A stretch of 64,000 nt of DNA from the NCBI GenBank assembly GCA_965224085.1, contig CBDCYI010000009.1, positions 96,001 to 160,000 of the forward strand, in the 5' to 3' direction. Positions within the stretch are counted from its first letter, which is position 1; each line of letters begins with the position of its first letter. The stretch is from Candidatus Marinacidobacterales bacterium. GTDB taxonomy: Bacteria; Acidobacteriota; Vicinamibacteria; Marinacidobacterales; SMYC01. Of this stretch, positions 1-64,000 are shown in pieces. The translations under genes were made by a program, and so were the position numbers. The notes under the pieces are model-generated. The model was not told where the DNA came from. It was given only the letters and a program-made list of their open reading frames with translations, and searched no databases.

Positions 1-324
1 GTGCCCATGCGCCAATGCGCCGAGCTCGCCGTCGAGGAGATCAACGCGCGGGGGTCGGCTCCCTTCCGATGGAAGCTGGTGGCGGAAGACGACCGGGCCG
101 ATCCCAAGGTCGCCGTCGACGTCGCGCGCCGCTTCGTCGACGACCCCGCCGTCATCGGTGTGGTTGGACACAAGAACAGCGGTCCTTCGGAGGCGGCAGC
201 GCCCATCTACGCCGAGGCCGGTCTCACCCAAATGACGCCTTCGTCGACCAATCCCGCTTTGAGCCGAAAGGGTTATCGCACCTTCTTCCGCCTCTGCGCA
301 CACGATACCCGGCAGGGCGAGGAG
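1..324 (+). repeat. Partial copy of the branched-chain amino acid ABC substrate-binding gene (matches 25022-25345)
   Basis: Direct comparison: 324 bp identical to 25022-25345 except one mismatch (300 a vs 25321 g); similarity stops after ...cagggcgaggag. Confidence 0.95.
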
Positions 325-669
325 AGAAGCGTCGTCGTGGGCCGCGGCGCTCACTATGTGGTGGCCCCCGATGAGGCGCTTCGAGTTCGAGTCGTGTGTT
401 CGCTTGAAGAGCGTGTCCGCCGGTACAGCGAGCACGAGGGAACGAGTCTCGATGCCGCCCGCAAGATTTTGGATCGTGAGGACGCTGCGCGTGCCCGCTT
501 CCTGCGCCACAACTACGGGAGCGATGGGACGAACCCGGCCGACTACGACTTGATCGTCAATACGGGACCGATACCGCTCGAGCGGGCTGCCGCGCCGATC
601 CTCGCCGCCTACGAAGCGAAGTTTGCTCGCAGACCCGGGGAGGCGGAAACAGAACCCCTCAGATCTTGA
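325..669 (+). pseudogene. C-terminal half of a cytidylate-kinase-like protein, fused in frame to the SBP copy
   Basis: VVVGRGAHYV...RVRVVCSLEERVRR...D.ARARF...YDLIVNTG is typical of the cytidylate kinase-like family; the N-terminal P-loop is missing. Confidence 0.75.
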
Positions 670-744
670 TCGCCAGGTCGGCGCCGTCGCGGGAGGAGAA
701 ACCTCGTAGGTGACTGCCATGGAGCAGACGCGTGTCGCTTCCAC

Positions 745-892
745 TTAGCTCTTGATCGCCAGAACGTCTTCGATCGCCGCGCGGTCCACTCGACCCTCAT
801 TTCGAAGGATCTGCCGTTTGGCCACCTCGTGTGAGACAACATCACCTGAGTCAGCGGCCTCCAGAGCGCGATCGATCTTCTTCTTAACGTAA
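745..892 (-). pseudogene. Remnant of a RelE/ParE-type toxin-antitoxin pair (antitoxin 3' end plus toxin 5' end)
   Basis: YVKKKIDRALEAADSGDVVSHEVAKRQIL, then ATG at 800 giving MRVEWTAR/AIEDVLAIKS with a 1-nt frameshift and an early stop. Confidence 0.6.
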
Positions 893-1047
893 CGTCCAAG
901 ATCGAAAGCGTGAAAGGGTGGAGCAGCTGGTTCTGGAGAAGAGCTTGCTTCCGTCGAGAGCCGAGCACACGTCGTACTTCTGACATGTATTGAACTGTCA
1001 AGTCCCGGCACGATCTTTTTTATAGCATCCGATCTCCCACGCTCATC

Positions 1048-1223
1048 TGGTCAGGGCACGAGCAGCATGAAGCGACGGTGAATCAACCTGATATACGCGT
1101 GTTGGTTAACGCCTGATATGTATTCGTCGCGGAGCTGCCTCTGTCTACTGGCGAGTGTTCTCCCGATAGGGGAGTCTCTTAGCACATTACGAGGATTCTC
1201 CAACCGGGCTCCTCGTGCCCTGG
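1048..1223 (-). ncRNA. Putative bridge/seek RNA downstream of the IS110 transposase
   Basis: Closing stem CAGGGCACGAG/CTCGTGCCCTG (1222-1212 / 1062-1052) enclosing two internal-loop hairpins; loop CCAGTAGA (1151-1144) is identical to the flank plus core (1771-1764); loop AATACATATCAG resembles the element end AATACATGTCAG. Confidence 0.7.
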
Positions 1224-1325
1224 CCACATCGTTGCGATGCCGACCTGTTCTGCCTGTTGCGCGGTATCGTGTGTCGTGGTGATCCACCTCCTGAGTCCGG
1301 AACCTCCGGCGGATGCCGCCGGGAA

Positions 1326-1667
1326 CTCACCAGAGCGAAACAGCGACGCTAACTTCAACCCATCGCGACGATCCGTCTTCACTCGCTCGCCAGGTTTCTT
1401 CGGAATCAACGACGGCGCCACCACTACACAATCGTGACCCGTCTCTTTAATCCAACGGTAAACTTCGTATCCACACGGTCCCGCCTCGTAACAGAATCCA
1501 AGCACTTCGCCCTCTCGCGAGAGGCGATGGACCAGATTCTGAATTGACTTCTTCGTGTTGGCGATCACACCCAGCGATTCGGGCTTGGACCGACCCGGGT
1601 TCGCCAACGCTGGCGAGATCGTCTCCTTGTGTACGTCCAGTCCCACGTATCCGCTATACTCTTCCAC
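1326..1667 (-). pseudogene. IS110 transposase, N-terminal DEDD domain only (about 114 aa)
   Basis: YVGLDVHK...CYEAGPCG...KTDRRDG motifs; homology ends at LFRSGE; RBS AGGAGG upstream of the GTG start. Confidence 0.9.
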
Positions 1668-1799
1668 GACCTGTCCTCCTTGATTATGGCTCTGAGCCTT
1701 CTTGCTAGATCCTCGAAAGCTTAACCCACGCCCTCAAGGTCAGGGCAGGTTCAATACATACTATCTACTGGGCTCGGCTAGAGCTAGAATGCCGACACT

Positions 1800-3164
1800 A
1801 TGGAATACCGGACGGTGAATCCGACGACAGGAGAGCTCATCGAGAGATTCCCGAATGCCGCCGATGCAGATGCCGCCAGGGCACTCGATGCCGCCACGGC
1901 TGGTTTCGCCACCTGGTCGAAGAGCCCCTTTGCCGAGCGTCGGGAGCTCCTACGGTCGCTCGCACAACGGCTCGAGGGGAGAGCCACGCCCTTTGCGGAG
2001 ACCATGGCACTCGAGATGGGTAAGCCGCTTGCGGAAGGCGAGGCCGAGGCGAAGAAGTGCGCCTGGGTCTGTCGCTACTACGCCGAGGAGGGCGAGCGGG
2101 CGCTCGCGCCGGACTCCCACGAGTCCGACGGGTCCGAAGCCTATGTGCGTTACGACGCGCTGGGGCCCATTCTCGCGATCATGCCCTGGAATTTTCCCTT
2201 CTGGCAGGTCTTCCGCTTCATGGCGCCAGCGATGGCCGCCGGCAACGTCACGATCCTGAAGCACGCGCCCGGTGTCCCGCGTTGCGCGCTCGCGATCTCC
2301 GATCTGATGAAGGAAGCGGGCACGCCGGAGGGCGTCTTTCAGAATCTCTTTCTTGGAAACGACCAGGCGGCGCGCGTGATACGGGACCCAAGAATCCAGG
2401 GGGTGACGCTCACGGGAAGCTCCCGAGCGGGAAAGCAGGTCGGCGCGGTGGCTGGCGGAAACCTCAAGACGATGGTGATGGAGCTCGGCGGCAGCGACCC
2501 GTTCGTCGTTTTCGCGGATGCCGATCTCGACGAAGCGGCCGAAGTCGGTGCGCTGGCTCGCTGCATCAACTCCGGTCAGAGCTGCGTGTCGGCGAAACGT
2601 TTCCTCGTGGAGCGTTCCGCTTTCGACGATTTCGAGAAGCGCTTCATCGAACGGCTTTCGACACGGAAGGTGGGCGATCCGACAGACCGCTCGGTCCAGA
2701 TCGGGCCGCTGGCGCGGAAGGACTTGAAAGACAACCTGGTCCGTCAGGTTTCAGAGAGCGTCGCCGCGGGCGCCGAGGTGGTGTTTCGCGGTGAGGCCCC
2801 CGACGGCCCGGGCTTCTTCTATCCGGTGTCGGCCATCACGAAAGTGACCGAGGAGATGCCCGCCTATAGCGAAGAGCTCTTCGGACCGGCCGCGGTGCTC
2901 CTGCCGTTCGACGACGAGGATCGCGCGGTCTCGGTGGCCAACGACACCTCGTACGGGCTCGGCGCCAGCCTGTGGACGAGCGACCGCTCCCGCGCCGAGC
3001 GGCTAATCCCGCGCATCGAGGCGGGCGCGGTCTTCATCAACGGTCTCGTGAAATCGGATCCAAGGATCCCTTTCGGGGGAATCAAGGAATCCGGTTTCGG
3101 GCGCGAGCTCGCCTACGAAGGCCTGCGGGAGTTCGTGAACCGCAAGACGGTCTGGATCAAGTGA
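1800..3164 (+). CDS. NAD(P)-dependent succinate-semialdehyde dehydrogenase (Sad/GabD1-like aldehyde dehydrogenase)
   Basis: IMPWNFPFWQ, LTGS, MELGGSDP, NSGQSC (catalytic Cys), EELFGP, PFGGIKESGFGRE. Confidence 0.9.
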   Translation: MEYRTVNPTTGELIERFPNAADADAARALDAATAGFATWSKSPFAERRELLRSLAQRLEGRATPFAETMALEMGKPLAEGEAEAKKCAWVCRYYAEEGERALAPDSHESDGSEAYVRYDALGPILAIMPWNFPFWQVFRFMAPAMAAGNVTILKHAPGVPRCALAISDLMKEAGTPEGVFQNLFLGNDQAARVIRDPRIQGVTLTGSSRAGKQVGAVAGGNLKTMVMELGGSDPFVVFADADLDEAAEVGALARCINSGQSCVSAKRFLVERSAFDDFEKRFIERLSTRKVGDPTDRSVQIGPLARKDLKDNLVRQVSESVAAGAEVVFRGEAPDGPGFFYPVSAITKVTEEMPAYSEELFGPAAVLLPFDDEDRAVSVANDTSYGLGASLWTSDRSRAERLIPRIEAGAVFINGLVKSDPRIPFGGIKESGFGRELAYEGLREFVNRKTVWIK

Positions 3165-3200
3165 ACCGCCGACGCCGCGTCGCGTTCGTCTTGCGTCGTC

Positions 3201-3428
3201 TCACCCGTGTGGACCCAGATAGATACCCTGCGGGTCGAGCTCGTCCCGAAGAAGCTCCAGAACATCTTTGCCGGGACGCGCGGTGATCGAGAGGGGTTCT
3301 TTGATTTTCAATGGCCAGCCTACCTCGGACCGGACCTCATCGACACTCACCCCAGGATGGAGCTTCTCCAGCACCATTTCCCGCGACTCGGGATCGAAGC
3401 CGTAGACACCCAGGTTGGTGATCACCCT
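3201..3428 (-). pseudogene. C-terminal fragment of a CoA-transferase beta subunit
   Basis: VITNLGVYGFD...LEKLHPGVSVDEVRSEVGWPL...LLRDELDPQGIYLG*. Confidence 0.75.
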
Positions 3429-3429
3429 C

Positions 3430-3805
3430 TCGCAGACGCTTTGCCACTTCCAGGTTGTGCTGGTACTTGGGATTGTCTTCCGGCGGTTCTTCCACTGCCA
3501 GGGCGTCCCGAAGGCGTTTTTCGTTGTGAGGGTGAAACTTCTTCGATTCAACGATGTCTTCGAGCGTCTGGTAGGGTGCGTGGGGCCCCAGGCTCTCCAG
3601 GTATCGATTGAAGTCGTACTTCAGGCTGCCCGCTCTTCTCCGGAACGAGTCACGGATCTCTTGCAAGCCCTCGATCCGTACCGGGTCGATGAGGGTGGCG
3701 CCGAGCGATCTCAGCTCGGCCAGGGCCTCTTCCATCACCCGCAGCACTTCGGGATCGGCGTCCCCCGGTGCGAACAACTGGCGGGCCACACCGAGGCGAG
3801 CGTAG
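3430..3805 (-). pseudogene. Internal fragment of an amidase-family protein
   Basis: ARLGVARQLF...EEALAELRSLGATLIDPV...LKYDFNRYLESLG...TLEDIV. Confidence 0.7.
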
Positions 3806-4006
3806 GTTTTTGAAATTGCAGTGTCAAAAACGCCAGGAAAGGTAGCCGAGCGTTGTCGTCTTCGACGTCGCGATTTTGTTCCCTTCTTCGTACAACGTCA
3901 GCCGGCGACGGTCGTGATGGAAGCCTGCGGTAGTGCCCATCATTGGGGGCGCGAAATAACTCAACTTGGTCATAACGTGAGGCTACTACCCACGCTTCAC
4001 ACCAAG

Positions 4007-5373
4007 GGATGTGTCCCGAGGTTCGTGGAAAAAGAACGGCGCCCTCCACTCCGTCATCAGGGTATCAGATCAGGCGGCAACCTCCGCGTGTTTGAGAACC
4101 TCGCTCAGACCTTGGTAGCCGTCGATGCGCCGTAGTTGAATCTGGCCAGAGGCGATAAGCCCAAACAGCAAAGCGACCGCGGACTCCTCGCTGGAGAACG
4201 ACGCTTGGGTTTTCGTCCGACGTCGAAACTCGCGGTTGAGATTCTCCAGAGCATTGGTCGTGCGAATCGATTTCCACATGACACGAGGGAATTCGTAGAA
4301 GGTCAGCAGCTGATTACCGGCCTCCTCTAGGCTTCGGACGACGGCCGGTGTGAGAGGCGTCCACTTGGCGACGAGTTCGCCATAGGCTTTGCGAGCATCG
4401 ATCCCGTTCTTGGCGTAGACGATCCGGTTGTAGTCACGCCGGAGTTCACGGCGTGCGTGCGCCGGGCAATGTTCGAGCAAGTTGGCGCGCTTGTGCTCGG
4501 TACATCGCTGCACCCGGCACCCCGGCCACTTCTCGAGCGCTTTCGTCAGCCCCTTGTGGCCATCGCTAATCACTAGCTTGGGAGCCCGGAGTCCTTGAGC
4601 CTGGAGTCCCTCCAGCATGGAGCCCCAATGCGTCGAGGCTTCGCTCACCGCCAGACGCAATGACAACAGACGTTTCTGCCCGTCTGGCGTGACCCCGAGC
4701 GCGGCCAGTACGGGTACGCTGATCACACGCTTCGCCATCCGCACTTTCAGGTGGAAGCCGTCCAGGTAAACGATCGCATAGACCTCCTCGCTGAGATCAC
4801 GGTTCTGCCATTCTTCGAAGCACTCCTTCAGACGACTAACCACGCGAGACACCGCGCTCTTCGATAGGTGCTCCTCACCGAGCAGCGGTTTCAGCGCTTT
4901 GCGGATCCGGCGGCTATTCGCGCCCGACAAGTACGTCCCCAAGATCGCCTCGTCGACCTCACGAGTCCGGCGTGCATACCGGGGCAACAGCTCGCTCCTG
5001 AACTCTGTCGTTTCTCCCGTTTCCTCGTCTCGCACGCGGGCTCGTGGCACCCGGAGCTCGCGTGTTCCCACCGACGTCGTCACGCGACGGGTTTCGGCTC
5101 CGTTGCGATACCCACGGCGGTCTTCCGCACGCTCGTAGCTACGACACCCCAGCGCTTGGTCGACTTCTTCCTCGAGCACAACCTCGATCGCCTCCAGTAC
5201 CCGCTTACGCAGCCGAAGTTGGACGAACTCCCGGTACTCGCTTACGGACTCCTTCGATATGGTGGTAGGCTTCTTCATGGCGTAATCCTCCTCCTCGCCG
5301 TTACAGGCGTGGTTTGGTTTTTCTTAACCGGAGGTTACGCCATTCTTATTTCCACGGGAATCGGGACAGATCC
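4007..5373 (-). mobile_element. IS256-family insertion sequence, complete
   Basis: About 35-bp imperfect terminal IRs (GGATGTGTCCCGA..CGTGGAAA.AAGAA.GGCG at 4007-4041 and 5338-5373); 8-bp TSD ACACCAAG at 3999-4006 and 5374-5381. Confidence 0.95.
4070..5278 (-). CDS. IS256 (mutator-type) DDE transposase
   Basis: GYRNG..R...T.VG..L.VPR.R, VYLDG, VISDGHKGL, QRC..H, IRTTNALENLNREFRRRTK. Confidence 0.95.
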   Translation of the reverse strand: MKKPTTISKESVSEYREFVQLRLRKRVLEAIEVVLEEEVDQALGCRSYERAEDRRGYRNGAETRRVTTSVGTRELRVPRARVRDEETGETTEFRSELLPRYARRTREVDEAILGTYLSGANSRRIRKALKPLLGEEHLSKSAVSRVVSRLKECFEEWQNRDLSEEVYAIVYLDGFHLKVRMAKRVISVPVLAALGVTPDGQKRLLSLRLAVSEASTHWGSMLEGLQAQGLRAPKLVISDGHKGLTKALEKWPGCRVQRCTEHKRANLLEHCPAHARRELRRDYNRIVYAKNGIDARKAYGELVAKWTPLTPAVVRSLEEAGNQLLTFYEFPRVMWKSIRTTNALENLNREFRRRTKTQASFSSEESAVALLFGLIASGQIQLRRIDGYQGLSEVLKHAEVAA

Positions 5374-5406
5374 ACACCAAGCCCTACGTCCGATGAAACA
5401 AAACCG

Positions 5407-7215
5407 CCGGGCTCGATCATCGTCGTGGGATGGATCTCGAAAGGATCTGTGGGCTGCTCGAGGCTGCCACGTCGACCGAGGGCGACGAAGCCACCACTTT
5501 GCAGCCGAAACGAGACGCGGACGTTGACGTAACGGCTCACCACCTTGCCCTGCTGGTCCATGAAGTGGTCGAAATCCACGTTGGGGCCGATCTCGCGCGC
5601 ACGATGCCCCGCCACCAGGGCTGACGGTAGCGGTACCGGACGTTGGCCCTCGCCCGCCGAACGCCGAGCCGCGGCGCGAAGCCGACTTCCGGGTTGAAAT
5701 TGTCCTGGAGACTCGAGTACGACGCCGAAAAATTCAGCGACCTCGAGGTGAAGGCGTAGGCGATGCGGCCGGCGAAGTCGTCTCCTTCGAGCCCGGGCGT
5801 TGCTGTTTTGGCAATGTAGGCATTGACGTCCATCGCCGGATTGAGACGGAAGTTGCCATCCACACCGATGCTCCGGTTGTAGTGGGACGAGTCCATCGTG
5901 TCCCGGTTGATGAACATGACGCCGATGTCGGAGTTGGCGAAGACGTTTCGCTTCACCCGCACGACGCTGAAGGCGTCGCCCGTCGAGATGCCCACCTCTC
6001 TTCACCGGTCAACATCCCGAGAAACCCGAACTGGTAGGGTCCCGCACCGCCGGTGAGGCGTCCTCCCGCTCGTACCGGGATGGGCTCACCCTCTTCGGAG
6101 AGGCCGATCCTCCTGCTGAAGAACAGGAGTAAATCGTTGCCCCGGCTCTGACCACCACGCACACCTCCTCCCGCCGCCAGGCCGAAACTGCTCCGAAAAG
6201 CCCTCCGCTGCCGGCTCTCCGGTGGACCGAAACGAAAGATGCCCGAGTTCTCGAGGAAGAAATCTCGTTTCTCGGGAAAGAAGAGGCTGAACCGCGTCAG
6301 GTTCACCTGCTGCACGTCGGCCTCTACCTGGGAGAAATCGGTATTGGGTGTCAGGTCCAGCGTCAGGCCGGCGCCGATGCCGATCTTCGCGTCGAGGTCC
6401 GCATCGAAATCCCCTTCCCGGAGCGCTTGCTCGTTCTCGGTGACGTCGCCGGTTACGTAGGGCATGAGCTTGAAACTCGATCCGGGGCGCACGTCCCGCA
6501 TCTCCTCCAAGGTCCCGGCGAGCGAAACGCGGGTTGCGGTATGGATCCGTGGAATGGGCGACCAGAAGCTGTCCTCGTTCAGTCGCCGGTTCCGGCGCAT
6601 GAAGTTGACGCCCCAGGTTTGAATCGCGGCATCGCTGAACTTGAGGGTCTTGAAGGGGATGGAGATCTCCGCCGTCCAGCCCGTCTCGACGATGCGCGTG
6701 GCGACATGCCACACACCGTCCCAGTTGGAGTTGGACTCCTGCCCCTCGTTGAACGACTGAGTGTCGTATTTGGCCCCCATCGGATTCGTCTGGAACATGT
6801 AGCTGTTGCGACGATCGTGGAACGTGTCCAGGATGATGGCGAAGGAATCGACGGAGCGCGTGTTGTAGTCGCGGGTCAGGTCGCGGATGATGAGCTTGTC
6901 CGGCTCGTCGTCGTAGGCCCGAACGCCGATATACAGGTTCTGGTCGTCGTAGAGAACCCGGACCTCGGTATCGAAAGTGGCAGGCTCCCCCTCCCGGGGC
7001 TCGCTCTGGATGAAGTCCTTGGCCACCGGGGCCTCGCGCCAATCGCCCTCCTCGAGCGCCCCGTCGAGAAGGATGTCTCCGTCCGTGCGCACCGCCATGA
7101 GTCGCCGTTCGAGGCGCGCCGTCTCGTAGTCGATGGGCCCATTTTGATTTTGAGGCTCCGCATGGACGGGCACCGCGAGGGCGAGAACGAGGAGGAGCGG
7201 TTGCGGAAATCTCAT
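5407..7215 (-). pseudogene. CBM9-like/DUF5916 protein, frameshifted and 3'-truncated
   Basis: Signal peptide, DG.L.E..W, WT.EI.IPF..L, NTDFSQVEAD..QVNLTRFSLFFPEKRDFFLE; frame change near 5997, internal junction near 5600, ends against the IS110 remnant. Confidence 0.8.
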
Positions 7216-7306
7216 CAATAACCAGGGCGGGGGGCCGCCCTGATTCTATCCGAGACCGCGCTCCGCCCGAAGCGGCAGCACCTAACCTCACTTCCGAGAC
7301 GGGACA

Positions 7307-8212
7307 CTAGCTCCTCGACGGCGCGGAGAAATCGATGGCGTTCAGTGCTTCCTGCATCTTCTGCAGAGTGTCCTCGGGAAGAGGCAGATAGGGCTGGCGC
7401 GTGAAGCCGCCGCGCCTCCCCAGGAGGTTCATACAGGCTTTCACCGTCGGGTAGTTCCCCGCGCCGAATCGGGAGATGATCGCGTAGACGGCGTCGATCA
7501 CCGACTGGTGCTTCAGCCCCTCCGCCCAGCGTCCCGCCGTCGCATGCTCGTAGTAGGCGACCACGTCCGCGCAGCAGACGTTGGCCACCATCGACACGAT
7601 TCCCACCGCGCCCCGGTGGATCATCGTCATCCCGTAGGGCTCCATGCCGGTGAAGACGGCGAGCCGACCCTTGACACGATCCAGCGTCTGCGATTTCTGG
7701 AAGAGATCCTTGGAGCTGTCTTTCAAGGCCACGACCGAATCGAAATCGGCAATCTGGTCCATCAACGTGGCATCGAGGTTGATCTGCGTTCGGTTGGGAT
7801 TGTTGTAAACCATGATCGGCAGGCCCACCTTCGCCACCGACTCGAAGTGTGCGACCACCTCACGAGGAGTCGGAAGCGCGTAGGGCGTCGGGAGCAGCAG
7901 TGCACCGTCACAGCCGATTCTTTTTGCCTCCCGGGTGAGCGCCACTGCCTGGTCGGTTCCAATGGCGGACGTGCCGGCCAGAAGAGGCTTGCCGTCCACT
8001 TGATCTCTTCCGATCTCGAACATTCGAATGCGCTCGCGGTCGGTGAGCGAGAACCACTCGCCGGTGCTGCCGGCCACGATGATGCCGTGCGCCCCTTCCT
8101 CCAGCTGCTGGTCGATGACGCTGCGAAAGGCCCGTTCGTCGATCTCGCCATCCTTCGTGAAGGGCGTTGCGGTCGCAGGGAAAACACCCCTCCAATCCGT
8201 TTCTCCTGCCAT
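7307..8212 (-). CDS. Dihydrodipicolinate synthase (DapA)-family aldolase/dehydratase
   Basis: TPF, GSTGE, YNNP, LKDSS (Schiff-base Lys); TGATG overlap with the upstream symporter. Confidence 0.9.
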   Translation of the reverse strand: MAGETDWRGVFPATATPFTKDGEIDERAFRSVIDQQLEEGAHGIIVAGSTGEWFSLTDRERIRMFEIGRDQVDGKPLLAGTSAIGTDQAVALTREAKRIGCDGALLLPTPYALPTPREVVAHFESVAKVGLPIMVYNNPNRTQINLDATLMDQIADFDSVVALKDSSKDLFQKSQTLDRVKGRLAVFTGMEPYGMTMIHRGAVGIVSMVANVCCADVVAYYEHATAGRWAEGLKHQSVIDAVYAIISRFGAGNYPTVKACMNLLGRRGGFTRQPYLPLPEDTLQKMQEALNAIDFSAPSRS

Positions 8213-9657
8213 CACGTCCTCCCTTCGGCGCTCGTCCTCGAAGGCTTTTTTGTCACGAGCGAGACGAGGACCACAAGCGCTGCCGATACGCCAACGGCGA
8301 TGAAAATCCGGTGCTCACCGAGAGCCGGGATCTGGGTGAGAGCGCCCCCGGTGAGGAGGCCCACCCGCGCTCCCCACGGCGTCACGTTACTGTTCTGGAC
8401 GCCCATTCGGAAGGCCTCCCCCGAGCGATTCTTCCAGAGCAGCCCCACCAGCAGCAAGGGCACGATGGAGCCGCCGGCAAAGGAGTAGGAAGCGGCGAAC
8501 AGTCCCACGATGGTGTCCGACCACAGAGCGGCCGCCGCGGCGAAGATGCCAATGAGGACCGTCGCCACGATCGAAGCTCGCACGAGCCATCGATCCGAAG
8601 CGTCTTTCTTGAGCGGACGCAGAAGGTCGTTGACGATGAGCGTCGCCGCGGAGTGGAGGTTCGAATCGGCCGAGGACATGCCGGCGGCCAGGATGAGTGC
8701 GAAGATCGTCGCCGCGACGAGCGTCGGGACTCGATGCTGGAGGAACCAGGACACCGCGCCCGCCGGGTCCAGCTCGGGATTCAGAGTGTGGATGACGAGA
8801 CCCACGAGGGTCGTCATCATGACCAGCACCACCGCCATCGTCCCGCTCAGCAAAAGCCCTGTCCTTGCGGTGCTTGCATTCCGGGCGGCGAAGCAGCGTT
8901 GCCAGTAAACCTGTGCAGCGAAGATGCCCAGGGTGGCGGTCAGAAACTGCCCGAGCAGCACGCCGTAGCCAACGGAGGAGAAGCTCCAGAGCTCGGAGGC
9001 TCCCAGCGCTTCGAGCCTGCTGCCAATCGCGGAAAGGCTGAAGCCGACCGGCTCGAACGCGTAGTAGTAGAACACTCCGCCGAAGACGAGAACCAGGATT
9101 CCCTGCAAAAGGTCGGTCCAGACGACCGAATAGATGCCTCCCATCGTCGTGTACAGGATGAAGATGGCTGAGAACGCCAGCACGATTCCAGTCTCGTTGG
9201 CGCCGGTAATGGCGTGGAACAGTGTGCCGAAACCCTTTCCCTGGCCACCGACCCAGGCGATCATGATGCAGGCGGCGATGATCCCCGCGAGCATCCGCGT
9301 CAGCCGATCCCGGAAGAGCAGGTCGTCCATCAGCTCCGGCAGCGTGTGGTAGGTGAGCCTTCCCGCGAGGCCAGCGAACAAGAGGGCGAAGGGGATCTTC
9401 GAGCCTTGCTCTCCCAGCACGAAGGCCAGGTGAGGAAGCCCCACCTCGTAGCCCCTCGAGGCGTGACCTATGAAGTTGGCGACGCCCATGATGGTGGCGA
9501 GGTCGGTGAAGAAGACGAGCGCCAGCGGAAACGTGCCCCCACCAATGACGAAGTGAGCGTAGCTCGCAGTGGCTCGCTTTCTCACCTTCCAGGAAACGGC
9601 GAGGAAGGCAGAGCAGAAGACTCCGGTGAGGATCCAGAGCCACGTTGCCAGGCTCAC
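8212..9657 (-). CDS. Sodium:solute symporter family protein
   Basis: About 13 hydrophobic segments; YTTMGGIYSVVWTDLLQ; AAGMSSADS. Confidence 0.9.
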   Translation of the reverse strand: MSLATWLWILTGVFCSAFLAVSWKVRKRATASYAHFVIGGGTFPLALVFFTDLATIMGVANFIGHASRGYEVGLPHLAFVLGEQGSKIPFALLFAGLAGRLTYHTLPELMDDLLFRDRLTRMLAGIIAACIMIAWVGGQGKGFGTLFHAITGANETGIVLAFSAIFILYTTMGGIYSVVWTDLLQGILVLVFGGVFYYYAFEPVGFSLSAIGSRLEALGASELWSFSSVGYGVLLGQFLTATLGIFAAQVYWQRCFAARNASTARTGLLLSGTMAVVLVMMTTLVGLVIHTLNPELDPAGAVSWFLQHRVPTLVAATIFALILAAGMSSADSNLHSAATLIVNDLLRPLKKDASDRWLVRASIVATVLIGIFAAAAALWSDTIVGLFAASYSFAGGSIVPLLLVGLLWKNRSGEAFRMGVQNSNVTPWGARVGLLTGGALTQIPALGEHRIFIAVGVSAALVVLVSLVTKKPSRTSAEGRT

Positions 9658-9663
9658 GGCGAC

Positions 9664-10230
9664 TCACAGCTCCCTTGGCTGCACGGAGTCGTAGCGTGTG
9701 GTCGGCGCGGGGACTTCGCGGGAAACGACCACGTCCACCAGGGCCGGCTTCCCCGACGCTTCGGCCCAGCGGAGGGCGGGCTCGAGCTCGTCGGGATCCG
9801 CCACGCGCTCCCCGTGCGCACCGAATGCACGGGCGACTGCGGCGAAGTCGGTGTCGAGAAAGTCACTCGCTTCCGGACAGAGCTCTTTGTGAATGAACTT
9901 CTGAATGTGATACTCTAAGGCGAGCGAGGCGTTGTTCATGACGACGGTGACGACGGGAAGCTTCCACCGGAGCGCCGTCTCCAGGTCGGCGAGGTGATGG
10001 CCGAATCCACCGTCACCGGTCAGACAGAGCACGCGCCGCTTGTCTCCCGCGGCGAGCTTCGCACCCATGGCACCCGGAAAAGCCCAACCGAGGGAGCCGG
10101 CGGCGCGCAGACTGAATCGACCCGCCCGTTTCTGTTCGATCAGAGTGGACGCCCAGCTCGCCATGTAGCCGGTGTCGGCGACTACGACATCGTCCTCGCG
10201 CACGTGATCGTCGAGCGTCTGCATCACGCT
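9664..10230 (-). pseudogene. C-terminal part of a thiamine-pyrophosphate-binding (acetolactate synthase-like) protein
   Basis: VVADTG, GSLGWAFPGAMGA, TGDGG...VMNN TPP motif; N-terminus replaced by an unrelated signal-peptide-like segment (10230-10332). Confidence 0.8.
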
Positions 10231-10754
10231 GCGGGCCTCCTGACCTGCGGCAAGCGAGGGGCCAGCCATAATTGCCAGTGTGCACGTCAATGTGGCCAGT
10301 CTCCTCGTCCCATGCAAACCTTCAGAGCACATGATTTCCTCCTTGCTGGGAGACACACCCATGGATCATCGCGGCGCCAGCGAACCTCCTCACCGCCACT
10401 CTCTGGTGGAAGTCACACAAGTGATGTTTTGAGGTTGGATGCTGACAACAATGGTGGATTCTCGGGCACGGCGTTCAACCAACTCCGTGTCGATTGTAAT
10501 CCAGATTGTTCTGATTGTGAAACGAAGACGATCTCCTTGATCTCCTTTCGCGTCGGTGAGAGGGTCACACTCTGACCGCTCGCGACGACGTCCCATCCTC
10601 GCTCCGGTCAACCGCCGTGGAGATCGGACACCCGCAACTGAGCTATAGGCGGCGCTCCTCGCCGCATGCAAGGCTTGCGAGCCGAACAACGTCAGCATAA
10701 TCGACGGAGGAAAAGATGATCGCCAGATCTCGGCTTTCAGGATTCGCCATCCTA

Positions 10755-11152
10755 CGGCGAGATGGTCCAGTGGGACACGCCGATTCCACCGGCGGAGGCG
10801 TACGAGATCCTGGCCAAGATATCGACCTTCGAGGAGGCGGCCTCCTACAAGGTCGGCGAAAGCTACATGGGCAAAGACGTCTGGGCCATGGATTTGATGC
10901 CGCCGATTCAGGCCTCCCACTGGTCCCAAGCCAAGGCAACGGCGCTCAAGCCCACGGTGATCTACTCGGCTCGTCAGGACGCCAACGAGGTCTCCTCTAC
11001 CAGCCACGTGCTAAAGCTGGCGGAGCTTCTGTTGACGGATCCCGGGTACCGGGAAAAGCTGAACAAGGTAAACGTCGTCGTTCAGCCCATCACCAACGCC
11101 GATGGCGCCCAGCTCGCCTACGATCTGTACAAGATCACGCCCAACTTCATGC
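10755..11152 (+). pseudogene. Internal fragment of an M14-family zinc carboxypeptidase-like protein
   Basis: GESYMGKDVWAMD...ARQDANEVSST...VQPITNADG. Confidence 0.7.
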
Positions 11153-11518
11153 GGTATTGTCAAGTTGGCGGATCGGGCCCCAATATAATGGAGTTCGAGC
11201 GTACACCGTCAACTACATCTTGCGGTCGGATTCGCCTGGGAGCTCTCAACTTGACAATACCCCCTCCGGGGAGGAAAGACCGGAGTCTATCGCACGAACG
11301 CTTATGGCAATCCATCGTACAACGTGGCTCCGGACGGAAAGAGGTTCCTCATGATTCTTCCCGGGCGCGAATCGAGCGCGCGCCTCGAAGTCGCGCCCGG
11401 CTGGCTCGAGGAGCTGGAACGACGGGTGCCGACGCATCACTAGACAGACTAGACTGGCCGTGCCGCATCGCCCGGTCGAGCGCGGTGTCGTCGAGCCTGT
11501 CCGCAAAAGGGGGAAACA

Positions 11519-12568
11519 ATGAGTCGGGGAGTGTTGCTGAGCTGCTTGCTGGCGCTGGCGGAATTCGCCGTGGCGCAGCAAGCCGATCGTCCCGCGGCGG
11601 ACCACGTGCTCAAGCCCTCACCGCAGACGGTGGTGTGGGGATATTTCGATCCCACCTCCGCCCCGGTCCTTCGCATCCAATCCGGCGAGACAGTGGAAAT
11701 CGAGACGCTGAGCACCTCGAGCCCCGAACGACTCGAGCGCGAGGGTGTTCCTCCCGAGCACATCAAGCAATCGCTGCGGGATATCCATCGCGAGGTGACC
11801 GATCGGGGCACGCCCCTCCGGCGAGGCGGGCACATTCTCACCGGACCGATCTACGTCGAGGGCATCGAGCCCGGCGACGTCCTCGAGGTCCGGATTCTAA
11901 GGGTTCAGCTCGCCAGCCCGTTCGCTCGCAACGGTTTCTCGCCCGGGCGCGGGGTCCTGCCCGAGGACTTCCCCTATGCGCGCGGCAAGATCGTCCCCCT
12001 CGACGAAGAGAAAATGGTCGCGCGATTCGCTCCGGGCATCGAGATCCCCTTGCGTCCCTTCTTCGGCAACCTGGGCGTGGCCCCGCCGCACGGACGAATC
12101 CACGCCTCTCCACCCTGGTTTCATGGAGGAAACATGGACCTCAAGGAGCTGGTCGCGGGCACGAAGCTGTTTCTACCGGTGCACGTACCAGGGGCATTGT
12201 TTCAGGTAAGCGACGGCCACGCTGCCCAGGGGAATGGAGAGGTCGATGTGTCGGCGCTCGAAACCTCTCTCGTTGGCGTCTTCCAGTTCGTGACTCGCAA
12301 GGACATGCGTCTGCGCTGGCCACGGGCCGAGACGCCGACGCATTTCATCACCTTGGGGCTCGACGTGGACCTCGACGAAGCGGCGAAGCTGGCGGTGCGA
12401 GAGATGATTGACTTCCTGGTGAGCGAAAAGCACCTCACCCGCGACGACGCCTACATGCTCTCGAGCGTCGCCGTCGATGTTTCCATCACCCAGCTCGTCG
12501 ATGGAACGAAGGGTGTGCACGCCATGATTCCCAAAGCTATCTTCGTTGACGCTGCCGAGGACCGTTGA
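11519..12568 (+). CDS. Acetamidase/formamidase family protein (signal peptide)
   Basis: HILTGPIYVEGIEPGD, PFFG, GGNMD, DGHAAQGNGEV, DAYMLSS. Confidence 0.9.
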   Translation: MSRGVLLSCLLALAEFAVAQQADRPAADHVLKPSPQTVVWGYFDPTSAPVLRIQSGETVEIETLSTSSPERLEREGVPPEHIKQSLRDIHREVTDRGTPLRRGGHILTGPIYVEGIEPGDVLEVRILRVQLASPFARNGFSPGRGVLPEDFPYARGKIVPLDEEKMVARFAPGIEIPLRPFFGNLGVAPPHGRIHASPPWFHGGNMDLKELVAGTKLFLPVHVPGALFQVSDGHAAQGNGEVDVSALETSLVGVFQFVTRKDMRLRWPRAETPTHFITLGLDVDLDEAAKLAVREMIDFLVSEKHLTRDDAYMLSSVAVDVSITQLVDGTKGVHAMIPKAIFVDAAEDR

Positions 12569-12584
12569 ACGCGGGGCCCTAAGC

Positions 12585-14267
12585 CTAAGCCACCCACTTC
12601 GACACCGGCGCCTGCGCTTCCTGGAGTTGCTGGACGACAACATCCACGAGGGCGGGCCCCTCTCCGATCAGAGCCTCGCTCAGAGCTTCGTGAAGCTCCG
12701 AGGGGCTTTCCACCCGGCGTCCCCGAATCCCGTATGCTTTCGCGATGCGGGCGTGGTCGGAATCGGAGAAGTCGACGTTGTAGTACTTTCCACCGTGAGC
12801 CTTCTGACCGGCCTTGATCCATCCGTAATTCGCGTTGTTGAGAACGATGAGGGTTACCGGGAGATCGAGCCGCGCCAGCGTCTCCAGCTCGCCCACCGAG
12901 AGGCCGAAGCTACCGTCTCCCATGACACCGACGATACGCCCGGCATCGGGCCGCGCAAAATAGGCGCCGCAGACCGCGGGCAGAGCGTACCCCAAGGCGC
13001 CGTGGGCCCGCGGGGTCACGAACCAACGTCCCGCCTTGGGCAGCTGGTAGTAGGCGGAGAAATACGGGCAAGGTGTTCCGGGATCGGCACAGACCACGGC
13101 GTTGTCTGGCAATAGCGGCAGCAGCTCGGACAGAAACCGTTCGGGGCGGATGGGCTCTTCGTCGGAGGAGAAAGCGTCGATCCGAGACAAGCAAGCCTCC
13201 CTCCGCTTTCCGATGTCCTCCGTATCGACTTTTTCCGCCGAACGACCGGAAAAACGCTCGTCCAGCTCCTGGCCCAGTGCCGCGAGCCCCAGCTTGGCGT
13301 CGGCGACGATCCCAACCGCGGTATCGTAGTTGGAGCCGATGCGATCCGGCTCGACGTCCATTTGAATGAGCGTTTTCTCGCCGTTTGCCGGAAGGGTCCA
13401 TTTCTCCGTGGTAACGGATCCCTGGCGGCAGCCAACGTAGAGGATGACGTCGGACTCCCGCAGGATCTCGTGTCGGTACGGTAACCCCCCATTGCTACCA
13501 ATCACGCCCAGCGACAGCGGATCGGTCTCTGCAATGCTTCCTTTCCCGCTTACCGAAGTCGCCACCGGTGCGCCCAGGAGCCGCGACAGTGAGGTGAGCT
13601 CGTCCCAGGCAGCGGAGCGCAGCACGCCGGCACCGGCAACCACCAGCGGACGACGTGATCGGGCGAGAAGATCGGCAGCCTCCCTGATCACCTTGGGCTC
13701 CGGAGCGGATCGGTGCGCCGGATAGGAGTTGAAACGCGAATCGATGTACACGTCCTCGGGATCGACGTCTCCCGTCTGGACGTCGAAAGGGAGTCCCACG
13801 TGCGCCGCCCCGAGCTCGGAAGTTGTGGCGGTGCGAAAGGCGCGTCGCAGCGCTCGTGGGAGCTCACTCGCATGACCGGGAACGGCGGTGAACCTGGTCA
13901 CCGGCGCGAACAGGGCCCGTTGGTCTAGCTCGGTGAGCGCACCCCGACCGACATCGCCGGTACTGATATCGCTGGTGAGGCACACCAGGGGCACCGAGGA
14001 GCCGTTCGCCTCCGCCACGCCCGGCAAGATATAGGTCGCGCCCCCGCCGCTGGGGCCTTCGCAAACGCCGACCTTCCCGCTCAAGCGTGAATAGGCATCC
14101 GCCATGTAGGAGGCGGAGCGCTCATCTCGCGTCACCACGTGCCGTATCCCGTGATCGAGATCGTAGAGAGCCTCGTAGAGCGGCAGGGTGGTGTCTCCGC
14201 ACAGACCGAAAACCACGTCCACGCCGAGGCCTTGCAACATTCTGACCACACATTCGCTACCGCGCAT
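12585..14267 (-). CDS. Thiamine pyrophosphate-binding protein (acetolactate synthase large-subunit-like)
   Basis: DERSASYMADAY, GPSGGG, GDGSF...LNN TPP motif; full length 560 aa. Confidence 0.9.
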   Translation of the reverse strand: MRGSECVVRMLQGLGVDVVFGLCGDTTLPLYEALYDLDHGIRHVVTRDERSASYMADAYSRLSGKVGVCEGPSGGGATYILPGVAEANGSSVPLVCLTSDISTGDVGRGALTELDQRALFAPVTRFTAVPGHASELPRALRRAFRTATTSELGAAHVGLPFDVQTGDVDPEDVYIDSRFNSYPAHRSAPEPKVIREAADLLARSRRPLVVAGAGVLRSAAWDELTSLSRLLGAPVATSVSGKGSIAETDPLSLGVIGSNGGLPYRHEILRESDVILYVGCRQGSVTTEKWTLPANGEKTLIQMDVEPDRIGSNYDTAVGIVADAKLGLAALGQELDERFSGRSAEKVDTEDIGKRREACLSRIDAFSSDEEPIRPERFLSELLPLLPDNAVVCADPGTPCPYFSAYYQLPKAGRWFVTPRAHGALGYALPAVCGAYFARPDAGRIVGVMGDGSFGLSVGELETLARLDLPVTLIVLNNANYGWIKAGQKAHGGKYYNVDFSDSDHARIAKAYGIRGRRVESPSELHEALSEALIGEGPALVDVVVQQLQEAQAPVSKWVA

Positions 14268-14336
14268 GATCTGACCGCTCCTTCGCTCCCTTGACGGAAG
14301 CGGAACGTTCTGCTGGAAAAAAACGGCGTGGGCCCC

Positions 14337-14780
14337 TCACTTCCACGAATCCACCTCAAACCGATCGGCCGCCCTCTCGTCAAAGGCGACACCCGTCCCG
14401 GGCTCTTGCGACACTGCCAGAGTGCCGTCTTTCGCCTCGATGGGGTCCACGAGCACCTCGCCGAGGTTCAGCACGCTGAGGTCGGGAAAGTACTCCACCA
14501 TGACCGCGCTGGGAAGAGAGGCCACGATCGACGCGTGGAGGTGATGCATCCAGTGGGGATAAAGGGGAACGTTTCTCCCCGCCGCCATTCCGGCGACCTT
14601 GCGAAACTCGGTGATGCCTCCCAGTACGGTCGCATCCGGCTGAAGCATGTCGGCCGAGCCCTGTTCGAGCAGCTCAGCGAAGCCCCAACGGGTAGCCTCG
14701 ATCTCGCCGGTGGCAATGGGAACGCTCACCTTTCCCCGGATGGCGGCGTGGCCGCGGATGTCGTCCGGCATGAGGGGCTC
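14337..14780 (-). pseudogene. C-terminal fragment of a mandelate racemase/muconate lactonizing (enolase superfamily) enzyme
   Basis: EPL.PDD..GH, PIATGE, QPDATVLGGITE, PH, PG.GV.FD. Confidence 0.8.
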
Positions 14781-14781
14781 C

Positions 14782-14966
14782 CGACGCCGCCTTCGCCTCC
14801 CGGACGAAGCGTTGTTTTCTCTCGGGCTCATGGCTTCGGGCCGAAGCAGTTTGATCGCCACGGTGCGCTCGAGGCGGGTGTCGAGGGCACGGTACAGAAT
14901 GCCCATGCCCCCCTCGCCGAGCTTTTCGAGAATCTTGTAATGGGAAAGGATGGCGCCTTCCAATGC
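14782..14966 (-). pseudogene. N-terminal fragment of a Ser/Thr protein kinase
   Basis: HYKILEKLGEGGMG..YRALDTRLERTVAIKLL, then (shifted frame) RFVREAKAAS. Confidence 0.85.
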
Positions 14967-15119
14967 TGACCTCCGATCGTTCACGCGGAGAGAGTGTGGA
15001 AGTATAAACGCCCTTGGTGAGGATGGCGAGCGAGATTTCGCGAGGGCACAAGAGCGCGGAGTCGAGATCTACCGGGACGGCACTCCAATCCCCTTTGCAA
15101 TGGACCTATTCTAAACGCT

Positions 15120-15195
15120 TTGTGCCGCTCCACGAACATGTAATACGGAACGGCGCCGAGCTTGACTTGTTCGGTCCACTTCCGCGCCCAGCAGC
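15120..15195 (-). pseudogene. Tiny fragment of a KamA/lysine 2,3-aminomutase-like radical SAM protein
   Basis: WTEQVKLGAVPYYMFVER motif. Confidence 0.55.
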
Positions 15196-15617
15196 GTGAG
15201 CTCGGGCTTGGCACCGAGATGCGCCGCCGTAACGCCACGAAGTTGATCGAGGGCGGCTGCATCGTGACCCTCGGTACCGATAATTTCGCAGGCTCAGCGC
15301 CTGAGTTCGCTCGGACACCGAAGCGCATATCGTCGGAGCCGGGCATCGGAACCATCATTGCCATCGAGGGTTTGGTCGAGCTTGGCATGACCCCCTCCGA
15401 GGCGATCGTTGCAGCGACGAAGAACGGCGCTATGGCCTGCAAGGCTCTCGATGAGTTCGGCACCGTGGAGGCGGGCAAGATCGCCGACCTGCTGGTCCTG
15501 GATGCCGATCCCCTTGCCAGCATCTCCAACGTCCGCAAGCTCGGCACTGTGATGCGGGAAGGCCAGATCATCGACCGCCACAAGCTGCCAACGAAACCGA
15601 TTTTCTACAAGCGCTAG
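15190..15617 (+). pseudogene. C-terminal fragment of an amidohydrolase
   Basis: LGTD, GMTPSEAIVAATKNGA, GTVEAGKIADLLVLDADPL. Confidence 0.8.
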
Positions 15618-15796
15618 GCGAATCTGGATCGTCGATCCTGGCGTCCTTGTCCAGGGAAAACAGGAGGGATCAGTGATGAGGAATCGAGTCTCTCTTCAGC
15701 CCCCAAACGGCACTGCCCGGAGCGCTCTTCGCTGCCTGGTGCGTCCTTGACCGCCGCGGGTTCGAGCGCCTACCGCCGCCGGAAGAGCTAGTACGG

Positions 15797-17310
15797 TCAG
15801 TCTCGATGTCGGACCACGCTGGCCGTCGTAGGCGCTGGATGTGCGCTGGGCTTTGCCGCATCCAGGATGAATTCCTTCACGTCTCCGGTGAATCTCGACA
15901 GCTCGAACTGAGGTGTATAGACCATGTGGCCGGCTTGGTAGTAGCGACGAACGATGTTTTTCCGCAACTCAGGTTTCAGGAGCAGTTGATCGAGCGCATA
16001 GTCTATGGTCGTAAAGGGACAGGCATAATCGTAGTATCCCGCAGCGACGAGGACCTTCATATTCCTGTTGTTCTTCATTGCTTCACTCAGGTTGGGCACG
16101 ACCGAGAACGGAGAAGGTCTTCCGCCCCATGCCCATGGGCGGACATTACCGCTGACGACATACGGTTTGATCGTATCGTACCCGAGAACGGTCCTGACGT
16201 AGTGGTTCAACAGTGGCGATAGAGTCCTCGTCAAATCATAAGCTCCGGCTTCGAATCGAGCATCCGAGCGGTGCAGACTCAAGCCTTCATCGCGCAAAAG
16301 TTCTGCTCTGAATTCCGCGGAAGTGATTCGAAGATTCTTCTCCATGATGAAATCTTCGGACAATCCCGTGTAGCGGGCCATCTGGCCGGCGATCTCTTTC
16401 TTTTTGGAATCATCGAGCTTGTCGCCCTTGATGAGCGCCACCATATAATCTTCGCTAGCCCATGTCGTCACTTCCGTGACCAGTTTGTCGAAATCCGCCT
16501 GCAAGTCGCCATCCAGCTTCTTGTGGTACCAGGCAGTCGTGGCGTAAGTCGGAAAATACTGTGAGAGGTACATAGGATTGTGCTTGCTCGTTCCCAGACT
16601 CTGCCAATCGTAAGCCGGCGAGATCAAGATGAGACCGTTTACATTCAATTTGATCCGACGATTGTTCTGTAACTCTTCCGCAAGCAGGGCACCGCGAACG
16701 CCACCATAACTCTCACCGGCCACGAAAATCGGCGACAGCCAGCGAGCGTTCTCGGTGATGTACATGCGAATGAAATCGCCAACGGACTCGGCATCCGCTG
16801 CAGCACCCCAGAATTGCTTGGTGTCCGCTCCTGGATGAGGAAAACTGAACCCTGTGCCTATGGGATCGATGAACACCAGATCGGTGAAGCTAAGCCATGT
16901 ATCCACATTGTCCACCATACGGGGTGGCGGTGCGGGAGTATTGCCGTCCTCGAGAAGCACGGCCTTTCGGGGCCCAATGGTCAACATATGGAGGTAGATC
17001 GAGGAGCTTCCCGGTCCGCCGTTGAAGCAGAAAGTCAAGGGACGAGAAACGGAATCCTCATCCTGCTTTGTGTATGCGGTGTAGAAAAAGTAGCCAATGG
17101 GCTTGCTATCTGCATCCGTTTGAATCATATAGCCTACGGTGGCGCTGTAGTTTATGGATTCTCCATCCACTGTAATGGTGTGCTCTGTCACCGATGGCGC
17201 TCTCAATTCAACGGGCTTGTCAGAGGTCTCTTCCTCTGCCTTCTGCTGAGCGAAGAGATAGCTGCTCTGCCAGCAAATCAGGCAAGTCAGAATACCTGTT
17301 AGCAAAGCAA
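15797..17310 (-). CDS. S10-family serine carboxypeptidase (native start codon apparently lost at a junction)
   Basis: FNGGPGSSS, FIDPIGTGFS, GESYGG, GYYD, AGHMVY; the signal-like segment is fused directly to an unrelated upstream fragment. Confidence 0.85.
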
Positions 17311-17311
17311 A

Positions 17312-17583
17312 GGCCCCCGATGAGGTTCGTGAAGTAGTGATACTTCGCGGCGGCGACCGCGGGCGGGTCCTTGTCGATGCCAAGCTTCACCAGTCCGTCG
17401 GGATAGCGCTCGTCCTGGTGGTTCCGTGAGGACGTCGTGCCACACGCGATGGAGCGCTGCCTCGCCTTTCTCGCGGAAGGTCATCGCGGTGAGCCCCGAG
17501 AACGTCCGGCCCCATAGGCGGGTGGCGGTTCCGCATCTCCGCTTCAACGCTTCCAGTTCGGCGCCGGTCTCGGGGGTCTTCAT
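17312..17583 (-). pseudogene. 5' fragment of a hypothetical protein translationally coupled to the CoA ligase
   Basis: ATGA overlap with the ligase stop; MKTPETG...VWHDVL / HQDERY..GLVKLGID.DPPAVAAAKYHYFTN with a frameshift. Confidence 0.55.
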
Positions 17584-19247
17584 GGGATCTCCTCCTTGTC
17601 TTCGCGTTGTGCGGGCGCGTTCGGCCGCCAGCCTCCCTTCACCCGATCGTAGGTGCCCGATCGGAGATCGGGCTTCGCCGCGATCAAGTCGGATTTCCTG
17701 ATCTTGAGGCTCGGGGTGCGGGGGAACTCGTCGACGAGCTCGAGGTAGCGCGGGATCTTGAACGGCGCGAGGTTGGCGCTGCAGTGCGCGAGAACGCGCT
17801 CGATGAGGGAATCGTCGCCACTCGAGTCCGGACTGAGCTTGAGGTACGCCTTGACCTCCTCTCCCCGGATCTCGTCGGGCACCGGCAGCACCGCCGCCTC
17901 GAGCACCTCGGGCACGCCGCGCAGTACGGACTCGACTTCGATGGCCGAGACGTTCTCGCCGCTGCGACGGACCATGTCCTTCATGCGACCCAGATACCAG
18001 AACCAGCCGTCCTCGTTGCGGTAGGCGAGATCGCCGGTGCGGAACCAGCCGCCCGGATGAAACGCGTCCGCGCTGGCCTCCGGAGTGCGAAAATAGCCCT
18101 CCAGGATTCCGGCGCCCCGGATGCAGAGCTCGCCGGTCGTGCCGTGGGGCACCGGCGAGCCGTCGGCGTCCGCCACCATCTCCTCGCGGAAGGCGACCGG
18201 GATGCCCACCGTCGCCGTGCCCGTCATCTCCTCGGCCTCCATCGGAACGTACAGCGCGCAGCCCAGCTCGGTCATCGAGAAACCCTGCCGGGCGAGCCCC
18301 CCGTAGCGCCGCTCGTACATCCGATAGTTCTCGGGGCGGTGGCTGTAGCACGACATGACGATGAGATCGTCCAGCCGATCCGCGCGCTCCGGCTGACGCG
18401 ACACCACCTCGGGAAAGTTACAGTACTGGATACGATAGCTCCGCAGCCAGTCGAGGAAACGGCTCGAGTGCATCTTGCGCGCCACGAAGGCGGTGGCGCC
18501 CTGCCAGCAACTCATGAGCGTGAGCCATTGCGCGTCAACGTAGTAGAAGGGCTGGGCAATCAGGATGCGGCGCAACCGATCCTGGAACTGCGCAGCGCCC
18601 GTGCGGCCGAACGTGAGCCAGTACCGGTGGGTCTGCATCGCACCCTTCGGCATGCCGCTCGTGCCGGAGGTGTATTGGATGTTCATGAGAGCATCGAGGG
18701 CGGGCGGCGCCGGCGCCTGGAAATCGGCCGGGGCGGCATCGACCAGGCTCTCCCAGTGGAGCGGGTAGCCGGCCAGCAGGCCTCCGGCGACGATCACGTG
18801 ATCGCGCGGCACGCTCGAGCCGCCCTCGATGGCCTCGAGCACCGGGATCAGATCGTCGGCGATGACGACGTGCGACGCATCGGAGTCGCCGAGCGTGTAA
18901 TCGAGCTCGCGCGGGGTGTAGCTGTCGTTGATGGGCACGGTGACCGCGCCGAGGGAGGCGAGCGCGAGCCAGGTCAGGGGATAGTGGCGGCCGGTGTGGA
19001 CCATCAGCCCCACACGACTCCCGGGGCCGATGCCGGTCGTGGTGAGGCCGGCAGCCGTCCTTCGCACCAGCCGCGACACCTCGCCGTAAGTGAGCTCCTC
19101 GGCGTCGTCGAAGAACACGAGGAACGCTCGCCGCGGATGCGACTGGGCGCGCACCTCGAGCAGGGCGGCGACATTAGCCGGCAGCGGCGCCGCCTCGATC
19201 GCGCGCATCAGGCGCTCGGAGTGCCACTCGGGATTCGGTCTCGACAT
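17580..19247 (-). CDS. AMP-dependent acyl-CoA ligase (CaiC-like)
   Basis: YTSGTSGMPKG, SMTE, GWFRTGD, GRMKDMVRRSGENVS, PRTPSLKI. Confidence 0.9.
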   Translation of the reverse strand: MSRPNPEWHSERLMRAIEAAPLPANVAALLEVRAQSHPRRAFLVFFDDAEELTYGEVSRLVRRTAAGLTTTGIGPGSRVGLMVHTGRHYPLTWLALASLGAVTVPINDSYTPRELDYTLGDSDASHVVIADDLIPVLEAIEGGSSVPRDHVIVAGGLLAGYPLHWESLVDAAPADFQAPAPPALDALMNIQYTSGTSGMPKGAMQTHRYWLTFGRTGAAQFQDRLRRILIAQPFYYVDAQWLTLMSCWQGATAFVARKMHSSRFLDWLRSYRIQYCNFPEVVSRQPERADRLDDLIVMSCYSHRPENYRMYERRYGGLARQGFSMTELGCALYVPMEAEEMTGTATVGIPVAFREEMVADADGSPVPHGTTGELCIRGAGILEGYFRTPEASADAFHPGGWFRTGDLAYRNEDGWFWYLGRMKDMVRRSGENVSAIEVESVLRGVPEVLEAAVLPVPDEIRGEEVKAYLKLSPDSSGDDSLIERVLAHCSANLAPFKIPRYLELVDEFPRTPSLKIRKSDLIAAKPDLRSGTYDRVKGGWRPNAPAQREDKEEIP

Positions 19248-19494
19248 CCTCCCCCAGTCGGCCGCCATTATACCGGGGTCGACTTGACAAGAACGGCTCC
19301 CGGTCGCGACTCGCTTACTTGTGGTGGTGTCCCGCTAAATCGATTTGTTCCGCAACGCCTTATGCTACTCAATGCTTCTAGGCGCTACCTTCGGGCAGGG
19401 GCTCGGGCTCGGGCACGGTGTGGAGCAGAATCCTGGTTTTCGAGACAGAAGTTAGCGAGACCCTATAACGAGTTAGCGCACCTTGCCGACGAGC

Positions 19495-19645
19495 TCATCG
19501 GTCGAGAACCACGTCGATACGTTCCAAGACTTCTTTCAATAGACGACCGGGTATCCTACTCACTTGCTCGGTGAAGAGAGCGCGATCGACCACGATGATT
19601 TTCGAAACGTTCGCTACGGAATCTTTCGGAAGACCTGATGCACGC
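19495..19645 (-). pseudogene. C-terminal fragment of a PemK/MazF toxin
   Basis: Manual translation: ASGLPKDSVANVSKIIVVDRALFTEQVSRIPGRLLKEVLERIDVVLDR*. Confidence 0.7.
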
Positions 19646-19661
19646 GGTCCGGACCGGAGTC

Positions 19662-19691
19662 TTGACGCTTCACCCAGATAACGGATAGATT
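19662..19691 (+). promoter_or_regulatory. Putative sigma70 promoter upstream of the kinase fragment
   Basis: TTGACG-N18-TAGATT, followed by GAGG and ATG at 19714. Confidence 0.45.
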
Positions 19692-19713
19692 AGCTCCACG
19701 TTAGAGGTGGCCA

Positions 19714-19783
19714 ATGGCCCTCGGTTCCGGTACTCGGCTTGGTTCCTACGAAATCCTCTCGTCTCTCGGGTCTGGAGGGATGG
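19714..19783 (+). pseudogene. Ser/Thr kinase 5' end interrupted by IS110
   Basis: MALGSGTRLGSYEILSSLGSGGM, cut within the GGMGEV motif by the IS110 right end. Confidence 0.8.
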
Positions 19784-19824
19784 ACTCCCCACGCCGGATC
19801 AAGAGAAAACGTTCTTCGTAATAG

Positions 19825-21082
19825 TCATCCGCGATTCGCTTTTTTTGTGGGCCACCGGGAGGGGTCGTAAAGGGTTCCTTGTCGAAGCATCGCAATGGCG
19901 ATGGGGAGAATGCGGTCCATGACGCCTCTGAGAGTTCTGGCATGGCTGTGGCCTCTGTCACGAAGCCGGTCGTAGTGTTCTTTGAAGTGGGGGTCGTGCA
20001 AAACGGCAGTGCGTGCCCAATGGTGGAGAGCATTATTGAGGGGCAAAGAGCGAGCTCTCCTCATCAGGATCGTTGGTCGCAACTGACCGCGCTTGCCGCT
20101 CTTTTTTGTGACAGGAGCAATGCCGCCGAGAGTCCTGAAGGCGTTGAGATTACGGAGCCGAATGGGGTCGTGGGCATAGCAGAGCACGGAGGCGAGCACG
20201 TAAGCACCGACGCCGGGCAAAGAGGCAAGAATGGCAGGGTCGGAGCAATGCTCGTCGGTTAGTGCTTGCACGCGCTTGAACCACTTCTCGAGATGCTGGT
20301 CGGAGGCACGACGATGTTGTCGAACGAGGAGCAACTGCTGGAGTAGTAGTTGGAGATGCTCGGCGGTAGCTTGAGTGGTTGCGGTTGCGACCCGGAGAGG
20401 TTTTTGTTTGAGGGTATCGAGGATCTTCTCGGGTTTTAGACGTCGGATGCGGTGTTTTTGAGCGAGGGTCTCAATGGAGTGGCGGCTAAGAGGGTTGGGG
20501 CTGGATTCGAAGAAGAGTTTTAGGAGCTCGCAGAAAAAAGCGTCGAGAGCCTTGTCCTTTGGCGCGAGCGAGACGAGGTGAGGCCAGCAACGAGTAAGGA
20601 GTTCTCGGATCTGCGAGCTGAGGGCCACATGGTTTTTGACGAGTTGGTCGCGGGTACTCAGCAACCCGCGCATAGCGAGGATCTCCGTAGGTGGGAGATG
20701 CAAGCGCTGAAAGCGGTGGCCGTCGGTTCTGAGCGAATCGGCGAGAACGAAGGCGTCTCGCCGATCATCCTTGGCGCCGCTCATAGAATGCCGGTCGCGG
20801 AAACGGTCGACCTGCTTGGGATTGATGGAGAAAATGGCGATGCCGTGGTCAAGAAAGAGCTCGACGACGGCCCCATGAGGTTTTTCGATCGCCACCGCGA
20901 TGCGCTCGGTATCTTGCGAGGTCTCTTCCAAAAGCCAGTCGATGGTTCCCGATAGTCCTTCGCGGCTATGGGGGGAAGCCTCTCTCCGCCAAGAAGTTAC
21001 CTTTGGCATCGACCACACTGGCCAAGTGAAGCCATTGACCCAGGTCGATACCGACGAAGAAGTCGTATTTGAGTTGATTCAT
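19825..21082 (-). CDS. IS110 transposase with a single frameshift in a G6 run (20970-20975)
   Basis: FVGIDLG, IEKPHG, INPKQ..RFR, AKDDRRDA, SLPGVG, GIAPVTKKSGK (Ser motif); removing one G restores a continuous frame. Confidence 0.85.
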
Positions 21083-21107
21083 GGAAGAACTCATTTCCGC
21101 CAGCGCA

Positions 21108-21242
21108 TGTGATGTTTCATCGGCCCCTGTACTGGCGCTCGAAGCGCAACTCCCCACTGGATGTCCATCACAAAAGAATTGCCGGCACGCATGTCCATTC
21201 CTGGCGCTAGGAGCGCAGGGCGACGTATGGCGTTGCCGGCAA
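21108..21242 (-). ncRNA. Putative bridge RNA upstream of the IS110 transposase
   Basis: Two internal-loop hairpins: TTGCCGGCA/TGCCGGCAA stem (21242-21179) and TGTGATG/CATCACA stem (21172-21108); loop GTGGGGAGT (21157-21149) is identical to the element right end (19792-19784). Confidence 0.75.
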
Positions 21243-21289
21243 GCTGCTGACGAAATCGAAAATAGTCCAAGCTCATCGTGATATTTGCT

Positions 21290-21637
21290 CTACCATGGCA
21301 ATCGGAGTTGTCGCGCGATGCCACGAGTTCGTGCTCGGTTTTTTCTCGGTAGTTTCGGGCGAAGCACGTCCGAGAGTTTTTCTCGAATGTAAAGAACATA
21401 AGGCGGGTCTAGATATTGACTTTGCACTTCCTGGAGCACAGGTGAAAAATAACGAAGGGAGCGAATGGGCTGCAGTGGCTCCTCATGTTCTTGTAGCTCC
21501 CTACGAGCGCAACCCAGAAGTAGGGCACACTCGAATTCGTGTAACGGGACTCCTTGGCGGTAGAGCTGCGTCGCGATGAAGCGGTCGTCGCGCCGTGGCC
21601 GTTGAATGAGCCATCGGGCCACTAGCTTGAATTTCAC
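21290..21637 (-). CDS. Hypothetical protein, mobile-element-associated type (possibly 5'-truncated)
   Basis: D...A..LY..GVPL...E.ALLLG.ARR...L.PIRSL.YF.PV..EV pattern; lower GC than neighbours. Confidence 0.55.
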   Translation of the reverse strand: MKFKLVARWLIQRPRRDDRFIATQLYRQGVPLHEFECALLLGCARRELQEHEEPLQPIRSLRYFSPVLQEVQSQYLDPPYVLYIREKLSDVLRPKLPRKNRARTRGIARQLRLPW

Positions 21638-21929
21638 GAACTCCTAGACTGCCAGAATTACTGGGGTGAATGAACCCTTGCTCCGTCACTATTTTCGCCG
21701 CCTGGCGTAGACGATAATTCTGTTGCCGAGCCGCGTGGAGTTTTCGTGAGTTGAAACCTTTCTGGTAATTTCGGTTATTTTCGCGCTGGTTCTCTCGCCG
21801 GGTTTCGTCACGGCAGGTTGGACCGCAGTAGCACTGTCCCTGGTAACATGACTTGCAGATGAAGAAAGGCATCCCACAGCTTTTGTTGCGGCAGAAAAGC
21901 CGGAGAAGAACGACAGGTTTGGTGGCCAT
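21501..21929 (-). CDS. Cys-rich putative zinc-finger hypothetical protein
   Basis: C-RNKS-C...C-KS-C..GQ-C-Y-C-GPT-C, followed by a basic helix (NRNYQ...HAARQQNYR..VTEQG). Confidence 0.55.
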   Translation of the reverse strand: MATKPVVLLRLFCRNKSCGMPFFICKSCYQGQCYCGPTCRDETRRENQRENNRNYQKGFNSRKLHAARQQNYRLRQAAKIVTEQGFIHPSNSGSLGVREIQASGPMAHSTATARRPLHRDAALPPRSPVTRIRVCPTSGLRS

Positions 21930-22269
21930 TCGGAACTCAGCAAAGTGCTGGACGATGGCCGCCCGGATGTGAGAGGCTAGCTTCAACTTGTAGTGGAGCG
22001 CCTCCTCCGGGGGCCATCCAAACATCAGAGCCCCGGTCGTTTGTAGCGGCTGGGGCTCACTATTGTCGCACAGCAGGTTCACCCTCTTCTTGCCGGCGCG
22101 AGACGATCTGACTGACTCGCGCCAAAGGCGCGAGAGGATGCTGGCCTCGCGCCAGAGGCGCGGGATGAGGCCTTGTACACAGACATTTCCTACCGACTCT
22201 TCCCGCAACACACGCTTTCGCTGCACTGATGCTTCGGCAAGCGTACAGGGGGACGTGTATCGAGCGAAG

Positions 22270-22998
22270 TCCTTTTCCCGTCTACAGGAGGCGAACCCAT
22301 CGCCGTCACCGACAGGAACTCGCGCGACCGGAGCCCGAGCTGGTCCTCGGATGGACGCCGGGTCTTTTTCGTCTCGAACCGCGGCGGGAGTATGGATCTC
22401 TGGCAACAGCGCCTCGGGGAGGAAGGGCCGGAGGGTGCTCCAGAGCTCTTGACCGTTGGTGTCGGAATGCGAAGGGCGCCTTTTCTCCCGACGGGACGAA
22501 GCTCGCTTACTCCAAGGGCCGGTTGGTGGGAAACGTGTGGCGCGTGCCCATTCTCCGCGAACGTCCAGCGAGCTGGGCGGATGCCGAGCAGATCACCATA
22601 GGCCAGGCATACACCTGGGTCAGCGACATCTCTCCGGATGGCCGGAGACTCCTGGTGAGTTCCGACCGTTCAGGGAATCGGGATATCTGGGTGCTCCCCG
22701 CCGAGGGGGGCGCTATGACCCAGTTGACGACGAATCCCACGGGTGATGGGCGCGCAAGATGGTTGCCGGACGGACGGGAGATTGCCTTCCGGTCACGCCG
22801 CAGCGGAAACCTGGATCTCTGGGTGATGCCCGCGGAAGGGGTCCCGCCCGGCAACTGACTTCAGACCCAGAACCGAATTACCACGTGTGGTGGTCTCCGG
22901 ACGGAAGGAGATCGCCTTCACCTCGTACCGAAGCGGTAACGCGGAGATTTGGGTGGTCTCGGCGGATGGGGGTGAACCGCGCCAGGTGACGGATCAGC
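22270..22998 (+). pseudogene. TolB/PD40 beta-propeller fragments (kinase C-terminal type), frameshifted
   Basis: FSPDGTKLAYS, SPDGRRLLVSSDRSGNRDIW, W.PDGREIAF.S.RSGNLDLW repeats in changing frames. Confidence 0.75.
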
Positions 22999-22999
22999 G

Positions 23000-23240
23000 A
23001 GGCGCTCGGGGAGCCGAGCGTGCCCACCAATCGGCGAAGCGCTCCCGGCATGGCCAGGGGCACGCACGAATTGGCGCCGAAGACACCCGCGTTCCCCATG
23101 GAACAGCCTTCGCCGGGGCCTCCTCTGTCGACGAGGGTGACGCTAAAGCCCTGCCTCTGTAGATACAGAGCGCAGCAGATGCCCACAATCCCCGCCCCGA
23201 TTACGGTAGCCTCACGCGACGCGTTGGTTTGCGATACCAC
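23000..23240 (-). pseudogene. N-terminal fragment of an FAD-dependent D-amino acid dehydrogenase-like oxidoreductase
   Basis: VIGAGIVGICCA..L...G..VTLVDR..PGEGCSMGNAG. Confidence 0.8.
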
Positions 23241-23349
23241 TTGGACTCCAGCTCACGCACCCGACCACACGAAGTATCCTATATGCTATGACACGATTCC
23301 CTAGAGGGAACCGTCGCACGTAGTATGTATCGTCGACGCCTGAGAATTC

Positions 23350-24138
23350 TTGTTGTTCGGCCTTCCGGTTTTTTCCGACACCTCGTCCAACGGTGTGCTG
23401 GTACTGGTTCTCGTCTACTTCCTCTCGTTTTTCATCAAAGGGGCGGTCGGTGTCGGTTCTCTGTCACCGGTGATCCTGCTGAGCACGTTTCTCCTGGGAC
23501 CCCATCGCGCCGTGCTGCTCGGGCTCACCACCAATGCGCTTTCCCAGATCCAGTTCGTGCCTCAGGGCATCCGTGACGGTGACTGGAAGATCGCGCGCCG
23601 GGTGATCATCGCCAACTACATCGGCGCTGCGGTCGGTGTCTGGATCTTCGGGAGACTCGATTCGACCTGGCTGACGCTTATTCTGGGGGCCGCGCTCGGT
23701 CTCGTTGCGGCCGCCGAGCAGTGGAAGCTCCTCGCCTTGCTTTCGGAACGTGTCGACCTCTTCCGGACAGGCCTTCTCGTGCCGTTAGCGGGGATCGCCG
23801 GACTCGTCAGCGGGGTCAGCGGAGCCGGGGGCATCTTCTTCATCGCAGCGTACCTGCGGCACGTCTGCCCCGACGCCCGGACCTTCCGCGGTACGATGCT
23901 GCTTCTGAGCGCCCTTCTCGTCGGCTGGCGGATGGCGCTCCTTGTCGCAAGCGGCTACATCACGCGCCAGACTTGGTTGGAAGCGTCAGTACTGTTTCCT
24001 GTCGCTTTTCTGGGAGGGCTCTCCGGGACTTGGTTCTATCGCCCGCTTCCCACCGCGCGCTTCTATCAGATCTTTCAAATCGTTCTGCTCCTCGCAGCCG
24101 CCAGCTTGGTCTGGAAGGGTCTGAGCGACGTTACTTGA
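23350..24138 (+). CDS. TauE/SafE family membrane exporter
   Basis: About 8 TM segments; FIKGAVGVG, GLVSGVSGAGG, FRGT. Confidence 0.8.
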   Translation: MLFGLPVFSDTSSNGVLVLVLVYFLSFFIKGAVGVGSLSPVILLSTFLLGPHRAVLLGLTTNALSQIQFVPQGIRDGDWKIARRVIIANYIGAAVGVWIFGRLDSTWLTLILGAALGLVAAAEQWKLLALLSERVDLFRTGLLVPLAGIAGLVSGVSGAGGIFFIAAYLRHVCPDARTFRGTMLLLSALLVGWRMALLVASGYITRQTWLEASVLFPVAFLGGLSGTWFYRPLPTARFYQIFQIVLLLAAASLVWKGLSDVT

Positions 24139-24176
24139 CGCCTGGGTTATAGTCGACACAAACGAGGGGAGAGATC

Positions 24177-24956
24177 GTGGGTTTGAAGACGCGCTTCCAG
24201 AAAGGCGAGATACTCGTCGGAACCTGGCTCAACGGGCCGGTCGCTTCGCAGGTCGAGATCATCGGGGGTGCCGGCTTCGACTTCGTGATTCTCGACTCAG
24301 AGCACAGCTCCTACGGCCTTGACCAGTGTGAGGACCTCGTGCGCGCCGCCGATGCTGTGACGTTGCCTTGCCTCGTCCGCGTGGCTCCGGGCGATGCGCG
24401 AGAGGTCGGCAAGGCGCTCGACTTCGGAGCTCAGGGCATCATCGTTCCTCACGTGAGCTCTGACGAAGAGGCACGCGCTTGTGTTCGGTACGCTCACTTT
24501 GCGCCACTGGGCGCGCGCGGCGCGGCGCCGACGGTGCGAGGCGCCCGCTTCGGACGCACGGCCTGGAAAGACTACCTCGCCCAGGCGACGTCCGAAACGA
24601 TGGTGGTGCTCCAGATCGAGGGCCAGGAGGGGATCGATCAGCTCGACCGCATCATGTCGGTGGAGGGCGTGGATGTTCTCTTCGTCGGCACGTTCGATCT
24701 TTCGGAATCGCTGGGGGTCTCGGGTCAGCTCGACCATCCGAAGCTTCTGGACGCCGTCGCCCATATCGTCCGTCGGGCGCGGGAGAAAGAGATTGCGCTG
24801 GGTCTGTGGATGCCGAAGCCCGAACAGGTGGGGCCGTGGATCGAGCGCGGCGTCCAGATGATCACCGTCGCCAACAACGACATGATCTTCTTCGAGGCCT
24901 GCCGGGCCGTTGCGGAAGCGGTGAAGGCCCGCATCGCGGATCGGTCGGCGTCGTGA
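24177..24956 (+). CDS. HpcH/HpaI aldolase family protein
   Basis: GFDFVILDSEH, LD.GAQGIIVPHV, P.G.RG, QIE, DVLFVGTFDLS. Confidence 0.9.
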   Translation: MGLKTRFQKGEILVGTWLNGPVASQVEIIGGAGFDFVILDSEHSSYGLDQCEDLVRAADAVTLPCLVRVAPGDAREVGKALDFGAQGIIVPHVSSDEEARACVRYAHFAPLGARGAAPTVRGARFGRTAWKDYLAQATSETMVVLQIEGQEGIDQLDRIMSVEGVDVLFVGTFDLSESLGVSGQLDHPKLLDAVAHIVRRAREKEIALGLWMPKPEQVGPWIERGVQMITVANNDMIFFEACRAVAEAVKARIADRSAS

Positions 24957-26098
24957 CGGACCCGACGCTGGCGAGAATCGGATTCGCAGCGCCGTTGACG
25001 GGCGACCAGGCGATCGTGGGCGTGCCCATGCGCCAATGCGCCGAGCTCGCCGTCGAGGAGATCAACGCGCGGGGGTCGGCTCCCTTCCGATGGAAGCTGG
25101 TGGCGGAAGACGACCGGGCCGATCCCAAGGTCGCCGTCGACGTCGCGCGCCGCTTCGTCGACGACCCCGCCGTCATCGGTGTGGTTGGACACAAGAACAG
25201 CGGTCCTTCGGAGGCGGCAGCGCCCATCTACGCCGAGGCCGGTCTCACCCAAATGACGCCTTCGTCGACCAATCCCGCTTTGAGCCGAAAGGGTTATCGC
25301 ACCTTCTTCCGCCTCTGCGCGCACGATACCCGGCAGGGCGAGGAGGCGGCTCGCTTCGCGGTACGCTCGCTGAAGGTGGCGACGGTCATCGTGATCCACG
25401 ACGGCACGAGCTACGGCAAGCCTCTGGCCGAAGTGACGCGGGATACCTTCCTCGCCGAAGGGGCCAACGTCGTGCTGTTCACAGTTATCTTGCCGGGAGA
25501 ACATCGCTATCCGGAGACCGTCGCCCGCATCCGGGACCTGAGGCCGGAGCTCGTCTATTTTGCCCTCACGGAGATCGAGAGCTCGATTCTGGCGCGGGAG
25601 CTGAGAGCCGCCAACGTCGATGCCGCGCTCATCGGAACCGATGGGAGCCGGCAGTCGCAGTTCCTTCCACTCGCCGGCGAAGCGGCGGAGGGAGCGTATC
25701 AGACCTATGCCGGGGTCGACCCGGAGAGCGCGCCGACGGCGCAGAACTTTGTAGAGTCGTTCAACGCCCGCTACGGGCCGGTGCCCGTTTACGGTGCCGA
25801 GGTCTACGATGCGACGCGAGTATTGATCGACGCGGCGGAGCGGGCAGATCGTCTCGACCGTTCGCGTGTTCTGGGAGAGGTGGCGGGAGGCCGTTTCGAG
25901 GGCGTCACCGGCACGATCCGCTTCGATGCGAGCGGCGAGAGGCGTGATGCAGCCGTCAGCGTCTGGCAGGTGCGAGAAGGGCAAATGGAGCTAGTTCCGT
26001 TCCAACTTGTTTCACCTAGTACGATCGCCGCTGAATCCAGGTTGGAGCCACAATCGAAAGCTCCCGGCCCTTGGCGCAGATCGTTGCAACGGCACTAG
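24953..26098 (+). CDS. Branched-chain amino acid ABC substrate-binding-like protein (no signal peptide; the C-terminal tail may be a junction)
   Basis: GTGA overlap with the aldolase stop; IG..APLTG, DD.ADP, VVGHKNSG, FRLCAHD..QG, YDA, FEGVTGTIRFD..GE. Confidence 0.85.
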   Translation: MTDPTLARIGFAAPLTGDQAIVGVPMRQCAELAVEEINARGSAPFRWKLVAEDDRADPKVAVDVARRFVDDPAVIGVVGHKNSGPSEAAAPIYAEAGLTQMTPSSTNPALSRKGYRTFFRLCAHDTRQGEEAARFAVRSLKVATVIVIHDGTSYGKPLAEVTRDTFLAEGANVVLFTVILPGEHRYPETVARIRDLRPELVYFALTEIESSILARELRAANVDAALIGTDGSRQSQFLPLAGEAAEGAYQTYAGVDPESAPTAQNFVESFNARYGPVPVYGAEVYDATRVLIDAAERADRLDRSRVLGEVAGGRFEGVTGTIRFDASGERRDAAVSVWQVREGQMELVPFQLVSPSTIAAESRLEPQSKAPGPWRRSLQRH

Positions 26099-26161
26099 TC
26101 GGTCTCACCCGGGACCTCGCTGCAGGCTGGCGGGGCCAACCAGAGGAAAGAAAGGAAGCTC

Positions 26162-27073
26162 ATGCATCGAAGAGAATTCCTGACAAGAAATGGACTGGCT
26201 TTGGTGGGAAGTGGCCTCAGCGCCGCTCCCAAGCGCCCATCCACGTCGAGCAAGGAGCGCATCATCGACTTCCGCGTCCGTCCGCCCTTCAAAGGCTTTC
26301 TTGAGACCGCGAACTACCGGAACGCGACCCCGCCCCCGATCGAGACCTTCATGGAGGAGGTGGAGGAGGCGGGCATCGACCTCGCGGTGGTCATCGGAAG
26401 ACAGACCCCACCTTCGATGCGCTATCGGGGTTCCTGGGGGCTTCCCTACGGGTCGGTGCCGAACGACGATATTGCGGAGCTCGTCGAGCGTTACCCGGGA
26501 CGACTCATCGGCTTCGCCGGCATCGACGGTTCCACCGGTGATGCCGCGCTCCGGGAGATCGAGCGTTGCCGGGGCCTCGGGTTCAAAGGCATCGCGCTCG
26601 ACAACGGGTGGTGTGACCCGCCGCTCTACGACGACGACGAACAGCTTCTTCCGATCTACGAGAAGTGTGAGAAGGACGCGCTCATCGTGGCCATCACCAG
26701 CAGTGTTGCCATTGGCCCGGACATGGACTACTCGAAGCCGGTTCACATTCAGCGGATCGGCAATCGTTTTCGCGAGCTCCGCATCGTGGTGCCGCACGCC
26801 TGCTGGCCCTGGGTCGAGCTCGCCTGCACCGCTGCCTTCCGAATACCGAACCTCTATCTGATCCCCGACTACTACATCGGGATGCCCGGTGCCGAGCTCT
26901 ATGTGCGCTGGGGGAACGGGCGTCTGAGCCGGCAGGTCCTCTTCGCCAGCAGCCACCCGGGGGGTGGGGGACCCAAAAATGCCGTGGAGCGCTACCGGAA
27001 TCTGCCGTTCGAGAGCGACGAGATCCGCCGCCGGGTGATGGGCGAGAACGCAGCGGGGCTTCTCGGGTTGTAA
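26162..27073 (+). CDS. Amidohydrolase_2 family protein with Tat-like signal
   Basis: RREFL; IIDFRVRPP, VPND..AE, H.CWPW, VLFASSHP, MGENAAGLLG. Confidence 0.8.
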   Translation: MHRREFLTRNGLALVGSGLSAAPKRPSTSSKERIIDFRVRPPFKGFLETANYRNATPPPIETFMEEVEEAGIDLAVVIGRQTPPSMRYRGSWGLPYGSVPNDDIAELVERYPGRLIGFAGIDGSTGDAALREIERCRGLGFKGIALDNGWCDPPLYDDDEQLLPIYEKCEKDALIVAITSSVAIGPDMDYSKPVHIQRIGNRFRELRIVVPHACWPWVELACTAAFRIPNLYLIPDYYIGMPGAELYVRWGNGRLSRQVLFASSHPGGGGPKNAVERYRNLPFESDEIRRRVMGENAAGLLGL

Positions 27074-27122
27074 TCCGCTCCTTGCCGTGTGCGAGGCGCA
27101 TCATGAAGAGGAGGGTGAAGCC

Positions 27123-30100
27123 ATGTCGACCCGACGCGTTTGCCTGTTCTGCTCACTCGTTTCCGCCACTTGCGTTCTCTCGTTTTCTGCCGCGCTCGCA
27201 CAACCGGGAGACGACTGGGACGTAACCCTCCCCAGGGGCGAGACACGACAAATCGCATTCACGACCCACGAAGGTACGTGGATGTCGGTCGATCTTTCTC
27301 CCGACGACCGCTTCGTTGTGTTCGATCTGCTCGGACACATCTACCGGGTCCCCATCGAAGGAGGCGAGGCCGTCTGCCTCACTCAGGATAGCGGCATCGC
27401 GGTGAACTACCAGCCCCGTTACTCCCCGTACGGTCGGCATATCGCGTTCATCTCCGATCGCGCCGGCCAGGACCATCTCTGGATCATGGAGGCGGACGGC
27501 TCGAATCCGCGGCCGGTCGAGACCGACTCGACTATCCGCCTCTCCGAGCCCGCCTGGACGCCCGAGGGCGATTATCTTCTCGTGAGCAAGCGGAAGACCG
27601 GTCTGGAGTATGTGCCGTTCGACCAGGGGATCTGGATGTATCACCGCCAAGGAGGCGAGGGGGTCCACGTCGTCGGAGACGACAACGCGGGCGTGGGGGG
27701 GCCGTCCCTCTCGTCCGACGGAGAGTATCTCTACTTCCATGCCTCCAACGTCGCTGGACCTCTCCACTCCGTCGAGGGGAACATTCACCTGCGGCGTCTC
27801 GAGTTCCGCACCGGCGAGATCATCGAGCTGACCTCCCCGCCTTCGAACCGAGGACGCGACCGGCTGGCGGTGGGCGAGTCCTACGCTCCGGAGATCTCAC
27901 CGGACGGCCGATGGCTTGCTTTCGCGCGGCGCATTCCCGACGCCACCATGAGCTACAAAGGTCACGAGTTCGGGCCTCGTACGGCGCTCTGGCTTCGGGA
28001 TCTCGAGACGGGCGAAGAGCGCCTCCTCGTGGATCCTATCGAGCTCGACATGGCGGAGAGCTTGAAGCGCCACTGGACACGCATCCTCCCCGCCTACACC
28101 TGGTCGTCGGACGGGAGCTTTATCGTCATTGCACAGGGAGGCAAGCTGCGACGCGTCGATGTCCGTAGCGGAGACGTCGAGACCATCCCTTTCAATGCCG
28201 GGGTCGACCGGACGATCTCCGAAATGACCCGTGCCTCGTTCCGGATCACCGATGGGCCGTTCCAGGTGCGATTCCCGCGATGGCACACCGCGTCCTCCGA
28301 CGGGAGCACGCTCGCGTTTCAGGCGGTGGGAAAGATCTGGATAATGGATCTGCCTGAGGGACAGCCGAGGCGGCTCACTCCTGATGCGTTCGAGCCGTTC
28401 GAATACGCGCCGGCCTGGTCACCCGACGGGCGCTTCGTCGCGTTCACGAGTTGGGACGACGAGCGGCAGGGGCACCTCTTCAAGGTCGCGGCGAGCGGGG
28501 GTCCACCCGAGCAGCTGACGCCGGAGCCCGGTGAGTACACCCATCCCGTGTGGAGCCCCGATGGTGAGGAGATCGTCGTGGTCCGGGGAAGCGGCGTGAC
28601 GGCCCGGGGACGGAGCTGGGTTGCGAATCGGTGGTACGACCTCGTTCGCGTTCCGGTGAACGGTGGCGACCCCGTTTTCGTAACGAAGGTCATGAGCCCT
28701 CCCGGCACCCTCCACCGTGGTGGCAAACGCCAGATCGTACGCCCCTCGTTCGGACCGGAAGGTCGACTCTTCTACCCCGAGCAAAAAGTGGTGGACGGGG
28801 AGATCTTTCTCGTCTCGGTACGTCCGGACGGCAGCGACAAGCGGCATCACCTGAGCTTCTGGCAGGCGGACGAAGTCGTCGTCTCTCCCGACGGGCGCTG
28901 GGTGGCGTTTCAGGAAGGGGACAACGTCTATCTCACGCCGTTCCGGTGGCCGGCCCACGGGGTCGGGGTGCTCCGAATCGACAAGAGAAACGGCAAGCTT
29001 CCGGTGACACCGCTCAGCCGAGCCGGTGGGCTGTTCCCGCGCTGGCCCGACGACGACACGGTGGAGTTCGGAAGCGGCAATACGTACTACGCCCATCACA
29101 CGGAGTCCGGCACGACCGCGGAGACGAGGATCGCGCTTCGGGTTCCCCGATACATTCCACCCGGACGGATCGCTCTGACGAACGCGCGTATTCTGACCAT
29201 GGACGATCCGCCCGTCATCGAGAGAGGAACCCTCGTGGTCGAAGGAGCGCGGATCGCCTGCGTGGGCGAGTGCACGACCGACGCCGCCGACCGGGTCATC
29301 GATGCGACGGGCAAGACGGTGATGCCCGGTCTCGTCGATATGCACTCGCACCACTACCACGCCCACCTCGGCATCCAGCCACGAAAAGACTTCGAGCAGG
29401 CGATCTATCTCGCCTTCGGCGTCACCACGAGCTTCGACTGCGCCGTGTGGTCGCACAACGCCTTTCCCACCGCCGATCTCATCGACGCCGGTCGGACGAT
29501 CGGCCCGCGCACCTACGCCACCGGAGACCAGATCGAGGGAGGCCCGGACGACATGCGCCGGAACGAGATCCGGAGCTACGAGATGGCTCGAGACGAGGTG
29601 CGCCGGCTCGCGTCGTGGGGCGCCACCGGCCTGAAGCAGTACCTGATCCCGCGGCGCAACCAGCGACAGTGGATCTCCGATTGGGCTCGCAAGGAGGGGC
29701 TGATGCTGACGGCGGAGGGAGGTCATCTCACGTACAACCTCGGCATGATCATGGATGGCCACACGGGCTGGGAGCACCAGTTGAGCCAGACGCCGCTCTA
29801 CGCGGACGCGACCAAGTTCTTCGGACAGGCGGGGGCCACGTACTCGTCGACGTTCGTAGTGAGCGGTCCGGCTCCGTGGAACATCGAGTACTTTTTCGGG
29901 AAGAGTGACGTCTGGAAGGACGAGAAGCTCCGTCGCTTTCTGCCCTGGCGCGATCTCTACCCGCGCGTTCGCCGCCGCATGCTCCGCCCGGAGACCGACT
30001 ACGCTTTTCCCTTCGTGGCGCAAGCGGTGGCGGACATCATCCGCGAAGGAGGAAACGGCGCGATCGGATCGCACGGCGAATACTACGGGCCCGCGCCTCA

Positions 30101-30425
30101 CTGGGAGATCTGGATGGCCGCCTCGGCACAGGAACCGATGGGCGCCCTCGAGCTCGCCACCCTTCGAGGAGCCCGATTCCTCGGAGCGGAGCAGGACCTG
30201 GGCTCCCTCGAGGTCGGAAAGCTCGCCGACCTTCTGGTGCTCAACCGGAACCCGCTCGAAGACATCCAGCATACGATCGACATCCAGTACGTGATGAAGG
30301 GCGGCGTCTTGTGGGATGCGACCACGCTGGACGAGATCTGGCCCGAGAAAAAGCCTTTCGGGGACTATTACTGGGTGGACGAGGACGCGCTTCGCTCGGG
30401 CTCGAAACGAGGAGCCGAGCACTAG
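27123..30425 (+). CDS. Secreted PD40-repeat plus amidohydrolase protein
   Basis: EGTWMSVDLSPD, multiple WSPDG repeats, MPGLVDMHSH, GSHG, GSLEVGKLADLLVL. Confidence 0.9.
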   Translation: MSTRRVCLFCSLVSATCVLSFSAALAQPGDDWDVTLPRGETRQIAFTTHEGTWMSVDLSPDDRFVVFDLLGHIYRVPIEGGEAVCLTQDSGIAVNYQPRYSPYGRHIAFISDRAGQDHLWIMEADGSNPRPVETDSTIRLSEPAWTPEGDYLLVSKRKTGLEYVPFDQGIWMYHRQGGEGVHVVGDDNAGVGGPSLSSDGEYLYFHASNVAGPLHSVEGNIHLRRLEFRTGEIIELTSPPSNRGRDRLAVGESYAPEISPDGRWLAFARRIPDATMSYKGHEFGPRTALWLRDLETGEERLLVDPIELDMAESLKRHWTRILPAYTWSSDGSFIVIAQGGKLRRVDVRSGDVETIPFNAGVDRTISEMTRASFRITDGPFQVRFPRWHTASSDGSTLAFQAVGKIWIMDLPEGQPRRLTPDAFEPFEYAPAWSPDGRFVAFTSWDDERQGHLFKVAASGGPPEQLTPEPGEYTHPVWSPDGEEIVVVRGSGVTARGRSWVANRWYDLVRVPVNGGDPVFVTKVMSPPGTLHRGGKRQIVRPSFGPEGRLFYPEQKVVDGEIFLVSVRPDGSDKRHHLSFWQADEVVVSPDGRWVAFQEGDNVYLTPFRWPAHGVGVLRIDKRNGKLPVTPLSRAGGLFPRWPDDDTVEFGSGNTYYAHHTESGTTAETRIALRVPRYIPPGRIALTNARILTMDDPPVIERGTLVVEGARIACVGECTTDAADRVIDATGKTVMPGLVDMHSHHYHAHLGIQPRKDFEQAIYLAFGVTTSFDCAVWSHNAFPTADLIDAGRTIGPRTYATGDQIEGGPDDMRRNEIRSYEMARDEVRRLASWGATGLKQYLIPRRNQRQWISDWARKEGLMLTAEGGHLTYNLGMIMDGHTGWEHQLSQTPLYADATKFFGQAGATYSSTFVVSGPAPWNIEYFFGKSDVWKDEKLRRFLPWRDLYPRVRRRMLRPETDYAFPFVAQAVADIIREGGNGAIGSHGEYYGPAPHWEIWMAASAQEPMGALELATLRGARFLGAEQDLGSLEVGKLADLLVLNRNPLEDIQHTIDIQYVMKGGVLWDATTLDEIWPEKKPFGDYYWVDEDALRSGSKRGAEH

Positions 30426-30488
30426 TTTGATTCAAGAGGGATCATGATGCTTCGAGTGCTTCCACGCATCGGAATGGCTTTCATCCTG

Positions 30489-30737
30489 CTTCAAGAAAAT
30501 GCGGGAGCTCGATCAGAAAAAAGCGCTGAAGGACTTTCACGATCGCGTCTACAGGATCGGTTTTCTTCCGGCAACCCTGGTGCGTGAATGGCTCTTTCAC
30601 GAGCTCGAGACAGAGTTTGGCCACACACCAGCGATGAACGACTGACAGGGAGACGACTCGATGGAAGGACGAATGGTTAGCGCGTCGTTTGCGGGCCTGG
30701 TGCTTGCGGCGGCGACGCTCGCGCTCACGGGCGAAAA
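30489..30737 (+). repeat. Diverged copy of the DUF885 3' end, RBS and signal-peptide start (matches 34584-34830)
   Basis: Long shared tracts such as gaaggactttcacgatcgcgtctaca and gaacgactgacagggagacgactcgatg. Confidence 0.9.
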
Positions 30738-32811
30738 CGGCTCGAGATCGCGGCACTCGACGTCCGCCGTCCTGACGATGGAGAGCTACCTGCAGGCGCG
30801 CTGGCCGTCCCGGCCGAGCTGGTCGCCAGACGGCCGCTACGTCAGCTTCCTCTGGACCGACTGGAAGACCCAGGATCTCTATGTGGTTGCAGCCGAGGGT
30901 GGCCCGCCCATCAAGTTGACCCGCTCGAGCGACTTCCTCGGCGGATCCACCTGGAACAGCGCCGGGCAGTTCGGCGAGTGGTCGCCGGACGCGAAGGAAA
31001 TCCTGTACTCTGACCGCGGCGACCTGTACCTCGTTTCCGTTCCCGGAGGCGAGAGCCGGCGCCTGACCGACACCGCGGAGTCGGAAAGTGGGGGGCGCTT
31101 CTCACCGGACGGCGAGCGGATTGCCTACGCCCACGACGGCAACCTCTTCGTGCTCCACCGGAGGGAGGCGACGCGGAAGCAGCTCACCCGTGACGGACGG
31201 GCCAGCGGCGGCTTCTCCTGGTCGCCCGACGGCCGATGGGTGGCTCTGAGCGTGGCCGATCCACCCACTCGTCTGAGCGCGTCCCCGACCTACTCCGGTC
31301 CGCTCCTCACCATACATCGGTTCAGACGGCACCAGCGCGATGTTGCGCTCGTGCCGTCTCAAGGGGGTGAGCCCCGCACGATCCTGGCTTCGCCAGAGCA
31401 GGAGTCGGTGCTCGACTGGCATCCCGACGCCAAGAGCTTTCTGGTACAGCGAAGGACGATCGACGCGAAGGAGCGAACGCTCTTCTGGGTCAGCGTGGAC
31501 GGGGAGGTGCGGACGCTTTACCGCCAGCGCGACGATAAATACCTTGCCACGAACGATCAGGTAGCGATCTTCTCTCCCGACGGACGTTACGTGCTCCTGA
31601 CCAGCGACGAGGATGGCTGGAATCACATCTACGTGATCCCGCTCGAAGGCGGGGAGCCCATCCAGATCACCCGGGGCGCCTTCGAAGTGAGCTTCCCCGC
31701 CTGGGCACCGGACGGGCGGTCCATCTTCTTCTCATCGACCGAGGGCGGATCCGAACAGCGCCACCTTTACTCCGTGCCGAGCGAGGGGGGCAGGAAGACC
31801 CGTCTGACGACCCGGCCCGGGATCCACACCACCGCGATCCTCTCTCCTCACGGCGAACGGGTGGCCTTCATCCACTCCGACCCCTCGCACCTGCCCGATC
31901 TCTGGGTCCTCGATACGCGAGCGGGCGGAGTGCCCCGTCAACTCACTCGGTCGATGACGCCGGAGCTCGAGGCTTTCGTCTGGCAGACCCCCGGGATCGT
32001 CACCTATCCCGGCAAGGACGGGGTCCCCATCCGGGCGCAGCTCTTCGTGCCGCCGGATCTCGACCGCAACGCCAGCTACCCCGCCATCGTCCATGTCCAC
32101 CAGGCGGCCATCTATCAAGAGGTCTACCTCGGCCCCGGACCACACAAGGACAACGTCTGCTGGTACGGCTGGCACCAGCGGCTCGCCCAGAGGGGCTACG
32201 TAGTCCTGAACGTGGACTTCCGCGGCAGCTACGGCTACGGGAGAGACTTCCGCACCGGCAATTACCTGAAGATCGGCGTCGACGACGCCGAGGACATCGT
32301 TCGCGGCGTCGAATATCTGGGGAGCCTCGGCTACGTGGACACCGAACGGCTCGGTGTCTACGGGATGAGCTATGGCGGGCACATGGTCCTCAACCTTCTT
32401 TCGAAGTACCCCGACCTCTTCCAAGCCGGGATCAACATCGCCGGCGTCTTCGATTTCCTGATGGAGCTCGGGCCCTGGGCCGTACGCAACGGCTGGATGT
32501 ACCAGCGGCTGGGAACGCCGGAGGACAACCCCGAGGCCTATCACAACGCGTCCGCCATCAACTTCATCGACCGGTTGAAGGCGCCCGTACTGACGCTCCA
32601 GGGGACGAACGACACCAACGTGACCCTGCTCCAGTCGATCAAGCTCGTGGACGAGCTCCTCCGCCGCGGCAAGCGCTTCGAGTTCGGGCTCTATCCAGGG
32701 GAGGTGCATTTCTTCGGGCAGCGGCAGAGCTGGGTCGACGCCTTCGGCAAGATGGAGCGCTTCTTCGACCATCATCTGCGCGACCGTGTCACCACAGCGA
32801 CCGGTTTCTGA
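30661..32811 (+). CDS. S9 family prolyl oligopeptidase/dipeptidyl peptidase with PD40 repeats
   Basis: WSPDG repeats, RGSYGYG, GMSYGG (nucleophile), D.NV, H in GEVHFF. Confidence 0.9.
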   Translation: MEGRMVSASFAGLVLAAATLALTGENGSRSRHSTSAVLTMESYLQARWPSRPSWSPDGRYVSFLWTDWKTQDLYVVAAEGGPPIKLTRSSDFLGGSTWNSAGQFGEWSPDAKEILYSDRGDLYLVSVPGGESRRLTDTAESESGGRFSPDGERIAYAHDGNLFVLHRREATRKQLTRDGRASGGFSWSPDGRWVALSVADPPTRLSASPTYSGPLLTIHRFRRHQRDVALVPSQGGEPRTILASPEQESVLDWHPDAKSFLVQRRTIDAKERTLFWVSVDGEVRTLYRQRDDKYLATNDQVAIFSPDGRYVLLTSDEDGWNHIYVIPLEGGEPIQITRGAFEVSFPAWAPDGRSIFFSSTEGGSEQRHLYSVPSEGGRKTRLTTRPGIHTTAILSPHGERVAFIHSDPSHLPDLWVLDTRAGGVPRQLTRSMTPELEAFVWQTPGIVTYPGKDGVPIRAQLFVPPDLDRNASYPAIVHVHQAAIYQEVYLGPGPHKDNVCWYGWHQRLAQRGYVVLNVDFRGSYGYGRDFRTGNYLKIGVDDAEDIVRGVEYLGSLGYVDTERLGVYGMSYGGHMVLNLLSKYPDLFQAGINIAGVFDFLMELGPWAVRNGWMYQRLGTPEDNPEAYHNASAINFIDRLKAPVLTLQGTNDTNVTLLQSIKLVDELLRRGKRFEFGLYPGEVHFFGQRQSWVDAFGKMERFFDHHLRDRVTTATGF

Positions 32812-32952
32812 CATGGCTCGTCCCTCGCCTGTTCCCTATCGCCGCCGACCCGGTGACCACATCGACGTCCGGCACCGCCTGACCCGGCCGAAGGTCTTCG
32901 TAATCGTGAGATCGGCACCACCCATCCGTTCCTCTCCCAAGGAGGTGAGGCT

Positions 32953-34740
32953 ATGAAACGTCTTCCTTTGCAGGCCATCGGCCTGTTGCTTGCCCTCGTC
33001 ACCTTCCCCGCTCTTTGCTTCCCGGCGCAACGCTCTGGCGAAGCGCTCAATCCCCAGTTCGAGGAGCTGGTCGAGCGCTACCTGCGCGACGTGCGGGGTA
33101 TCGGGGGAGGCGAGCCGGACGCGATGAGCGCCGAGAGCTTCGCCCGGAAGCTCGACGTACGACGGCGTCTGCTGACGGAGCTCCATGCCATCGATCGTAA
33201 CGGTTTGAGCTTCGAGCAGGATATCGACTACCGCTTCCTGCAGAGCATTCTGCGCTCCGATATCCTCTGGGGGGAACGGGTCAAGCGCTGGCAGCAGGAC
33301 CCACGCGACTACATGCGCACCCGTACACTCAGCTACCTGGTCGAGGTCGACCCGAGACCGGCGGAGGCGCGGGCGGCGGATCTCGTCGCGGAACTGAAGC
33401 TTTTCCGCGAGCGCCTCGCCAATGGCAAGAAGAACCTGAATCAGCACATCCCTCGCTGGGTCGAACTCGCCCATGCCATGCTTAAAGGCACGCTCACCAT
33501 TCTGGACACGGATCTGCCGGCTTTCGCCGAGCGGCTGTCCGAGGGATCCCTCGCTTCGGTAATGGGTGAGGGCGACAAGACGCTGGCGGCGCTCAGGGAT
33601 TTCGACGGCTTCCTGACGAGAGAGCTGCCTCGGAAACTAGCGGGGGACTGGAAAATTGGCGCCGAGCTCTACAACCAGCTGCACGCCATCAAGTACATGT
33701 TCGCCCCGGACGACATTCATCTGCGGCGCATCGCCCGCGGGATGCCCGAGTTTACGCGCGTGCCCGCCTATCACGACTGGGGCCGCAAGCAATTCGATAT
33801 CGTCGAGCGGCAGATCGAGGTCAAGGCGAAGCAGATCGATCCGACCCGCACCTGGCTCCAGATCATCCGCGATATGAAAGAGGACCACCCCGCCGCCGAG
33901 CAGCTCGTGTTCGCGCACTTGGAGGCCACCCGAAAGACGCGGGAATGGGTGATCGAGAAGGACCTGGTCACCATTCCCTGGACGGACGACGACGCCATCA
34001 TGCAGGCGGCGCCGCCCAGCCTGTGGAGCGAACAGTGGTGGGGCTTCGGTCCCGGGGTGCCGGCCGGCTCCAAATCGCGAAAGTCGGCTTGGACCATCAT
34101 TCCGGTGGATCCCGACTGGCCGGACGAGGTGGCGGAAGAGAACCTTTCGGAAAAGGACTGGAGCTTCATGTACGCCATCGCTACGCACGAGGTCTATCCC
34201 GGCCATCACCTGCAACGGCTCTACGCCAACGAGAACCCGCGGCGACTGAGGGTCTACGAGAGCAGCTACTCCAACCAGGCCTGGTGCTACTACATCGAGT
34301 GGGAGCTGACGCCGAGCTACGGCTTCTATCCCGAGGACAAACAAGAGTTCTACACGCTCGAGATGTTGCGGTTGAAGCTCTGGCGCATGGGGCGGGTGAT
34401 CATCGACTCGGGCCTCCACACTGGCCGGTTGAGCTATGACGACGCGGTGAAACTGGAAACGGATCGGATCGGCTTCGTGCGGCGGGGCGGTCGGTTCAAC
34501 ATCGACGGTATCACCAAAGGAGGAAGCGGCACCGCCGCTCCGACCCTCGGCTACTTCGAGTGGATGCTGTTACGGGAGGAGTACTTCAAGAAAATGCGGG
34601 AGCTCGATCAGAAAGGAACCCTGAAGGACTTTCACGATCGCGTCTACAAGATCGGTTTTCTTCCGGTGACCCTGGTGCGCGAATCGCTCTTTCACGAGCT
34701 CGAGACAGAGTTTGGCCACACACCGGCGACGAACGACTGA
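32953..34740 (+). CDS. DUF885 family protein
   Basis: HEVYPGHHLQ, LWR..RVIIDSGLH, LK.FHD....G.LP. Confidence 0.85.
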   Translation: MKRLPLQAIGLLLALVTFPALCFPAQRSGEALNPQFEELVERYLRDVRGIGGGEPDAMSAESFARKLDVRRRLLTELHAIDRNGLSFEQDIDYRFLQSILRSDILWGERVKRWQQDPRDYMRTRTLSYLVEVDPRPAEARAADLVAELKLFRERLANGKKNLNQHIPRWVELAHAMLKGTLTILDTDLPAFAERLSEGSLASVMGEGDKTLAALRDFDGFLTRELPRKLAGDWKIGAELYNQLHAIKYMFAPDDIHLRRIARGMPEFTRVPAYHDWGRKQFDIVERQIEVKAKQIDPTRTWLQIIRDMKEDHPAAEQLVFAHLEATRKTREWVIEKDLVTIPWTDDDAIMQAAPPSLWSEQWWGFGPGVPAGSKSRKSAWTIIPVDPDWPDEVAEENLSEKDWSFMYAIATHEVYPGHHLQRLYANENPRRLRVYESSYSNQAWCYYIEWELTPSYGFYPEDKQEFYTLEMLRLKLWRMGRVIIDSGLHTGRLSYDDAVKLETDRIGFVRRGGRFNIDGITKGGSGTAAPTLGYFEWMLLREEYFKKMRELDQKGTLKDFHDRVYKIGFLPVTLVRESLFHELETEFGHTPATND

Positions 34741-34755
34741 CAGGGAGACGACTCG

Positions 34756-36255
34756 ATGAAAAGAGGAATGGCCGCGCCCCTGGCAGGCCTGCTGCTTGCC
34801 GTGGCGACGCTCGCGTTGACGAACGAAGACAGCCCTGGCTCCAACTGGACGGAGCATGGGTTCAACCTCGAGAACCACGCCTACAACTTCCGCGAGACGG
34901 CGATTCGCGCGTCGACCGTCCACCGGCTGGAGACAAAATGGTCGTTTCCGGTGAACGAGATGGTGCCCACGACGCCGGCGGTGGTGGACGGCATCGTGTA
35001 TTTCGGCACGTGGGGAGGCATTTTCTACGCACTGGAGGTCGGGACGGGTCGCGAGGTCTGGAGATTCAATGCACGGGAGCGGGTTGGCGAGCAGAGCGCC
35101 TGGAAAGAGCGCGGCATCGGGATACGCGGTGGCATCACGGTCCACGGCGGCCGCGTGTACTTCGGGGATACCGCCGGTTACCTGATGGTCGCAGATGCCA
35201 GAACGGGAGAGCTCATCTGGCGCAAACGACTCGAAGACCATCCACACACGCGCATCTTCTCCGCAGCGAAGATCCACGACGAGCGGCTCTACATCGGCGT
35301 CTCGTCGCTCGAAGAGTCCGCCATCCGCGTCGACGCGAGCTACAACGGCTACACGTTTCGCGGCAGTGTCGTTTGCCTCGAAGTCGAGACCGGTCGCGAG
35401 ATCTGGCGCTTCTACACCATCCCCAAAGAGCCGTACCAGATCGGTACCAAAGAGAGTGGCCGCCCCGTGTACGGCCCGGCCGGTGCTGCCATCTGGGCGA
35501 CGCCGACCCTCGATGTGGCACGCGGGAGCGTCTATGTCGCGACCGGAAACGGCTACAGCGGCCCCGAGGAGTACCTCGGTTACACGGAGGCCGTCATCGC
35601 CCTCGACATCGAGACCGGAAAGCCGCGCTGGCACTACCAGGCCGAGCCGGGCGCTTCGGACATCTACACCAACGAGCGGCTCGCCGGCGATGATGAGGGC
35701 CCCGATCTCGATTTCGGCTCCAGCACCATCCTGTTCGGTGGGGCAGACGGAAACCGTTGGCTCGCGGCGGGTCAGAAAAGCGGATGGATGTACCTGCTGG
35801 ATCCCGGGACGGGCGAAAAGATCTGGGAGACGAAGGTCGGTGCGGGCGGCGGTCTCGGAGGCATCGAGTTCGGCTCGGCCACCGACGGCGAGCGCATCTT
35901 CTGCGCGATCGGCGCCGGTGAGGGAAACACGACGGCGCTCGACGCCAAGACGGGCAAGATTTTGTGGCAAACCTGGACCGTCACGGGAGTCAACCGCGCT
36001 CCGGTCACTCTGGCCGGACCCAGGCACGATCTAGTCGTCTTCGAAGGATCGACCGACGGTGTTTTACGCGCTTACGACGCCAAAGACGGTCGCATTCTCT
36101 GGGAGGACCGTCTGGGGAAGGGCATCGGTATCCAGGGCGGTGCGGTGGTGGCGAACGGGATGGTGTTCGTCGGCGCCGGCTACCATTCCGCTCTGGGCGG
36201 GGCCAGAAAGGGCGAGGGAAACGAGCTCCGAGCCTTCAGCCTCGACGGAAAGTGA
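34756..36255 (+). CDS. PQQ-binding-like beta-propeller protein (polyvinyl-alcohol dehydrogenase-like)
   Basis: TPAV.DG.VY.G, FRGSV, GAAIW.TP..D...VYVATGN, DLDFG, GQKSG. Confidence 0.85.
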   Translation: MKRGMAAPLAGLLLAVATLALTNEDSPGSNWTEHGFNLENHAYNFRETAIRASTVHRLETKWSFPVNEMVPTTPAVVDGIVYFGTWGGIFYALEVGTGREVWRFNARERVGEQSAWKERGIGIRGGITVHGGRVYFGDTAGYLMVADARTGELIWRKRLEDHPHTRIFSAAKIHDERLYIGVSSLEESAIRVDASYNGYTFRGSVVCLEVETGREIWRFYTIPKEPYQIGTKESGRPVYGPAGAAIWATPTLDVARGSVYVATGNGYSGPEEYLGYTEAVIALDIETGKPRWHYQAEPGASDIYTNERLAGDDEGPDLDFGSSTILFGGADGNRWLAAGQKSGWMYLLDPGTGEKIWETKVGAGGGLGGIEFGSATDGERIFCAIGAGEGNTTALDAKTGKILWQTWTVTGVNRAPVTLAGPRHDLVVFEGSTDGVLRAYDAKDGRILWEDRLGKGIGIQGGAVVANGMVFVGAGYHSALGGARKGEGNELRAFSLDGK

Positions 36256-36315
36256 GCGAAGTACCCGGGTCTCAACGAAGAACCAGAATCACGAGGAGCG
36301 ATTCCAGCGCAAGAG

Positions 36316-36549
36316 GCTCGAAGCGCTCGCCCGATGAGCCCAGCGCTTCGTTACGCGTCGGTTCAGCGGGCGCCGACGATCCCCTTCACCGATTCCAGAA
36401 TCTTCGGTGCGTCGTAGCCGACGTCGTCTTTGAACACAATGGTGGTGTTGCGAATGTCGGCCGGGTTCGCGATCGGATCGCCCTTTAGGACCACCAGGTC
36501 GGCGAGCTTGCCTTCGGAGACGGATCCCAGTCGATCGTATTCGCCTAGG
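36316..36549 (-). repeat. 234-bp copy of the amidohydrolase 3' end and downstream hairpin (matches 60300-60533)
   Basis: Direct comparison: 3 mismatches in 234 bp. Confidence 0.95.
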
Positions 36550-36598
36550 TAGCCTGCCTAGTGCCGTTCCACTTTCTTGACCACACGGGGTTCGGACA

Positions 36599-37498
36599 CT
36601 AGCTCCTGCTGAACGTCGCCTTGAGGATATAACCGGCAATGGCAGGATTCTTGCGCAGTCTCCGAAGCGAATACGGATACCAGTTGGGGCCGAACGAGAC
36701 CGACACTCGGAGACGGTGTCCCGCGTCCCGAATGATGCGTCGGAGCTGGAGGTCGACGCCGTGCAGCATCTTGAACTCGTACTGTGAGGGCTGGAGCCCG
36801 AGGCGCTCGATGATCCGGTACGCGGCCCAGACGAGCTGCTCGTCATGGGTGGCGATACCAACGTAGCAGCCGGCGCTCAAGAGCTCGTCCAGGAGCATCA
36901 CGTAGTTGTCTCTGATGATCTGCGGGTCCACGAAAGCGATCTCGCGAGGCTCGATGTAAATGCCTTTGCAAAGCCGCACGTTTGCCTTGACCTCCTGGAG
37001 CTTTCGCACATCGGCCAGGCTGCGCCGCATGCGTGACTGTATGACCACCCCGGTGTTGTCGAACTCCTCCCTCAGCCGAAAGTAGGTGTCGAGTGTGTCG
37101 TCGATGCACGAGGAGTCCTCCATGTCCATGCGCACGAAGTTCTTCCGTTCGCGCGCATGAGTGAGGATCTGGACCATGTTCTGGTAGCAGAACTCCTTGT
37201 CCAGCTTGAGCCCAAAGTGAGTGAGCTTGACGTGGATGTTGCTGTCGAGCTTCCTCTCCTCAATCTGGTCGAGGACTTGCTTGTAATCACGAACGGCTTC
37301 TTCCGACTCCTCCCGGCGGGTCACGAACTCGCCGAGAATGGCGGTAGTCACCATGAAGCCGTCGCGGTTGAGCTTCTCGGTCTCCCGTATCTGGTCCTCG
37401 AGCCTCTCTCCGGCGATGTAGGGCCGGGCAAAGACCCGGACCAGCGGCTTGGGAACGACGGGCAGCGAGGTCGCGACGAGCTTGTCGAGGGCACTCAT
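36599..37498 (-). CDS. Monofunctional proline dehydrogenase
   Basis: YIAGE, VKLT..GL, RMDMEDS, VRLCKGIY.EP, IATHD, W.PY..RRL..NP. Confidence 0.9.
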   Translation of the reverse strand: MSALDKLVATSLPVVPKPLVRVFARPYIAGERLEDQIRETEKLNRDGFMVTTAILGEFVTRREESEEAVRDYKQVLDQIEERKLDSNIHVKLTHFGLKLDKEFCYQNMVQILTHARERKNFVRMDMEDSSCIDDTLDTYFRLREEFDNTGVVIQSRMRRSLADVRKLQEVKANVRLCKGIYIEPREIAFVDPQIIRDNYVMLLDELLSAGCYVGIATHDEQLVWAAYRIIERLGLQPSQYEFKMLHGVDLQLRRIIRDAGHRLRVSVSFGPNWYPYSLRRLRKNPAIAGYILKATFSRS

Positions 37499-37551
37499 GA
37501 CGAAAACCTCAATCCAGGTCGAGCCATTTCAGGATGCGGTAGCGTTGACCT

Positions 37552-38697
37552 CTACGGCCGGCTCATGATCTTCTCGATGATCTCGTCCGAGAGGATCATC
37601 GCCTCTTCCGAGAAGTCGCTGAAATAGCGCGCGGTATCCTGAAAATAGTCCGCGAACGCCAGCCGGTCCTCCTCGGAGAGTATAGTCGAGAGACGTATCG
37701 CCTGCTCGACGAAGCGTTCGCGGACAGTGCTGGAGAAGGGATTGCGCATAAGGATTTCCCGGTAGAGCTCGGGGCTTTGTGAGAAGAGCCGCCCCACCAT
37801 CGAGACCTCGAGACGGTAGATGGGACTCATGAAGGCAAGTGTCTCCTCGAGAGACAGTCCCGACTCGCTCAGTGCGCGGCCCATCACCATGGTGCCGAAG
37901 TGGGTCATCACTTGCACGATACCCATCATTCGATCGTGGGTCTCGGCGTCGGTGCGAATGAGCTCGGCTCCCATGCGCCCGAGCTCCGATTCCAGCCACC
38001 CCACCATCGGGCCGGGCGCGACCGGGCAGATCACGATCTTCTGGCGCCGGAACGAGCGGACCGTTGGCCCGAACATCGGGTGCATGCCGACACTCTCACC
38101 GGCGCCGTGCTCGGCGAGTGCCGCACAGACGCCCTTTTTCAGACTGTTGATGTCGCACAAGAGGGCGTCCGAGCGCACCCTTGGTCCGAGCGCGGCGGTG
38201 ACCGACTCCGCTTCGGCCATCGGCACCGCCAACATGACGATGTCGGCTCGCTCGACCCTTGGAGCATCGAGAGGCTCTCCCTTCTCGAGAACATCGACCG
38301 GGTGAGCACGTCTCTGAAAGGCCTTTTCGAAGAGGCGCCCCATCTTTCCGCGCCCGCCTACGATGAGCACTCGCCGGGTCTCCTCCGACACCCGAGCCGA
38401 TGCACTCTCTGTCTCGAGTTCTTCGTCCTCCTCCTGCAAGGTGTGCGACGCTTCGATGAGCACCGCCATGACCTCACGCACCACCGGTCTCGGCAAGCCC
38501 AGCTCGGCTCCGATGTCCTCGGCGCGCCGGAACACTGCGCGCTCCCGCGAGCGGTCGAAAGAATGCTTGCCCGATAAGCGCTTAGCTTTCCGAACTTCCG
38601 CGACGAGCCGCATCCGCTCCTTGATGAGGTCGAAGAGCGCGCGGTCGACCCGGTCGAGCTCGTTCCGGATCGTGTCGAGGGCTGGCTCCTCTTTCAT
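37552..38697 (-). CDS. tyrA: Bifunctional chorismate mutase/prephenate dehydrogenase
   Basis: N-terminal AroQ domain (LD.IR.ELD.VD..L..L..ER...RE), GG.G.MG, DINSLK, HPMFGP, HD.MM..VQ..THF, SPIYRLE. Confidence 0.9.
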   Translation of the reverse strand: MKEEPALDTIRNELDRVDRALFDLIKERMRLVAEVRKAKRLSGKHSFDRSRERAVFRRAEDIGAELGLPRPVVREVMAVLIEASHTLQEEDEELETESASARVSEETRRVLIVGGRGKMGRLFEKAFQRRAHPVDVLEKGEPLDAPRVERADIVMLAVPMAEAESVTAALGPRVRSDALLCDINSLKKGVCAALAEHGAGESVGMHPMFGPTVRSFRRQKIVICPVAPGPMVGWLESELGRMGAELIRTDAETHDRMMGIVQVMTHFGTMVMGRALSESGLSLEETLAFMSPIYRLEVSMVGRLFSQSPELYREILMRNPFSSTVRERFVEQAIRLSTILSEEDRLAFADYFQDTARYFSDFSEEAMILSDEIIEKIMSRP

Positions 38698-38892
38698 CTC
38701 GAGGACTGTAGCACGCGCGCCGATCGATCAGCTGATCCTCTCCAGTGGATCCGCAACACGGCCAGTCGCCATGCCGGATTGTTGTACAGGCTTGCTTCCG
38801 GGAGTACAATCAAACGCTGATATCGGTACCAGGCGCTACGTCGGTGCCATTCGTCGGGACACGAGATCTGGACGTTACAGGAGAGTCGAGCG

Positions 38893-40578
38893 ATGCCGGT
38901 AAAAACGTCCATCCTTGTTTTCCTGAGTGCGGCAGTGGCCGTGCCGTTGCTCGCGCAGCCGGACGAGGCTCGCACCGGCTTCGACAGCATCCGGGCAGAT
39001 GCGCTGAAGGGCCACATCTACTTTCTCGCATCCGAGGAGCTGGGAGGGCGGCTCTCGCTGAGCTACCAGGCGCGCGTGGCCGCCAGCTACGTGGCGGCGG
39101 GCTTCTATCGTGCGGGGCTTACGCCGATGGGGAGTGGCAGCCGCTCGCCAGTGCTCGTCACTTACCGCGAATCGAGGAATCATCCTGGCGGCGTATCTTT
39201 TTTTCAAAGCTTCGAAATGGTCGATGCCGAGCTCGATCGGGAAGGCACGCGTCTCGGCGCGACGATCGCGACACCGTCCGGTGGCCTGCTCGAAAAAGAA
39301 TACGTGGCCGGTTCGGACTTTTTCGTTGGACGGCACTGGAACGGAAACGTCGAGGTGAGCGCCCCCGTTGCCTTCGCCGGCTACGGCGTCTCGGCACCCG
39401 AATACGCCTATGACGATTTCGAAGAGCTCGACGTGTCCGGGAAAGTCGTTTTGGTGCTCGCCATGGAACCGCAGCTCGACGATCCGGACAGTGCCTTTCT
39501 CGGAGCGTCGGAGACGATCCACGCCTACAACTTCTACAAGCACGAGGTGCTCAGGAAGCGCGGCGCCGCCGCCATCCTGATGGTGGGGCGCGATCGTCGC
39601 ACTCGTCCGACTCCCCGCGTGCCGAGTGGGCCCACCAGCACCGAGGCGATTCCGAACCGGCCCTCGCACACGCTCACGCCGCCCTACTACGGGATTCCAC
39701 TCTTCCGCGTAACCGAGCGTGTTGCCGACGAGCTGCTGGGACCTTCCGGCAAGACGCTTCGAGAGCTGCAATCGGAGATTGACGCCACCGGAAAGCCTCG
39801 CTCCATCGCGGTACCTGATGTTACGGTGCGCCTGGTCCGGCCACTGAGAGACCTGAAGCTGGTCTCTACCCGGAACGTCATCGGCGCACTCGAGGGATCC
39901 GATCCGGCGCTCAGAGACGAGTACGTGATCATCACCGCCCACTACGACCACTCCGGAGCGACAGACCAGGTTATCTTTCACGGCGCCGACGACAACGCCT
40001 CGGGAACGGCGGCGGTTATGGCTCTCGCCGAAGCGTTCGCCGCGAATCCGGCACGCCTGAAACGAAGCGTTTTGTTCCTCGCCTTCGATGCAGAGGAGAA
40101 CGGACTCCTGGGTGCGTTTCACTACGTCGAGAATCCGATCGTAGCTCTCGAGAAAACGGTCGCGGTTCTCAACATGGACATGATTGGCCGCAACGAGGAG
40201 TCCGCCACCTGGGTGAGTCGTGCCGCCGACACTGGAAACACCGTGAACCTCGTGGGAACACGCTACAGCGCCGATCTGCGGGCCGTCATCGAGAAGGCCA
40301 ATCGAGCCATTGGACTCTCTCTCGACGAGAAGACGGAGCGAGACGATCGAGAGAACTGGTTCGCACGTAGCGATCACTTCGCCTTCGCGACGCGTTCCAT
40401 CCCGATGGTTCTCTTCAGCACCGGGGAGCATCCCGACTACCACACGCCCAACGACACTTGGGATCGCATCGACTACCCCAAGCTCACCCGCATCGTGCGG
40501 TTGGTGTACCTGACGGCGTGGGAGCTGGCGAACGGCGCGAGCCGTCCACGGTTCGTCGCACGTCCAGTGAGCGAATGA
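38893..40578 (+). CDS. M28 family peptidase with PA domain
   Basis: AHYDH, GADDNASG, AEENGLLG, NMDMIGR, RSDH, DYH. Confidence 0.9.
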   Translation: MPVKTSILVFLSAAVAVPLLAQPDEARTGFDSIRADALKGHIYFLASEELGGRLSLSYQARVAASYVAAGFYRAGLTPMGSGSRSPVLVTYRESRNHPGGVSFFQSFEMVDAELDREGTRLGATIATPSGGLLEKEYVAGSDFFVGRHWNGNVEVSAPVAFAGYGVSAPEYAYDDFEELDVSGKVVLVLAMEPQLDDPDSAFLGASETIHAYNFYKHEVLRKRGAAAILMVGRDRRTRPTPRVPSGPTSTEAIPNRPSHTLTPPYYGIPLFRVTERVADELLGPSGKTLRELQSEIDATGKPRSIAVPDVTVRLVRPLRDLKLVSTRNVIGALEGSDPALRDEYVIITAHYDHSGATDQVIFHGADDNASGTAAVMALAEAFAANPARLKRSVLFLAFDAEENGLLGAFHYVENPIVALEKTVAVLNMDMIGRNEESATWVSRAADTGNTVNLVGTRYSADLRAVIEKANRAIGLSLDEKTERDDRENWFARSDHFAFATRSIPMVLFSTGEHPDYHTPNDTWDRIDYPKLTRIVRLVYLTAWELANGASRPRFVARPVSE

Positions 40579-40659
40579 CATCAAGAATTGTCTGGAGACG
40601 GAGCGAGTCGCTTTCAAGGAACGAACTTGCCCCGGACCTGATTGACGAGGGGGAATGAC

Positions 40660-42585
40660 ATGAGAACGGCGTTGCTTGTGTGTCTTTGCTGCTTGCTGGC
40701 CTCCGCGGTCGCGACTTCCCAGCCCGGCTCCGAGGCTCTTCCGGTGGACAATCTTCTGTCCATCAACTCCGTCGTCGGTGGCGAAACTCCGCAATGGTCG
40801 CCCGACGGGAAGCATCTTCTCTTCGCCTCGAGTCTGGGAGACGGTGGTCTTCTGACGATCTCTCCCGACGGCGGTTTCCCCACGCGCGTTCCCCTCGATC
40901 TCGGCGGGTCGGGGCATTTTCTGGCGCTTCAGACGCCGCAATGGTCGCCCGACGGCGCCTGGATCGCTTACGTTGCGGACAAGTCCGGCTCTCCCGAGCT
41001 CTGGCTCTGGTCGGTCGCAGGTGGGCGTGACCGGCAGCTCACCGATCTGGGCGGCCGCATCAATTCCTTTCGCTGGTCCCCAGATGGGACCGCCATTGCT
41101 TTCGCAGGCGACCGCTACGGCAACTACGATATCTGGAAGGCGCGCGTAGACGACGGTGCGATCCATCGTTTGACCAAAAAGGAGCGCTACGAAGTGTTCC
41201 CCTTCTGGACTCCGGACGGCGAGACGATCCTCTACGCCGAGCTGGACGAACGATGGGAGGACCACACCGTGATCGCGATGACGGGTGATGGAGAAAGCCC
41301 GCGGGTCGTGGTGGTAGACACCGACTTTTTCGACTATCGAGCCGGTGGCACGTTCGCCTATCCCCGCGTCTCGCCCGATGGGCAGGCCGTGCTCTTTCGC
41401 TCGCACCGAAGCGGCTGGATCAACTACTGGGTGGTGCCCCTCGGAGTCGGCGAGCCGAGAGCCGTTCATGCCGAGGAGGCCGACCAGAGCCACGCCCGCT
41501 GGTCTCCCGATGGACAATCCATCGCGTTCGTCTCGAACCGGAACGGGACGCACCATCTCATGGTGGTTGCGGCGAGCGGCGGGACACCCCGCGCCCTCGT
41601 GAGTCCCGAAGTGGGCGTGGTTGCCAGCCCCGAGTGGTCGCCCGACGGGACGCGGCTGAGCTACACCTTTGAGACGACGACCCGTCCTCGAGATCTGTTC
41701 GTGGTGGAAGTTTCGAGCGGTGACAGGCGCCAGCTCACCGACTCCCTCCTGGCAGGTGGCCTCGAAGCGACGCTGATCCCACCCGAGAAGATCCGTTACC
41801 GGAGCACCGACGGTTTCGAGATTGCCGCCTACCTCTACAAGCCTGCTGCGTTCCGTTCCGGCGAGCGCTTTCCCGGAGTTTTGTGGATCCACGGCGGTCC
41901 CACCTCCCAGTTCCACGACACCTTTCAACAACACGTTCAGTTCTTTGTTCAGCGAGGCTACGTCGTGCTCCTCCCCAACATCCGCGGCAGCTCCGGCTAC
42001 GGAAAGGCGTTCGCAGACGCCAACAACGACTGCTGGGGACATTGCGATCTCGAAGACGTCCTGGCCGGAGTCGACTACTTGAAAACGCTCGCCTACGTGG
42101 ACTCGGACAAGATAGGCATTACCGGAACGAGCTACGGGGGCTGCATGAGCCTCTCGGCCGTTGCGTTCGCGCCCGGCGTCTTTCAAGCAGCGATCCCGGG
42201 CTCCGGCTACGCCGACTGGTTCCATTTCATGGAAGAGCAGGAGCTCCGTCACATCAAGCTCCTCGAGCACGAGTTCGGACCGCTGCCCGACAACGAGGAG
42301 ACCTACCGTCGGAACTCCCCGATCTTCTCAGTCGAGCGCGTCACCACACCAACGTTTCTCGTTCACGGTGAGGGGCGGTTCCCACGCTCGAGCGCCTCGC
42401 TGAACTTCGCCCTCGAGCTCGAGAAGAACTACAAGGTGTTTCGGCTGAAGGCCTACCCGAACGAGAACTACTACGTGCGAGGCAGGAAGAACCGGCGTCA
42501 GCTGCTTCTCGATATGTTGTCCTTTTTCGACCAGTTTCTGAAAGGTGGCCCGAAAGGGGACCCGCCGGTCACCTCGAACGAATAG
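40660..42585 (+). CDS. S9 family peptidase with PD40 repeats
   Basis: WSPDG repeats, IHGGP, PNIRGSSGYG, GTSYGG. Confidence 0.9.
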   Translation: MRTALLVCLCCLLASAVATSQPGSEALPVDNLLSINSVVGGETPQWSPDGKHLLFASSLGDGGLLTISPDGGFPTRVPLDLGGSGHFLALQTPQWSPDGAWIAYVADKSGSPELWLWSVAGGRDRQLTDLGGRINSFRWSPDGTAIAFAGDRYGNYDIWKARVDDGAIHRLTKKERYEVFPFWTPDGETILYAELDERWEDHTVIAMTGDGESPRVVVVDTDFFDYRAGGTFAYPRVSPDGQAVLFRSHRSGWINYWVVPLGVGEPRAVHAEEADQSHARWSPDGQSIAFVSNRNGTHHLMVVAASGGTPRALVSPEVGVVASPEWSPDGTRLSYTFETTTRPRDLFVVEVSSGDRRQLTDSLLAGGLEATLIPPEKIRYRSTDGFEIAAYLYKPAAFRSGERFPGVLWIHGGPTSQFHDTFQQHVQFFVQRGYVVLLPNIRGSSGYGKAFADANNDCWGHCDLEDVLAGVDYLKTLAYVDSDKIGITGTSYGGCMSLSAVAFAPGVFQAAIPGSGYADWFHFMEEQELRHIKLLEHEFGPLPDNEETYRRNSPIFSVERVTTPTFLVHGEGRFPRSSASLNFALELEKNYKVFRLKAYPNENYYVRGRKNRRQLLLDMLSFFDQFLKGGPKGDPPVTSNE

Positions 42586-42687
42586 GTGCGGTGCGGAAGA
42601 ACCCCGACATCGACGGGGCGTTTTCCTGGATGGATTTCTGGGACGAGAACAGGTACTTAGCCCACACCTTCTCCCGGGAGTTCACAA

Positions 42688-43161
42688 ATGGTCAGAATCC
42701 TTGCCTTGTCACTGAGCGCTTCGCTGTTCGCGGTGCCCGGCAACACAAGATGCGAACATCGTCTACGACCCGGCGCTCTATCAGGCCCTCGAGTACCGGA
42801 TGATTAGCCTCACAAGGGCTCGCGCACCACGGCGGTCACCGGGGTGTCGCAGGAGCCGCGTACGTTCTATATGGGAGGTACCGGAGGAGGCGTGTGGAAA
42901 ACTACCGACGGCGGAGAGACCTGGTTCAACATCACCGACGGTCAGTTCGCTACCGGCTCGGTCGGTGCCGTCGACGTTGCCGACTCCAATCCCCACGTCA
43001 TCTACGTGGGGACGGGCTCCGCCTGCATCCGCGGCAACGTCTCTCCCGGCGTCGGCATCTACAAATCGACCGATGCTGGCAGGAGCTGGAGCCACGCCGG
43101 GCTCGACGATGTGGGCCAGATCGGACGCGTCATCGTCCACCCCACCGACCCCGATATCGTC
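42688..43161 (+). pseudogene. 5' fragment of a sortilin/VPS10-repeat (BNR) glycosyl-hydrolase-like protein
   Basis: Signal peptide, frameshifts, GGVWKTTDGGETW, IYVGTG, GIYKSTDAG.SW; stops at HPTDPDIV. Confidence 0.8.
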
Positions 43162-43169
43162 TAGGCGCG

Positions 43170-43306
43170 CCAAGCGTGGACACCACGGAACAACGGCCGC
43201 CGGGGTGGCCAGCCGCGCTACTCGAATCTCGCAATCGTGACGGCGTTGACGTTGCGCATGGTCTTTCACCTTCCGCTCCGACAGACCGAGGGATTCCTCG
43301 ACTCGT
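43170..43306 (+). pseudogene. IS5-family transposase fragment
   Basis: Manual translation: GRRGGQPRYSNLAIVTALTLRMVFHLPLRQTEGFLDS. Confidence 0.75.
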
Positions 43307-43382
43307 TTGCGCCTCCAAACGACCCACAGATTCTGCTGAGGAGGCAGATTTTTAAGGATAAGGTTCTTGCAGCTCGAAGGTG

Positions 43383-45182
43383 TTAGTAGCGCCAGCTCGT
43401 CACGTCGGCTCCCGGCGGCGCGGTCTCGAGCATGTGCTCCACCATTTTGGGAACGAAGCGCTGAACGTAGGTGAGCCGTGAGATCGAGTTCGGGTTCTCG
43501 TGATCGCCGCTCCAGCAGTGCTCGAAGCGATCACCGTAGTCCACCTCGCCGGCGTAGTAGGGCTCGGTGGTCGACTCGAGAAACTCATCCAGGAGGTAGA
43601 CGGCGTTCGGCAAATAGTAGTTGTCCATATCACCGCAGTAGATGTGGAGCTTGCCGATGAGCTTGGGGCCGAGCTCCTTCCAGTCTCTTTCCAGGATGTG
43701 GCGAAGATCGTAGTGCTCCTTCATGTATTCGGCCACGGATGGGTCGATCGCCCCGGTGCGTTTGTCGATGAGCGTCTTGATGTAACCATCCTCTCCGACC
43801 GGCGCCCAGGCCGCCTCGTACCCATCCCTCAGCTCACCGGAGCGGCCCCTGGTCCCGAGGACGCGCTCGAGACGATAGAGCTCCTCGAGCGTGCAAGTGA
43901 CGTCCCCGAGAAAATTCCGCAGGCCGGGCCGGGGTGTTCGCTTCCATTTGCTGTCGATATGGAAGGCGTTCTCGTCCTGGTAGATGTTGACCGACGTATA
44001 AGCGCGGAAATCGACCGGGCTCGGGCAGGCCGACCAGGTACCGTTGTATTCGTCGGGGTAAAACACCTGGAACGCAAGCGACGTCCACCCACCGGTCGAG
44101 CCGCCGTAGAGCACCCGCGCCCAGCCTTCTCCGATGCCCCGAAATGTTTTCTCGATGAACGGAACGAGCTCGTAGGTGACCGCGTCGCCGTAGGGGCCGT
44201 TGTTGGCCGAGTTCACGCCGTAGGAGCCGTCGTAGTAGGGAGTGGCTGCCTGGACGTCGACCTTGATCACCCGCGGGAAGCCCGGTCCGGTCCAGTCCTG
44301 GTAGAGCTGGTAGGCGTAGCGCTCCTCTGTCGGTTTGTAGCTCGGATGGTTTCGGTACCCCACGATAGGCTCGACCCAGGGTTGTCCGCGGAGCGCCGCG
44401 CGGATAGGCTCGACTTTGGGCCGGTCCTCCGTTTGGGCTGGCTCCGGCTCGGAGTCTGCGGTCCCCATCTCATCCTCCGGAGGCGTCTCGCGCCAGTGCG
44501 CGATGGTGCGGCGATAGTGTCCTTGGCTCACCACGAGCGGATAGCGCGCCTCGGGATGCTCGTCGAAGGCTTCCGGCAGCAGGACGATCGCGTCGAGATA
44601 CATCGGGCGGCCCCAGAACTCGCTGAGAAGCGCGCTCTCGAACCGCACGTGCTTCACGTACTTGGTGTCCTCGGGCTCGGGGATGGGAGGGATTTCCTGA
44701 TCCATTGAAATCTCGATGGTGGCGTCCTCACCCGCGTCGAGACGAACCTTTCGAGGGGTGCTGTACAGATTGCCCGGCGCCCGGTTCCACTTGATGCCTT
44801 CGTCCCGGTTGATCGGCAGCTTCAACCGGTGTCCGTCACTCCGATGAAACGTCTCGTAGCGGTGGAGCACTGCCTGGACCCAGTACTCTCCTCGCGGAAT
44901 GTCCGCGACGCTGTCGACGGGGAAGCCGAGGACGTCACCATCGAGGACAGCGTCTTTTCCGGGCGCCAAGCCCTCCACGTCGATCCCGAACAGGAGCTGG
45001 GTATCCTGACCGTTGTTGATCTGGAACCGCGGCTCCTCGGCATCGTTCGTCGAGATCGCCAGCAGCAGACGCCCGTCCAAGGCCGTGCTCGACCGCTCTT
45101 CGGGAAACGAAACGGCAAAGCGAAGTCCGGCGGGCTGGCAGGACACGGTGAAGAGAAGCGACAGGACTACCGCCCATCGCAT
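43383..45182 (-). CDS. Secreted esterase-like alpha/beta-hydrolase (paralog of 62092-63861)
   Basis: SYGVNSANNGPYGDA, ARVLYGGSTGGW, GDMDNYYL, GADVTSWRY*. Confidence 0.75.
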   Translation of the reverse strand: MRWAVVLSLLFTVSCQPAGLRFAVSFPEERSSTALDGRLLLAISTNDAEEPRFQINNGQDTQLLFGIDVEGLAPGKDAVLDGDVLGFPVDSVADIPRGEYWVQAVLHRYETFHRSDGHRLKLPINRDEGIKWNRAPGNLYSTPRKVRLDAGEDATIEISMDQEIPPIPEPEDTKYVKHVRFESALLSEFWGRPMYLDAIVLLPEAFDEHPEARYPLVVSQGHYRRTIAHWRETPPEDEMGTADSEPEPAQTEDRPKVEPIRAALRGQPWVEPIVGYRNHPSYKPTEERYAYQLYQDWTGPGFPRVIKVDVQAATPYYDGSYGVNSANNGPYGDAVTYELVPFIEKTFRGIGEGWARVLYGGSTGGWTSLAFQVFYPDEYNGTWSACPSPVDFRAYTSVNIYQDENAFHIDSKWKRTPRPGLRNFLGDVTCTLEELYRLERVLGTRGRSGELRDGYEAAWAPVGEDGYIKTLIDKRTGAIDPSVAEYMKEHYDLRHILERDWKELGPKLIGKLHIYCGDMDNYYLPNAVYLLDEFLESTTEPYYAGEVDYGDRFEHCWSGDHENPNSISRLTYVQRFVPKMVEHMLETAPPGADVTSWRY

Positions 45183-45231
45183 CACCGCCTCTGAGAGCTG
45201 AGAGACTAGCGCTAGCGTGACTCTATACATG

Positions 45232-45335
45232 GCAAAGTACCTTTCCCGAGATGGCGGAAACGCTGAAGGCCATCGCTAGAGATGGACCCGGAATCTTCTA
45301 TGGAGCGGCGCTTGCGGAGCGCTTCGCCGCTCATT
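45232..45335 (+). pseudogene. Gamma-glutamyltransferase internal fragment
   Basis: PEMAETLKAIARDGP..FY...LAE. Confidence 0.55.
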
Positions 45336-45522
45336 GTACCGCGCTGCCACGGCCCGGGTGCGAGTGCCCTTGCGAAAGCGGCAGCGCGTCGGCGCCCTTC
45401 TGCGGACTCCCGAATTTTTCACCGAAGAAGTCCCGGGGGTTCCAGGTGGGCCGATCCGCGTCCGAGGCCACGTGAAATCCCAGGAGAAAGTTCGTATTGG
45501 GGAAGAGGGCGGCAGCGAGCCA

Positions 45523-45580
45523 AGGGTCAATTGCGTAAACTTTTTGGATCATTTTGGCCCAACTCAGCCTGCGTTGGAAC
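45523..45580 (-). pseudogene. IS91-like transposase C-terminal scrap
   Basis: SWAKMIQKVYAIDP matches the WA.LI.KVY..DP motif; locally lower GC. Confidence 0.45.
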
Positions 45581-45758
45581 GGCGCGCAGTTGATGCGGCG
45601 GGACGATCTCGGAGTCATCGAGCCAGGCGCAATAGCGGATATTCTCGTTGTCGATGGCGACCCACTCGAGGACATCGGCAACATGCGGCAGCTACTGGTA
45701 GTGATCAAAGAAGGCGAGGTATCCTTGACCGGACCGCCTCCGAGCAGACCTCTAGGTG
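45580..45758 (+). pseudogene. Amidohydrolase C-terminal fragment
   Basis: LGVIEPGAIADILVVDGDPLEDI...VIKEG. Confidence 0.7.
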
Positions 45759-45779
45759 ATGGCGGGGAGGTGCAACGGC

Positions 45780-46292
45780 ATGGGAGAGCTAAAGACTCGA
45801 CGGAGGTTCATCCAGGGTGCCATCGCCGCGGGCGCGGCGGTGTCCGCTTCGGGAGCCCTCTCCCACGAGTCCGGCGCCCTGGCGCAGCGGTCCGAAGGTA
45901 TCCGAAGCTTCGATCATGTCGCCGCTCCGATGCGAAATACGGAAGCGATGGTTTCGTTCTATCGTGCCCTCGGTTTGAAGGTGAACGAAGGTCCCCGGGT
46001 CTGCTCCGTCCATTTCGGGGACCAGAAGATCAATTTTCACCGTCCCGTGCTGTGGCAGCGCGAGACGTTCACGCTGCGTGCTCCCGCCGCCCAGCCGCCC
46101 TGCGGTGACTTCTGCTTCGTGTGGGAAGGCTCGATGGAGTCGCTGAAAGCGACGCTGGAGAGAGCGCGAGCTGAGGTCATCGAGGGTCCCGCGGAGCGCG
46201 CAGGCGGTCGCGATGGCGGCGCGGCCAGAGGCACGAGCCTGTACGTGCGAGACCCGGACGGCAACCTGTTGGAATTCATGATCTATTCCTGA
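45780..46292 (+). CDS. VOC/glyoxalase family protein with Tat signal
   Basis: TRRRFI; FDHVA, FY..LG, GDFCF, SLYVRDPDGNLLE. Confidence 0.85.
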   Translation: MGELKTRRRFIQGAIAAGAAVSASGALSHESGALAQRSEGIRSFDHVAAPMRNTEAMVSFYRALGLKVNEGPRVCSVHFGDQKINFHRPVLWQRETFTLRAPAAQPPCGDFCFVWEGSMESLKATLERARAEVIEGPAERAGGRDGGAARGTSLYVRDPDGNLLEFMIYS

Positions 46293-47959
46293 TCCTCCTG
46301 ATCCTTGCTGAAGCTATATAGCTTCCTGGCGGCTTCGGCGGAGACGAGCTCGTTCGCCACGTCCGAGCGTACCTGCTCGCGATCTCTAGCCTTGGGGTCA
46401 CCGTAGCCACCCCCGCCGGGGGTGTGAAGGATCAGCCGTTCGCCGGCGCGAATGATCTGGGTCCCCTTGCCGCGCAACCGCTCGCCGGAGGCGAGGAACA
46501 CCGCACCGGACTCCCCCTGGCCGCCTAAACGTCGGCCCAGAGCCGGGTGCGCGATGCGATCGAAGGCCGCGAGCAATTCGAAATCGGAGTCGATCGCGCT
46601 CTCGATCTCGAGCACCTGGCCGAGGCCGCCGCGATGCTCGCCGGCGCCGCCAGAATCCGGCCGGAGCTCCTTGCGGTGGAAAATCAGCGGCGCCAAGGAT
46701 TCGTTGATCTCCACGGGGGTTCCCCGGACACCGCTGGGATAGGCGGTGGCGGACAGGCCGTCGCTCGTCGGTCGCGCGCCAGTGCCTCCGTTCGTGACGG
46801 CGGTGGTGGTGAAGATGGTGCTGTCGTTCGGGCCTCGATCCGTTTCGCCCCGGAAGGTGAGATTCCAAAGGCAAGAGGCGCCCTCGGCGGGGACGCGGTC
46901 GGGCTTCACCTGAACGAGACAGCCGAAGACAACGTCGGGCAGCATTTGACCGATAATGTGGCGGGCATTGATCGCCGCCGGATAAGGAGCGTTCAAAATA
47001 GATCGTAGCGGGGCGGTGACCTTGAAGGGCGCGAGCGATCCCGCGTTATTGGGCACCTCCGGCGAGACAATGCAGCGCAAGCCGAAACAGGTATAAGCTG
47101 CCGTATAGGCGATCGGCACATTGACGCCGTACTTGGACATGGGCGATGTGCCGTCGTAATCGACGGAAATACCGTCATCGGAAATGGTCAGCTCCGCGAC
47201 CAGATCGACTGCATTGTCGTATCCGTCGATGCGCATGGTGTTGCGGAAGGTGCCCTTCGGCAACTCGGCGATTTCGGCCATCACCGCATCGTAGGAGTTG
47301 GCGCAGATGTATTCGGCAAGTGAGTCGAGTCTCTCCAAATCGAATTCGTCCATCATCTCGACCAGCCGAGCGCAGCCGATATCGTTGCAGGCGGCCAGCG
47401 AGTAGACATCGCCTTCCGTTTCCACGGGCTGGCGTGTATTGGCCCGAATCATCGCCATCAGAGTCTCGTTGATTTCCCCCCGGTCGGCGAGCTTCAGCAT
47501 CGGGATGTAGATGCCTTCCATGTGCACGTCCGTGCCGTCTGGTCCCATGCCGACACCGCCGATGTCCGTGATATGGGACGTGCAGGAAAAGAGCGCGACG
47601 AGATGCCCGGCTTTGAAGCAGGGAGTCGTGAGAACGAAGTCGTTGGTATGTCCGGTTCCCAGCCAGGGATCGTTGGTAATGTAGATGTCGCCCTCGCGCA
47701 TCGTCTCGATTGAGAAATGACGAAGGAAGTGCTTGACCGATTCCGCCATGGAGTTCACATGACCCGGGGTGCCCGTGACCGCCTGCGCGAGCATCCGCCC
47801 CTTGATGTCGAAGACACCGGCGGACAGGTCGCCGCATTCGCGTACGATGGGGCTGAAGGCGGTACGTACCAGGGTCCTTGCTTGCTCCTCGACCACAGAG
47901 ATGAGCCGATTCCACATCACCTGCATGCGAATCGTGTCCAAGGCGCCTTTGTCGCTCAT
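46283..47959 (-). CDS. Hydantoinase B/oxoprolinase family protein
   Basis: RTAFSPIVRE..D, NDPWLGTGHTND, H..DIGG, TPVEINE, SGG.G..RGG, TPGGGGYG. Confidence 0.92.
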   Translation of the reverse strand: MSDKGALDTIRMQVMWNRLISVVEEQARTLVRTAFSPIVRECGDLSAGVFDIKGRMLAQAVTGTPGHVNSMAESVKHFLRHFSIETMREGDIYITNDPWLGTGHTNDFVLTTPCFKAGHLVALFSCTSHITDIGGVGMGPDGTDVHMEGIYIPMLKLADRGEINETLMAMIRANTRQPVETEGDVYSLAACNDIGCARLVEMMDEFDLERLDSLAEYICANSYDAVMAEIAELPKGTFRNTMRIDGYDNAVDLVAELTISDDGISVDYDGTSPMSKYGVNVPIAYTAAYTCFGLRCIVSPEVPNNAGSLAPFKVTAPLRSILNAPYPAAINARHIIGQMLPDVVFGCLVQVKPDRVPAEGASCLWNLTFRGETDRGPNDSTIFTTTAVTNGGTGARPTSDGLSATAYPSGVRGTPVEINESLAPLIFHRKELRPDSGGAGEHRGGLGQVLEIESAIDSDFELLAAFDRIAHPALGRRLGGQGESGAVFLASGERLRGKGTQIIRAGERLILHTPGGGGYGDPKARDREQVRSDVANELVSAEAARKLYSFSKDQEDQE

Positions 47960-50052
47960 GCGTCGTTCTCCGGTATCCTTTGCATGACGATGTGTCCGCC
48001 GCGGCTAACGCGCGCGTCGAAGCCTGCGGGAACGAAGGTGGAGGTCTCGTCCTCGGCGATCACCGCGGGTCCGGAGAGCTCCATCCCCGGCACGAGATCG
48101 GGCCGCCAATAGAGGGGCACACTGACCGTGCGATCCGTTTCAGCGTCGTAGACGTTGCGCGCCGATGCCGGTTCCCTGATCGCGATTGGCTCGGCATGGC
48201 TCGGTTTCTCGGCCGGCCTTGGCACCGTCGAGATCGTGAGCGCCCAGGTCAACACCTCTACCTCGGCATTGGGAAGAACGCGCTTGTAGAGCGAGAGGTA
48301 CTCCTCGTCGAAGGCCGCCTGCAGCGTGGCCCTGTCGCTCGCGTCCAGGGGGCGGTTCGGCAAAGTCACCACGATCTCGTGGCCCTGCCCCCGATAGCGC
48401 ATGTAGGCTTGGCGCTGCTCGACAAGGTCGGCACCTGGAGCCCCGGCCTCGACGATCCCGAGCGCCTCCTGGCTCATCTCACTCATGACACGGTTGACTG
48501 GCTCCGGATGGAAAGCGGCGAGGCTCATGTGCATGCTGCGCACGACTTCGTAGGACACGGGCGCGCGCAAGAACCCGATCGCGGAGCCGACACCGGCGTT
48601 GGTTGGAATCACGATCCGGGAGACACCGAGCTTTTCGGCAAGGTGGCCCACGTGCAACGGCGCCGCGCCCCCGAAGGCGATGAGCGTGTGCTCCGCTGTA
48701 TCTTCGCCCTGCTCCACCGCGTGCACGCGGGCGGCATTGGACATGGTCTCGTCGACGATTTCCGTGATGCCGAACGCGGCCATCTCCGCCGTCAGGCCGA
48801 GAGGCTCGCCGATATCTGTCTCCAGGGCCCGACGGGCAAGACCTGTTTGCAACGTGAGATTGCCGCCGGCGAAGCGATCCGGATCGATTTTGCCCAGCAC
48901 GATGTCCGCATCCGTGATGGTCGGATGGACACCGCCGCGATCATAGGCAGCCGGCCCCGGATCCGCTCCCGCGCTGTCCGGCCCGACCGTGATTCGCTTC
49001 ATGGAATCGACGCGCGCGTTGGAGCCCCCGCCGGCACCGATTTCGACCATTTCGATCACGGGGATACGAAGCGGCAGGCCGCTGCCCTTCAGGAAGCGGG
49101 CCTGACGATCCACCTCGAACTCACGGGCCTTCCCCGGCTCGAAATTCTCGATCAGGCAGATCTTCGCGGTGGTCCCGCCCATATCGAAGGAAATCACCTT
49201 ATCCAGTCCCAGCTCCATAGCGATTTCCCGGGCGAGAATCGCTCCCCCGGCCGGTCCCGATTCGGCCAGCCGGATGGGTTGACGCTTCGCCGTGTCGAGC
49301 GTCGTCAGGCCGCCGCCCGAGGTCATCAGCAGCACCGGGCAGGACAACTCGAGTTCCGCGAGTCGGTGTGCCAGCCGTGACAGATAGCTCGCCATCAACG
49401 GTCGTACATAGGCGTTGACCGTCGCCGTGGTCAGACGCTCATATTCACGAACCTCAGGGCAAACGTCACTCGACAAGGTGATCGAGACCTCCGGAAAGGC
49501 CTCGGCCAAGATCTCGCCCGTGCGTTGCTCGTGCGTCGGATTGGCGTAGGCATGGAGGAAACCAATCACGATGCTCTCGGCACCGCCGTCGCGTAGCCGA
49601 GGGATGAGGCGGCGAACCGCATCCTCGTCCAGCTCCCGCACGACGTTGCCCCTTCGGTCGACACGCTCGGCAACGGTGAAGCGACGCATGCGGGGCACGA
49701 GGGGCACTGCCTTTTGGAGCATGACGTCGTATTGGTCGTAACGGCTTTCGTATCCGATCTCGAGCACGTCGCGGAAGCCGTCGGTCGTGACGAGGGCGGT
49801 AACGGCCCCTTTGCGCTCGATCACCGCATTCGTGGCCAGCGTCGTGCCGTGGAGCAGGAGCGCAACGGTCTCGGCCGCGACCCCCGATCTGGCCAACACA
49901 TCTGCCACACCGGCGATCACCCCTTCTTCCGGTCCCGAAGGCGTGGTCAGTACCTTCGACGTCGTACGGTTGTTGGCGGATTCGAGAACAACGTCGGTGA
50001 ACGTGCCGCCGATGTCGACGGCAAGCCGAGCACCGGTGCTGTCATTCGGCAT
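47956..50052 (-). CDS. Hydantoinase A/oxoprolinase family protein
   Basis: DIGGTFTD, HGTTLATNA, ESGPAGG, DMGGTT, GAGGGS, FGGAAPLH. Confidence 0.92.
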   Translation of the reverse strand: MPNDSTGARLAVDIGGTFTDVVLESANNRTTSKVLTTPSGPEEGVIAGVADVLARSGVAAETVALLLHGTTLATNAVIERKGAVTALVTTDGFRDVLEIGYESRYDQYDVMLQKAVPLVPRMRRFTVAERVDRRGNVVRELDEDAVRRLIPRLRDGGAESIVIGFLHAYANPTHEQRTGEILAEAFPEVSITLSSDVCPEVREYERLTTATVNAYVRPLMASYLSRLAHRLAELELSCPVLLMTSGGGLTTLDTAKRQPIRLAESGPAGGAILAREIAMELGLDKVISFDMGGTTAKICLIENFEPGKAREFEVDRQARFLKGSGLPLRIPVIEMVEIGAGGGSNARVDSMKRITVGPDSAGADPGPAAYDRGGVHPTITDADIVLGKIDPDRFAGGNLTLQTGLARRALETDIGEPLGLTAEMAAFGITEIVDETMSNAARVHAVEQGEDTAEHTLIAFGGAAPLHVGHLAEKLGVSRIVIPTNAGVGSAIGFLRAPVSYEVVRSMHMSLAAFHPEPVNRVMSEMSQEALGIVEAGAPGADLVEQRQAYMRYRGQGHEIVVTLPNRPLDASDRATLQAAFDEEYLSLYKRVLPNAEVEVLTWALTISTVPRPAEKPSHAEPIAIREPASARNVYDAETDRTVSVPLYWRPDLVPGMELSGPAVIAEDETSTFVPAGFDARVSRGGHIVMQRIPENDA

Positions 50053-50122
50053 GCAAAAGCTCCTGTGGATTCATGCTGCTTGGGCTCGCGCCTCCCCGAC
50101 CGACCGTCGCCGTGTTGTCCCC

Positions 50123-51430
50123 TTAGTCTCCTCTTCCGAGCGTTACCCTGTCCGGGAGAAACATGACCACCTCCGGGAACAGGGCAAGCAGCATGGTGAA
50201 GATGGCCATGATGATGAAGAAGGGTAACGCGGCGCGGGCTATGGCTCCAATGCGCTCGCCGGTGAGCGTCTGTATCACGAACAAGTTGAAGCCGACGGGT
50301 GGCGTGATCTGCGCCATCTCGACTACCAGGACCAGAAACACCCCGAACCAGATCTTGTCGTATCCTGCCGCGAGGATCAGTGGCAGCGTGATGGGTAGCG
50401 TCATGACGATAGCGGACATCCCCTCGAGCACACAGCCGAGGATCATGTAGAAGACGAGCAGCAGCAGCACCAGCGCGAAGGCAGAGAGCTCGAGGGCCGC
50501 GATCTGCTCCGCCACCGCCCGAGGCACGCCCAGAAAGGCCATCGCCTGGGACAGGAAGACCGCGGCCGCCACGATGAGCCCTACCATGGAGATCGTTCGC
50601 ACGGCGCTCATGGAGGCATCGCGAAGGTTCTCCCAGGTGAGCGAGCGTTGGAACGCGCTCACGACGACGGAGCCGAACACACCGACCGCGGCTGCCTCGG
50701 TGGGGCTCGCGAGACCGCCGTACATGGAGCCGAGGACGAGCAGAACGAGGAACGCGACGGGACCCAGATCGAAGACACTATGGACTCTCTCCTCCCAGGA
50801 GACAATCGTGCGTTCGTGGGGCGTAAGCCCCGGCCAGATAACTGCCCGTGCGGCGATGTAGCCCATGTAGCTCAGGGCGAGCAACAGGCCGGGCACCACA
50901 CCCGCGATGAAGAGCTTGAGTACCGACGTCTCGGACAGCACACCGTAGATGATCATGATCACGCTGGGGGGGATTAGGAACCCGAGCGTCCCCGCGCCCG
51001 CCAGCGAACCCATGGCGACCGTCCGGTCGTAGCCGCGGGACGAGAGCTCGAAGAGCGTGATGCGCCCGACCGTCGCGGCGGTGGCCGCTGAGGAGCCGGA
51101 GATCGCGGCGAACATCGTGCAGCCGAGCACGTTCACGTGCATGAGGCGTCCAGGAAGGTTTGCCACCCAGGGAGCAAGCCCGTTGAACAACGATGCCGAC
51201 AGCCGTGTGCGAAAAAGGATCTCGGCCATGAGGATGAAAAGCGGCAACGCTATCAGCGATTCGCTCGTGACCGTGTTCCAGATGCTGATCGAGAGCTGGC
51301 GCTCGATCGGCATATCGCGGAAAATTTCGAGACCTCCGATGCCCACCGAGAACAGACCGAGCGAGACCCAAACCCCCGCGCCGAGCAGGACGATCAGGAG
51401 AGTGATGAGGGTGGCGATGGTCGCAGTCAT
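50123..51430 (-). CDS. dctM: TRAP transporter large permease
   Basis: PLFILM, SGSSAAT, GTLGFLIPPS, PTEAAAVG, ITPPVGFNLFV. Confidence 0.92.
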   Translation of the reverse strand: MTATIATLITLLIVLLGAGVWVSLGLFSVGIGGLEIFRDMPIERQLSISIWNTVTSESLIALPLFILMAEILFRTRLSASLFNGLAPWVANLPGRLMHVNVLGCTMFAAISGSSAATAATVGRITLFELSSRGYDRTVAMGSLAGAGTLGFLIPPSVIMIIYGVLSETSVLKLFIAGVVPGLLLALSYMGYIAARAVIWPGLTPHERTIVSWEERVHSVFDLGPVAFLVLLVLGSMYGGLASPTEAAAVGVFGSVVVSAFQRSLTWENLRDASMSAVRTISMVGLIVAAAVFLSQAMAFLGVPRAVAEQIAALELSAFALVLLLLVFYMILGCVLEGMSAIVMTLPITLPLILAAGYDKIWFGVFLVLVVEMAQITPPVGFNLFVIQTLTGERIGAIARAALPFFIIMAIFTMLLALFPEVVMFLPDRVTLGRGD

Positions 51431-51433
51431 TAG

Positions 51434-52066
51434 TCCGCTAATAAACCCGCCGCCTCTGGCGGCGTGACCCGAAGAGCATCGAGCGATCCGGCGTGTGCTA
51501 GGTTCCCCCTCCGGGAAGACCCTGTGGGGCCTCCGAAAGGAGAACCTGCATGCACGAATGGAAAAGCCTGTCGCAAGTGCGATGGGAATGCAAGTACCAC
51601 GTGGTGATCATCCCCAAGTATCGTAGAAGGGTGTTATATGGGGACCTTCGGCGTCGCGTGGGGCGAATTCTTCGAGAGCTTTGTGAGCAGAGAGGAGTAG
51701 AACTGATAGAAGGCAACGCGCAACCGGACCACATCCACCTGTGTATGAGCATCCCTCCCAAGTACAGCGTATCTCACACGATCGGTTTTCTGAAAGGGAA
51801 GAGTGCGGTACGCATCCACCGAGAATTGCTGAAAGAACGTCGTATGACGGGCTTGCATTTTTGGGCGAAGGGGTACTGTGTGAGTACGGTTGGCCTTGAC
51901 GAGGAGCGAATAAGAAAGTACATCCGGGAGCAAGAAAAGCTTGAGTCTCGCCAAGGTGATCTCGACCTGAGTTAACGAGAGACGGCCCCAACGGGGCCTT
52001 CCCAACGTCATCGGCCCCCTCGGGGGGGCCTTCCTAAACCCACGCCCTATGGGCGTGGTCGGTTAG
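51434..52066 (+). mobile_element. IS200/IS605-family element, tnpA only
   Basis: Subterminal hairpins CGCCGCC-TCT-GGCGGCG (51448-51464) and CCACGCCC-TAT-GGGCGTGG (52040-52058), both preceded by TAAAC; TTAGTC at both boundaries (51430-51435, 52063-52068), so exact ends are uncertain by about 2 nt. Confidence 0.9.
51550..51975 (+). CDS. tnpA: IS200-type HUH (Y1) transposase
   Basis: CKYHVVIIPKYRR, DHIH (HUH), SIPPKYSVS, FWAKGYCVSTVG, KYIREQE. Confidence 0.95.
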   Translation: MHEWKSLSQVRWECKYHVVIIPKYRRRVLYGDLRRRVGRILRELCEQRGVELIEGNAQPDHIHLCMSIPPKYSVSHTIGFLKGKSAVRIHRELLKERRMTGLHFWAKGYCVSTVGLDEERIRKYIREQEKLESRQGDLDLS

Positions 52067-52590
52067 TCGGTTCCGATATCCGTGCTTCCCGGCTGGACGT
52101 CCGGGGGCTCGTCGCGCACGAGGCGAACGAAACGCGCCACCATCTGCAGGAAGAAGAGAACCGCCCCCAGCGCGAGGACCCCTTGCGGAATAATCAAGGG
52201 CGTCTCGGTCGGGGTGAACGAGACGATGTCGCGCTTGTAAGAGTTATAGGTCATGTCACAGATTGCATAGGCGATGTAGAGGGTCACCACGATCCCGACC
52301 ACGGTGGAGAACAAGTCGAGGGCACGGCTGACGGTGGGAGGCACGGCTTCGGACAGCAACGTGACGCGGACGTGCCCGCCGGTACGCAGGCCGTAGCCGG
52401 CGCTGAGGAAGAAGGCGGCTCCCATAAGGTAGCTGCTGAATTCCCAGCTGAAGGTGAGGCTCTTGGAAAACACGGACCGGGCCACCACCTCGCCCAGCAT
52501 GAGCACGGTCATCGCGACGAGGCATACGGCCCCGATGGCAGCCGCGCCGGCCGACAGCCGGTCAATCCACCGCAAGCAGTCCGATATCAT
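52063..52590 (-). CDS. dctQ: TRAP transporter small permease
   Basis: EVVARSVF....WS.EFSSYL...FFL...Y.LR.GGHVRV; 4 TM segments. Confidence 0.88.
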   Translation of the reverse strand: MISDCLRWIDRLSAGAAAIGAVCLVAMTVLMLGEVVARSVFSKSLTFSWEFSSYLMGAAFFLSAGYGLRTGGHVRVTLLSEAVPPTVSRALDLFSTVVGIVVTLYIAYAICDMTYNSYKRDIVSFTPTETPLIIPQGVLALGAVLFFLQMVARFVRLVRDEPPDVQPGSTDIGTD

Positions 52591-52671
52591 GGCACTCCCA
52601 ACGTCGTAGTCCGAGGGCGACGGACGCATCGTGCGCCCTTCGCCGATCGTGCAGGAAGGGAACCCGACGGC

Positions 52672-53673
52672 CTATTTGCCGACCATCTTTCGGTACGCCC
52701 GGATCACGTCCTTCCCCTCGGGCGCGCCCTGGATGAATTCGGCCCACATCTCCTCTGCAACAGCCACGAGCTCAGCCCTGAGCTCCGGGCTGGGCCTTGT
52801 GACCTCCACGCCGTTTCTGGCGAGCGTGGCGAGTTTGGCCTTGTCCTCATCGATCGCGGCCTCCCAGAACTGAGCCTCCAGCTGACGCGCAAGCAGTTCA
52901 ATGGCGCGTTGCTGCTCGGGCTCGAGCCGATTCCAGGCGTCCAGATTCACGTTGACCATGTTCGAGGACGACTGCCAGTGGAACTGGTTGCAGTGATTCA
53001 GGAATTCCCAAAACTTGCCGTCCACGCCCGAGGAGCTGGATGTCGTGACGCCGTTGATGACGCCCGAGGCGAGCGATGGGACCAACTCTCCCCAGGGAAG
53101 CTGCGTGGGGCTCGCCCCGAGCTTTGCGAAGAACACCGTGCCGCTTTTGTCCACGGTGCGAATCTTCAACCCCATGAGGTCCTTCACCCCGTTGATCTTC
53201 CGCTTCGAGTACACGTTTTGGCCGGGCCACGGGACTATGTAGAGAATCTTCTGATTGTGCTCGCGGGCAATCTCCTCGTAGACAGGCCGCGAGAAGGTTT
53301 GCAGGGCTCGGAGCTCGACGAAGCCGGAAGCGAGATAGGGCACAGATTCGATGCCCAGGAAGGGCTCTTCACCGACCTGCTGGTTGAGCAGGATGTCCCC
53401 GATGGGGACCAGACCGTCCCGCACGGCGCCGAGCATCTCCGGGCCCTTGTAGCCCAGGGCGGCGCCGGGATGCACGGTGATCTGCACCTCGCCCTGGGTC
53501 ACCTCTTTGACCTTGTCCGCGAAGATATGGGCGTTCTCGACGTGGAAATTGCCGAGCGGCCACGCGAGCGGAAAATCCCACTTCTCTCCCCCCAGGACAT
53601 GCGTCGGCAGCACGACCATCGTCGACAGGCCGGCGGCCGCGACACAGTTACGTAGTCTGCTTCGATGAACCAT
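52672..53673 (-). CDS. dctP: TRAP transporter substrate-binding protein
   Basis: N.H....F...V...T.G...I.VH.G..LG, GLKIR, PWGEL..SLASGV. Confidence 0.9.
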   Translation of the reverse strand: MVHRSRLRNCVAAAGLSTMVVLPTHVLGGEKWDFPLAWPLGNFHVENAHIFADKVKEVTQGEVQITVHPGAALGYKGPEMLGAVRDGLVPIGDILLNQQVGEEPFLGIESVPYLASGFVELRALQTFSRPVYEEIAREHNQKILYIVPWPGQNVYSKRKINGVKDLMGLKIRTVDKSGTVFFAKLGASPTQLPWGELVPSLASGVINGVTTSSSSGVDGKFWEFLNHCNQFHWQSSSNMVNVNLDAWNRLEPEQQRAIELLARQLEAQFWEAAIDEDKAKLATLARNGVEVTRPSPELRAELVAVAEEMWAEFIQGAPEGKDVIRAYRKMVGK

Positions 53674-53729
53674 GCCCCTTCCGTCAGCCGGTCCAGCTCC
53701 GCGAGAGCGTCGGCGCCACGGGGCGAGCT

Positions 53730-54746
53730 CTAACTGCCCGCATGTTCTCGGCGCGCCGGTTTAGTCGCATCGGGTAGACGGCGGCGCTCCCAAACGTGAG
53801 GATTCACCAGGAATTCGGGTCTTCGCCCCTCCACGACATCCGTGATCATGTCAACAAGCTGGAGAGCGGTGCGCGCCAACGACTCCATGGTGGAACCGCC
53901 AGCATGGGGTGCCAGGACGACATTGTCCAGTCGGAGCAAAGGATGGTTCGCGGCCATGGGCTCGTTTTCGAATACGTCAAGCCCCGCCCCAAGGATACGC
54001 CGCTCCCTCAAAACCTCGATCAGCGCCCCTTCGTCGACGCAGGCACCGCGGCTTGTATTGATGAGGATTGCGTCCGTCTTCATGGCGGCAAGCTCCTCCG
54101 CTCCGATCAGATGGCGGGTCTCCGGCCTCAGCACTGTGTGTAGCGATACCACATCGGCCTCTGACACTACTTGTCTCAACGTTGCCGCCTTGCCAACACC
54201 CATCCTGGCAAGCTCCTCCTCTTTGGCGGAGCGAGAATAGGCAATGACCTGCATCCCGAAGGCCGCCTGACACATCGCCGCGGTGCGCCGACCGATTCGC
54301 CCGAAGCCAATAATGCCGAGCGTCTTTTTCCACAACTCGTGCTGGGGCAGTTCAAAACGCAGCTTGAAGTTGCTTTTGCGCACCGCCGCATCGAAGGCTG
54401 GCACCTGCCGATAGACAGCCAACATCAGCGCGATGGCATGCTCGGCCACCGGCTGGACGTTGGTGTGCGGAGTGAAAACGATCGGCAGGCCGACCTCGTT
54501 GGCGTACTCCACGTCAACGGGATCCACCCCGATGCCATGGTTGCCGAAAACCAGCAAGTTCTCGGCCGCCTCCATCGCTTTGCGACTGAGCCCTGCGTCA
54601 CGGCTAATGCAGGCTATGGCACCCCCGATCTCCCTGGCTACCGTATCCATGTCCGGAGCCGACGCCATGCGTGGCTCGATCCCGAATTCCTCGAGCTTCC
54701 TGAGGCCAGTCTCATGGATCGGCTGGACTACCAGGCAGTGGTCCAT
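53730..54746 (-). CDS. D-isomer-specific 2-hydroxyacid dehydrogenase
   Basis: HGIGVD, VAEH, GIIGFGRIG, INTSRG, LDVF..EP, PHAGG. Confidence 0.9.
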   Translation of the reverse strand: MDHCLVVQPIHETGLRKLEEFGIEPRMASAPDMDTVAREIGGAIACISRDAGLSRKAMEAAENLLVFGNHGIGVDPVDVEYANEVGLPIVFTPHTNVQPVAEHAIALMLAVYRQVPAFDAAVRKSNFKLRFELPQHELWKKTLGIIGFGRIGRRTAAMCQAAFGMQVIAYSRSAKEEELARMGVGKAATLRQVVSEADVVSLHTVLRPETRHLIGAEELAAMKTDAILINTSRGACVDEGALIEVLRERRILGAGLDVFENEPMAANHPLLRLDNVVLAPHAGGSTMESLARTALQLVDMITDVVEGRRPEFLVNPHVWERRRLPDATKPARREHAGS

Positions 54747-54774
54747 CCGTTGCCCCCTAGTACCGTTCCAACTT

Positions 54775-54962
54775 GATGGCCAGTGTCACGAGGGCCTCGT
54801 AGATGTGGCCGTATCGGGGAAACGCGGACCCGACGAGGATATGATCGCTCGTCCAAAGCGAGGTGTAACCCTGCTCCTCGGCAACGCGGCCACCTCCAGC
54901 AAGTGATCGCGGCTCGGTGCCGCACCGTAAGGGAAATTTGGCAGGGTGACGCCGAACTGCAC
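54775..54962 (-). pseudogene. 5' fragment of an LLM-class (luciferase-like) flavin oxidoreductase
   Basis: MQFGVTLPNF...(frameshift) VAEEQGYTSLWTSDHI...EALVTLA; RBS GGAGG. Confidence 0.7.
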
Positions 54963-55195
54963 GAATCACCTCCAGCCTTCAGCGAGCGACTCCATCGTCA
55001 CGAACTCCCTTATAAGGTCAGCGCCAACACGTTGTCAAATGTTCTTGACCGTACGGTAGAATGATTTACGGAGATACCGCCTCATCGGCTGCGGCTGCGC
55101 GTCTCATTTCCATGCGGCAAAGGAGTGTACTTTTTTACGCACAGGAGGTGCTTCCGTAATTAAGTGTTGGCGGCCTTCGCCTAACCCGCGTGCGT

Positions 55196-55376
55196 GGTAG
55201 AGTTTGACCCCAATTTCTGAAGACGCAGTTCTCTCGTCGACAAGGCCCATGCGAAGTGAAGAAGCTGACCTGTCTCAACCCCAAGTGCCCGCTGCACCGT
55301 AAAGTCGGTTCTGGAAGCATCATCCGCTATGGTTTCTACCGAACGAGGTCTGGGAAACGTCGCCGCTACCGGTGTG
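55196..55376 (+). pseudogene. IS1-like element left end with InsA-type zinc-finger fragment
   Basis: GGTAG... terminus, then C-LNPK-C...IIRYG.Y...G.RRRYR-C, truncated. Confidence 0.55.
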
Positions 55377-55589
55377 TCCGGTGCGGCGCCTGACGCTCAG
55401 GGAGGTCTTCGTGTGGGCGCGGACATCCGTATCAATATTAATAGAGTACGACGCGATGGCGTTTGCCGGCACAACACGTAGGCCGGCAACTGACACGAGC
55501 ATTCCCCGAAAGCGGCGTGATTGCAGCACTTTAAAGTCGATCGCCAAAGCAAAGCCCGTCCGAGGTCGACGCGCCTGGACAGGATTCTT

Positions 55590-56150
55590 AGATCCTTTTA
55601 TAGTGCTCAAACTGCTCATCGATAACAGGGTACATCGTCTACCGTGTCAGTGGAACACTTTGTGCCGTGGTCTTCGATCTCGAGAGGCTCGAGGTGACGA
55701 CCGACCCCGTGCCGATTCTCGAGGGGGTCGTGACCAACGGCACGGGCGCCGCGGATTTCGACATCGCGCAAGACGGCTCCCTTGTTTACGTCGAGAGCTC
55801 TGACGCCAGCGCCACCGAGCTCGTCTGGGTGGATCGCCAAGGGAACGAGGAGCCACTTCCCGCTCCGCCTCGCGTCTACGAACATCTGCAGCTCTCACCC
55901 GATGGGAGCGGTCTCGCCCGCGGCGTTCGCGACCAGGAGAACGACATCTGGCTCTGGGATGACCCGGTTGACCTTCGATCCGGGGACCGACCAATATCCG
56001 ACCTGGACGCCGGATGGGCTTCGAGTCGCGTACGCCTCCGGCGAGCCATTCAATGTGTTCTCGAAAGCGGCCGATGGCACGGGTGGCGCCGAACGACTCA
56101 CCGAGAGTGCGAACGTTCAATATCCGCAGGCCTTCTCGCCCGACGAGTCT
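55590..56150 (+). pseudogene. TolB-like beta-propeller fragment (kinase C-terminal type)
   Basis: FDLERLEV...PVP.LEGV, GSLVY, LVWVDRQG, LSPDG, RLTFDPG.D..P.WTPDG. Confidence 0.75.
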
Positions 56151-56549
56151 CGCCGGTTACCGGCACCGCCAAGGCCCACGAGAACATCACCAACGTGGCA
56201 AATAGGAATTCGCAAATGCATGGATTCTCTCCGTGGTTTAAGCGAGCACGATCGCTCCCGCCTCGGCAAGCGCCGGCCGATGTCAATCGATCCGACGGTG
56301 TGTATACTCACTGACGACGCCGTCCCTGGGCACGGAGCGGTAAATGTAGGTCGTGCGGTCGAGTTTCACGATCTCCTCCACACCGCCGTGGTCAATCATA
56401 TAGGGCTCGATCGAAAGAAGGTCCGTGTAAACGAACTTGTTATCTTCGATTTTGTAGCTGCCACCGCTGGCCCAGAAACGGGGCTGGTTCTCCTCGCCCC
56501 AGATCTTGCGGTAATTCGTGCTCGTTTGCGTGTCCTTGGGAAGCCGGGC

Positions 56550-56926
56550 TCGAGACCGCTCGGCGGGTGGAGAAACAGAAAGGCCGCGAGAGGCCCCGCG
56601 TCCTCGCCGCCGATGTGCTTCGCCAGGGGGTCGTTGTGGTTCTCTCGGCAGAGCACGATCCAGCTATCCACGCCCGCCGCCTCCATGGCCTGCGGTAGCA
56701 GGAGGCGGATGCGCTCTTCGCGAATCTCGGGCCAAGGATTGTCCTGTTGCAGGTCCGCGGCGAGCTGCTCGATGCGGCCGGTCGGCGACGGTCGGTCATG
56801 GACGGGTGGTTCGGCGCAGCCGGGATCGAGCATCATCGTTGCCGCCAGCGCCAGGCCGGCGCCCGGAGAACACGCGAAAGCGGTCGAGCAAGGAGAGTTC
56901 GGACGAGGCAGCAGATCCATGAGCAC
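56550..56926 (-). pseudogene. N-terminal fragment of an M24 (Xaa-Pro aminopeptidase-like) protein
   Basis: W..IR.ERI..LLP.AM...GVD.W...CREN.NDPLA.H.GGE. Confidence 0.65.
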
Positions 56927-57189
56927 CCTTATCGTCTCTCTCGCGACTCTGCTATGCTCGGCGCTTAGTGAGCACCGAAACGTAAGGAGGTCGCCAGATG
57001 AAACCTTGGCTCGTGAAGGCCTGCCTTCCTTTTATCACTTTCTTCATTCTGGTGACAGCTCTTCTGTCTTGTCAAGAGGCCGCGTGCGGCAAGCTGTTCG
57101 AGCGTCGAGAGGACGGCTCGGTGCGGTTGTTCGATGGTCGGGTCGTACCGCTACTGCCGCCCCTGCTCGGCGTGCGCGCACAGTACGAG

Positions 57190-57363
57190 CTCAGGCTCGA
57201 GACGGACTCGGTGCTTCGGCCAGGCGCCTACCGCTCCATTGAGTTCAGCGCGCGAACGGCCGTACCAGCGTGGAGCGGAGAAACCGTTCTCATACCGATG
57301 GAGGACGACGCCTACCTCACCGAGAACGGCTACGTCTACTTCAGGCCTCATCAGACGAAATGG
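57190..57363 (+). pseudogene. C-terminal fragment of an M24-like protein
   Basis: LRPG.Y.SIEF......P.W.G..V...MEDDA.LT..G......Q. Confidence 0.55.
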
Positions 57364-57453
57364 TCTGATCCGGTAGAGAGCTGGGGGTGTCCGCCTACGT
57401 CGAGATGAGAAGGGATGGGACGTCCTTCGCGAAAACCGTCCTCGGAGGATCGC

Positions 57454-60076
57454 ATGAGAGGTCAAGCGAGAAAAATTCATTGCCATCTCTGTTCCATTAT
57501 CTCGAGAGCTCTGCTCCTCGCCATCTTCGCGCTGGCGCCGCGCACCGCACCGGCGCAGGGATCGAATCTCGGATCTCTCTTGCCGTTTTGGGAGGCCCGT
57601 GAGCGACTCAGGGCCGAAAGCCCTTACAAGAGCTTGAGCTGGAGGTGCGTGGGGCCGTCGGTGATGAGCGCCCGGATCATCGATGTGGAGGTGTCCCCGG
57701 CGGACAAACACACGATTTATCTGGCCGGGGCCACCAGTGGCATCTGGAAAACGGTGAACAGCGGCATCACTTGGAATCCCATCTTCGACGATCAACCGGA
57801 CTACTCCATCGGCGACGTGGCGATTGCACCCACGGATCCGGACATCATCTGGGTGGGAACCGGCGAGGCGAACTTTCGTCAAAACGTGGACTCCGGCTTC
57901 GGCATCTACAAGTCGGAAGACGGCGGGAAAAGCTGGCGGCACATGGGCCTCACCGAGAGCCGTCACACCGGGCGTATCATCGTCCATCCGAGGGATTCCC
58001 GTATAGTCTACGTGGCCGTCGTGGGGGCGCTTCGCTCCGCGAACGACGAGCGCGGCATCTTCAAGACCACGGACGGCGGCAAGACCTGGAAGAACGTCAA
58101 GTATATCGACGAGCACACGGGCTTCGTCGACATGATCTTGGATCCCCAGCATCCGGACACGCTTTACGCGGCCTCGTACTATCGCTACTCGGGGCCCTGG
58201 TTCTTCTACGACAAGAGCGCGAGGAACGGAATCTGGAAGACGGATGACGGGGCTCGAAGCTGGACGCGGCTCACTAACGGTTTGCCCGTCGATGATTACA
58301 CGGGCCGTATCGGGATCAGTCTCTCCGCGGCCCACCCCAAAGTGATTCTATGCGCGTCTGGCTCGCGACAAGCTGGGAGAGGACGGCACGCCCCTGGGCG
58401 GCGAGTACTTCAAGGGGGAGGAGATTTACCGGAGCGACGACGGTGGCGAGAGCTGGCGGATGACCGCCCAGTTCAACCAGATGAAGAACCCCTGGTACTT
58501 TGCCCACATCATCGCCGACCCCAAGGATCCGGACAAAGTGATATCCCTTGGCGGCGGTGAAGGCTCCTTTCTCATCTCCACGGACGGCGGGAAGAGCTTT
58601 ACGAACCACGACAAGGGCACCTACGGGGACCACCAGGCTCTGTGGATCGATCCGGACGACACCGATCGATACATCGCCGGCCACGACGGCGGTGCTTCCT
58701 ACTCGTACGACGGAGGCAAGAACTGGCGACGGGACCTCGAGCTCCCCATCGGACAGATCTACGCGGTCAGCTACGACATGCGTGCCCCCTACTGGATCCA
58801 CGTGGGTACCCAGGACAGCCACTCGTTGATGGGACCCAGCAACAGCGTGCCCGAGGGCAAGAACTGGAAGTTTTTGCTCTGGGGAGACGGTATGAACACC
58901 GAGGTCGACCCGGTGGAGTGGAACATCGTCTACCCGACGGCGATCAGGGGAACCATCGAGCGGCACGACCTGGTGACGCGAGAAACGATCTCGATCGCAC
59001 CGAGTCCTCGGCGCGGGCAGCTTTTCGATCCACCGCTCCGCTTCAGCTGGAACATGCCCTCGATGCTCTCGCCTCACGATCGGCGTCGGCTCTACCTGGG
59101 GGCGAACAAGCTTCTGCGCTCGCCTGACCGAGGAGACACGTGGGAGGTCGTGAGCCCGGATCTCACGACCCAGCACGAGACCCAGTACGAGCAAAGCCCG
59201 TACTCCAACATCACCGCCATTGCCGAATCGCCACTAGAGGAAGGATTGCTCTACGTTGGGACCGACGACGGTCTGGTCTGGAGGAGCCCTGACAACGGCG
59301 TCACCTGGCTAGAGATCAGTACGGGGTTGCCGAAGGAGCGCTGGGCCACCACGGTGAGCGCCTCTCCGCACGACAAGGCGACGGTCTACGTCAATTTCAC
59401 GGGCGACCGGCTGGACGATTTCGCCCCCTACGTTTTCAAGTCGAAATACCACGGTAAGACCTGGACGTCCATCGTGAGCAACTTGCCTCAGGAGCCGACG
59501 AACGTCATCCACGAGGATCCACGGCGAAAAGATCTCCTGTACGTGGGGACCGAGCGAGGGATCTACGTTTCTTTCGACGGCGGCGAGAGCTGGGCCTCAT
59601 TGGTCAACAACCTGCCGACGGTGCCCGTGGTGGACTTGACGATCCATCCTCGTGAGAACGATTTGATCATCGCCACCTACGGCCGGAGCGTCTGGGTCTT
59701 GAACGTCGGTCCGCTTCAAGAACTCACCGACTGGGTGAGGACGTCCGGGCTTCACCTGTTTCCCAACCGGCCGTACTATATCTCCGCCGATCCCTACTGG
59801 GGCGAGCGCTACGTCGACTACCGGGACACGATCTATTTCACCTACTATCTCGGTGAGGAGCAGTTCGAGACGGTCATCGAGATCATCTCGGAGAGAGATG
59901 GAGCCAAGATCACGGAGCTGAAGGGCTCGGGCTCCAGGGGCCTCAACCAGGTGATGTGGAATCGCAGCACTGGAAAGCAAGGGCGGGGCGCGATGTGGGC
60001 CCCTCCAGGCCGGTACAGGATACAGGTGAGCGCTGGCGCTTTCCGGACGAAGGGTGTGCTCGAGATCCGTCCATGA
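57454..60076 (+). CDS. Sortilin/VPS10 (BNR-repeat) glycosyl-hydrolase-like protein, one frameshift near 58345
   Basis: Repeated S/T.D.G.TW boxes in both halves; removing one base at gtgattctat joins 57454-58345 to the 58460-60076 frame. Confidence 0.85.
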
Positions 60077-60346
60077 GCACTCCCGCCCGCGCGCTACGCC
60101 TCGGGAGGCGGCATGGTGTAGTTCAGCGTCGAGCGGCCGCCGTCCGGGTAAACGGTCTTGCCCGGTGGAAACGGCGTAGGCCAGCTGGTGGGATGGCGAC
60201 GACGTTGGATGACACGTTGATAATGGCACCCGCGATGCGTTGCTCGACCACCCAACTGACGGAGACGTGGAGTCCTCTGCCGACAGCCGTGCGGCCCGTG
60301 CTCGAAGCGCTCGCCCGATGAGCCCAGCGCTTCGTTACGCGTCGGT

Positions 60347-61759
60347 TCAGCGGGCGCCGACGATCCCCTTCACCGATTCCAGAATCTTCGGCGCGTCGTA
60401 GCCGACGCCGTCTTTGAACACAATGGTGGTGTTGCGAATGTCGGCCGGGTTCGCGATCGGATCGCCCTTTAGGACCACCAGGTCGGCGAGCTTGCCTTCG
60501 GAGACGGATCCCAGTCGATCGTATTCTCCTAGGATCCTTGCGCCGTTAGCGGTCATGATCTCGATCGCCTGAACGGGAGTGAAGCCGGCCTCAATCAGCA
60601 GCTCGAAATTGCGCTGATCCCCGAAGCCCGGAAGGGCTCCCCCGTTTCCCGTCGGGTCGACACCTGCCGCCAGAAGGCCGCCCGCGTCGGCGAAAGCCTT
60701 TTCGAAGGCCAGCACCCGCGTCCAGACCTGCGGCATGAAGGATTCGGGGGCCGATTCCTGCACGGCGCGGTGGCGCTCCAGAAAAGCCTCACGGACCTCG
60801 GGAGCCATGATCTCCAGCACGCGATCCTCGACCGGCCGCCCGGGGACCATCTGCTCGACGACGGCCAGGGTCGACGTCACCGCCACGCCTTTGTCCACCA
60901 TGCGCTGGATCAAGGATTTCACTTCGTCGCTCCCGATCTCGACGTTCGCGAGGCTAGCCCGCTGCGTGGGGGGGCAGACGTCCGGCTGCTTCGCGGGATC
61001 GAAGTCCGATGCGACGAGCAGCCCGTGCTCCAGGTTGTCGATACCCAGCTCGACGGCCTCGCCGAACGTCACCGAGCAGAGATGGCCGGTGAAGTTGATG
61101 CCCTGACGATGAGCCTCATCGATCGCGGCTTTCAGGTTCTCCCGGCTGATTCGGCTGTGGGCTTTGATCCACGTGGCGCCCTCCTCGACCCAGTAGCGCA
61201 CCATCCGGCGAGCGTCCTCGGGGGAGGAGGGTGAGTAGTTTCGAAGCCCCTCGCTCAGCCGCGGACCGGTGATGTGCATTCGGGGACCCACCAACTCGCC
61301 CGCCTCGATGCCTTTCTTCAAGTTGATCTCCGTGTAGGGCGACAGGCTTCCGGTGGTACGTATCGTCGTGAGACCGGACGCCAGGTAGATCCTGGGCGCG
61401 CTGAAGCTCAACGTCAGCCGCGCCCGAGCTCCCGCGTAGTCGGTGTGATCGTGCATGCCGACGAGACCGGGGATCACCGTGTGTCCGGTAAGATCCAGCA
61501 CCTCGGCTCCGCTCGGGACAGGGACCTCACTCGTAGCGCCGACGGCGGTGATCCGACCCCGTTCCACCACGATCGTCTGACCGGCCTGCGGAGGGGCGCC
61601 GGTGCCATCCACCACGCGGACGTTCGTCAGAGCGAAGACGGGAGCCCGAACGCGCACGAATTCCAACACGGCCAGCGAGAGCTCGTCGGCGAATTGAGAC
61701 CGGGCCACGTTGCTCTGGAAGGCGAGGATTGTGATAGCGAGAAAAATGACACGTCTCAT
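60347..61759 (-). CDS. Secreted amidohydrolase
   Basis: Signal peptide, PGLVGMHDH, GHLCS, LEHG, AGVD, GKLADLVVL.GDP. Confidence 0.9.
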   Translation of the reverse strand: MRRVIFLAITILAFQSNVARSQFADELSLAVLEFVRVRAPVFALTNVRVVDGTGAPPQAGQTIVVERGRITAVGATSEVPVPSGAEVLDLTGHTVIPGLVGMHDHTDYAGARARLTLSFSAPRIYLASGLTTIRTTGSLSPYTEINLKKGIEAGELVGPRMHITGPRLSEGLRNYSPSSPEDARRMVRYWVEEGATWIKAHSRISRENLKAAIDEAHRQGINFTGHLCSVTFGEAVELGIDNLEHGLLVASDFDPAKQPDVCPPTQRASLANVEIGSDEVKSLIQRMVDKGVAVTSTLAVVEQMVPGRPVEDRVLEIMAPEVREAFLERHRAVQESAPESFMPQVWTRVLAFEKAFADAGGLLAAGVDPTGNGGALPGFGDQRNFELLIEAGFTPVQAIEIMTANGARILGEYDRLGSVSEGKLADLVVLKGDPIANPADIRNTTIVFKDGVGYDAPKILESVKGIVGAR

Positions 61760-62091
61760 CGGTTCCTCCTGTACGCGAAACGCCGGCCGTTATGCTGGGT
61801 CTCCCGCCGCGCCCATCTTAGCCCGAAGCGCTCGGCGTCTGCGACGGCACCGGCCGCACGCACGATCACGAGAATCTATGGATTATCGGAGCACCGACCT
61901 GCGTGAGCTCGGGGTGTTTGAACAGCACGCTCACGTTCGTTGCGCTCAGCCTGCGGACCGCGACGTTTCTGGGTGAGGAGTTCCCCCGCAGAAGTTGAGC
62001 GGTGGAGCCCTCACCCGCCACCCACCGCGCGCCCACCTCCCCCCTGGTTGGGGAGAGGCAATCTCACGGTTTCGCGTGGGCTTGCCACGCC

Positions 62092-63861
62092 TCAATATTT
62101 CCAGCTCGTCGTGTCCGCTCCCGCCGGGGCGTTTCGGGTGATGTCGTCCGCAATCACCGAAATGAACTCGGCGTAAGTAATCTGCCGCTCCGGCTCCACC
62201 GGACTGTGGCCAATCCAGGAGTGGCGTCCTCGAAACCCGTACTGAAACGTCGCACCCGCGGGTGGGTCGGTGGCCGAGTCGAGAAACTCCTGGACGAGAT
62301 AGACGGCCTCGTTGAGATAGTAGTTGTCCATCATGCCTACGGCGAAGTGCAGTTTTCCCAGAACCTTGGGACCGAGCGTGCTCCAGTCCCGCCGCAGGAT
62401 GTGGCTGAGGTCGTAGTTCTCGCGCCAGTATTCTGCCACTTCGGGGTAGATGTCTCCGCTCTCCGGATCCCAGAGCGGCTCGGGATAGCCGTCTTCGCCT
62501 ACCGAGCTGTACACCGCCTGCCACACGGCCCATTGCCCTCCCGAAATATCCTTCGGTCCCACGGTCTCCCCGTACGCGTACCAGTCGCGAACGGTGTAGT
62601 TCACCAGCCCGTCGATCTCTCTCTGGGCGGGGCGGGCCGTTCGCATCCACTCGTGCTCGTTGTAGAAGGCGTTTCGATCCTCGTAGATGTTCATCTGTAT
62701 GTTCTTGCGGAAGTCGATGGGGTCGGGCGCCCAGGGCCAGCTACCGGCGAAGAAATCGGGATAGAAGATCATCATCGCCGCCGCTTCCCAGCCTCCGGTG
62801 GATCGTCCGGACAGGACTCGCGCCCACGGCTCGCCGATGATGCGGAACTTCTCCTCGATGTGGGGAATCAGCTCTTCGATCAGAGCATCTCCATAAGGCC
62901 CGATGTTCGCCGAGTTGACCGAGTACGAGGTGTCGTAGAAGGGATTCGAGTCCCGGAACGTCACGACGATCACTTTGGGAGTTTCGCCGTTGGTCCAAGC
63001 CTCATAGAAGCCGTCGAGCTGATTGCCCACCCCGGGGTGCGTGGGCGTGTGTCCCTCAGTAAACCACTCCTCCGGGGACCACGGAACCGGCGTCAATCCA
63101 GAGGAGTGGCCCTGCAAGTAGAGAACCGGATAGTGCACGTCGGGGTGCTCGTCGTAGCCTTTGGGGAGGAGCACGTTGGCCCCGAGGTACATGTCCTGTC
63201 CCCAGAACTCCGAGACCTTCTCGCTCTTGATCTTCAGGTATTTGACCCACTCCGTATCGTCGTAGTTGCCCTGCTGGAGAAGTTCACCCTCGCTGAGCGG
63301 CCGGCGGGGAAGGATGACGTCGCTCAGCTCGAGAGCCACGGTCTGTGAGCCGCTCGCGGGAACGGAGACGCGCTGGAGCTCGCTGTAGGCGTTTCCAGGA
63401 GCCCGGAACGGCGACTGGTGAGCGCCGGAGTTGAGGTGCAGCTCGACGGTATGTCCGTCGGAACGGCGAAACGTCGTGTAGACATTGAGAAACGCCTGGA
63501 CGTAGTAGTCCCCGGGAGGAATCTCCGCCGTCGACTCGAGGGGGTAGCCGGCCACGCTGGGGTCCTCGTCCGAGATCGTGACGCGGCTTCCCGCACCGAA
63601 TCCGCGAACGTCCTTGCCCCAGAGCGGAACCCCTGTGGCCCCGGTCGAGAGTCGGGGCTCCGGGTCGCTGTTTCGGGAGACGATGGCGAAGGCCCTGCCG
63701 ACGGCGGGCACCTCGAGGCCCAGCTCGGAGATCTGGCGTCCGGCCTCCTCGGTGAGAGTGACCTCGAAACGAAGCTCGGGCCCTTCCCGGACGGGCCCGC
63801 AACCCCAGGCCGCGACACCAACGGAAACGACGAGTAACAGGCGGAAGAATCTCGACGGCAT
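62092..63861 (-). CDS. Secreted esterase-like alpha/beta-hydrolase (paralog of 43383-45182)
   Basis: Lipoprotein-like signal (AWGC), SYSVNSANIGPYGDA, ARVLSGRSTGGW, GMMDNYYL, GADTTSWKY*. Confidence 0.75.
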   Translation of the reverse strand: MPSRFFRLLLVVSVGVAAWGCGPVREGPELRFEVTLTEEAGRQISELGLEVPAVGRAFAIVSRNSDPEPRLSTGATGVPLWGKDVRGFGAGSRVTISDEDPSVAGYPLESTAEIPPGDYYVQAFLNVYTTFRRSDGHTVELHLNSGAHQSPFRAPGNAYSELQRVSVPASGSQTVALELSDVILPRRPLSEGELLQQGNYDDTEWVKYLKIKSEKVSEFWGQDMYLGANVLLPKGYDEHPDVHYPVLYLQGHSSGLTPVPWSPEEWFTEGHTPTHPGVGNQLDGFYEAWTNGETPKVIVVTFRDSNPFYDTSYSVNSANIGPYGDALIEELIPHIEEKFRIIGEPWARVLSGRSTGGWEAAAMMIFYPDFFAGSWPWAPDPIDFRKNIQMNIYEDRNAFYNEHEWMRTARPAQREIDGLVNYTVRDWYAYGETVGPKDISGGQWAVWQAVYSSVGEDGYPEPLWDPESGDIYPEVAEYWRENYDLSHILRRDWSTLGPKVLGKLHFAVGMMDNYYLNEAVYLVQEFLDSATDPPAGATFQYGFRGRHSWIGHSPVEPERQITYAEFISVIADDITRNAPAGADTTSWKY

Positions 63862-64000
63862 TGCGAACCTCCTTGGTCGGATGGCTAACGACGACTGCCG
63901 AAGCACGACTCCGAATCCTTACCATTCCAACATGTGCCGGACCTCGTCGTCGAGACCGGTCATCTCCCAGCGAGTGAGCGAAATCGGAATCATCCCCGAC

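Follow-up and report, generated by a model that had tools for sequence, protein, structure and literature searches.

The window analysed here (the whole stretch of DNA, 64,000 nt in length) carries at positions 980-1766, on the minus strand, a 787-bp derivative of an IS1111-type element of the IS110 family, counting both copies of its AG core. With a probability of roughly 85%, this unit is what a deletion has left of a 2.1-kb element, and its mobility is lost or nearly so. An intact parent of this size occupies the same locus in a genome of the same genus (G003), and the deletion that separates the two copies is bridged by contigs from other studies. We infer that mobility was lost from three features: the cognate recombinase is missing, the right flank is not cognate to the guide RNA and the right tip is mutated. 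The first-pass annotation, which had placed the element at 979-1766 (788 bp), was correct to within 1 nt. It had also proposed that the unit could be a MITE-like miniature IS110; an internal-deletion derivative with its ends, promoter halves and guide gene is what was found, whereas mobilisation in trans as a MITE is not supported.

Ends, core and junction promoter

Read on the minus strand, the element opens with AG, followed by the left end (tip ATAGT, the repeat ATGTATTGAAC and a 23-nt box) and a GTG-started ORF. Approximately 345 nt of non-coding DNA lie 3' of the recombinase remnant and lead into the right end (TTGACA, GTTCAATACAT, tip GTC) and the second AG (Table 1). The AG dinucleotide is present at both boundaries in the window copy and in the aligned relatives, as is characteristic of the IS110 family, and the window copy has the subterminal inverted repeats of the IS1111 subgroup. 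The 11-bp repeat that had been described previously (ATGTATTGAAC) is indeed found at both ends, its version in the G003 parent being 12 bp and perfect. The ends themselves had also been identified properly, but with an AGA core; as 12 aligned right ends continue after AG with A, C, T or G, the core is AG and the third A belongs to the flank. The 23-nt box is possibly a recombinase-binding box. Ends, repeats and promoter halves recur in register among the relatives more than would be expected by chance. The right tip of the window copy is CATGTCAG; of the 18 other right ends, 17 have CATATCAG and one has CATTTCAG. The window substitution mismatches the window's own donor-like segment 2.

Table 1. 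Features of the IS110-family relic and its flanks (window coordinates; sequences and flanks are in element orientation).
Feature	Position	Strand	Description
Right flank (RT)	974..979	-	AAGTAC in element orientation; guide-predicted CACATT; match 1/6; G003 is 2117 bp longer exactly here
Right-end AG core copy	980..981	-	12 right ends all finish ...TCAG, followed by variable bases
Right-end tip	982..1001	-	5 nt outside the repeat (ATGTC); right inverted repeat 985-995; -35 half TTGACA 996-1001
23-nt box TGCCCTGACC..GAGCGTGGG	1036..1058	-	Direct-orientation repeat near the left end; G003 parent repeat D1, 78% identity
Guide RNA core (seekRNA/bridge-RNA-like)	1047..1223	-	Predicted fold: outer stem enclosing target-binding and donor-binding loops, each with a distal hairpin
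Donor-like segment 3, GTATATCAGG	1087..1096	-	G010 copy: changed in step with the right tip (ATTTCA alongside ATTTCAG)
Donor-like segment 2, AATACATATCAG	1113..1124	-	Copies right-end tip and core; 12/12 in G003 (repeat D9), 11/12 in the window
B guide, CCAGTAGAC	1143..1151	-	Equals left target CCAGT, core AG and start of left end; window left flank 5/5
T guide, AATGTGCTA	1180..1188	-	Equals bottom strand of right target and core; predicts right flank CACATT
Remaining lineage-specific non-coding region	1224..1323	-	GC hairpin CCGGCGG-CAT-CCGCCGG at the deletion junction; absent from the 1503-bp G013 element
Deletion junction	1323..1324	.	Parent 444-1737 lost; X2 record 8 and X6 record 19 span it (0 differences)
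Recombinase gene remnant	1324..1667	-	First 115 aa, RuvC-like DEDD domain; 99% identical to G003 protein aa 1-115
Left-end non-coding region	1668..1764	-	23-nt box 1725-1747; left inverted repeat 1749-1759; -10 half TAGTAT 1758-1763; tip ATAGT
Left-end AG core copy	1765..1766	-	Alignment of ends
Left flank (LT) CCAGT	1767..1771	-	Cognate to the B guide, 5/5; G003 flank the same

When the right and left ends are joined in silico through one AG, the -35 half in the right end and the -10 half in the left end form the site TTGACA-17-TAGTAT (10/12 matches, 17-nt spacer). Positions 700-2000 of the linear form contain no promoter-like site (shuffle mean 0.4), in agreement with the initial observation that this pair exists only when the ends are joined. 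Among the nine two-ended relatives, seven score at least 10/12 in this register, their -10 halves being CATAAT, TAGAAT, CATTAT or CAGAAT, and the other two score 8/12; TTGACA is found in 12 of 19 right ends. The junction promoter halves are a feature of the family. Junction promoters are known for both IS1111 and IS110 elements (PMC11187229; PMC12288879), and the joined ends would be expected to function as one here.

A full-length parent and the internal deletion

The element of G003 is 2082 bp in length and matches the window element over positions 1-451 and 443-788 at 99% identity, the two parts being separated by 1294 bp. Its coding sequence occupies positions 100-1218 and is followed by 864 nt of non-coding sequence, of which only the last ~260 nt are conserved; a long region of this kind downstream of tnp is typical of the IS1111 subgroup. 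Because both window flanks map next to the G003 element (window 330-978 and 1767-2400, 99-100% identity), the two copies are orthologous. The window copy is the parent minus positions 444-1737 (1294 bp), joined with 1-nt microhomology. Lost in this deletion were the coiled-coil domain, the catalytic Tnp domain and approximately 520 nt of non-coding DNA. As the parent occupies the orthologous locus in G003, the small size of the window copy is explained by a deletion in place and does not require transposition.

What is left of the recombinase gene corresponds closely to the earlier estimate of a transposase that stops after about 114 aa: the first 115 aa remain, with PF01548 (DEDD_Tnp_IS110) matched over aa 8-115 (E-value: 2.8e-8; profile positions 1-112 of 155). 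Beyond the remnant, the window ORF (1179-1667, minus strand) runs out of frame down to 1179. Against NF033542 it scores 68.2 bits over profile positions 1-112 of 343, missing the full-length cut-off of 140, and the C-terminal Tnp domain (PF02371) is absent from the window copy. Judging by these matches, the window copy is a remnant and not a functional IS110-family member. The G003 parent protein (372 aa) has no stops, contains both PF01548 and PF02371 (E-value: 7.4e-22) and scores 257.9 bits on NF033542 (cut-off 140). It shows distant homology to the solved structures of ISCro4 and IS621 (9t56_A, E-value: 1.8e-6; 8wt6_A, E-value: 5.5e-5). Transposases of the IS1111 subgroup are reported to be 330-350 aa in length with a GL-P----S(t)G motif (PMC11187229); the parent protein is longer than this range and contains the fitting motif GLVPSEHTSG.

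A related relic in G010 (L020 1405-1833) joins parent position 238 directly to 1738, so that its right endpoint is the same as in the window, beside the GC hairpin. This endpoint, common to two independent deletion derivatives, may mark a hotspot or a module boundary. A terminal-repeat-bounded insert that could explain the shared endpoint 1738 was sought in the parent and none was found.

To examine the deletion outside of the source assembly, Logan contigs from four runs (X2, X6, X9 and X15) were compared with window positions 600-2300. Such contigs drop rare variants, and X15 is an RNA library for which window parts without cover were taken as no evidence. A 574-nt contig (X2 record 8) matches positions 829-1402 with 0 differences and spans the right boundary as well as the deletion junction. 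In X6, record 16 (829-1063) spans the right boundary and record 19 (1202-1353) the deletion junction, both with 0 differences. In contrast, X9 record 25 and X15 record 1 reach position 1324 and then run on into parent-only sequence, the loose end of X15 being the reverse complement of the parent sequence just upstream of position 1738, and X9 record 23 departs from the window at 981, like G003. Deleted (X2, X6) and undeleted (X9, X15) forms therefore both exist in nature, in different samples. The source genome is a 12-contig assembly and the relatives are named as MAGs, so the junction might have arisen by collapse or chimeric joining during metagenome assembly. As contigs of two other studies (X2 record 8 and X6 record 19) bridge the junction exactly, and as the undeleted form is present in other runs, such an artefact is barely credible, and the deletion that had been proposed at about 1325 is confirmed between 1323 and 1324. 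The only joint listed in these contigs links 1147 to 1363 in X6 (depth 3.8, side 25) and is taken for another repeat copy.

The surrounding DNA also differs from that of G003. At approximately position 322 the window is missing 3274 bp (G003 8812598-8815871), and this loss (breakpoint ~320-324) gave rise to a chimeric ORF (1-669, plus strand) that combines part of Peripla_BP_6 (aa 2-105) with part of Cytidylate_kin2 (aa 106-188). The window thus has another deletion scar, at a distance of 650 bp from the element. A further indel of 2117 bp is exactly flush with the right tip (window 978-981; L037 1034-3151) and shows AG+AA microhomology. The additional G003 sequence contains a truncated TolB-like ORF, an IS200/IS605-type tnpA and rve-type transposase fragments. 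G002, the only copy returned by a related-locus search of genome contigs, was compared for the direction of this difference; its homology ends at window 891 and it is uninformative there. The deletion flush with the right tip was also considered as a product of guided recombination; the far site matches the guides at ~1/5 and ~1/6 positions, which lends this reading no support, and plain AGAA microhomology is a possible cause. The window's own genome (G000) is 6.9 Mb in size and G003 10.2 Mb. All three differences have the same sign and fall within 1.4 kb, which would fit a deletion-prone region.

The guide RNA and its targets

The last ~260 nt of the element are almost invariant across the aligned relatives with the exception of a few short segments. 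T and B (Table 1) flank a small hairpin, T being located 5' of B; two further segments, in the second loop, are copies of the right tip and AG. In IS1111-type seekRNAs, a segment complementary to the top strand lies 5' of one complementary to the bottom strand and the two overlap at the insertion point (PMC11187229). Here, likewise, the segments match both target strands, overlap at the insertion point and vary with the target. In 10 copies, T predicts 52 of 60 right-flank positions, the first six bases of each flank being compared (shuffle mean 37.9; reached by 3 of 20000 shuffles), and in 7 copies B agrees with 28 of 35 left-flank positions, five per copy (shuffle mean 17.8; reached by 117 of 20000), although, because the copies are related, these shuffle figures are not clean probabilities. 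Both comparisons omit the window and G003_full and count the misses (L081, 3/6; L075, 4/6; L065, 2/5; L076, 3/5). A guide RNA, previously only assumed to be kept by the element, can thus be located at ~1047-1223 on the minus strand, with T and B segments that match the flanks in relatives; in the parent, its ends are predicted to fall inside 1822-2020.

The window guides are identical to those of the parent, and the ends and boxes are unchanged as well, apart from the right-tip substitution, which is the reason that segment 2 matches at 11 rather than 12 positions in the window. The right flank of the G003 parent, like that of the window, agrees with the T prediction at 1/6 positions. Two other full-length copies, L076 and L065, are 99% identical to that of G003, and the left-target guides of the three differ (TCAAT, CCAAT, CCAGT); L065 also has the 5 nt ACATA in place of ATAGT at its left tip. 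To judge from these sequences, differing guides in 99%-identical copies look like natural re-aiming on a very short time scale.

With respect to the fold, the 22-nt inverted repeat I1 of the G003 parent forms the outer stem around both loops. In a hand-drawn structure for 15 relatives, 96.0% of cells are paired, compared to 30.6-46.2% in slid controls. Compensatory changes occur in 2 of 42 pairs across these relatives, a result equalled by 176 of 500 shuffles; as the stems hardly vary, covariation gives the fold no proof. The single-sequence fold has a z-score of -1.93. RNAalifold, applied to 12 right-end modules, produced local hairpins only with 0 compensatory pairs, and no Rfam family was matched in window 1-8000 at E-values up to 1. 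The RNA fold in Table 1 is therefore best read as a model-based prediction.

By analogy with ISEc11 and IS621, the intact element would excise as a circle by recombination at its AG cores, and the abutted right and left ends would form a sigma-70-type promoter. Transcription from this promoter would cross the recombinase gene and continue into the non-coding DNA beyond it, yielding the guide RNA. The T and B segments of this RNA would each pair with one strand of the target CCAGT-AG-CACATT, and its second loop resembles the element's own right tip. In the window lineage, the 1294-bp deletion in place left the cis parts and the guide-RNA gene intact. Given these parts and the cognate left flank, a cognate recombinase arriving from outside might still act on the relic.

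Copies, mobility and comparison with known systems

The element has six matches in the genome that carries it, an assembly of 12 contigs (6.87 Mb, 95% complete); one match is two-ended, and the others are 51-161 bp in length at 81-92% identity. Matches to the element were found in 13 of 61 relatives' genomes; a one-piece match to positions 1-788 is found in the window's own genome and in none of the 60 other genomes. None of the conclusions drawn here depends on G027, an unpublished genome. The 443|1738 junction of the mini form is likewise absent from 14 related metagenome stretches. The additional 788-bp copies that the first-pass annotation had suggested looking for were thus not found, and the full-length parent that it had anticipated was found at the same locus of the sister genome G003 but not in the element's own genome. 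When the parent protein was used in a tblastn search of that genome, 25 hits were obtained, including the window copy and a 75-76% identical fragment at C4:1313k. The remaining hits are mostly 24-29% identical and belong to two other IS110-family groups, with one short hit of 63 aa at 38%. No autonomous recombinase partner was found in this assembly (95% complete); an unassembled, repeated full-length copy is conceivable because the assembly is 95% complete in 12 contigs. Decayed copies are the norm in this family: among 19 genomes of the bacterial family, an intact recombinase gene is present in G003 only. The G013 element (1503 bp) has one TAG and ~300 nt downstream of its gene, and the rest of the family genomes carry fragments.

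A scan of metagenome contigs with an 18-mer of the conserved module returned 29 stretches: 14 true relatives, one with a 30-nt match only and 14 that seem to be chance hits. The relatives include two 2081-bp copies at 99% identity (L076 and L065), and L070, L075 and L069 have recombinase-gene regions that are 71-76% identical at the DNA level. Several relics consisting of a right end only (L012/L078, L023, L003/L055 and L054) start repeatedly within guide segments, at parent ~1879-1880 inside T and at 1930-1937 inside donor-like segment 2. L028 1001-1559 (G003 8742k) has two copies in head-to-head orientation, where the truncated guide module of an inverted copy directly adjoins a left end that has retained 4 nt (CAGT) of its usual flank. 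Contigs C4, C5, C9 and C11 of the window's own genome contain two other multi-copy IS110-family groups (~9 and ~8 tblastn hits). An IS110-like N-terminal ORF is also located 2 kb from the element (window 3821-4135, plus strand), with no Pfam hit at an E-value of 0.01. L003 (G000 C9:652924-656075) is an IS graveyard in which an IS4/IS5-like transposase ORF is split by an IS200/IS605 tnpA, alongside a C-terminal piece of an IS110 and a right-end relic of the window element's family (84% identity).

These data bear on the proposal that the unit is a MITE-like, non-autonomous RNA-guided element that is mobilised in trans and supplies its own targeting RNA. Both ends, the promoter halves and an intact guide gene are retained, and the left flank matches the guide at 5/5 positions. 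Provision of recombinase and seekRNA in trans mobilises laboratory mini-IS that have ends of 50-84 bp (PMC11187229), and a natural MITE-like IS110 derivative, MITEPpu9, has been described (PMC12288879). However, the unit exists as one copy at the same locus as the full-length G003 parent, and its own genome lacks a recombinase above ~25% identity. Its right flank agrees with the guide at 1/6 positions, and its unique right-tip substitution mismatches its own donor-like segment. Furthermore, the circle junction for which a check had been suggested was not seen, as no joint linking 980 with 1766 is present in the contigs of the four runs (rare circles are invisible in contigs). Reports on the importance of the flanks vary: for ISEc11, donor flanks had to match the seekRNA for movement to a new target (PMC11187229), and a minimum target-derived flank is cited as required for ISEc21 excision (PMC13626964), while for ISPpu9 the flanks are described as dispensable for circle formation if the AG dinucleotides are retained (PMC12288879). 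On balance, we consider trans-mobilisation of the window unit to be very unlikely. The same long odds apply to a natural guide-carrying mini-IS that is silent while linear and that, on the arrival of a cognate recombinase, circularises, turns on its junction promoter and expresses its own guide. If this were true, the mini-IS would move, or would re-aim an incoming recombinase (for example, from a full-length copy like that of G003) to CCAGT-AG-CACATT.

A different fate for the remnant would be exaptation, with the guide-RNA module or the 115-aa RuvC-like stub being kept for use by the host or by another element. Between the G003 and G013 elements the guide module is 91% conserved and the recombinase gene 77%, the guide segments of the window are unchanged with respect to the parent, and a 566-nt contig of the RNA library (X15 record 1) covers 1087-1324, though this contig is from a parent-type copy and is no proof of transcription. 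As the window copy is only ~1% diverged from the parent, its intactness requires no selection. The linear form has no promoter-like site, and other right-end fragments of the family are broken off inside the guide region. Exaptation thus appears a shade less probable again than movement in trans. As a further speculation, guide-coding DNA and element tips may act as pseudo-sites that drive the decay of the family, an idea prompted by the recurrence of break points inside the guide segments of other relics and by the indel that abuts the right tip.

We favour the deletion relic, and for that reading the closest known systems are ISEc11, ISKpn4 and ISPa11 (IS1111-type; PMC11187229). The elements share subterminal inverted repeats, a long downstream non-coding region, a junction promoter (here a predicted one), a guide with the same segment order and overlap and, in the parent protein, the GL-P----SG motif. 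They differ in that the parent recombinase is 372 aa rather than 330-350 aa in length, that the host belongs to a marine Acidobacteriota lineage and that the window copy lacks the catalytic half of the gene. IS621 and ISCro4 (PMC13626964) are alike in having a dinucleotide core at both ends, and the two-loop RNA and right-left junction promoter predicted here resemble theirs. Their core, however, is CT on the coding strand and their RNA is located 5' of the gene, whereas the core here is AG and the RNA is 3' of the gene; in addition, both donor-like segments here resemble the right tip.

With regard to small derivatives, MITEPpu9/ssr9 of ISPpu9 is similar to the window unit in being a small IS110-family derivative with AG-bounded ends, no recombinase and an RNA gene (PMC12288879). 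In that report, MITEPpu9 has 8 copies, its minicircles have been detected and its regulatory sRNA is not needed for transposition. The window unit, in contrast, is single-copy, has no recombinase source and carries a targeting RNA itself. Laboratory mini-IS, in which ISEc11 or ISEc21 ends surround a cargo, indicate that the ends suffice in cis when recombinase and guide are supplied in trans; these constructs had guide-matching flanks (PMC11187229), unlike the window copy with its non-matching right flank. In our literature search, IS110 MITEs with a bridge RNA led to PMC12288879 only, and neither an internal deletion of the transposase in IS1111 elements nor a natural mini-element with its own targeting RNA was found to be reported; the window copy shows no sign of the latter activity.

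As a mini-element the window copy would matter little, being one more decayed IS at a time when MITEPpu9 and laboratory mini-IS are already published. Its value is that of a natural record from a marine Acidobacteriota lineage, in which hypervariable guides within an invariant RNA scaffold track the insertion flanks. The pair of parent and relic at one locus shows how such an element dies: the catalytic half is lost, the flank of the right end is rearranged and the RNA gene survives. The 372-aa recombinase of G003 and its guide are, moreover, a candidate for a new programmable recombinase from an under-sampled phylum. Set beside the systems above, the window copy is an ordinary relic, left by deletion from an element of a known kind, in which the natural record of guides and targets is unusually easy to read.

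Follow-up and report, generated by a model that had tools for sequence, protein, structure and literature searches.

The locus and its features

Positions 980-1766 of the window, by which we mean the whole 64-kb stretch of genome G000 analysed here, are occupied by the remnant of an insertion sequence reading on the minus strand. It contains the stump of a transposase gene, followed by a strongly structured region predicted to encode a guide RNA, and its boundaries follow from empty-site logic, as described below. The features referred to in the text are, in the direction of reading:

980-1766, minus strand: remnant element of 787 bp, bounded by AG on both sides and derived by internal deletion from an insertion sequence of about 2.08 kb
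1765-1766, minus strand: left core AG, placed by comparing the empty site of G016 with the occupied site of G013
1749-1760, minus strand: left subterminal inverted repeat TATGTATTGAAC, separated from the core by 4 nt
1323-1667, minus strand: transposase stump, residues 1-115 of 372, the frame then running on out of register to 1179
1316-1324, minus strand: internal deletion junction with about 1.29 kb missing, placed by BLAST block overlap and junction sequences
1047-1225, minus strand: predicted bridge/seek RNA gene, structured core (fold z = -3.97; 13 homologous RNAs)
1181-1188, minus strand: predicted right target guide AAUGUGCU, 5' side of the loop in hairpin 1, able to pair with AG plus CACATT of the top strand
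1145-1151, minus strand: predicted left target guide CCAGUAG, 3' side of the loop in hairpin 1, identical to 1771-1765
1113-1124, minus strand: predicted donor loop on the 5' side of hairpin 2, a 12-mer equal to the right end in the lineage of the window
1119-1115, minus strand: candidate right-donor guide AUAUC, pairing with the core G and the first 4 nt of the left end
1088-1094, minus strand: predicted left-donor guide AUAUCAG, from the loop on the 3' side of hairpin 2, equal to the last 5 nt of the right end plus the core
996-1001, minus strand: outward-facing TTGACA in the right end, read from the sequence
985-995, minus strand: right subterminal inverted repeat GTTCAATACAT, with G at the 12th position in the window and A in G003
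980-981, minus strand: right core AG and element end, placed by sequence and empty-site logic

The element was searched for in 61 related genomes, 10 of which contained a match to the first 115 residues of the transposase and 8 a match to the DNA of the 3' part. Wider sampling covered a taxonomic family of 19 genomes, with matches in 7. An exact-pattern scan of genome contigs returned four stretches that were all in the set already, and a scan of metagenomes yielded 10 contigs, which were used as well.

The transposase gene and its internal deletion

The open frame at 1179-1667 (minus strand) matches positions 1-112 of the 155 positions of profile PF01548 (E = 2.8e-8), and its remainder matches nothing. 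A full-length counterpart (L074) is present in G003, a genome of the same genus. It is 99% identical to the window copy and contains an open frame of 394 codons, coding for a protein of 372 residues with both PF01548 (positions 1-153 of 155) and PF02371 (Transposase_20; E = 7.4e-22). The stump is 99% identical to this protein over 114-115 residues. The G003 protein scores 257.9 bits on the model NF033542, "IS110 family RNA-guided transposase" (cut-off 140), carries the SG motif as GLVPSEHTSG and shows weak matches to solved structures, namely ISCro4 (3e-6) and IS621 (8e-5; 8wt6). It belongs to a very large clade with at least 8000 homologues at E values of 1e-20 or better, and the named ones among them are IS110 family transposases. 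PF02371 is missing from the window copy because the part coding for the C-terminal domain has been deleted. The assignment to the IS110 family and IS1111 group thus holds for the type of element, and the window copy is an incomplete member of it.

Because only two outer blocks of the window copy align to L074, at element positions 1-445 and 1731-2075 with 98.6-99.1% identity, we conclude that about 1.29 kb (446-1730 of 2075 bp) were lost. The two BLAST blocks overlap by 9 nt at 1316-1324, and the deletion took recombinase residues 116-372 together with about 520 nt of the spacer behind the gene. We considered an internal deletion made by the recombinase itself and rejected this, as the AG core is found at none of the breakpoints. 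The gene of L074 stops some 860 nt short of the right end and the RNA, about 179 nt in length, 67 nt short of it, so the preliminary description was right to place the RNA 3' of the transposase as far as the intact relative is concerned; in the window, what precedes the RNA is a stump of 115 residues. The stretch of about 620 nt between the transposase stop and the RNA in L074 (L074:1500-2115) contains no convincing open frame. An element of about 1.5 kb in genome G013 is devoid of this spacer, and the window copy is devoid of most of it.

The subterminal inverted repeats measure 11 bp for the window copy and 12 bp for that of G003 and lie 4 nt inside the core at either end. In a circle joined at the AG core, the TTGACA at 996-1001 would come to stand 17 nt from TAGTAT on the 1761-1764 side (CATTAT in most relatives), and the two motifs may form a junction promoter like those described from other IS110/IS1111 elements.

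A second, independent internal-deletion derivative (L076) was observed in genome G010 at about 1960-2390, in which element positions 151-232 are joined to approximately 1732-2075. Its right breakpoint lies no more than about 25 nt from that of the window copy, just 5' of a GC-rich hairpin some 100 nt upstream of the RNA. The near-coincidence of these breakpoints could reflect either a hotspot or the retention of a functional 3' block. G003 contains, in addition to the intact element, a rearranged copy (L081, 1298-1855), whose left end is inverted and joined to element position 1854 inside the DNA for hairpin 1. This left end retains its cognate left flank CCAGTAGATAG, and the left guide CCAGUAGAUAG of this copy matches the left junction in 11 of 11 positions. 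Other mobile elements were also seen in the window, namely an IS256/Mutator-type transposase frame at 4070-5278 on the minus strand (PF00872, E = 1.5e-87) and another IS110-family frame at 20581-20979 on the same strand (G000:C9:116581-116979). Genome G000 yields 41 matches to PF01548 and is thus rich in insertion sequences.

The core dinucleotide and an empty site

The element of G013 has cognate flanks on both sides, and its left flank is 98% identical to a locus of the sister genome G016, in which the element is absent. The unoccupied sequence in G016 reads ...GGAAACTT-AG-GAAATTAGAT..., compared to ...GGAAACTT-AG-ACAT[element]ATATC-AG-GGAATTAGAT... at the occupied site in G013. Therefore, the core is AG, only the core is duplicated and the ends of the element are fixed. 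The empty site, AACTT-AG-GAAATT, also agrees with the guides of the G013 RNA: the right guide AAUUUCCU is the perfect complement of AGGAAATT in the empty site, and the left guide AACUUAG equals the left half of the site plus the core. The AG core proposed in the preliminary description is thereby supported, with AG at 1766-1765 and 981-980 of the window. Insertion without duplication beyond the core was seen on the G013 element, a relative of the window copy, and an empty counterpart of the window's own locus was found in none of the five genomes of the genus.

The first 80 bp or so of the right flank of the G013 element (L078) recur at several places in G016 with 80-88% identity, and a stretch of 760 bp farther to the right recurs at more than 10 places with 69-75% identity. 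Similarity is also seen among the right flanks of several other copies, and, as judged by eye, some of the left halves make an inverted repeat with the right ones (GGATAG ... CTATCC). The element family may target a repeated, hairpin-forming sequence.

Fold and conservation of the RNA

The minus strand of 1048-1223 folds with a minimum energy of -66.7 kcal/mol, compared to a mean of -50.3 (sd 4.1) for 200 dinucleotide shuffles, none of which reached as low a value (z = -3.97). The minimum-energy structure contains the 11-bp closing stem around two internal-loop hairpins that had been noticed before in the bare sequence, with three further pairs added to the stem and large internal loops in both hairpins. 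We aligned 13 RNAs, consisting of that of the window, those of four related genomes and those of eight metagenome contigs recovered by a conserved-motif scan. Their mean identity is 92%, and the columns that vary are those of the four loop segments and of the hairpin 1 tip. There are 47 pairs in the consensus structure; one of them, in the closing stem, shows compensatory change (G-C, G-U and A-U), while two more show one-sided changes that keep the pair; because the scaffold is so highly conserved, the helices are hard to test by covariation. The RNA of the window does not differ from that of the intact G003 copy in any position.

A search of the whole 64-kb window against Rfam at gathering thresholds gave no match, and the only match within 900-1850 up to E = 10 was Chloroflexi-1, with 15.1 bits against a threshold of 80 and on the opposite strand. 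Scanning 900-1850 for consensus promoters and terminators likewise returned none of either. No conserved promoter was recognised upstream of the RNA, where conservation across subfamilies starts only about 14 nt before the stem.

The target loop

The preliminary description had equated the 3' loop of hairpin 1 with the left flank of the element plus the core, and CCAGTAGA is indeed present exactly at 1144-1151 in the loop and at 1764-1771 across the left junction. These are its only two sites in the 64-kb window, both on the minus strand. The bare count is unremarkable, as at least two matches were obtained in 18 of 100 shuffles; what counts is the placement of the copies. In the related RNAs, this side of the hairpin likewise gives left flank plus core, with CCAGUAG in the window and L074, AACUUAG in L078 and AGGAUAG in L103. 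In 4 of 7 copies, all four variable nucleotides agree with the left flank of the copy in question, while L077 matches in 3/4, L105 in 2/4 and L100 in 1/4. For the six distinct combinations of guide and flank, this amounts to 18 of 24 positions, a value reached by 12 of 720 permutations. The 3' side of the hairpin 1 loop thus varies along with the flanks and also fits the empty site of G016.

The 5' side of hairpin 1 consists of six variable nucleotides, corresponding to the reverse complement of the right flank, followed by CU, which pairs with the core AG. The observed pairs of guide and right flank are AAUGUG/CACATT in L075, L100 and L105, AUGUA/TACAT in L076, AAUUUC/GGAATT in L078 (with one G-U pair) and AAGUUC/GAACTC in L103. 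The guide AAUGUGCU accordingly pairs in 6/6 positions with the right flanks of L075, L100 and L105, and the variant guides of L076, L078 and L103 pair in 5-6 of 6 positions with their own. Altogether, pairing of at least 5/6 was recorded for 6 of the 11 copies that have both guide and flank, or 4 of 9 distinct combinations of guide and flank with four different guides, L100 and L105 representing the same locus in this count. The remaining copies showed lower values (window and L074, 1/6 each; L081, 0/6; L104, 4/6; L107, 3/6). Covariation on this side is therefore visible in four guides, each matching its own flank in at least 5/6, but the sum over all copies is not significant when flanks are shuffled among copies (1990 of 20,000 shuffles reach the observed sum), in a test in which four combinations have one guide in common and the flanks are alike among copies.

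Given that the loops follow the flanks in the relatives and that the guides fit the empty site, the earlier assignment to bridge/seek-type RNAs is upheld. No exact 13-mer of the predicted target was found unoccupied in G000, and the 40 matches with up to two mismatches appear to be due to chance. At G000:C5:971863 (minus strand), 17 nt agree fully with the right flank found at the G010 copy (TACATTGC...) within a region of no wider homology. They are preceded by CATAC, compared to the CATAG expected from the G010 guide, and may represent an unoccupied look-alike of a target or a chance match.

The predicted donor loop

Hairpin 2 had been described as carrying loops that resemble the element ends. 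The matches are real: with at most one mismatch, AATACATATCAG occurs at 1113-1124 in the 5' loop of hairpin 2 and at 980-991 in the right end (expected count 0.01; none of 100 shuffles gives two), and TATATCAG is found in the 3' loop, with ATATCAG at 1088-1094. The assignment that applies to the family as a whole is a different one, and the 12-nt identity is specific to the lineage of the window. Judging from the sequences of the relatives, the 3' loop of hairpin 2 would correspond throughout the family to the right end plus the core, whereas the last five nucleotides of the 5' loop would be complementary to the left end.

The 3' side of hairpin 2 reads AUAUCAG preceded by U or G. Reading the donor-loop counts by eye from a table of loops and junctions, we found the predicted left-donor guide to match the copy's own right end in 7/7 positions in 16 of 19 copies and in 6/7 in the other three (window, L076 and L086), both sequences being nearly invariant; in L076, one A-to-T change is common to the guide and the right end. 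The candidate right-donor guide sits in the last five nucleotides of the 5' loop before AG. Compared with the left end over these 5 nt only, it matches in 5/5 positions in three of eight copies and in 4/5 in the other five. Among its types are two compensatory ones, AUGUC facing GACAT (L078) and CUGUC facing GACAG (L103 and L108), next to AUAUC facing GATAG with 4 of 5 matches (window, L074 and L105). Because the 5' loop is identical to the right end in the window lineage and the ends are inverted repeats, this loop could also pair with the left repeat, which makes its register ambiguous in that lineage. In both hairpins, the predicted right guide, complementary to the top strand, is located on the 5' side, and the predicted left guide, complementary to the bottom strand, on the 3' side.

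These data bear on the reading that the region is protein-coding, or a GC-rich 3' UTR or terminator, and that the loops match by chance. A frame of 78 residues (1051-1287, minus strand) does overlap the RNA gene, and two occurrences of CCAGTAGA in 64 kb are not improbable in themselves. However, the frame belongs to no Pfam family, and coding is ruled out because homologues carry 1- and 2-nt indels in the loops that would shift any frame. As for the other parts of this reading, no terminator-like site was found in 900-1850, the 12-mer match is expected only 0.01 times, the loops change with the flanks and the empty site fits the guides exactly. We regard it as hardly credible at all and retain the guide RNA gene as the explanation of the region.

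Flanks and neighbouring rearrangements

The match of hairpin 1 to the right flank of the window copy had already been called weak, and it amounts to only one of six positions beyond the core. The reason is that the sequence now flanking the element on the right differs from its original target. What the guide calls for is AG followed by CACATT, which is the right flank of three other copies. The left flank is common to the window and G003 (99% identical) and contains the start of an aldehyde-dehydrogenase-like gene. On the right side, window positions 320-978 have a 100% identical counterpart in G003, whose end lies 2121 bp away from the right end of the element. The window is devoid of these 2121 bp, and the edge of the deletion falls exactly at the AG core of the element (window 979-981 compared with L118 of G003, segments L118:640-900 and L118:2700-2960). 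The sequence AGAA is common to both sides of the deletion junction. What fills the 2121 bp in G003 is a Y1 transposase frame of the IS200-like kind (PF01797, E = 4e-37) together with gene fragments. Because the right flank in G003 is non-cognate too (1/6), the original right half of the target had disappeared before the two genomes separated, and more was lost in the window later.

Farther out, positions 1-669 (plus strand) form a chimeric frame with its junction near 320-324, in which residues 2-105 match periplasmic binding protein families and residues 106-188 a cytidylate-kinase-like family. Because its two halves lie 3.3 kb apart in G003, we conclude that a second deletion or fusion event took place beside the element.

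Expression

Four metatranscriptome runs, belonging to three studies, contain contigs that cover the RNA gene. Among these, one of 192 nt corresponds to window positions 1040-1231 with no differences, and another covers 996-1231. The stop at 1231 falls inside the conserved leader of about 14 nt and gives a weak hint at the 5' end of the RNA. Two longer contigs (X15 and X16) come from intact-type copies, because they pass position 1324 into sequence found only in full-length elements, and among the metatranscriptome contigs none crosses the window's own deletion junction. The differences seen in one run lie in the guide loops (1148 and 1151, 1183, 1092 and 1095, 1117). Such contigs give neither strand nor ends and may stem from DNA in the RNA libraries, and the lack of contigs for other parts of the remnant is no evidence of silence. 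The contigs therefore support expression of the element family rather than of the window copy.

The coverage of the RNA gene, and the identity of the RNA to that of the intact copy despite the decay of the rest, would also fit an orphan RNA that no longer guides transposition and is kept for a role in the host or in regulation, for example in the antisense control of related elements or as a decoy. However, the window and G003 copies are 99% identical throughout, so that the identity of the RNA needs no selection, and the RNA contigs derive from copies of the full-length type or other copies. Moreover, RNA-proximal and left-end fragments are scattered and cut at many different points, as decay predicts. 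We consider such a role very improbable compared with a guide RNA gene left in a decaying element.

Proposed function and fate of the element

Taking these data together, we are highly confident that 1047-1225 on the minus strand is the bispecific guide RNA gene of an IS1111-type IS110 element, and that the window copy of this element is a dead remnant. In an active copy, hairpin 1 would act as the target-binding loop; its pairing pattern is documented by the flanks, and its role in recombination is taken over from what is known for the family. Its 5' side would pair with the core and the right flank on the top strand, and its 3' side, representing the top-strand sequence of about 5 nt of the left target plus the core, with the bottom strand. 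Hairpin 2 would serve as the donor-binding loop, its 3' side corresponding to the right end plus the core and the last five nucleotides of its 5' side pairing with the left end. By analogy to the family, the DEDD recombinase is expected to exchange strands at AG and to insert the circularised element with duplication of the core only.

The window copy itself is probably dead, since residues 116-372 of the enzyme are gone, the right flank is foreign and the right end has one mismatch, a G where the guide expects A. A gene for the cognate recombinase was not found in G000, where the nearest full-length IS110-family frames are about 26% identical to it, and apart from fragments of 51-169 nt the genome contains no other copy of the element.

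The structure of the remnant also invites the idea that its 787 bp are a working non-autonomous mini-element, moved in trans by a recombinase encoded elsewhere. It has kept both ends, both inverted repeats, a cognate left flank and an RNA with the same sequence as in the intact copy of G003, and engineered mini-IS with short ends do move when provided with transposase and seekRNA, as stated in the cited passages of PMC11187229. The derivative in G010, which lost a different left part, retained roughly the same 3' block. However, it is present in G000 as a single copy beside short fragments, and the nearest full-length IS110-family frames are as distant as given above. Its right flank is non-cognate (1/6), whereas circle formation reportedly needs both target halves according to the same passages (PMC11187229). 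The right end is mismatched to the guide, and the G010 derivative is without the left end altogether. We therefore rate mobility of the 787-bp remnant as quite unlikely. The same holds for the wider notion of a natural "mini bridge element" made up of ends and guide RNA, which could persist through continued use of its RNA block and would be moved in trans or would titrate or redirect a related recombinase; we would give it only a slim chance. If it were true, the visiting recombinase could sit on another replicon, and the RNA-bearing pieces in several genomes would make up a population of parasites that are guides only, as has been suggested for ISPpu9 and its Ssr9 module. A dead remnant containing an intact guide RNA gene remains our preferred reading.

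Significance and comparison with known systems

The element family provides a well-resolved natural guide code of the IS1111 type in an uncultured Acidobacteriota lineage. To the target guide, hairpin 1 would contribute 8 nt from its 5' side and 7 nt from its 3' side, each stretch taking in AG, and the predicted donor loop has the same polarity. On a single scaffold, at least six right target guides and nine left ones are distinguished among the 13 RNAs, which should be useful for modelling or engineering recombinases of the IS1111 type. Such RNAs are recognisable from sequence alone, and a mismatch between guide and flank can signal a later rearrangement and does not necessarily speak against the RNA. 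The RNA of the window itself raises no new question.

The core dinucleotide of IS621 is CT. The bridge RNA of this element has two internal loops, one for the target and one for the donor, as predicted here (Durrant et al. 2024, PMC11208160; see also Hiraizumi et al. 2024, PMC11208158), and according to the former paper, each loop has a left guide directed at the bottom strand and a right guide directed at the top strand, both including the core dinucleotide, and the enzyme also combines a DEDD domain with a Tnp_20 domain. In contrast to the description of IS621 there, the RNA of our element lies in the right end and the order of the guides is reversed. The core of our element is AG, and the proteins match only weakly (E = 8e-5).

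ISPpu9 is another member of the IS110 family with an RNA gene (Ssr9) downstream of the transposase, and copies of its RNA module without a transposase gene exist (Pares-Guillen et al. 2025, PMC12288879). RNA-only circles are reported to form in that system, and Ssr9 is reportedly dispensable for transposition. The pieces observed here, consisting of the RNA alone or the RNA plus an end, are cut at different points and resemble products of decay.

The closest parallels are found among the IS1111 elements. As characterised in PMC11187229 and PMC11208160, this group is marked by subterminal inverted repeats, which measure 7-17 bp, and a long non-coding stretch after the gene. The seekRNAs of ISEc11, ISPa11, ISKpn4 and ISPst6 (Siddiquee et al. 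2024, PMC11187229) are likewise encoded downstream of the gene for the transposase, within a long non-coding region. In the same account, the elements share with ours the subterminal inverted repeats, the GL-P----SG motif, also seen in the G003 protein, and a segment complementary to the top strand located 5' of that for the bottom strand, the two overlapping at the insertion point. Compared to what is given there, the RNA sequences are unrelated, and no Rfam or other model matches the RNA of the window. The intact element measures about 2.08 kb with a spacer of about 620 nt, the recombinase has 372 residues compared to the 330-350 quoted for IS1111 transposases, the host belongs to the Acidobacteriota and the enzyme has been lost from the window copy. 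The preliminary description had pointed out a layout unlike that of IS621. The order is indeed reversed relative to IS621 as presented in PMC11208160, but this had already been published for the IS1111 seekRNAs in PMC11187229. The class of the element, the position of the RNA and the reversed order of the guides are thus already in print, and what our comparison defines for this clade are the predicted positions of the guides, their polarity and the AG core.

Follow-up and report, generated by a model that had tools for sequence, protein, structure and literature searches.

An IS110-family element in a Marinacidobacterales genome whose bridge RNA appears to target glycine-loop codons of Ser/Thr kinase genes

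The window analysed here, a 64,000-nucleotide stretch of a Candidatus Marinacidobacterales genome, carries on its minus strand (positions 19784–22247) what is very probably (at a rough probability of 0.9) a defective copy of an IS110-family element of the IS110 subgroup, guided by a bridge RNA to the glycine-loop codons of kinase genes and belonging to a clade that is specialised as a whole on that motif. A flank could be read for 50 insertions, 11 of them in this genome and 39 in other genomes or metagenomes. In 45 of the 50 the insertion point falls precisely at the boundary between GxGGM and G[E/D/V/T]VY, in different Ser/Thr kinases, a count to be read with the caveat that metagenome contigs spanning a 2.5-kb repeat may be chimeric and that related elements are non-independent samples. 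The anatomy, junctions, empty sites, guide complementarity, covariation and distribution described below are all read from sequences and their alignments.

Extent, ends and genes of the element

Genome-wide BLAST and junction alignment delimited a 2,464-bp stretch, 19784–22247, as the extent common to the 11 copies in the genome. An earlier note, made from the letters of this DNA alone, had placed the element at 19714–21242, and neither that span nor its left boundary held. Since 19784–22247 is common to all copies, positions 21243–22247, which hold two further ORFs, are part of the element. Its order on the minus strand is left end (LE), X1, X2, bridge RNA, transposase and right end (RE). Intact copies elsewhere in the genome measure 2,637 bp between both CC cores, and the copy in the window is damaged by a frameshift and a 174-bp deletion.

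All copies read LT-CC-TGTACGC...GGGGAGT-CC-RT in the junction alignment, where LT and RT are the left and right target. The core dinucleotide CC is present at both junctions of all copies, and empty sites differ from occupied ones by exactly the element plus one core, as in simple insertion. In the window the core lies at 19782–19783 at the RE junction (GG on the plus strand, CC on the element strand; defined by junction overlap with the empty sites) and at 22248–22249 at the LE junction (from junction and empty-site comparison). The true left end reads CC-TGTACGC at 22249–22241 on the minus strand, and junction alignments place its right-donor sequence TGTACGCTTGCCG at 22235–22247 (minus strand). 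The left end predicted earlier, CCTGTACT, came close in sequence, with seven of the eight bases of the true end, but not in position, the true end lying 1 kb further out. The RE occupies 19784–19824 (minus strand) and carries the left-donor sequence GTGGGGAGT at 19792–19784, identical to the left donor guide of the bridge RNA. An outward-facing, −35-like TTGATC is also found in the RE, at 19802–19797 (minus strand), and might act as a promoter; in the junction that had been envisaged around it as TTGATC-N17-TACTG, the −10 element would read TACGCT.

The transposase gene (19825–21082, minus strand) is broken in the window by one extra base in a G-run at 20970–20975 that is absent from public contigs; copies C4a, C11b and C5a encode an intact protein of 418 amino acids. 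Its assignment as an IS110-type DEDD/Ser transposase is supported by matches of an intact copy to PF01548 (108.8 bits) and PF02371 (45.4 bits) and by the NCBIfam model NF033542 (‘IS110 family RNA-guided transposase’; cut-off 140 bits), which scored 162.9 bits. The protein aligns to the IS621 transposase 8wt6 with an E-value of 2.2e-7, with GIDLG, AIEKP, DDRRD and KKSG aligned to the IS621 DEDD/Ser motifs and a weakly aligning N-terminal stretch.

Elements of the IS110 subgroup are typically compact; they have one ORF, and their LE is short and non-coding. The present element departs from that description: it is 2,637 bp long, and two ORFs, X1 and X2, separate its LE tip from the RNA. Both are remnants in the window: X2 (21290–21601, minus strand; 138 amino acids when intact) has lost its first 35 codons, and X1 (21602–22226, minus strand; 236 amino acids when intact) has lost its 3' end to the deletion that affects X2, other copies carrying 174 extra bp at 21601/21602. 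X1 is cysteine-rich and basic, with invariant cysteines at positions 117, 124, 127, 134, 138, 221 and 224 of the intact protein. X2 shows dN/dS values of 0.14–0.49, and both proteins are under purifying selection.

Neither X1 nor X2 gave an above-threshold match in Pfam, NCBIfam or PHROGs, and X1 matched only unnamed clusters in the ESM Atlas. A structural model of X2 (pLDDT 79, five helices) gave no Foldseek match at E ≤ 0.001; its best VIA-align scores, Z 6.1 to AAA+ lid domains and Z 5.6 to a DnaD-like fold, are below the level considered meaningful for helical bundles with that tool. Two X2 relatives have sub-threshold matches to RepB_primase_C (19.7 bits against 26.1), which we treat as a lead only. 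The wider X2 family comprises 1,400 cluster representatives. Natural X1c–X2 fusion proteins also occur (hhalign 99.7% and 99.3%, with the X2 matches in the C-terminal halves); the module, a zinc-ribbon/basic domain plus a helical bundle, is found fused in some proteins elsewhere.

An order-wide DNA search detected the element in four of 54 other genomes; several of these assemblies are incomplete and repeats assemble badly, so absence elsewhere is not implied. The bridge RNA is presumably transcribed; a consensus scan of an intact copy returned no sigma-70-type promoter (0 sites) and no more terminators than in shuffled sequences. A circular intermediate is likewise presumed, and no RE–LE circle junction was seen among the assembled contigs of public runs. 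Contigs of relatives from two RNA libraries (runs X16 and X17) extend over parts of the transposase gene and over two kinase–RE junctions; since DNA carry-over is possible in these libraries, we make no claim of expression from them.

The kinase target and the bridge RNA

The RE adjoins the 5' remnant of a Ser/Thr kinase gene on the plus strand (19714–19783, the RT), as had been described: MALGSGTRLGSYEILSSLGSGGM at 19714–19782 is followed at 19783 by the first G of the next glycine codon, giving the junction GGA GGG ATG G | ACTCCCCAC. The other half of the target, which the earlier note considered missing and reconstructed, is present in the window. The kinase resumes at 22248 as G-DVYRAK, and this continuation, the LT (22250–22452, plus strand), passes into non-kinase sequence up to a stop codon. 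The element lies antisense to the kinase, whose reading frame meets a stop after 13 codons of the RE. An in-frame ORF that reads out of the LE was considered as a means of rescuing the split kinase and rejected because its length is not conserved (62 codons open in the window, 0–177 in 31 relatives, several of them 0–10).

Three empty sites were found: the ortholog of the C4a kinase in the congener G054, the window's own site in the congener G055, and a contig from public run X10. In G055 the kinase frame is uninterrupted and exactly the element stretch is absent, with flanks that are 98–100% identical; the X10 contig skips exactly 2,466 bp, joining 19781 to 22248 with two letters that fit both sides. 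The sequence reconstructed earlier for the empty allele, ATGGGCGAGGT, is found literally at the C4 copy (congener ortholog ACCTCGCCCAT) but not at the window's own site, which reads ATGGGGGACGT; that allele departs from the reconstruction yet matches the left guide equally well, at 8/9. The uninterrupted ORF in G055 has only 90 codons, which indicates that the kinase domain was lost before insertion; the target in the window was therefore an already truncated kinase remnant when the element arrived.

The bridge RNA core (21108–21242, minus strand) is encoded immediately upstream of the transposase gene and contains two internal loops, a target-binding loop with its stems at 21242–21179 and a donor-binding loop with its stems at 21172–21108. 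In an alignment of 65 sequences (A1) it forms four helices with 26 pairs, 22 of which show compensatory changes; 95.3% of the cells are paired, as against 22–46% with slid partners, and none of 500 shuffles scored as high. The single-sequence fold of the region (z = −1.36) is uninformative alone, and the structure therefore rests on the alignment. A pairing between the left and right donor guides suggested by RNAalifold (columns 111–116 with 163–168) was dropped since the columns never covary. No Rfam family was found in positions 18500–22500 (Rfam 15, E up to 1).

The guide sequences reported earlier on the minus strand, ACGTCGCCC at 21226–21218 and AATGGAC at 21199–21193, are present as described. 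The left target guide (LTG), ACGUCGC-CC at 21218–21226 (minus strand), has the same sense as the LT plus core of the flanks and agrees with them at 8/9 in the window (ACGTCCC-CC), in C4a and in C11b. The right target guide (RTG) is GGAAUGG at 21201–21195, followed by a handshake dinucleotide AC at 21194–21193 (together 21193–21201, minus strand); its complement CC-ATTCC is found in the flanks of C4a, C11b and C5a, and as CC-ATCCC in the window (6/7). In the donor loop, the left donor guide (LDG) GUGGGGAGU (21149–21157, minus strand) equals the last nine bases of the RE: as had been observed, the sequence at 21157–21149 is identical to 19792–19784. It is nearly invariant across the wider family and matches the nine bases before the core, the core itself being unpaired by the LDG. 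The right donor guide (RDG), GUACAGG at 21132–21126 (GTACAGG on the minus strand; the earlier note gave TACAGG), is followed by a handshake GG at 21125–21124 (together 21124–21132, minus strand), and its complement CC-TGTAC is the core plus the first five bases of the true LE. The donor-loop guides thus match the true ends, GGGGAGT-CC and CC-TGTAC.

The guide register is the same as that described for IS621 (PMC11208160, PMC11208158), and PMC11208158 also gives the handshake-guide rule, by which the dinucleotides 3' of the RTG and RDG pair with the other DNA. In the present element AC after the RTG pairs with donor GT, and the GG that follows the RDG pairs with the C at target position 7 and, in the target of the window, with position 6 as well.

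These features suggest a mechanism in which the donor loop would pair with the element's own ends and the target loop, as the antisense of the kinase codons GGN-ATG-GGN-GA(C/R)-GT (G-M-G-D/E-V), would select the site. The left guide would pair with the sense strand of the kinase (the MGDV codons) and the right guide with its antisense strand (the G-M codons). Together with a CC core dinucleotide, such pairing would place the element in antisense orientation at one fixed nucleotide, the second G of the ATG-GG junction, across many paralogous kinases, and each insertion would split a Ser/Thr kinase gene; the recombination activity that this requires is one we infer.

Landing sites, guide variation and competing explanations

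The distribution of insertions bears out the earlier proposal that the bridge RNA is aimed at glycine-loop codons, has many landing sites and disrupts kinase genes. In this genome six of 11 copies, and in addition a twelfth, decayed remnant, occupy the identical codon position of different kinases, and all 39 readable relatives elsewhere occupy that same position. Kinases are indeed expanded in the genome, as had been surmised, with 56 Pkinase matches (52 above the cut-off). Insertions with the same guide in unrelated sequences had been named as evidence to the contrary. Such insertions do exist, since five of the eight readable family-A copies lie outside kinases, but their sites are look-alikes that match at 9–12 of 14 positions. 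The 14-mer derived from the guide is matched at 12/14 or better, with a CC core, by only 73 of about 13.7 million genome positions (both strands), and of the six family-A copies for which both flanks are available, four occupy sites at that level, so that family-A landing on guide-matching sites exceeds chance. Across the 33 events with both flanks, 12 non-core positions could be compared (range 7–12/12): one event matches all 12, 17 match 11, nine match 10 and six match nine or fewer. Only two pairs of insertion events share even one flank. L103/L104 and L107/L109 have one flank in common and differ at the other, which recombination or chimeric assembly might explain.

Of the clade's 44 bridge RNAs, 43 confine variation among the 16 guide bases to LTG3, LTG6 and RTG3, which correspond to the third codon positions of GAN, GGN and GGN in GGN-ATG-GGN-GAN-GT. 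RTG3 is the most variable of 135 columns (1.94 bits) and covaries with the target: guide and target agree in 23 of 39 cases against a permuted mean of 10.4, and none of 50,000 permutations reached that value. LTG3 also covaries (17/36 against 10.4, P = 0.003, 50,000 permutations) and pairs in 31 of 36 cases once G-T/U-G wobble is counted; covariation at LTG6 was not significant (17/36 against 13.7, P = 0.15, 50,000 permutations). In one clade member, L142, the guide reads ACGGUAC-CC, and the element sits in a GGM-GTVY kinase with the LT ACGGTTC; this member appears to have followed an E-to-T variant of the motif. We read these patterns as the record of a clade (at least 60% transposase identity) that is very probably specialised on the motif, with guides that drift only at the three wobble positions.

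The strongest competing explanation, which we nonetheless consider unlikely, is that the guide merely matches a common GC-rich word and that the kinase bias arose because insertions into redundant paralogs were tolerated and others were purged, with no evolved specialisation. Some of the data fit it. Sites outside kinases whose match is as good or better have been left empty (14 perfect 11-mers and three sites at 13/14, none in a kinase), and the recently expanded family A has five of eight readable copies outside kinases, whereas elsewhere every older or single insertion lies in a kinase, the pattern that purging would give. In favour of the main reading, the only two kinase sites in this genome that match guide A at 13/14 are both occupied; against it, guide B has a perfect 14/14 target in a kinase at C5 that stands empty. 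Purging leaves unexplained, however, that guide variation is confined to codon third positions and still spells G-M-G-D/E-V, that the three base changes of L142 follow a Thr variant, and that the target in the window is a dead 90-codon remnant. Purging and motif specialisation can also act together.

Less probable still, to a degree that we regard as slight, is that X1 (zinc-ribbon-like and basic) and X2 (a helical bundle) make or co-determine the choice of target, the RNA match being secondary. X1 is found in 36 and X2 in 35 loci of the kinase-targeting clade and neither in any of 98 distant loci searched. Together with the purifying selection on both, the natural fusion proteins, and occupied sites that fall in kinases more often than expected from the 14-nt match by itself, this distribution speaks for some such role. 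Complementarity and wobble covariation, on the other hand, are predicted by RNA guidance and not by a protein reader, and 2.0-kb members without X2 (L015, L127, L131, L132, L136 and L137) still sit in kinase glycine loops. Any role of X1 and X2 in recombination is putative. Finally, segmental duplication of one interrupted kinase in place of repeated insertion, although family-A copies are 99.8–100% identical and a 0.7-kb stretch of 88–94% identity lies near two kinase loci of this genome, G000 (C4:1680523–1681251, just upstream of the C4a kinase, and C9:67697–68453), is refuted for the sites examined, where the proteins encoded by the flanking kinase genes differ as far as the junction itself, identity ends exactly at the CC cores and two sites have empty alleles, and we give it next to no weight overall.

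Under the preferred reading of a guide specialised on the kinase motif, a broader set of consequences can be sketched, which we offer as a tentative and rather doubtful whole: a gene-family-specific element whose guides co-evolve with glycine-loop codon usage and variants, which acts as a reversible off-switch for kinases, whose copies recombine to swap the 5' ends and promoters of paralogs, and whose X1–X2 module represents a new factor in bridge recombination, either accessory or regulatory. The off-switch is conceivable because IS110-type insertion is exactly reversible and the copies share orientation and register.

Bridge-RNA recombinases are known as programmable tools. To our knowledge, they have been reported to act in nature on repeats and other mobile elements. 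The natural lineage described here would have ‘programmed’ itself against a protein motif, with the antisense of the ATP-binding glycine-loop codons of Hanks-type kinases. With this motif as target, each genome offers the element tens of near-identical sites at which to land, the kinase family being large and redundant in acidobacteria, and the guide alignment shows an RNA guide evolving under the constraint of a coding target, in which the wobble positions alone move. The tolerance of natural bridge systems for mismatches and G-U pairs, the pruning, switching or shuffling of kinase repertoires and the role of X1 and X2 all become testable. Annotators of these genomes can treat split kinase genes as products of insertion, with a junction that can be predicted. 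Among the listings and abstracts searched and the two IS621 papers, we found no IS110 element aimed at kinase genes; Supplementary Data 2 of PMC11208160, which lists natural target motifs per guide bin, might contain the clade.

Comparison with known systems

The closest described system is IS621 of the IS110 subgroup (Durrant et al. 2024, PMC11208160; Hiraizumi et al. 2024, PMC11208158). IS621 shares with the present element a DEDD plus Ser recombinase, a bridge RNA upstream of the gene with target and donor loops, an LTG that pairs with the bottom strand and an RTG that pairs with the top strand, a core common to target and donor, handshake dinucleotides 3' of the RTG and RDG, and no duplication beyond the core. 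The two differ in that the core is CT in IS621 and CC here, and in that the LDG of the kinase-targeting element stops short of the core. The references of the Durrant paper include work on IS elements targeting REP sequences (PMC11208160). In the kinase clade, unlike IS621, the natural target encodes a protein motif shared by a family of paralogous genes, and 0.6–1.2 kb with one or two ORFs (X1, X2) lie between the LE tip and the bridge RNA, for a total size of 2.0–2.6 kb.

Distant relatives of the element (loci L016–L074 and L143–L182; 32–46% transposase identity over the whole match, three partial-match loci being higher) have the same bridge-RNA scaffold and a nearly identical donor loop and ends (GUGGGGAG / GUACAGG). 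They differ in their target guides and targets, for example C-rich runs, and in the distance from LE tip to RNA, which is 15–172 nt in 36 of 38 readable cases as against 610–1,210 nt in the kinase clade. None of 45 lies at a kinase glycine loop; three loose GxGxxG matches are all in poly-C/G flanks. The IS621-type register holds in them with unrelated targets, the RT predicted from the RTG agreeing at 5/5 in 15 of 28 readable cases.

In the IS1111 subgroup the guide RNA lies 3' of the gene. Two of its members, IS4321 and IS5075, target the inverted repeats of the Tn21 family, according to a title cited in PMC11208160. They resemble the kinase-targeting element as IS110-family elements that make use of a short, conserved, multicopy sequence, and differ from it in that their targets are the non-coding ends of other mobile elements.

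Conserved gene motifs also harbour homing endonuclease genes, inteins and group I and II introns. These have in common with the present element the use of a strongly conserved coding motif as landing site, one that, being so conserved, is stable over evolutionary time and present in many hosts. Inteins and group I and II introns, however, splice out and leave the host gene functional. The kinase-targeting element, which is antisense to its host gene, with a kinase frame that ends in the RE and an LE read-out that is not conserved, does not, and the kinase is split.

The repeated unit and its accessory genes

The transposase gene (window 19825–21082, minus strand) encodes an IS110-type protein with the Pfam domains PF01548 and PF02371; an intact copy scored 162.9 bits against NCBIfam NF033542 ('IS110 family RNA-guided transposase'; cut-off 140). 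When the region was searched by BLAST against all 12 contigs of the genome (6.87 Mb), the repeated unit came out at window 19784–22247, rather than at the 19714–21242 assigned in the earlier note. Family A, whose members are 99.8–100% identical, has five full copies of this unit (the window, C4:1682513, C11:626414, C11:289310 and C5:803834), a further copy with an internal deletion and two that are truncated. Three family B copies are 85–91% identical to family A, and one decayed remnant lies at C9:747939.

Intact copies measure 2,637 bp from core to core and contain, in order along the element strand, a left-end tip (CC-TGTACGC), two extra ORFs (X1, 236 amino acids, and X2, 138 amino acids), the bridge RNA, the transposase (418 amino acids) and the right end (GGGGAGT-CC). 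The window copy is defective: its transposase frame is broken by one extra base in a G-run (20970–20975) that is shared with copy C11a, and the loss of 174 bp at 21601/21602 truncates both X1 and X2. The transposase frame is intact in copies C4a, C11b and C5a.

Several other copies in the host genome have distinct histories. A 1,617-bp family A derivative (C5:333084–334700; L011/L012) retains the left end, X1, X2 and the entire bridge RNA, has lost approximately the first 340 transposase codons, and occupies a non-kinase site at an 11/14 match; it could be non-autonomous, with mobilisation supplied in trans. The family B copies (C5:1762841–1765448, C11:764574–766918 and C4:1482115–1483630), all three in kinase glycine loops, carry AGG at the position of the family A transposase ATG, and the copy on C11 is truncated on its left-end side and adjoins an inverted 32-bp right-end fragment (C11:766918–766949). 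The remnant (C9:747939–748909) represents a third, decayed lineage, 77% identical to family A, in which the left end has lost 1 bp and is followed by X1 and the initial 57 codons of X2 before the sequence is truncated; its left end adjoins GEVYRAR...KLDRDVAI of a frameshifted kinase.

X1 and X2 are present in 36 and 35 loci, respectively, of the clade defined by at least 60% transposase identity, and in none of 98 distant loci searched; six 2.0-kb members lack X2. The left-end tip lies 610–1,210 nucleotides upstream of the RNA in the clade, and 15–172 nucleotides upstream in 36 of 38 readable distant relatives (outliers, 360 and 1,868). The dN/dS values (0.14–0.49 for X2, 0.28–0.58 for the cysteine-rich half of X1 and 0.17–0.26 for the transposase) show that both extra genes are under purifying selection. 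X1 has a basic stretch and seven cysteines that are invariant. X2 is predicted to fold as a five-helix bundle (pLDDT 79), and structural searches with that model gave no convincing match. A profile search recovered 1,400 cluster representatives of X2, two of which are longer and match the X1 profile in their N-terminal half (hhalign, 99.7% and 99.3%). Since X1- and X2-type domains occur fused in single proteins, the two would appear to work together. X2 is confined to the element in this genome, apart from one weak partial match, and we speculate that it acts in DNA binding or recombination directionality. X1 is a single ORF here; in many relatives (L105, L115, L117–L120, L122, L126, L128, L130 and L138) residues ∼1–99 and the cysteine-rich part (∼95 onward) lie in different frames, switching at the same place, which may reflect a pair of separate genes, programmed frameshifting or decay.

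Bridge RNA fold and guide register

The four RNA words picked out in the earlier note were all located: ACGTCGCCC at 21226–21218, AATGGAC at 21199–21193, GTGGGGAGT at 21157–21149 and TACAGG inside 21132–21126. An alignment of 65 homologous regions (the window, 23 genome loci and 41 metagenome loci, comprising the clade and relatives at 32–46% transposase identity) predicts a pair of stem-loops that both contain an internal loop and an inner hairpin. The four helices hold 26 pairs, in which 95.3% of cells pair, versus 22–46% when partners are slid by 1–3 columns; compensatory changes occur in 22 of the 26, and none of 500 shuffles reached the observed pairing values. No Rfam family matched in the element region, and a consensus scan of an intact copy found no promoter.

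Every copy has the form LT-CC-TGTACGC...GGGGAGT-CC-RT (LT and RT, left and right target); because CC stands at both junctions, CC is the core. For IS621, PMC11208160 and PMC11208158 describe a left target guide (LTG) that is the top-strand sense of the left target plus core, a right target guide (RTG) that complements core plus right target, and two handshake bases 3' of both the RTG and the right donor guide (RDG); the register found here is the same as in those accounts. In the window, LTG ACGUCGC-CC matches LT ACGTCCC-CC at 8/9, RTG GGAAUGG matches CC-ATCCC at 6/7, RDG GUACAGG matches CC-TGTAC at 7/7, the left donor guide GUGGGGAGU equals the final nine right-end bases, and the AC 3' of the RTG pairs with donor GT. 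An independent check of this register came from distant relatives with very different guides, which matched their own flanks: of 28 readable cases, the RTG predicted all five right-target bases in 15 and four of five in 3 more, with failures concentrated in one subgroup (LTG ending in GC) for which a CC core is not a valid assumption.

Insertion sites in kinase genes

On the plus strand from 19714, the window encodes a Ser/Thr kinase N-terminus, MALGSGTRLGSYEILSSLGSGGM, whose reading ends, as had been stated, at GGA GGG ATG G next to ACTCCCC. The other half of the target, previously thought missing, is present after all, as the G-DVYRAK with which the window continues past the element. Read as its reverse complement, the target derived from the guides (ACGTCGC-CC-ATTCC) gives GGA ATG GGC GAC GT (G-M-G-D-V), and the proposed aim of the guides at glycine-loop codons was borne out by 6 of the 11 copies in this genome (the window, C4a, C11b and the three of family B), which interrupt six different kinases exactly between GxGGM and G[E/D/V]VY. 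The remnant on C9 likewise lies at that position of a kinase.

A protein-pattern scan of metagenome contigs yielded 40 clade loci (60–94% transposase identity), and genome contigs added L015 (62%) and L031 (90%). This clade is clearly set off, the next group standing at 44% identity or less. A flank can be read on at least one side in 39 of the 42 loci (all but L106, L116 and L133), and each of these 39 is inserted in a kinase glycine loop at the identical nucleotide. Of 45 distant relatives whose right-end flank is readable, none adjoins a kinase loop; three loose GxGxxG matches arose in poly-C/G flanks.

Tabulated for this genome and its relatives, 45 of 50 readable events fall in a kinase glycine loop. 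The earlier note had named insertions with the same guide in unrelated sequence as evidence against its reading; these do occur, in 5 of the 50, but all are family A copies of this genome at look-alike sites (9–12/14). One flank is common to only two pairs of events, and such rare sharing indicates that different genes were hit. In those pairs (L103/L104 and L107/L109) one kinase flank is identical over 60 nucleotides and the other only 63–68% identical; either the copies recombined, swapping kinase halves, or the assembler misjoined across the repeat. Right-end relatives are also joined to other kinase glycine-loop codons (EIVAAIGKGG and YEILAPIGAG) in RNA-library contigs of two public runs from different studies, X16 (window 19780) and X17 (19777); DNA carry-over or transcripts running on from kinase promoters could account for these contigs.

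Three empty sites were recovered. The ortholog of the C4 kinase in congener G054 (protein GKGGMGEVYKAKD, DNA ACCTCGCCCAT) contains the empty allele that had been predicted, ATGGGCGAGGT. The window's own locus is uninterrupted in congener G055, where it reads ATGGGGGACGT between flanks 98–100% identical. Finally, a 2,570-nucleotide contig of run X10 joins 19781 to 22248, skipping 2,466 bases, with 2 letters common to both sides. The uninterrupted G055 ORF has only 90 codons, MALGSGTRLGSYEILSSLGSGGMGDVYRAK followed by unrelated sequence, so the kinase domain was gone before insertion, and what the element struck was a remnant of the motif. It is therefore the DNA that is recognised, and not a working gene.

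Around this locus, G055 carries 1,083 bp extra at window 19330 (C1:9357390–9358473), where part of a PD40/dipeptidyl-peptidase-like protein is encoded; DNA resembling this stretch occurs beside the C4a kinase (C4:1680523–1681251, 94%) and at C9:67697–68453 (88%). PD40 (TolB-like beta-propeller) repeats follow the kinase remnant at window 22229–23162 across at least two frames (PF07676, E 1e-18 on 22229–22858), and the region looks like a decayed kinase-propeller fusion gene.

Kinases are an expanded family in the host, as the earlier note had supposed, with 56 Pkinase matches (52 above cut-off); a pattern search found 31 glycine-loop plus VAIK sites, of which ∼29 are real and 25 carry CC where the core would lie. 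Some observations fit less well. Full agreement of guide and target is rare: non-core matches over 33 events were 12/12 in one, 11 in 17, 10 in 9 and 9 or fewer in 6. Guide A (family A) has 14 perfect 11-mers and three 13/14 sites in the genome that are all non-kinase and all empty; both kinase sites at 13/14 are occupied; the sole 14/14 site of guide B (family B) is an intact kinase. Post-insertion selection probably adds to the kinase bias, because kinase paralogs are expendable. It cannot explain the codon-wise pattern of guide variation described below.

Guide variation and comparison with IS110 elements

Variation within the 16 guide bases of the clade's 44 bridge RNAs (36 distinct) is confined to LTG3, LTG6 and RTG3, with the sole exception of L142; all three correspond to third codon positions, in GAN (Asp/Glu), GGN and GGN respectively. 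Among all 135 columns RTG3 varies most (1.94 bits), with LTG6 and LTG3 in 5th and 9th place. In 50,000 permutations that treated events as independent, though related elements are not, RTG3 matched the target base in 23 of 39 events (permuted mean 10.4; no permutation as high) and LTG3 in 17 of 36 (permuted mean 10.4; P = 0.003), while LTG6 (17 of 36; permuted mean 13.7; P = 0.15) was not significant. LTG3 pairs in 31 of 36 once U-G and G-T wobble are counted; a non-canonical G-T pair is described for the natural IS621 target duplex in PMC11208158. The L142 guide is ACGGUAC-CC, and the kinase that it interrupts has the Thr-type motif GGM-GTVY (LT ACGGTTC), so the lineage can track an amino-acid variant of the motif.

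Literature searches of listings and abstracts, outside the supplementary target tables of PMC11208160, turned up no IS110 or bridge-RNA element directed against kinase genes or against a protein motif of any kind; the element is relevant to the fields of mobile elements, RNA-guided recombination and bacterial signalling. By every feature testable from its sequence, it is a bridge-RNA insertion sequence of the IS110 subgroup. Four traits set it apart from the IS110 family: size, the pair of extra genes, the CC core and, most of all, the type of target.
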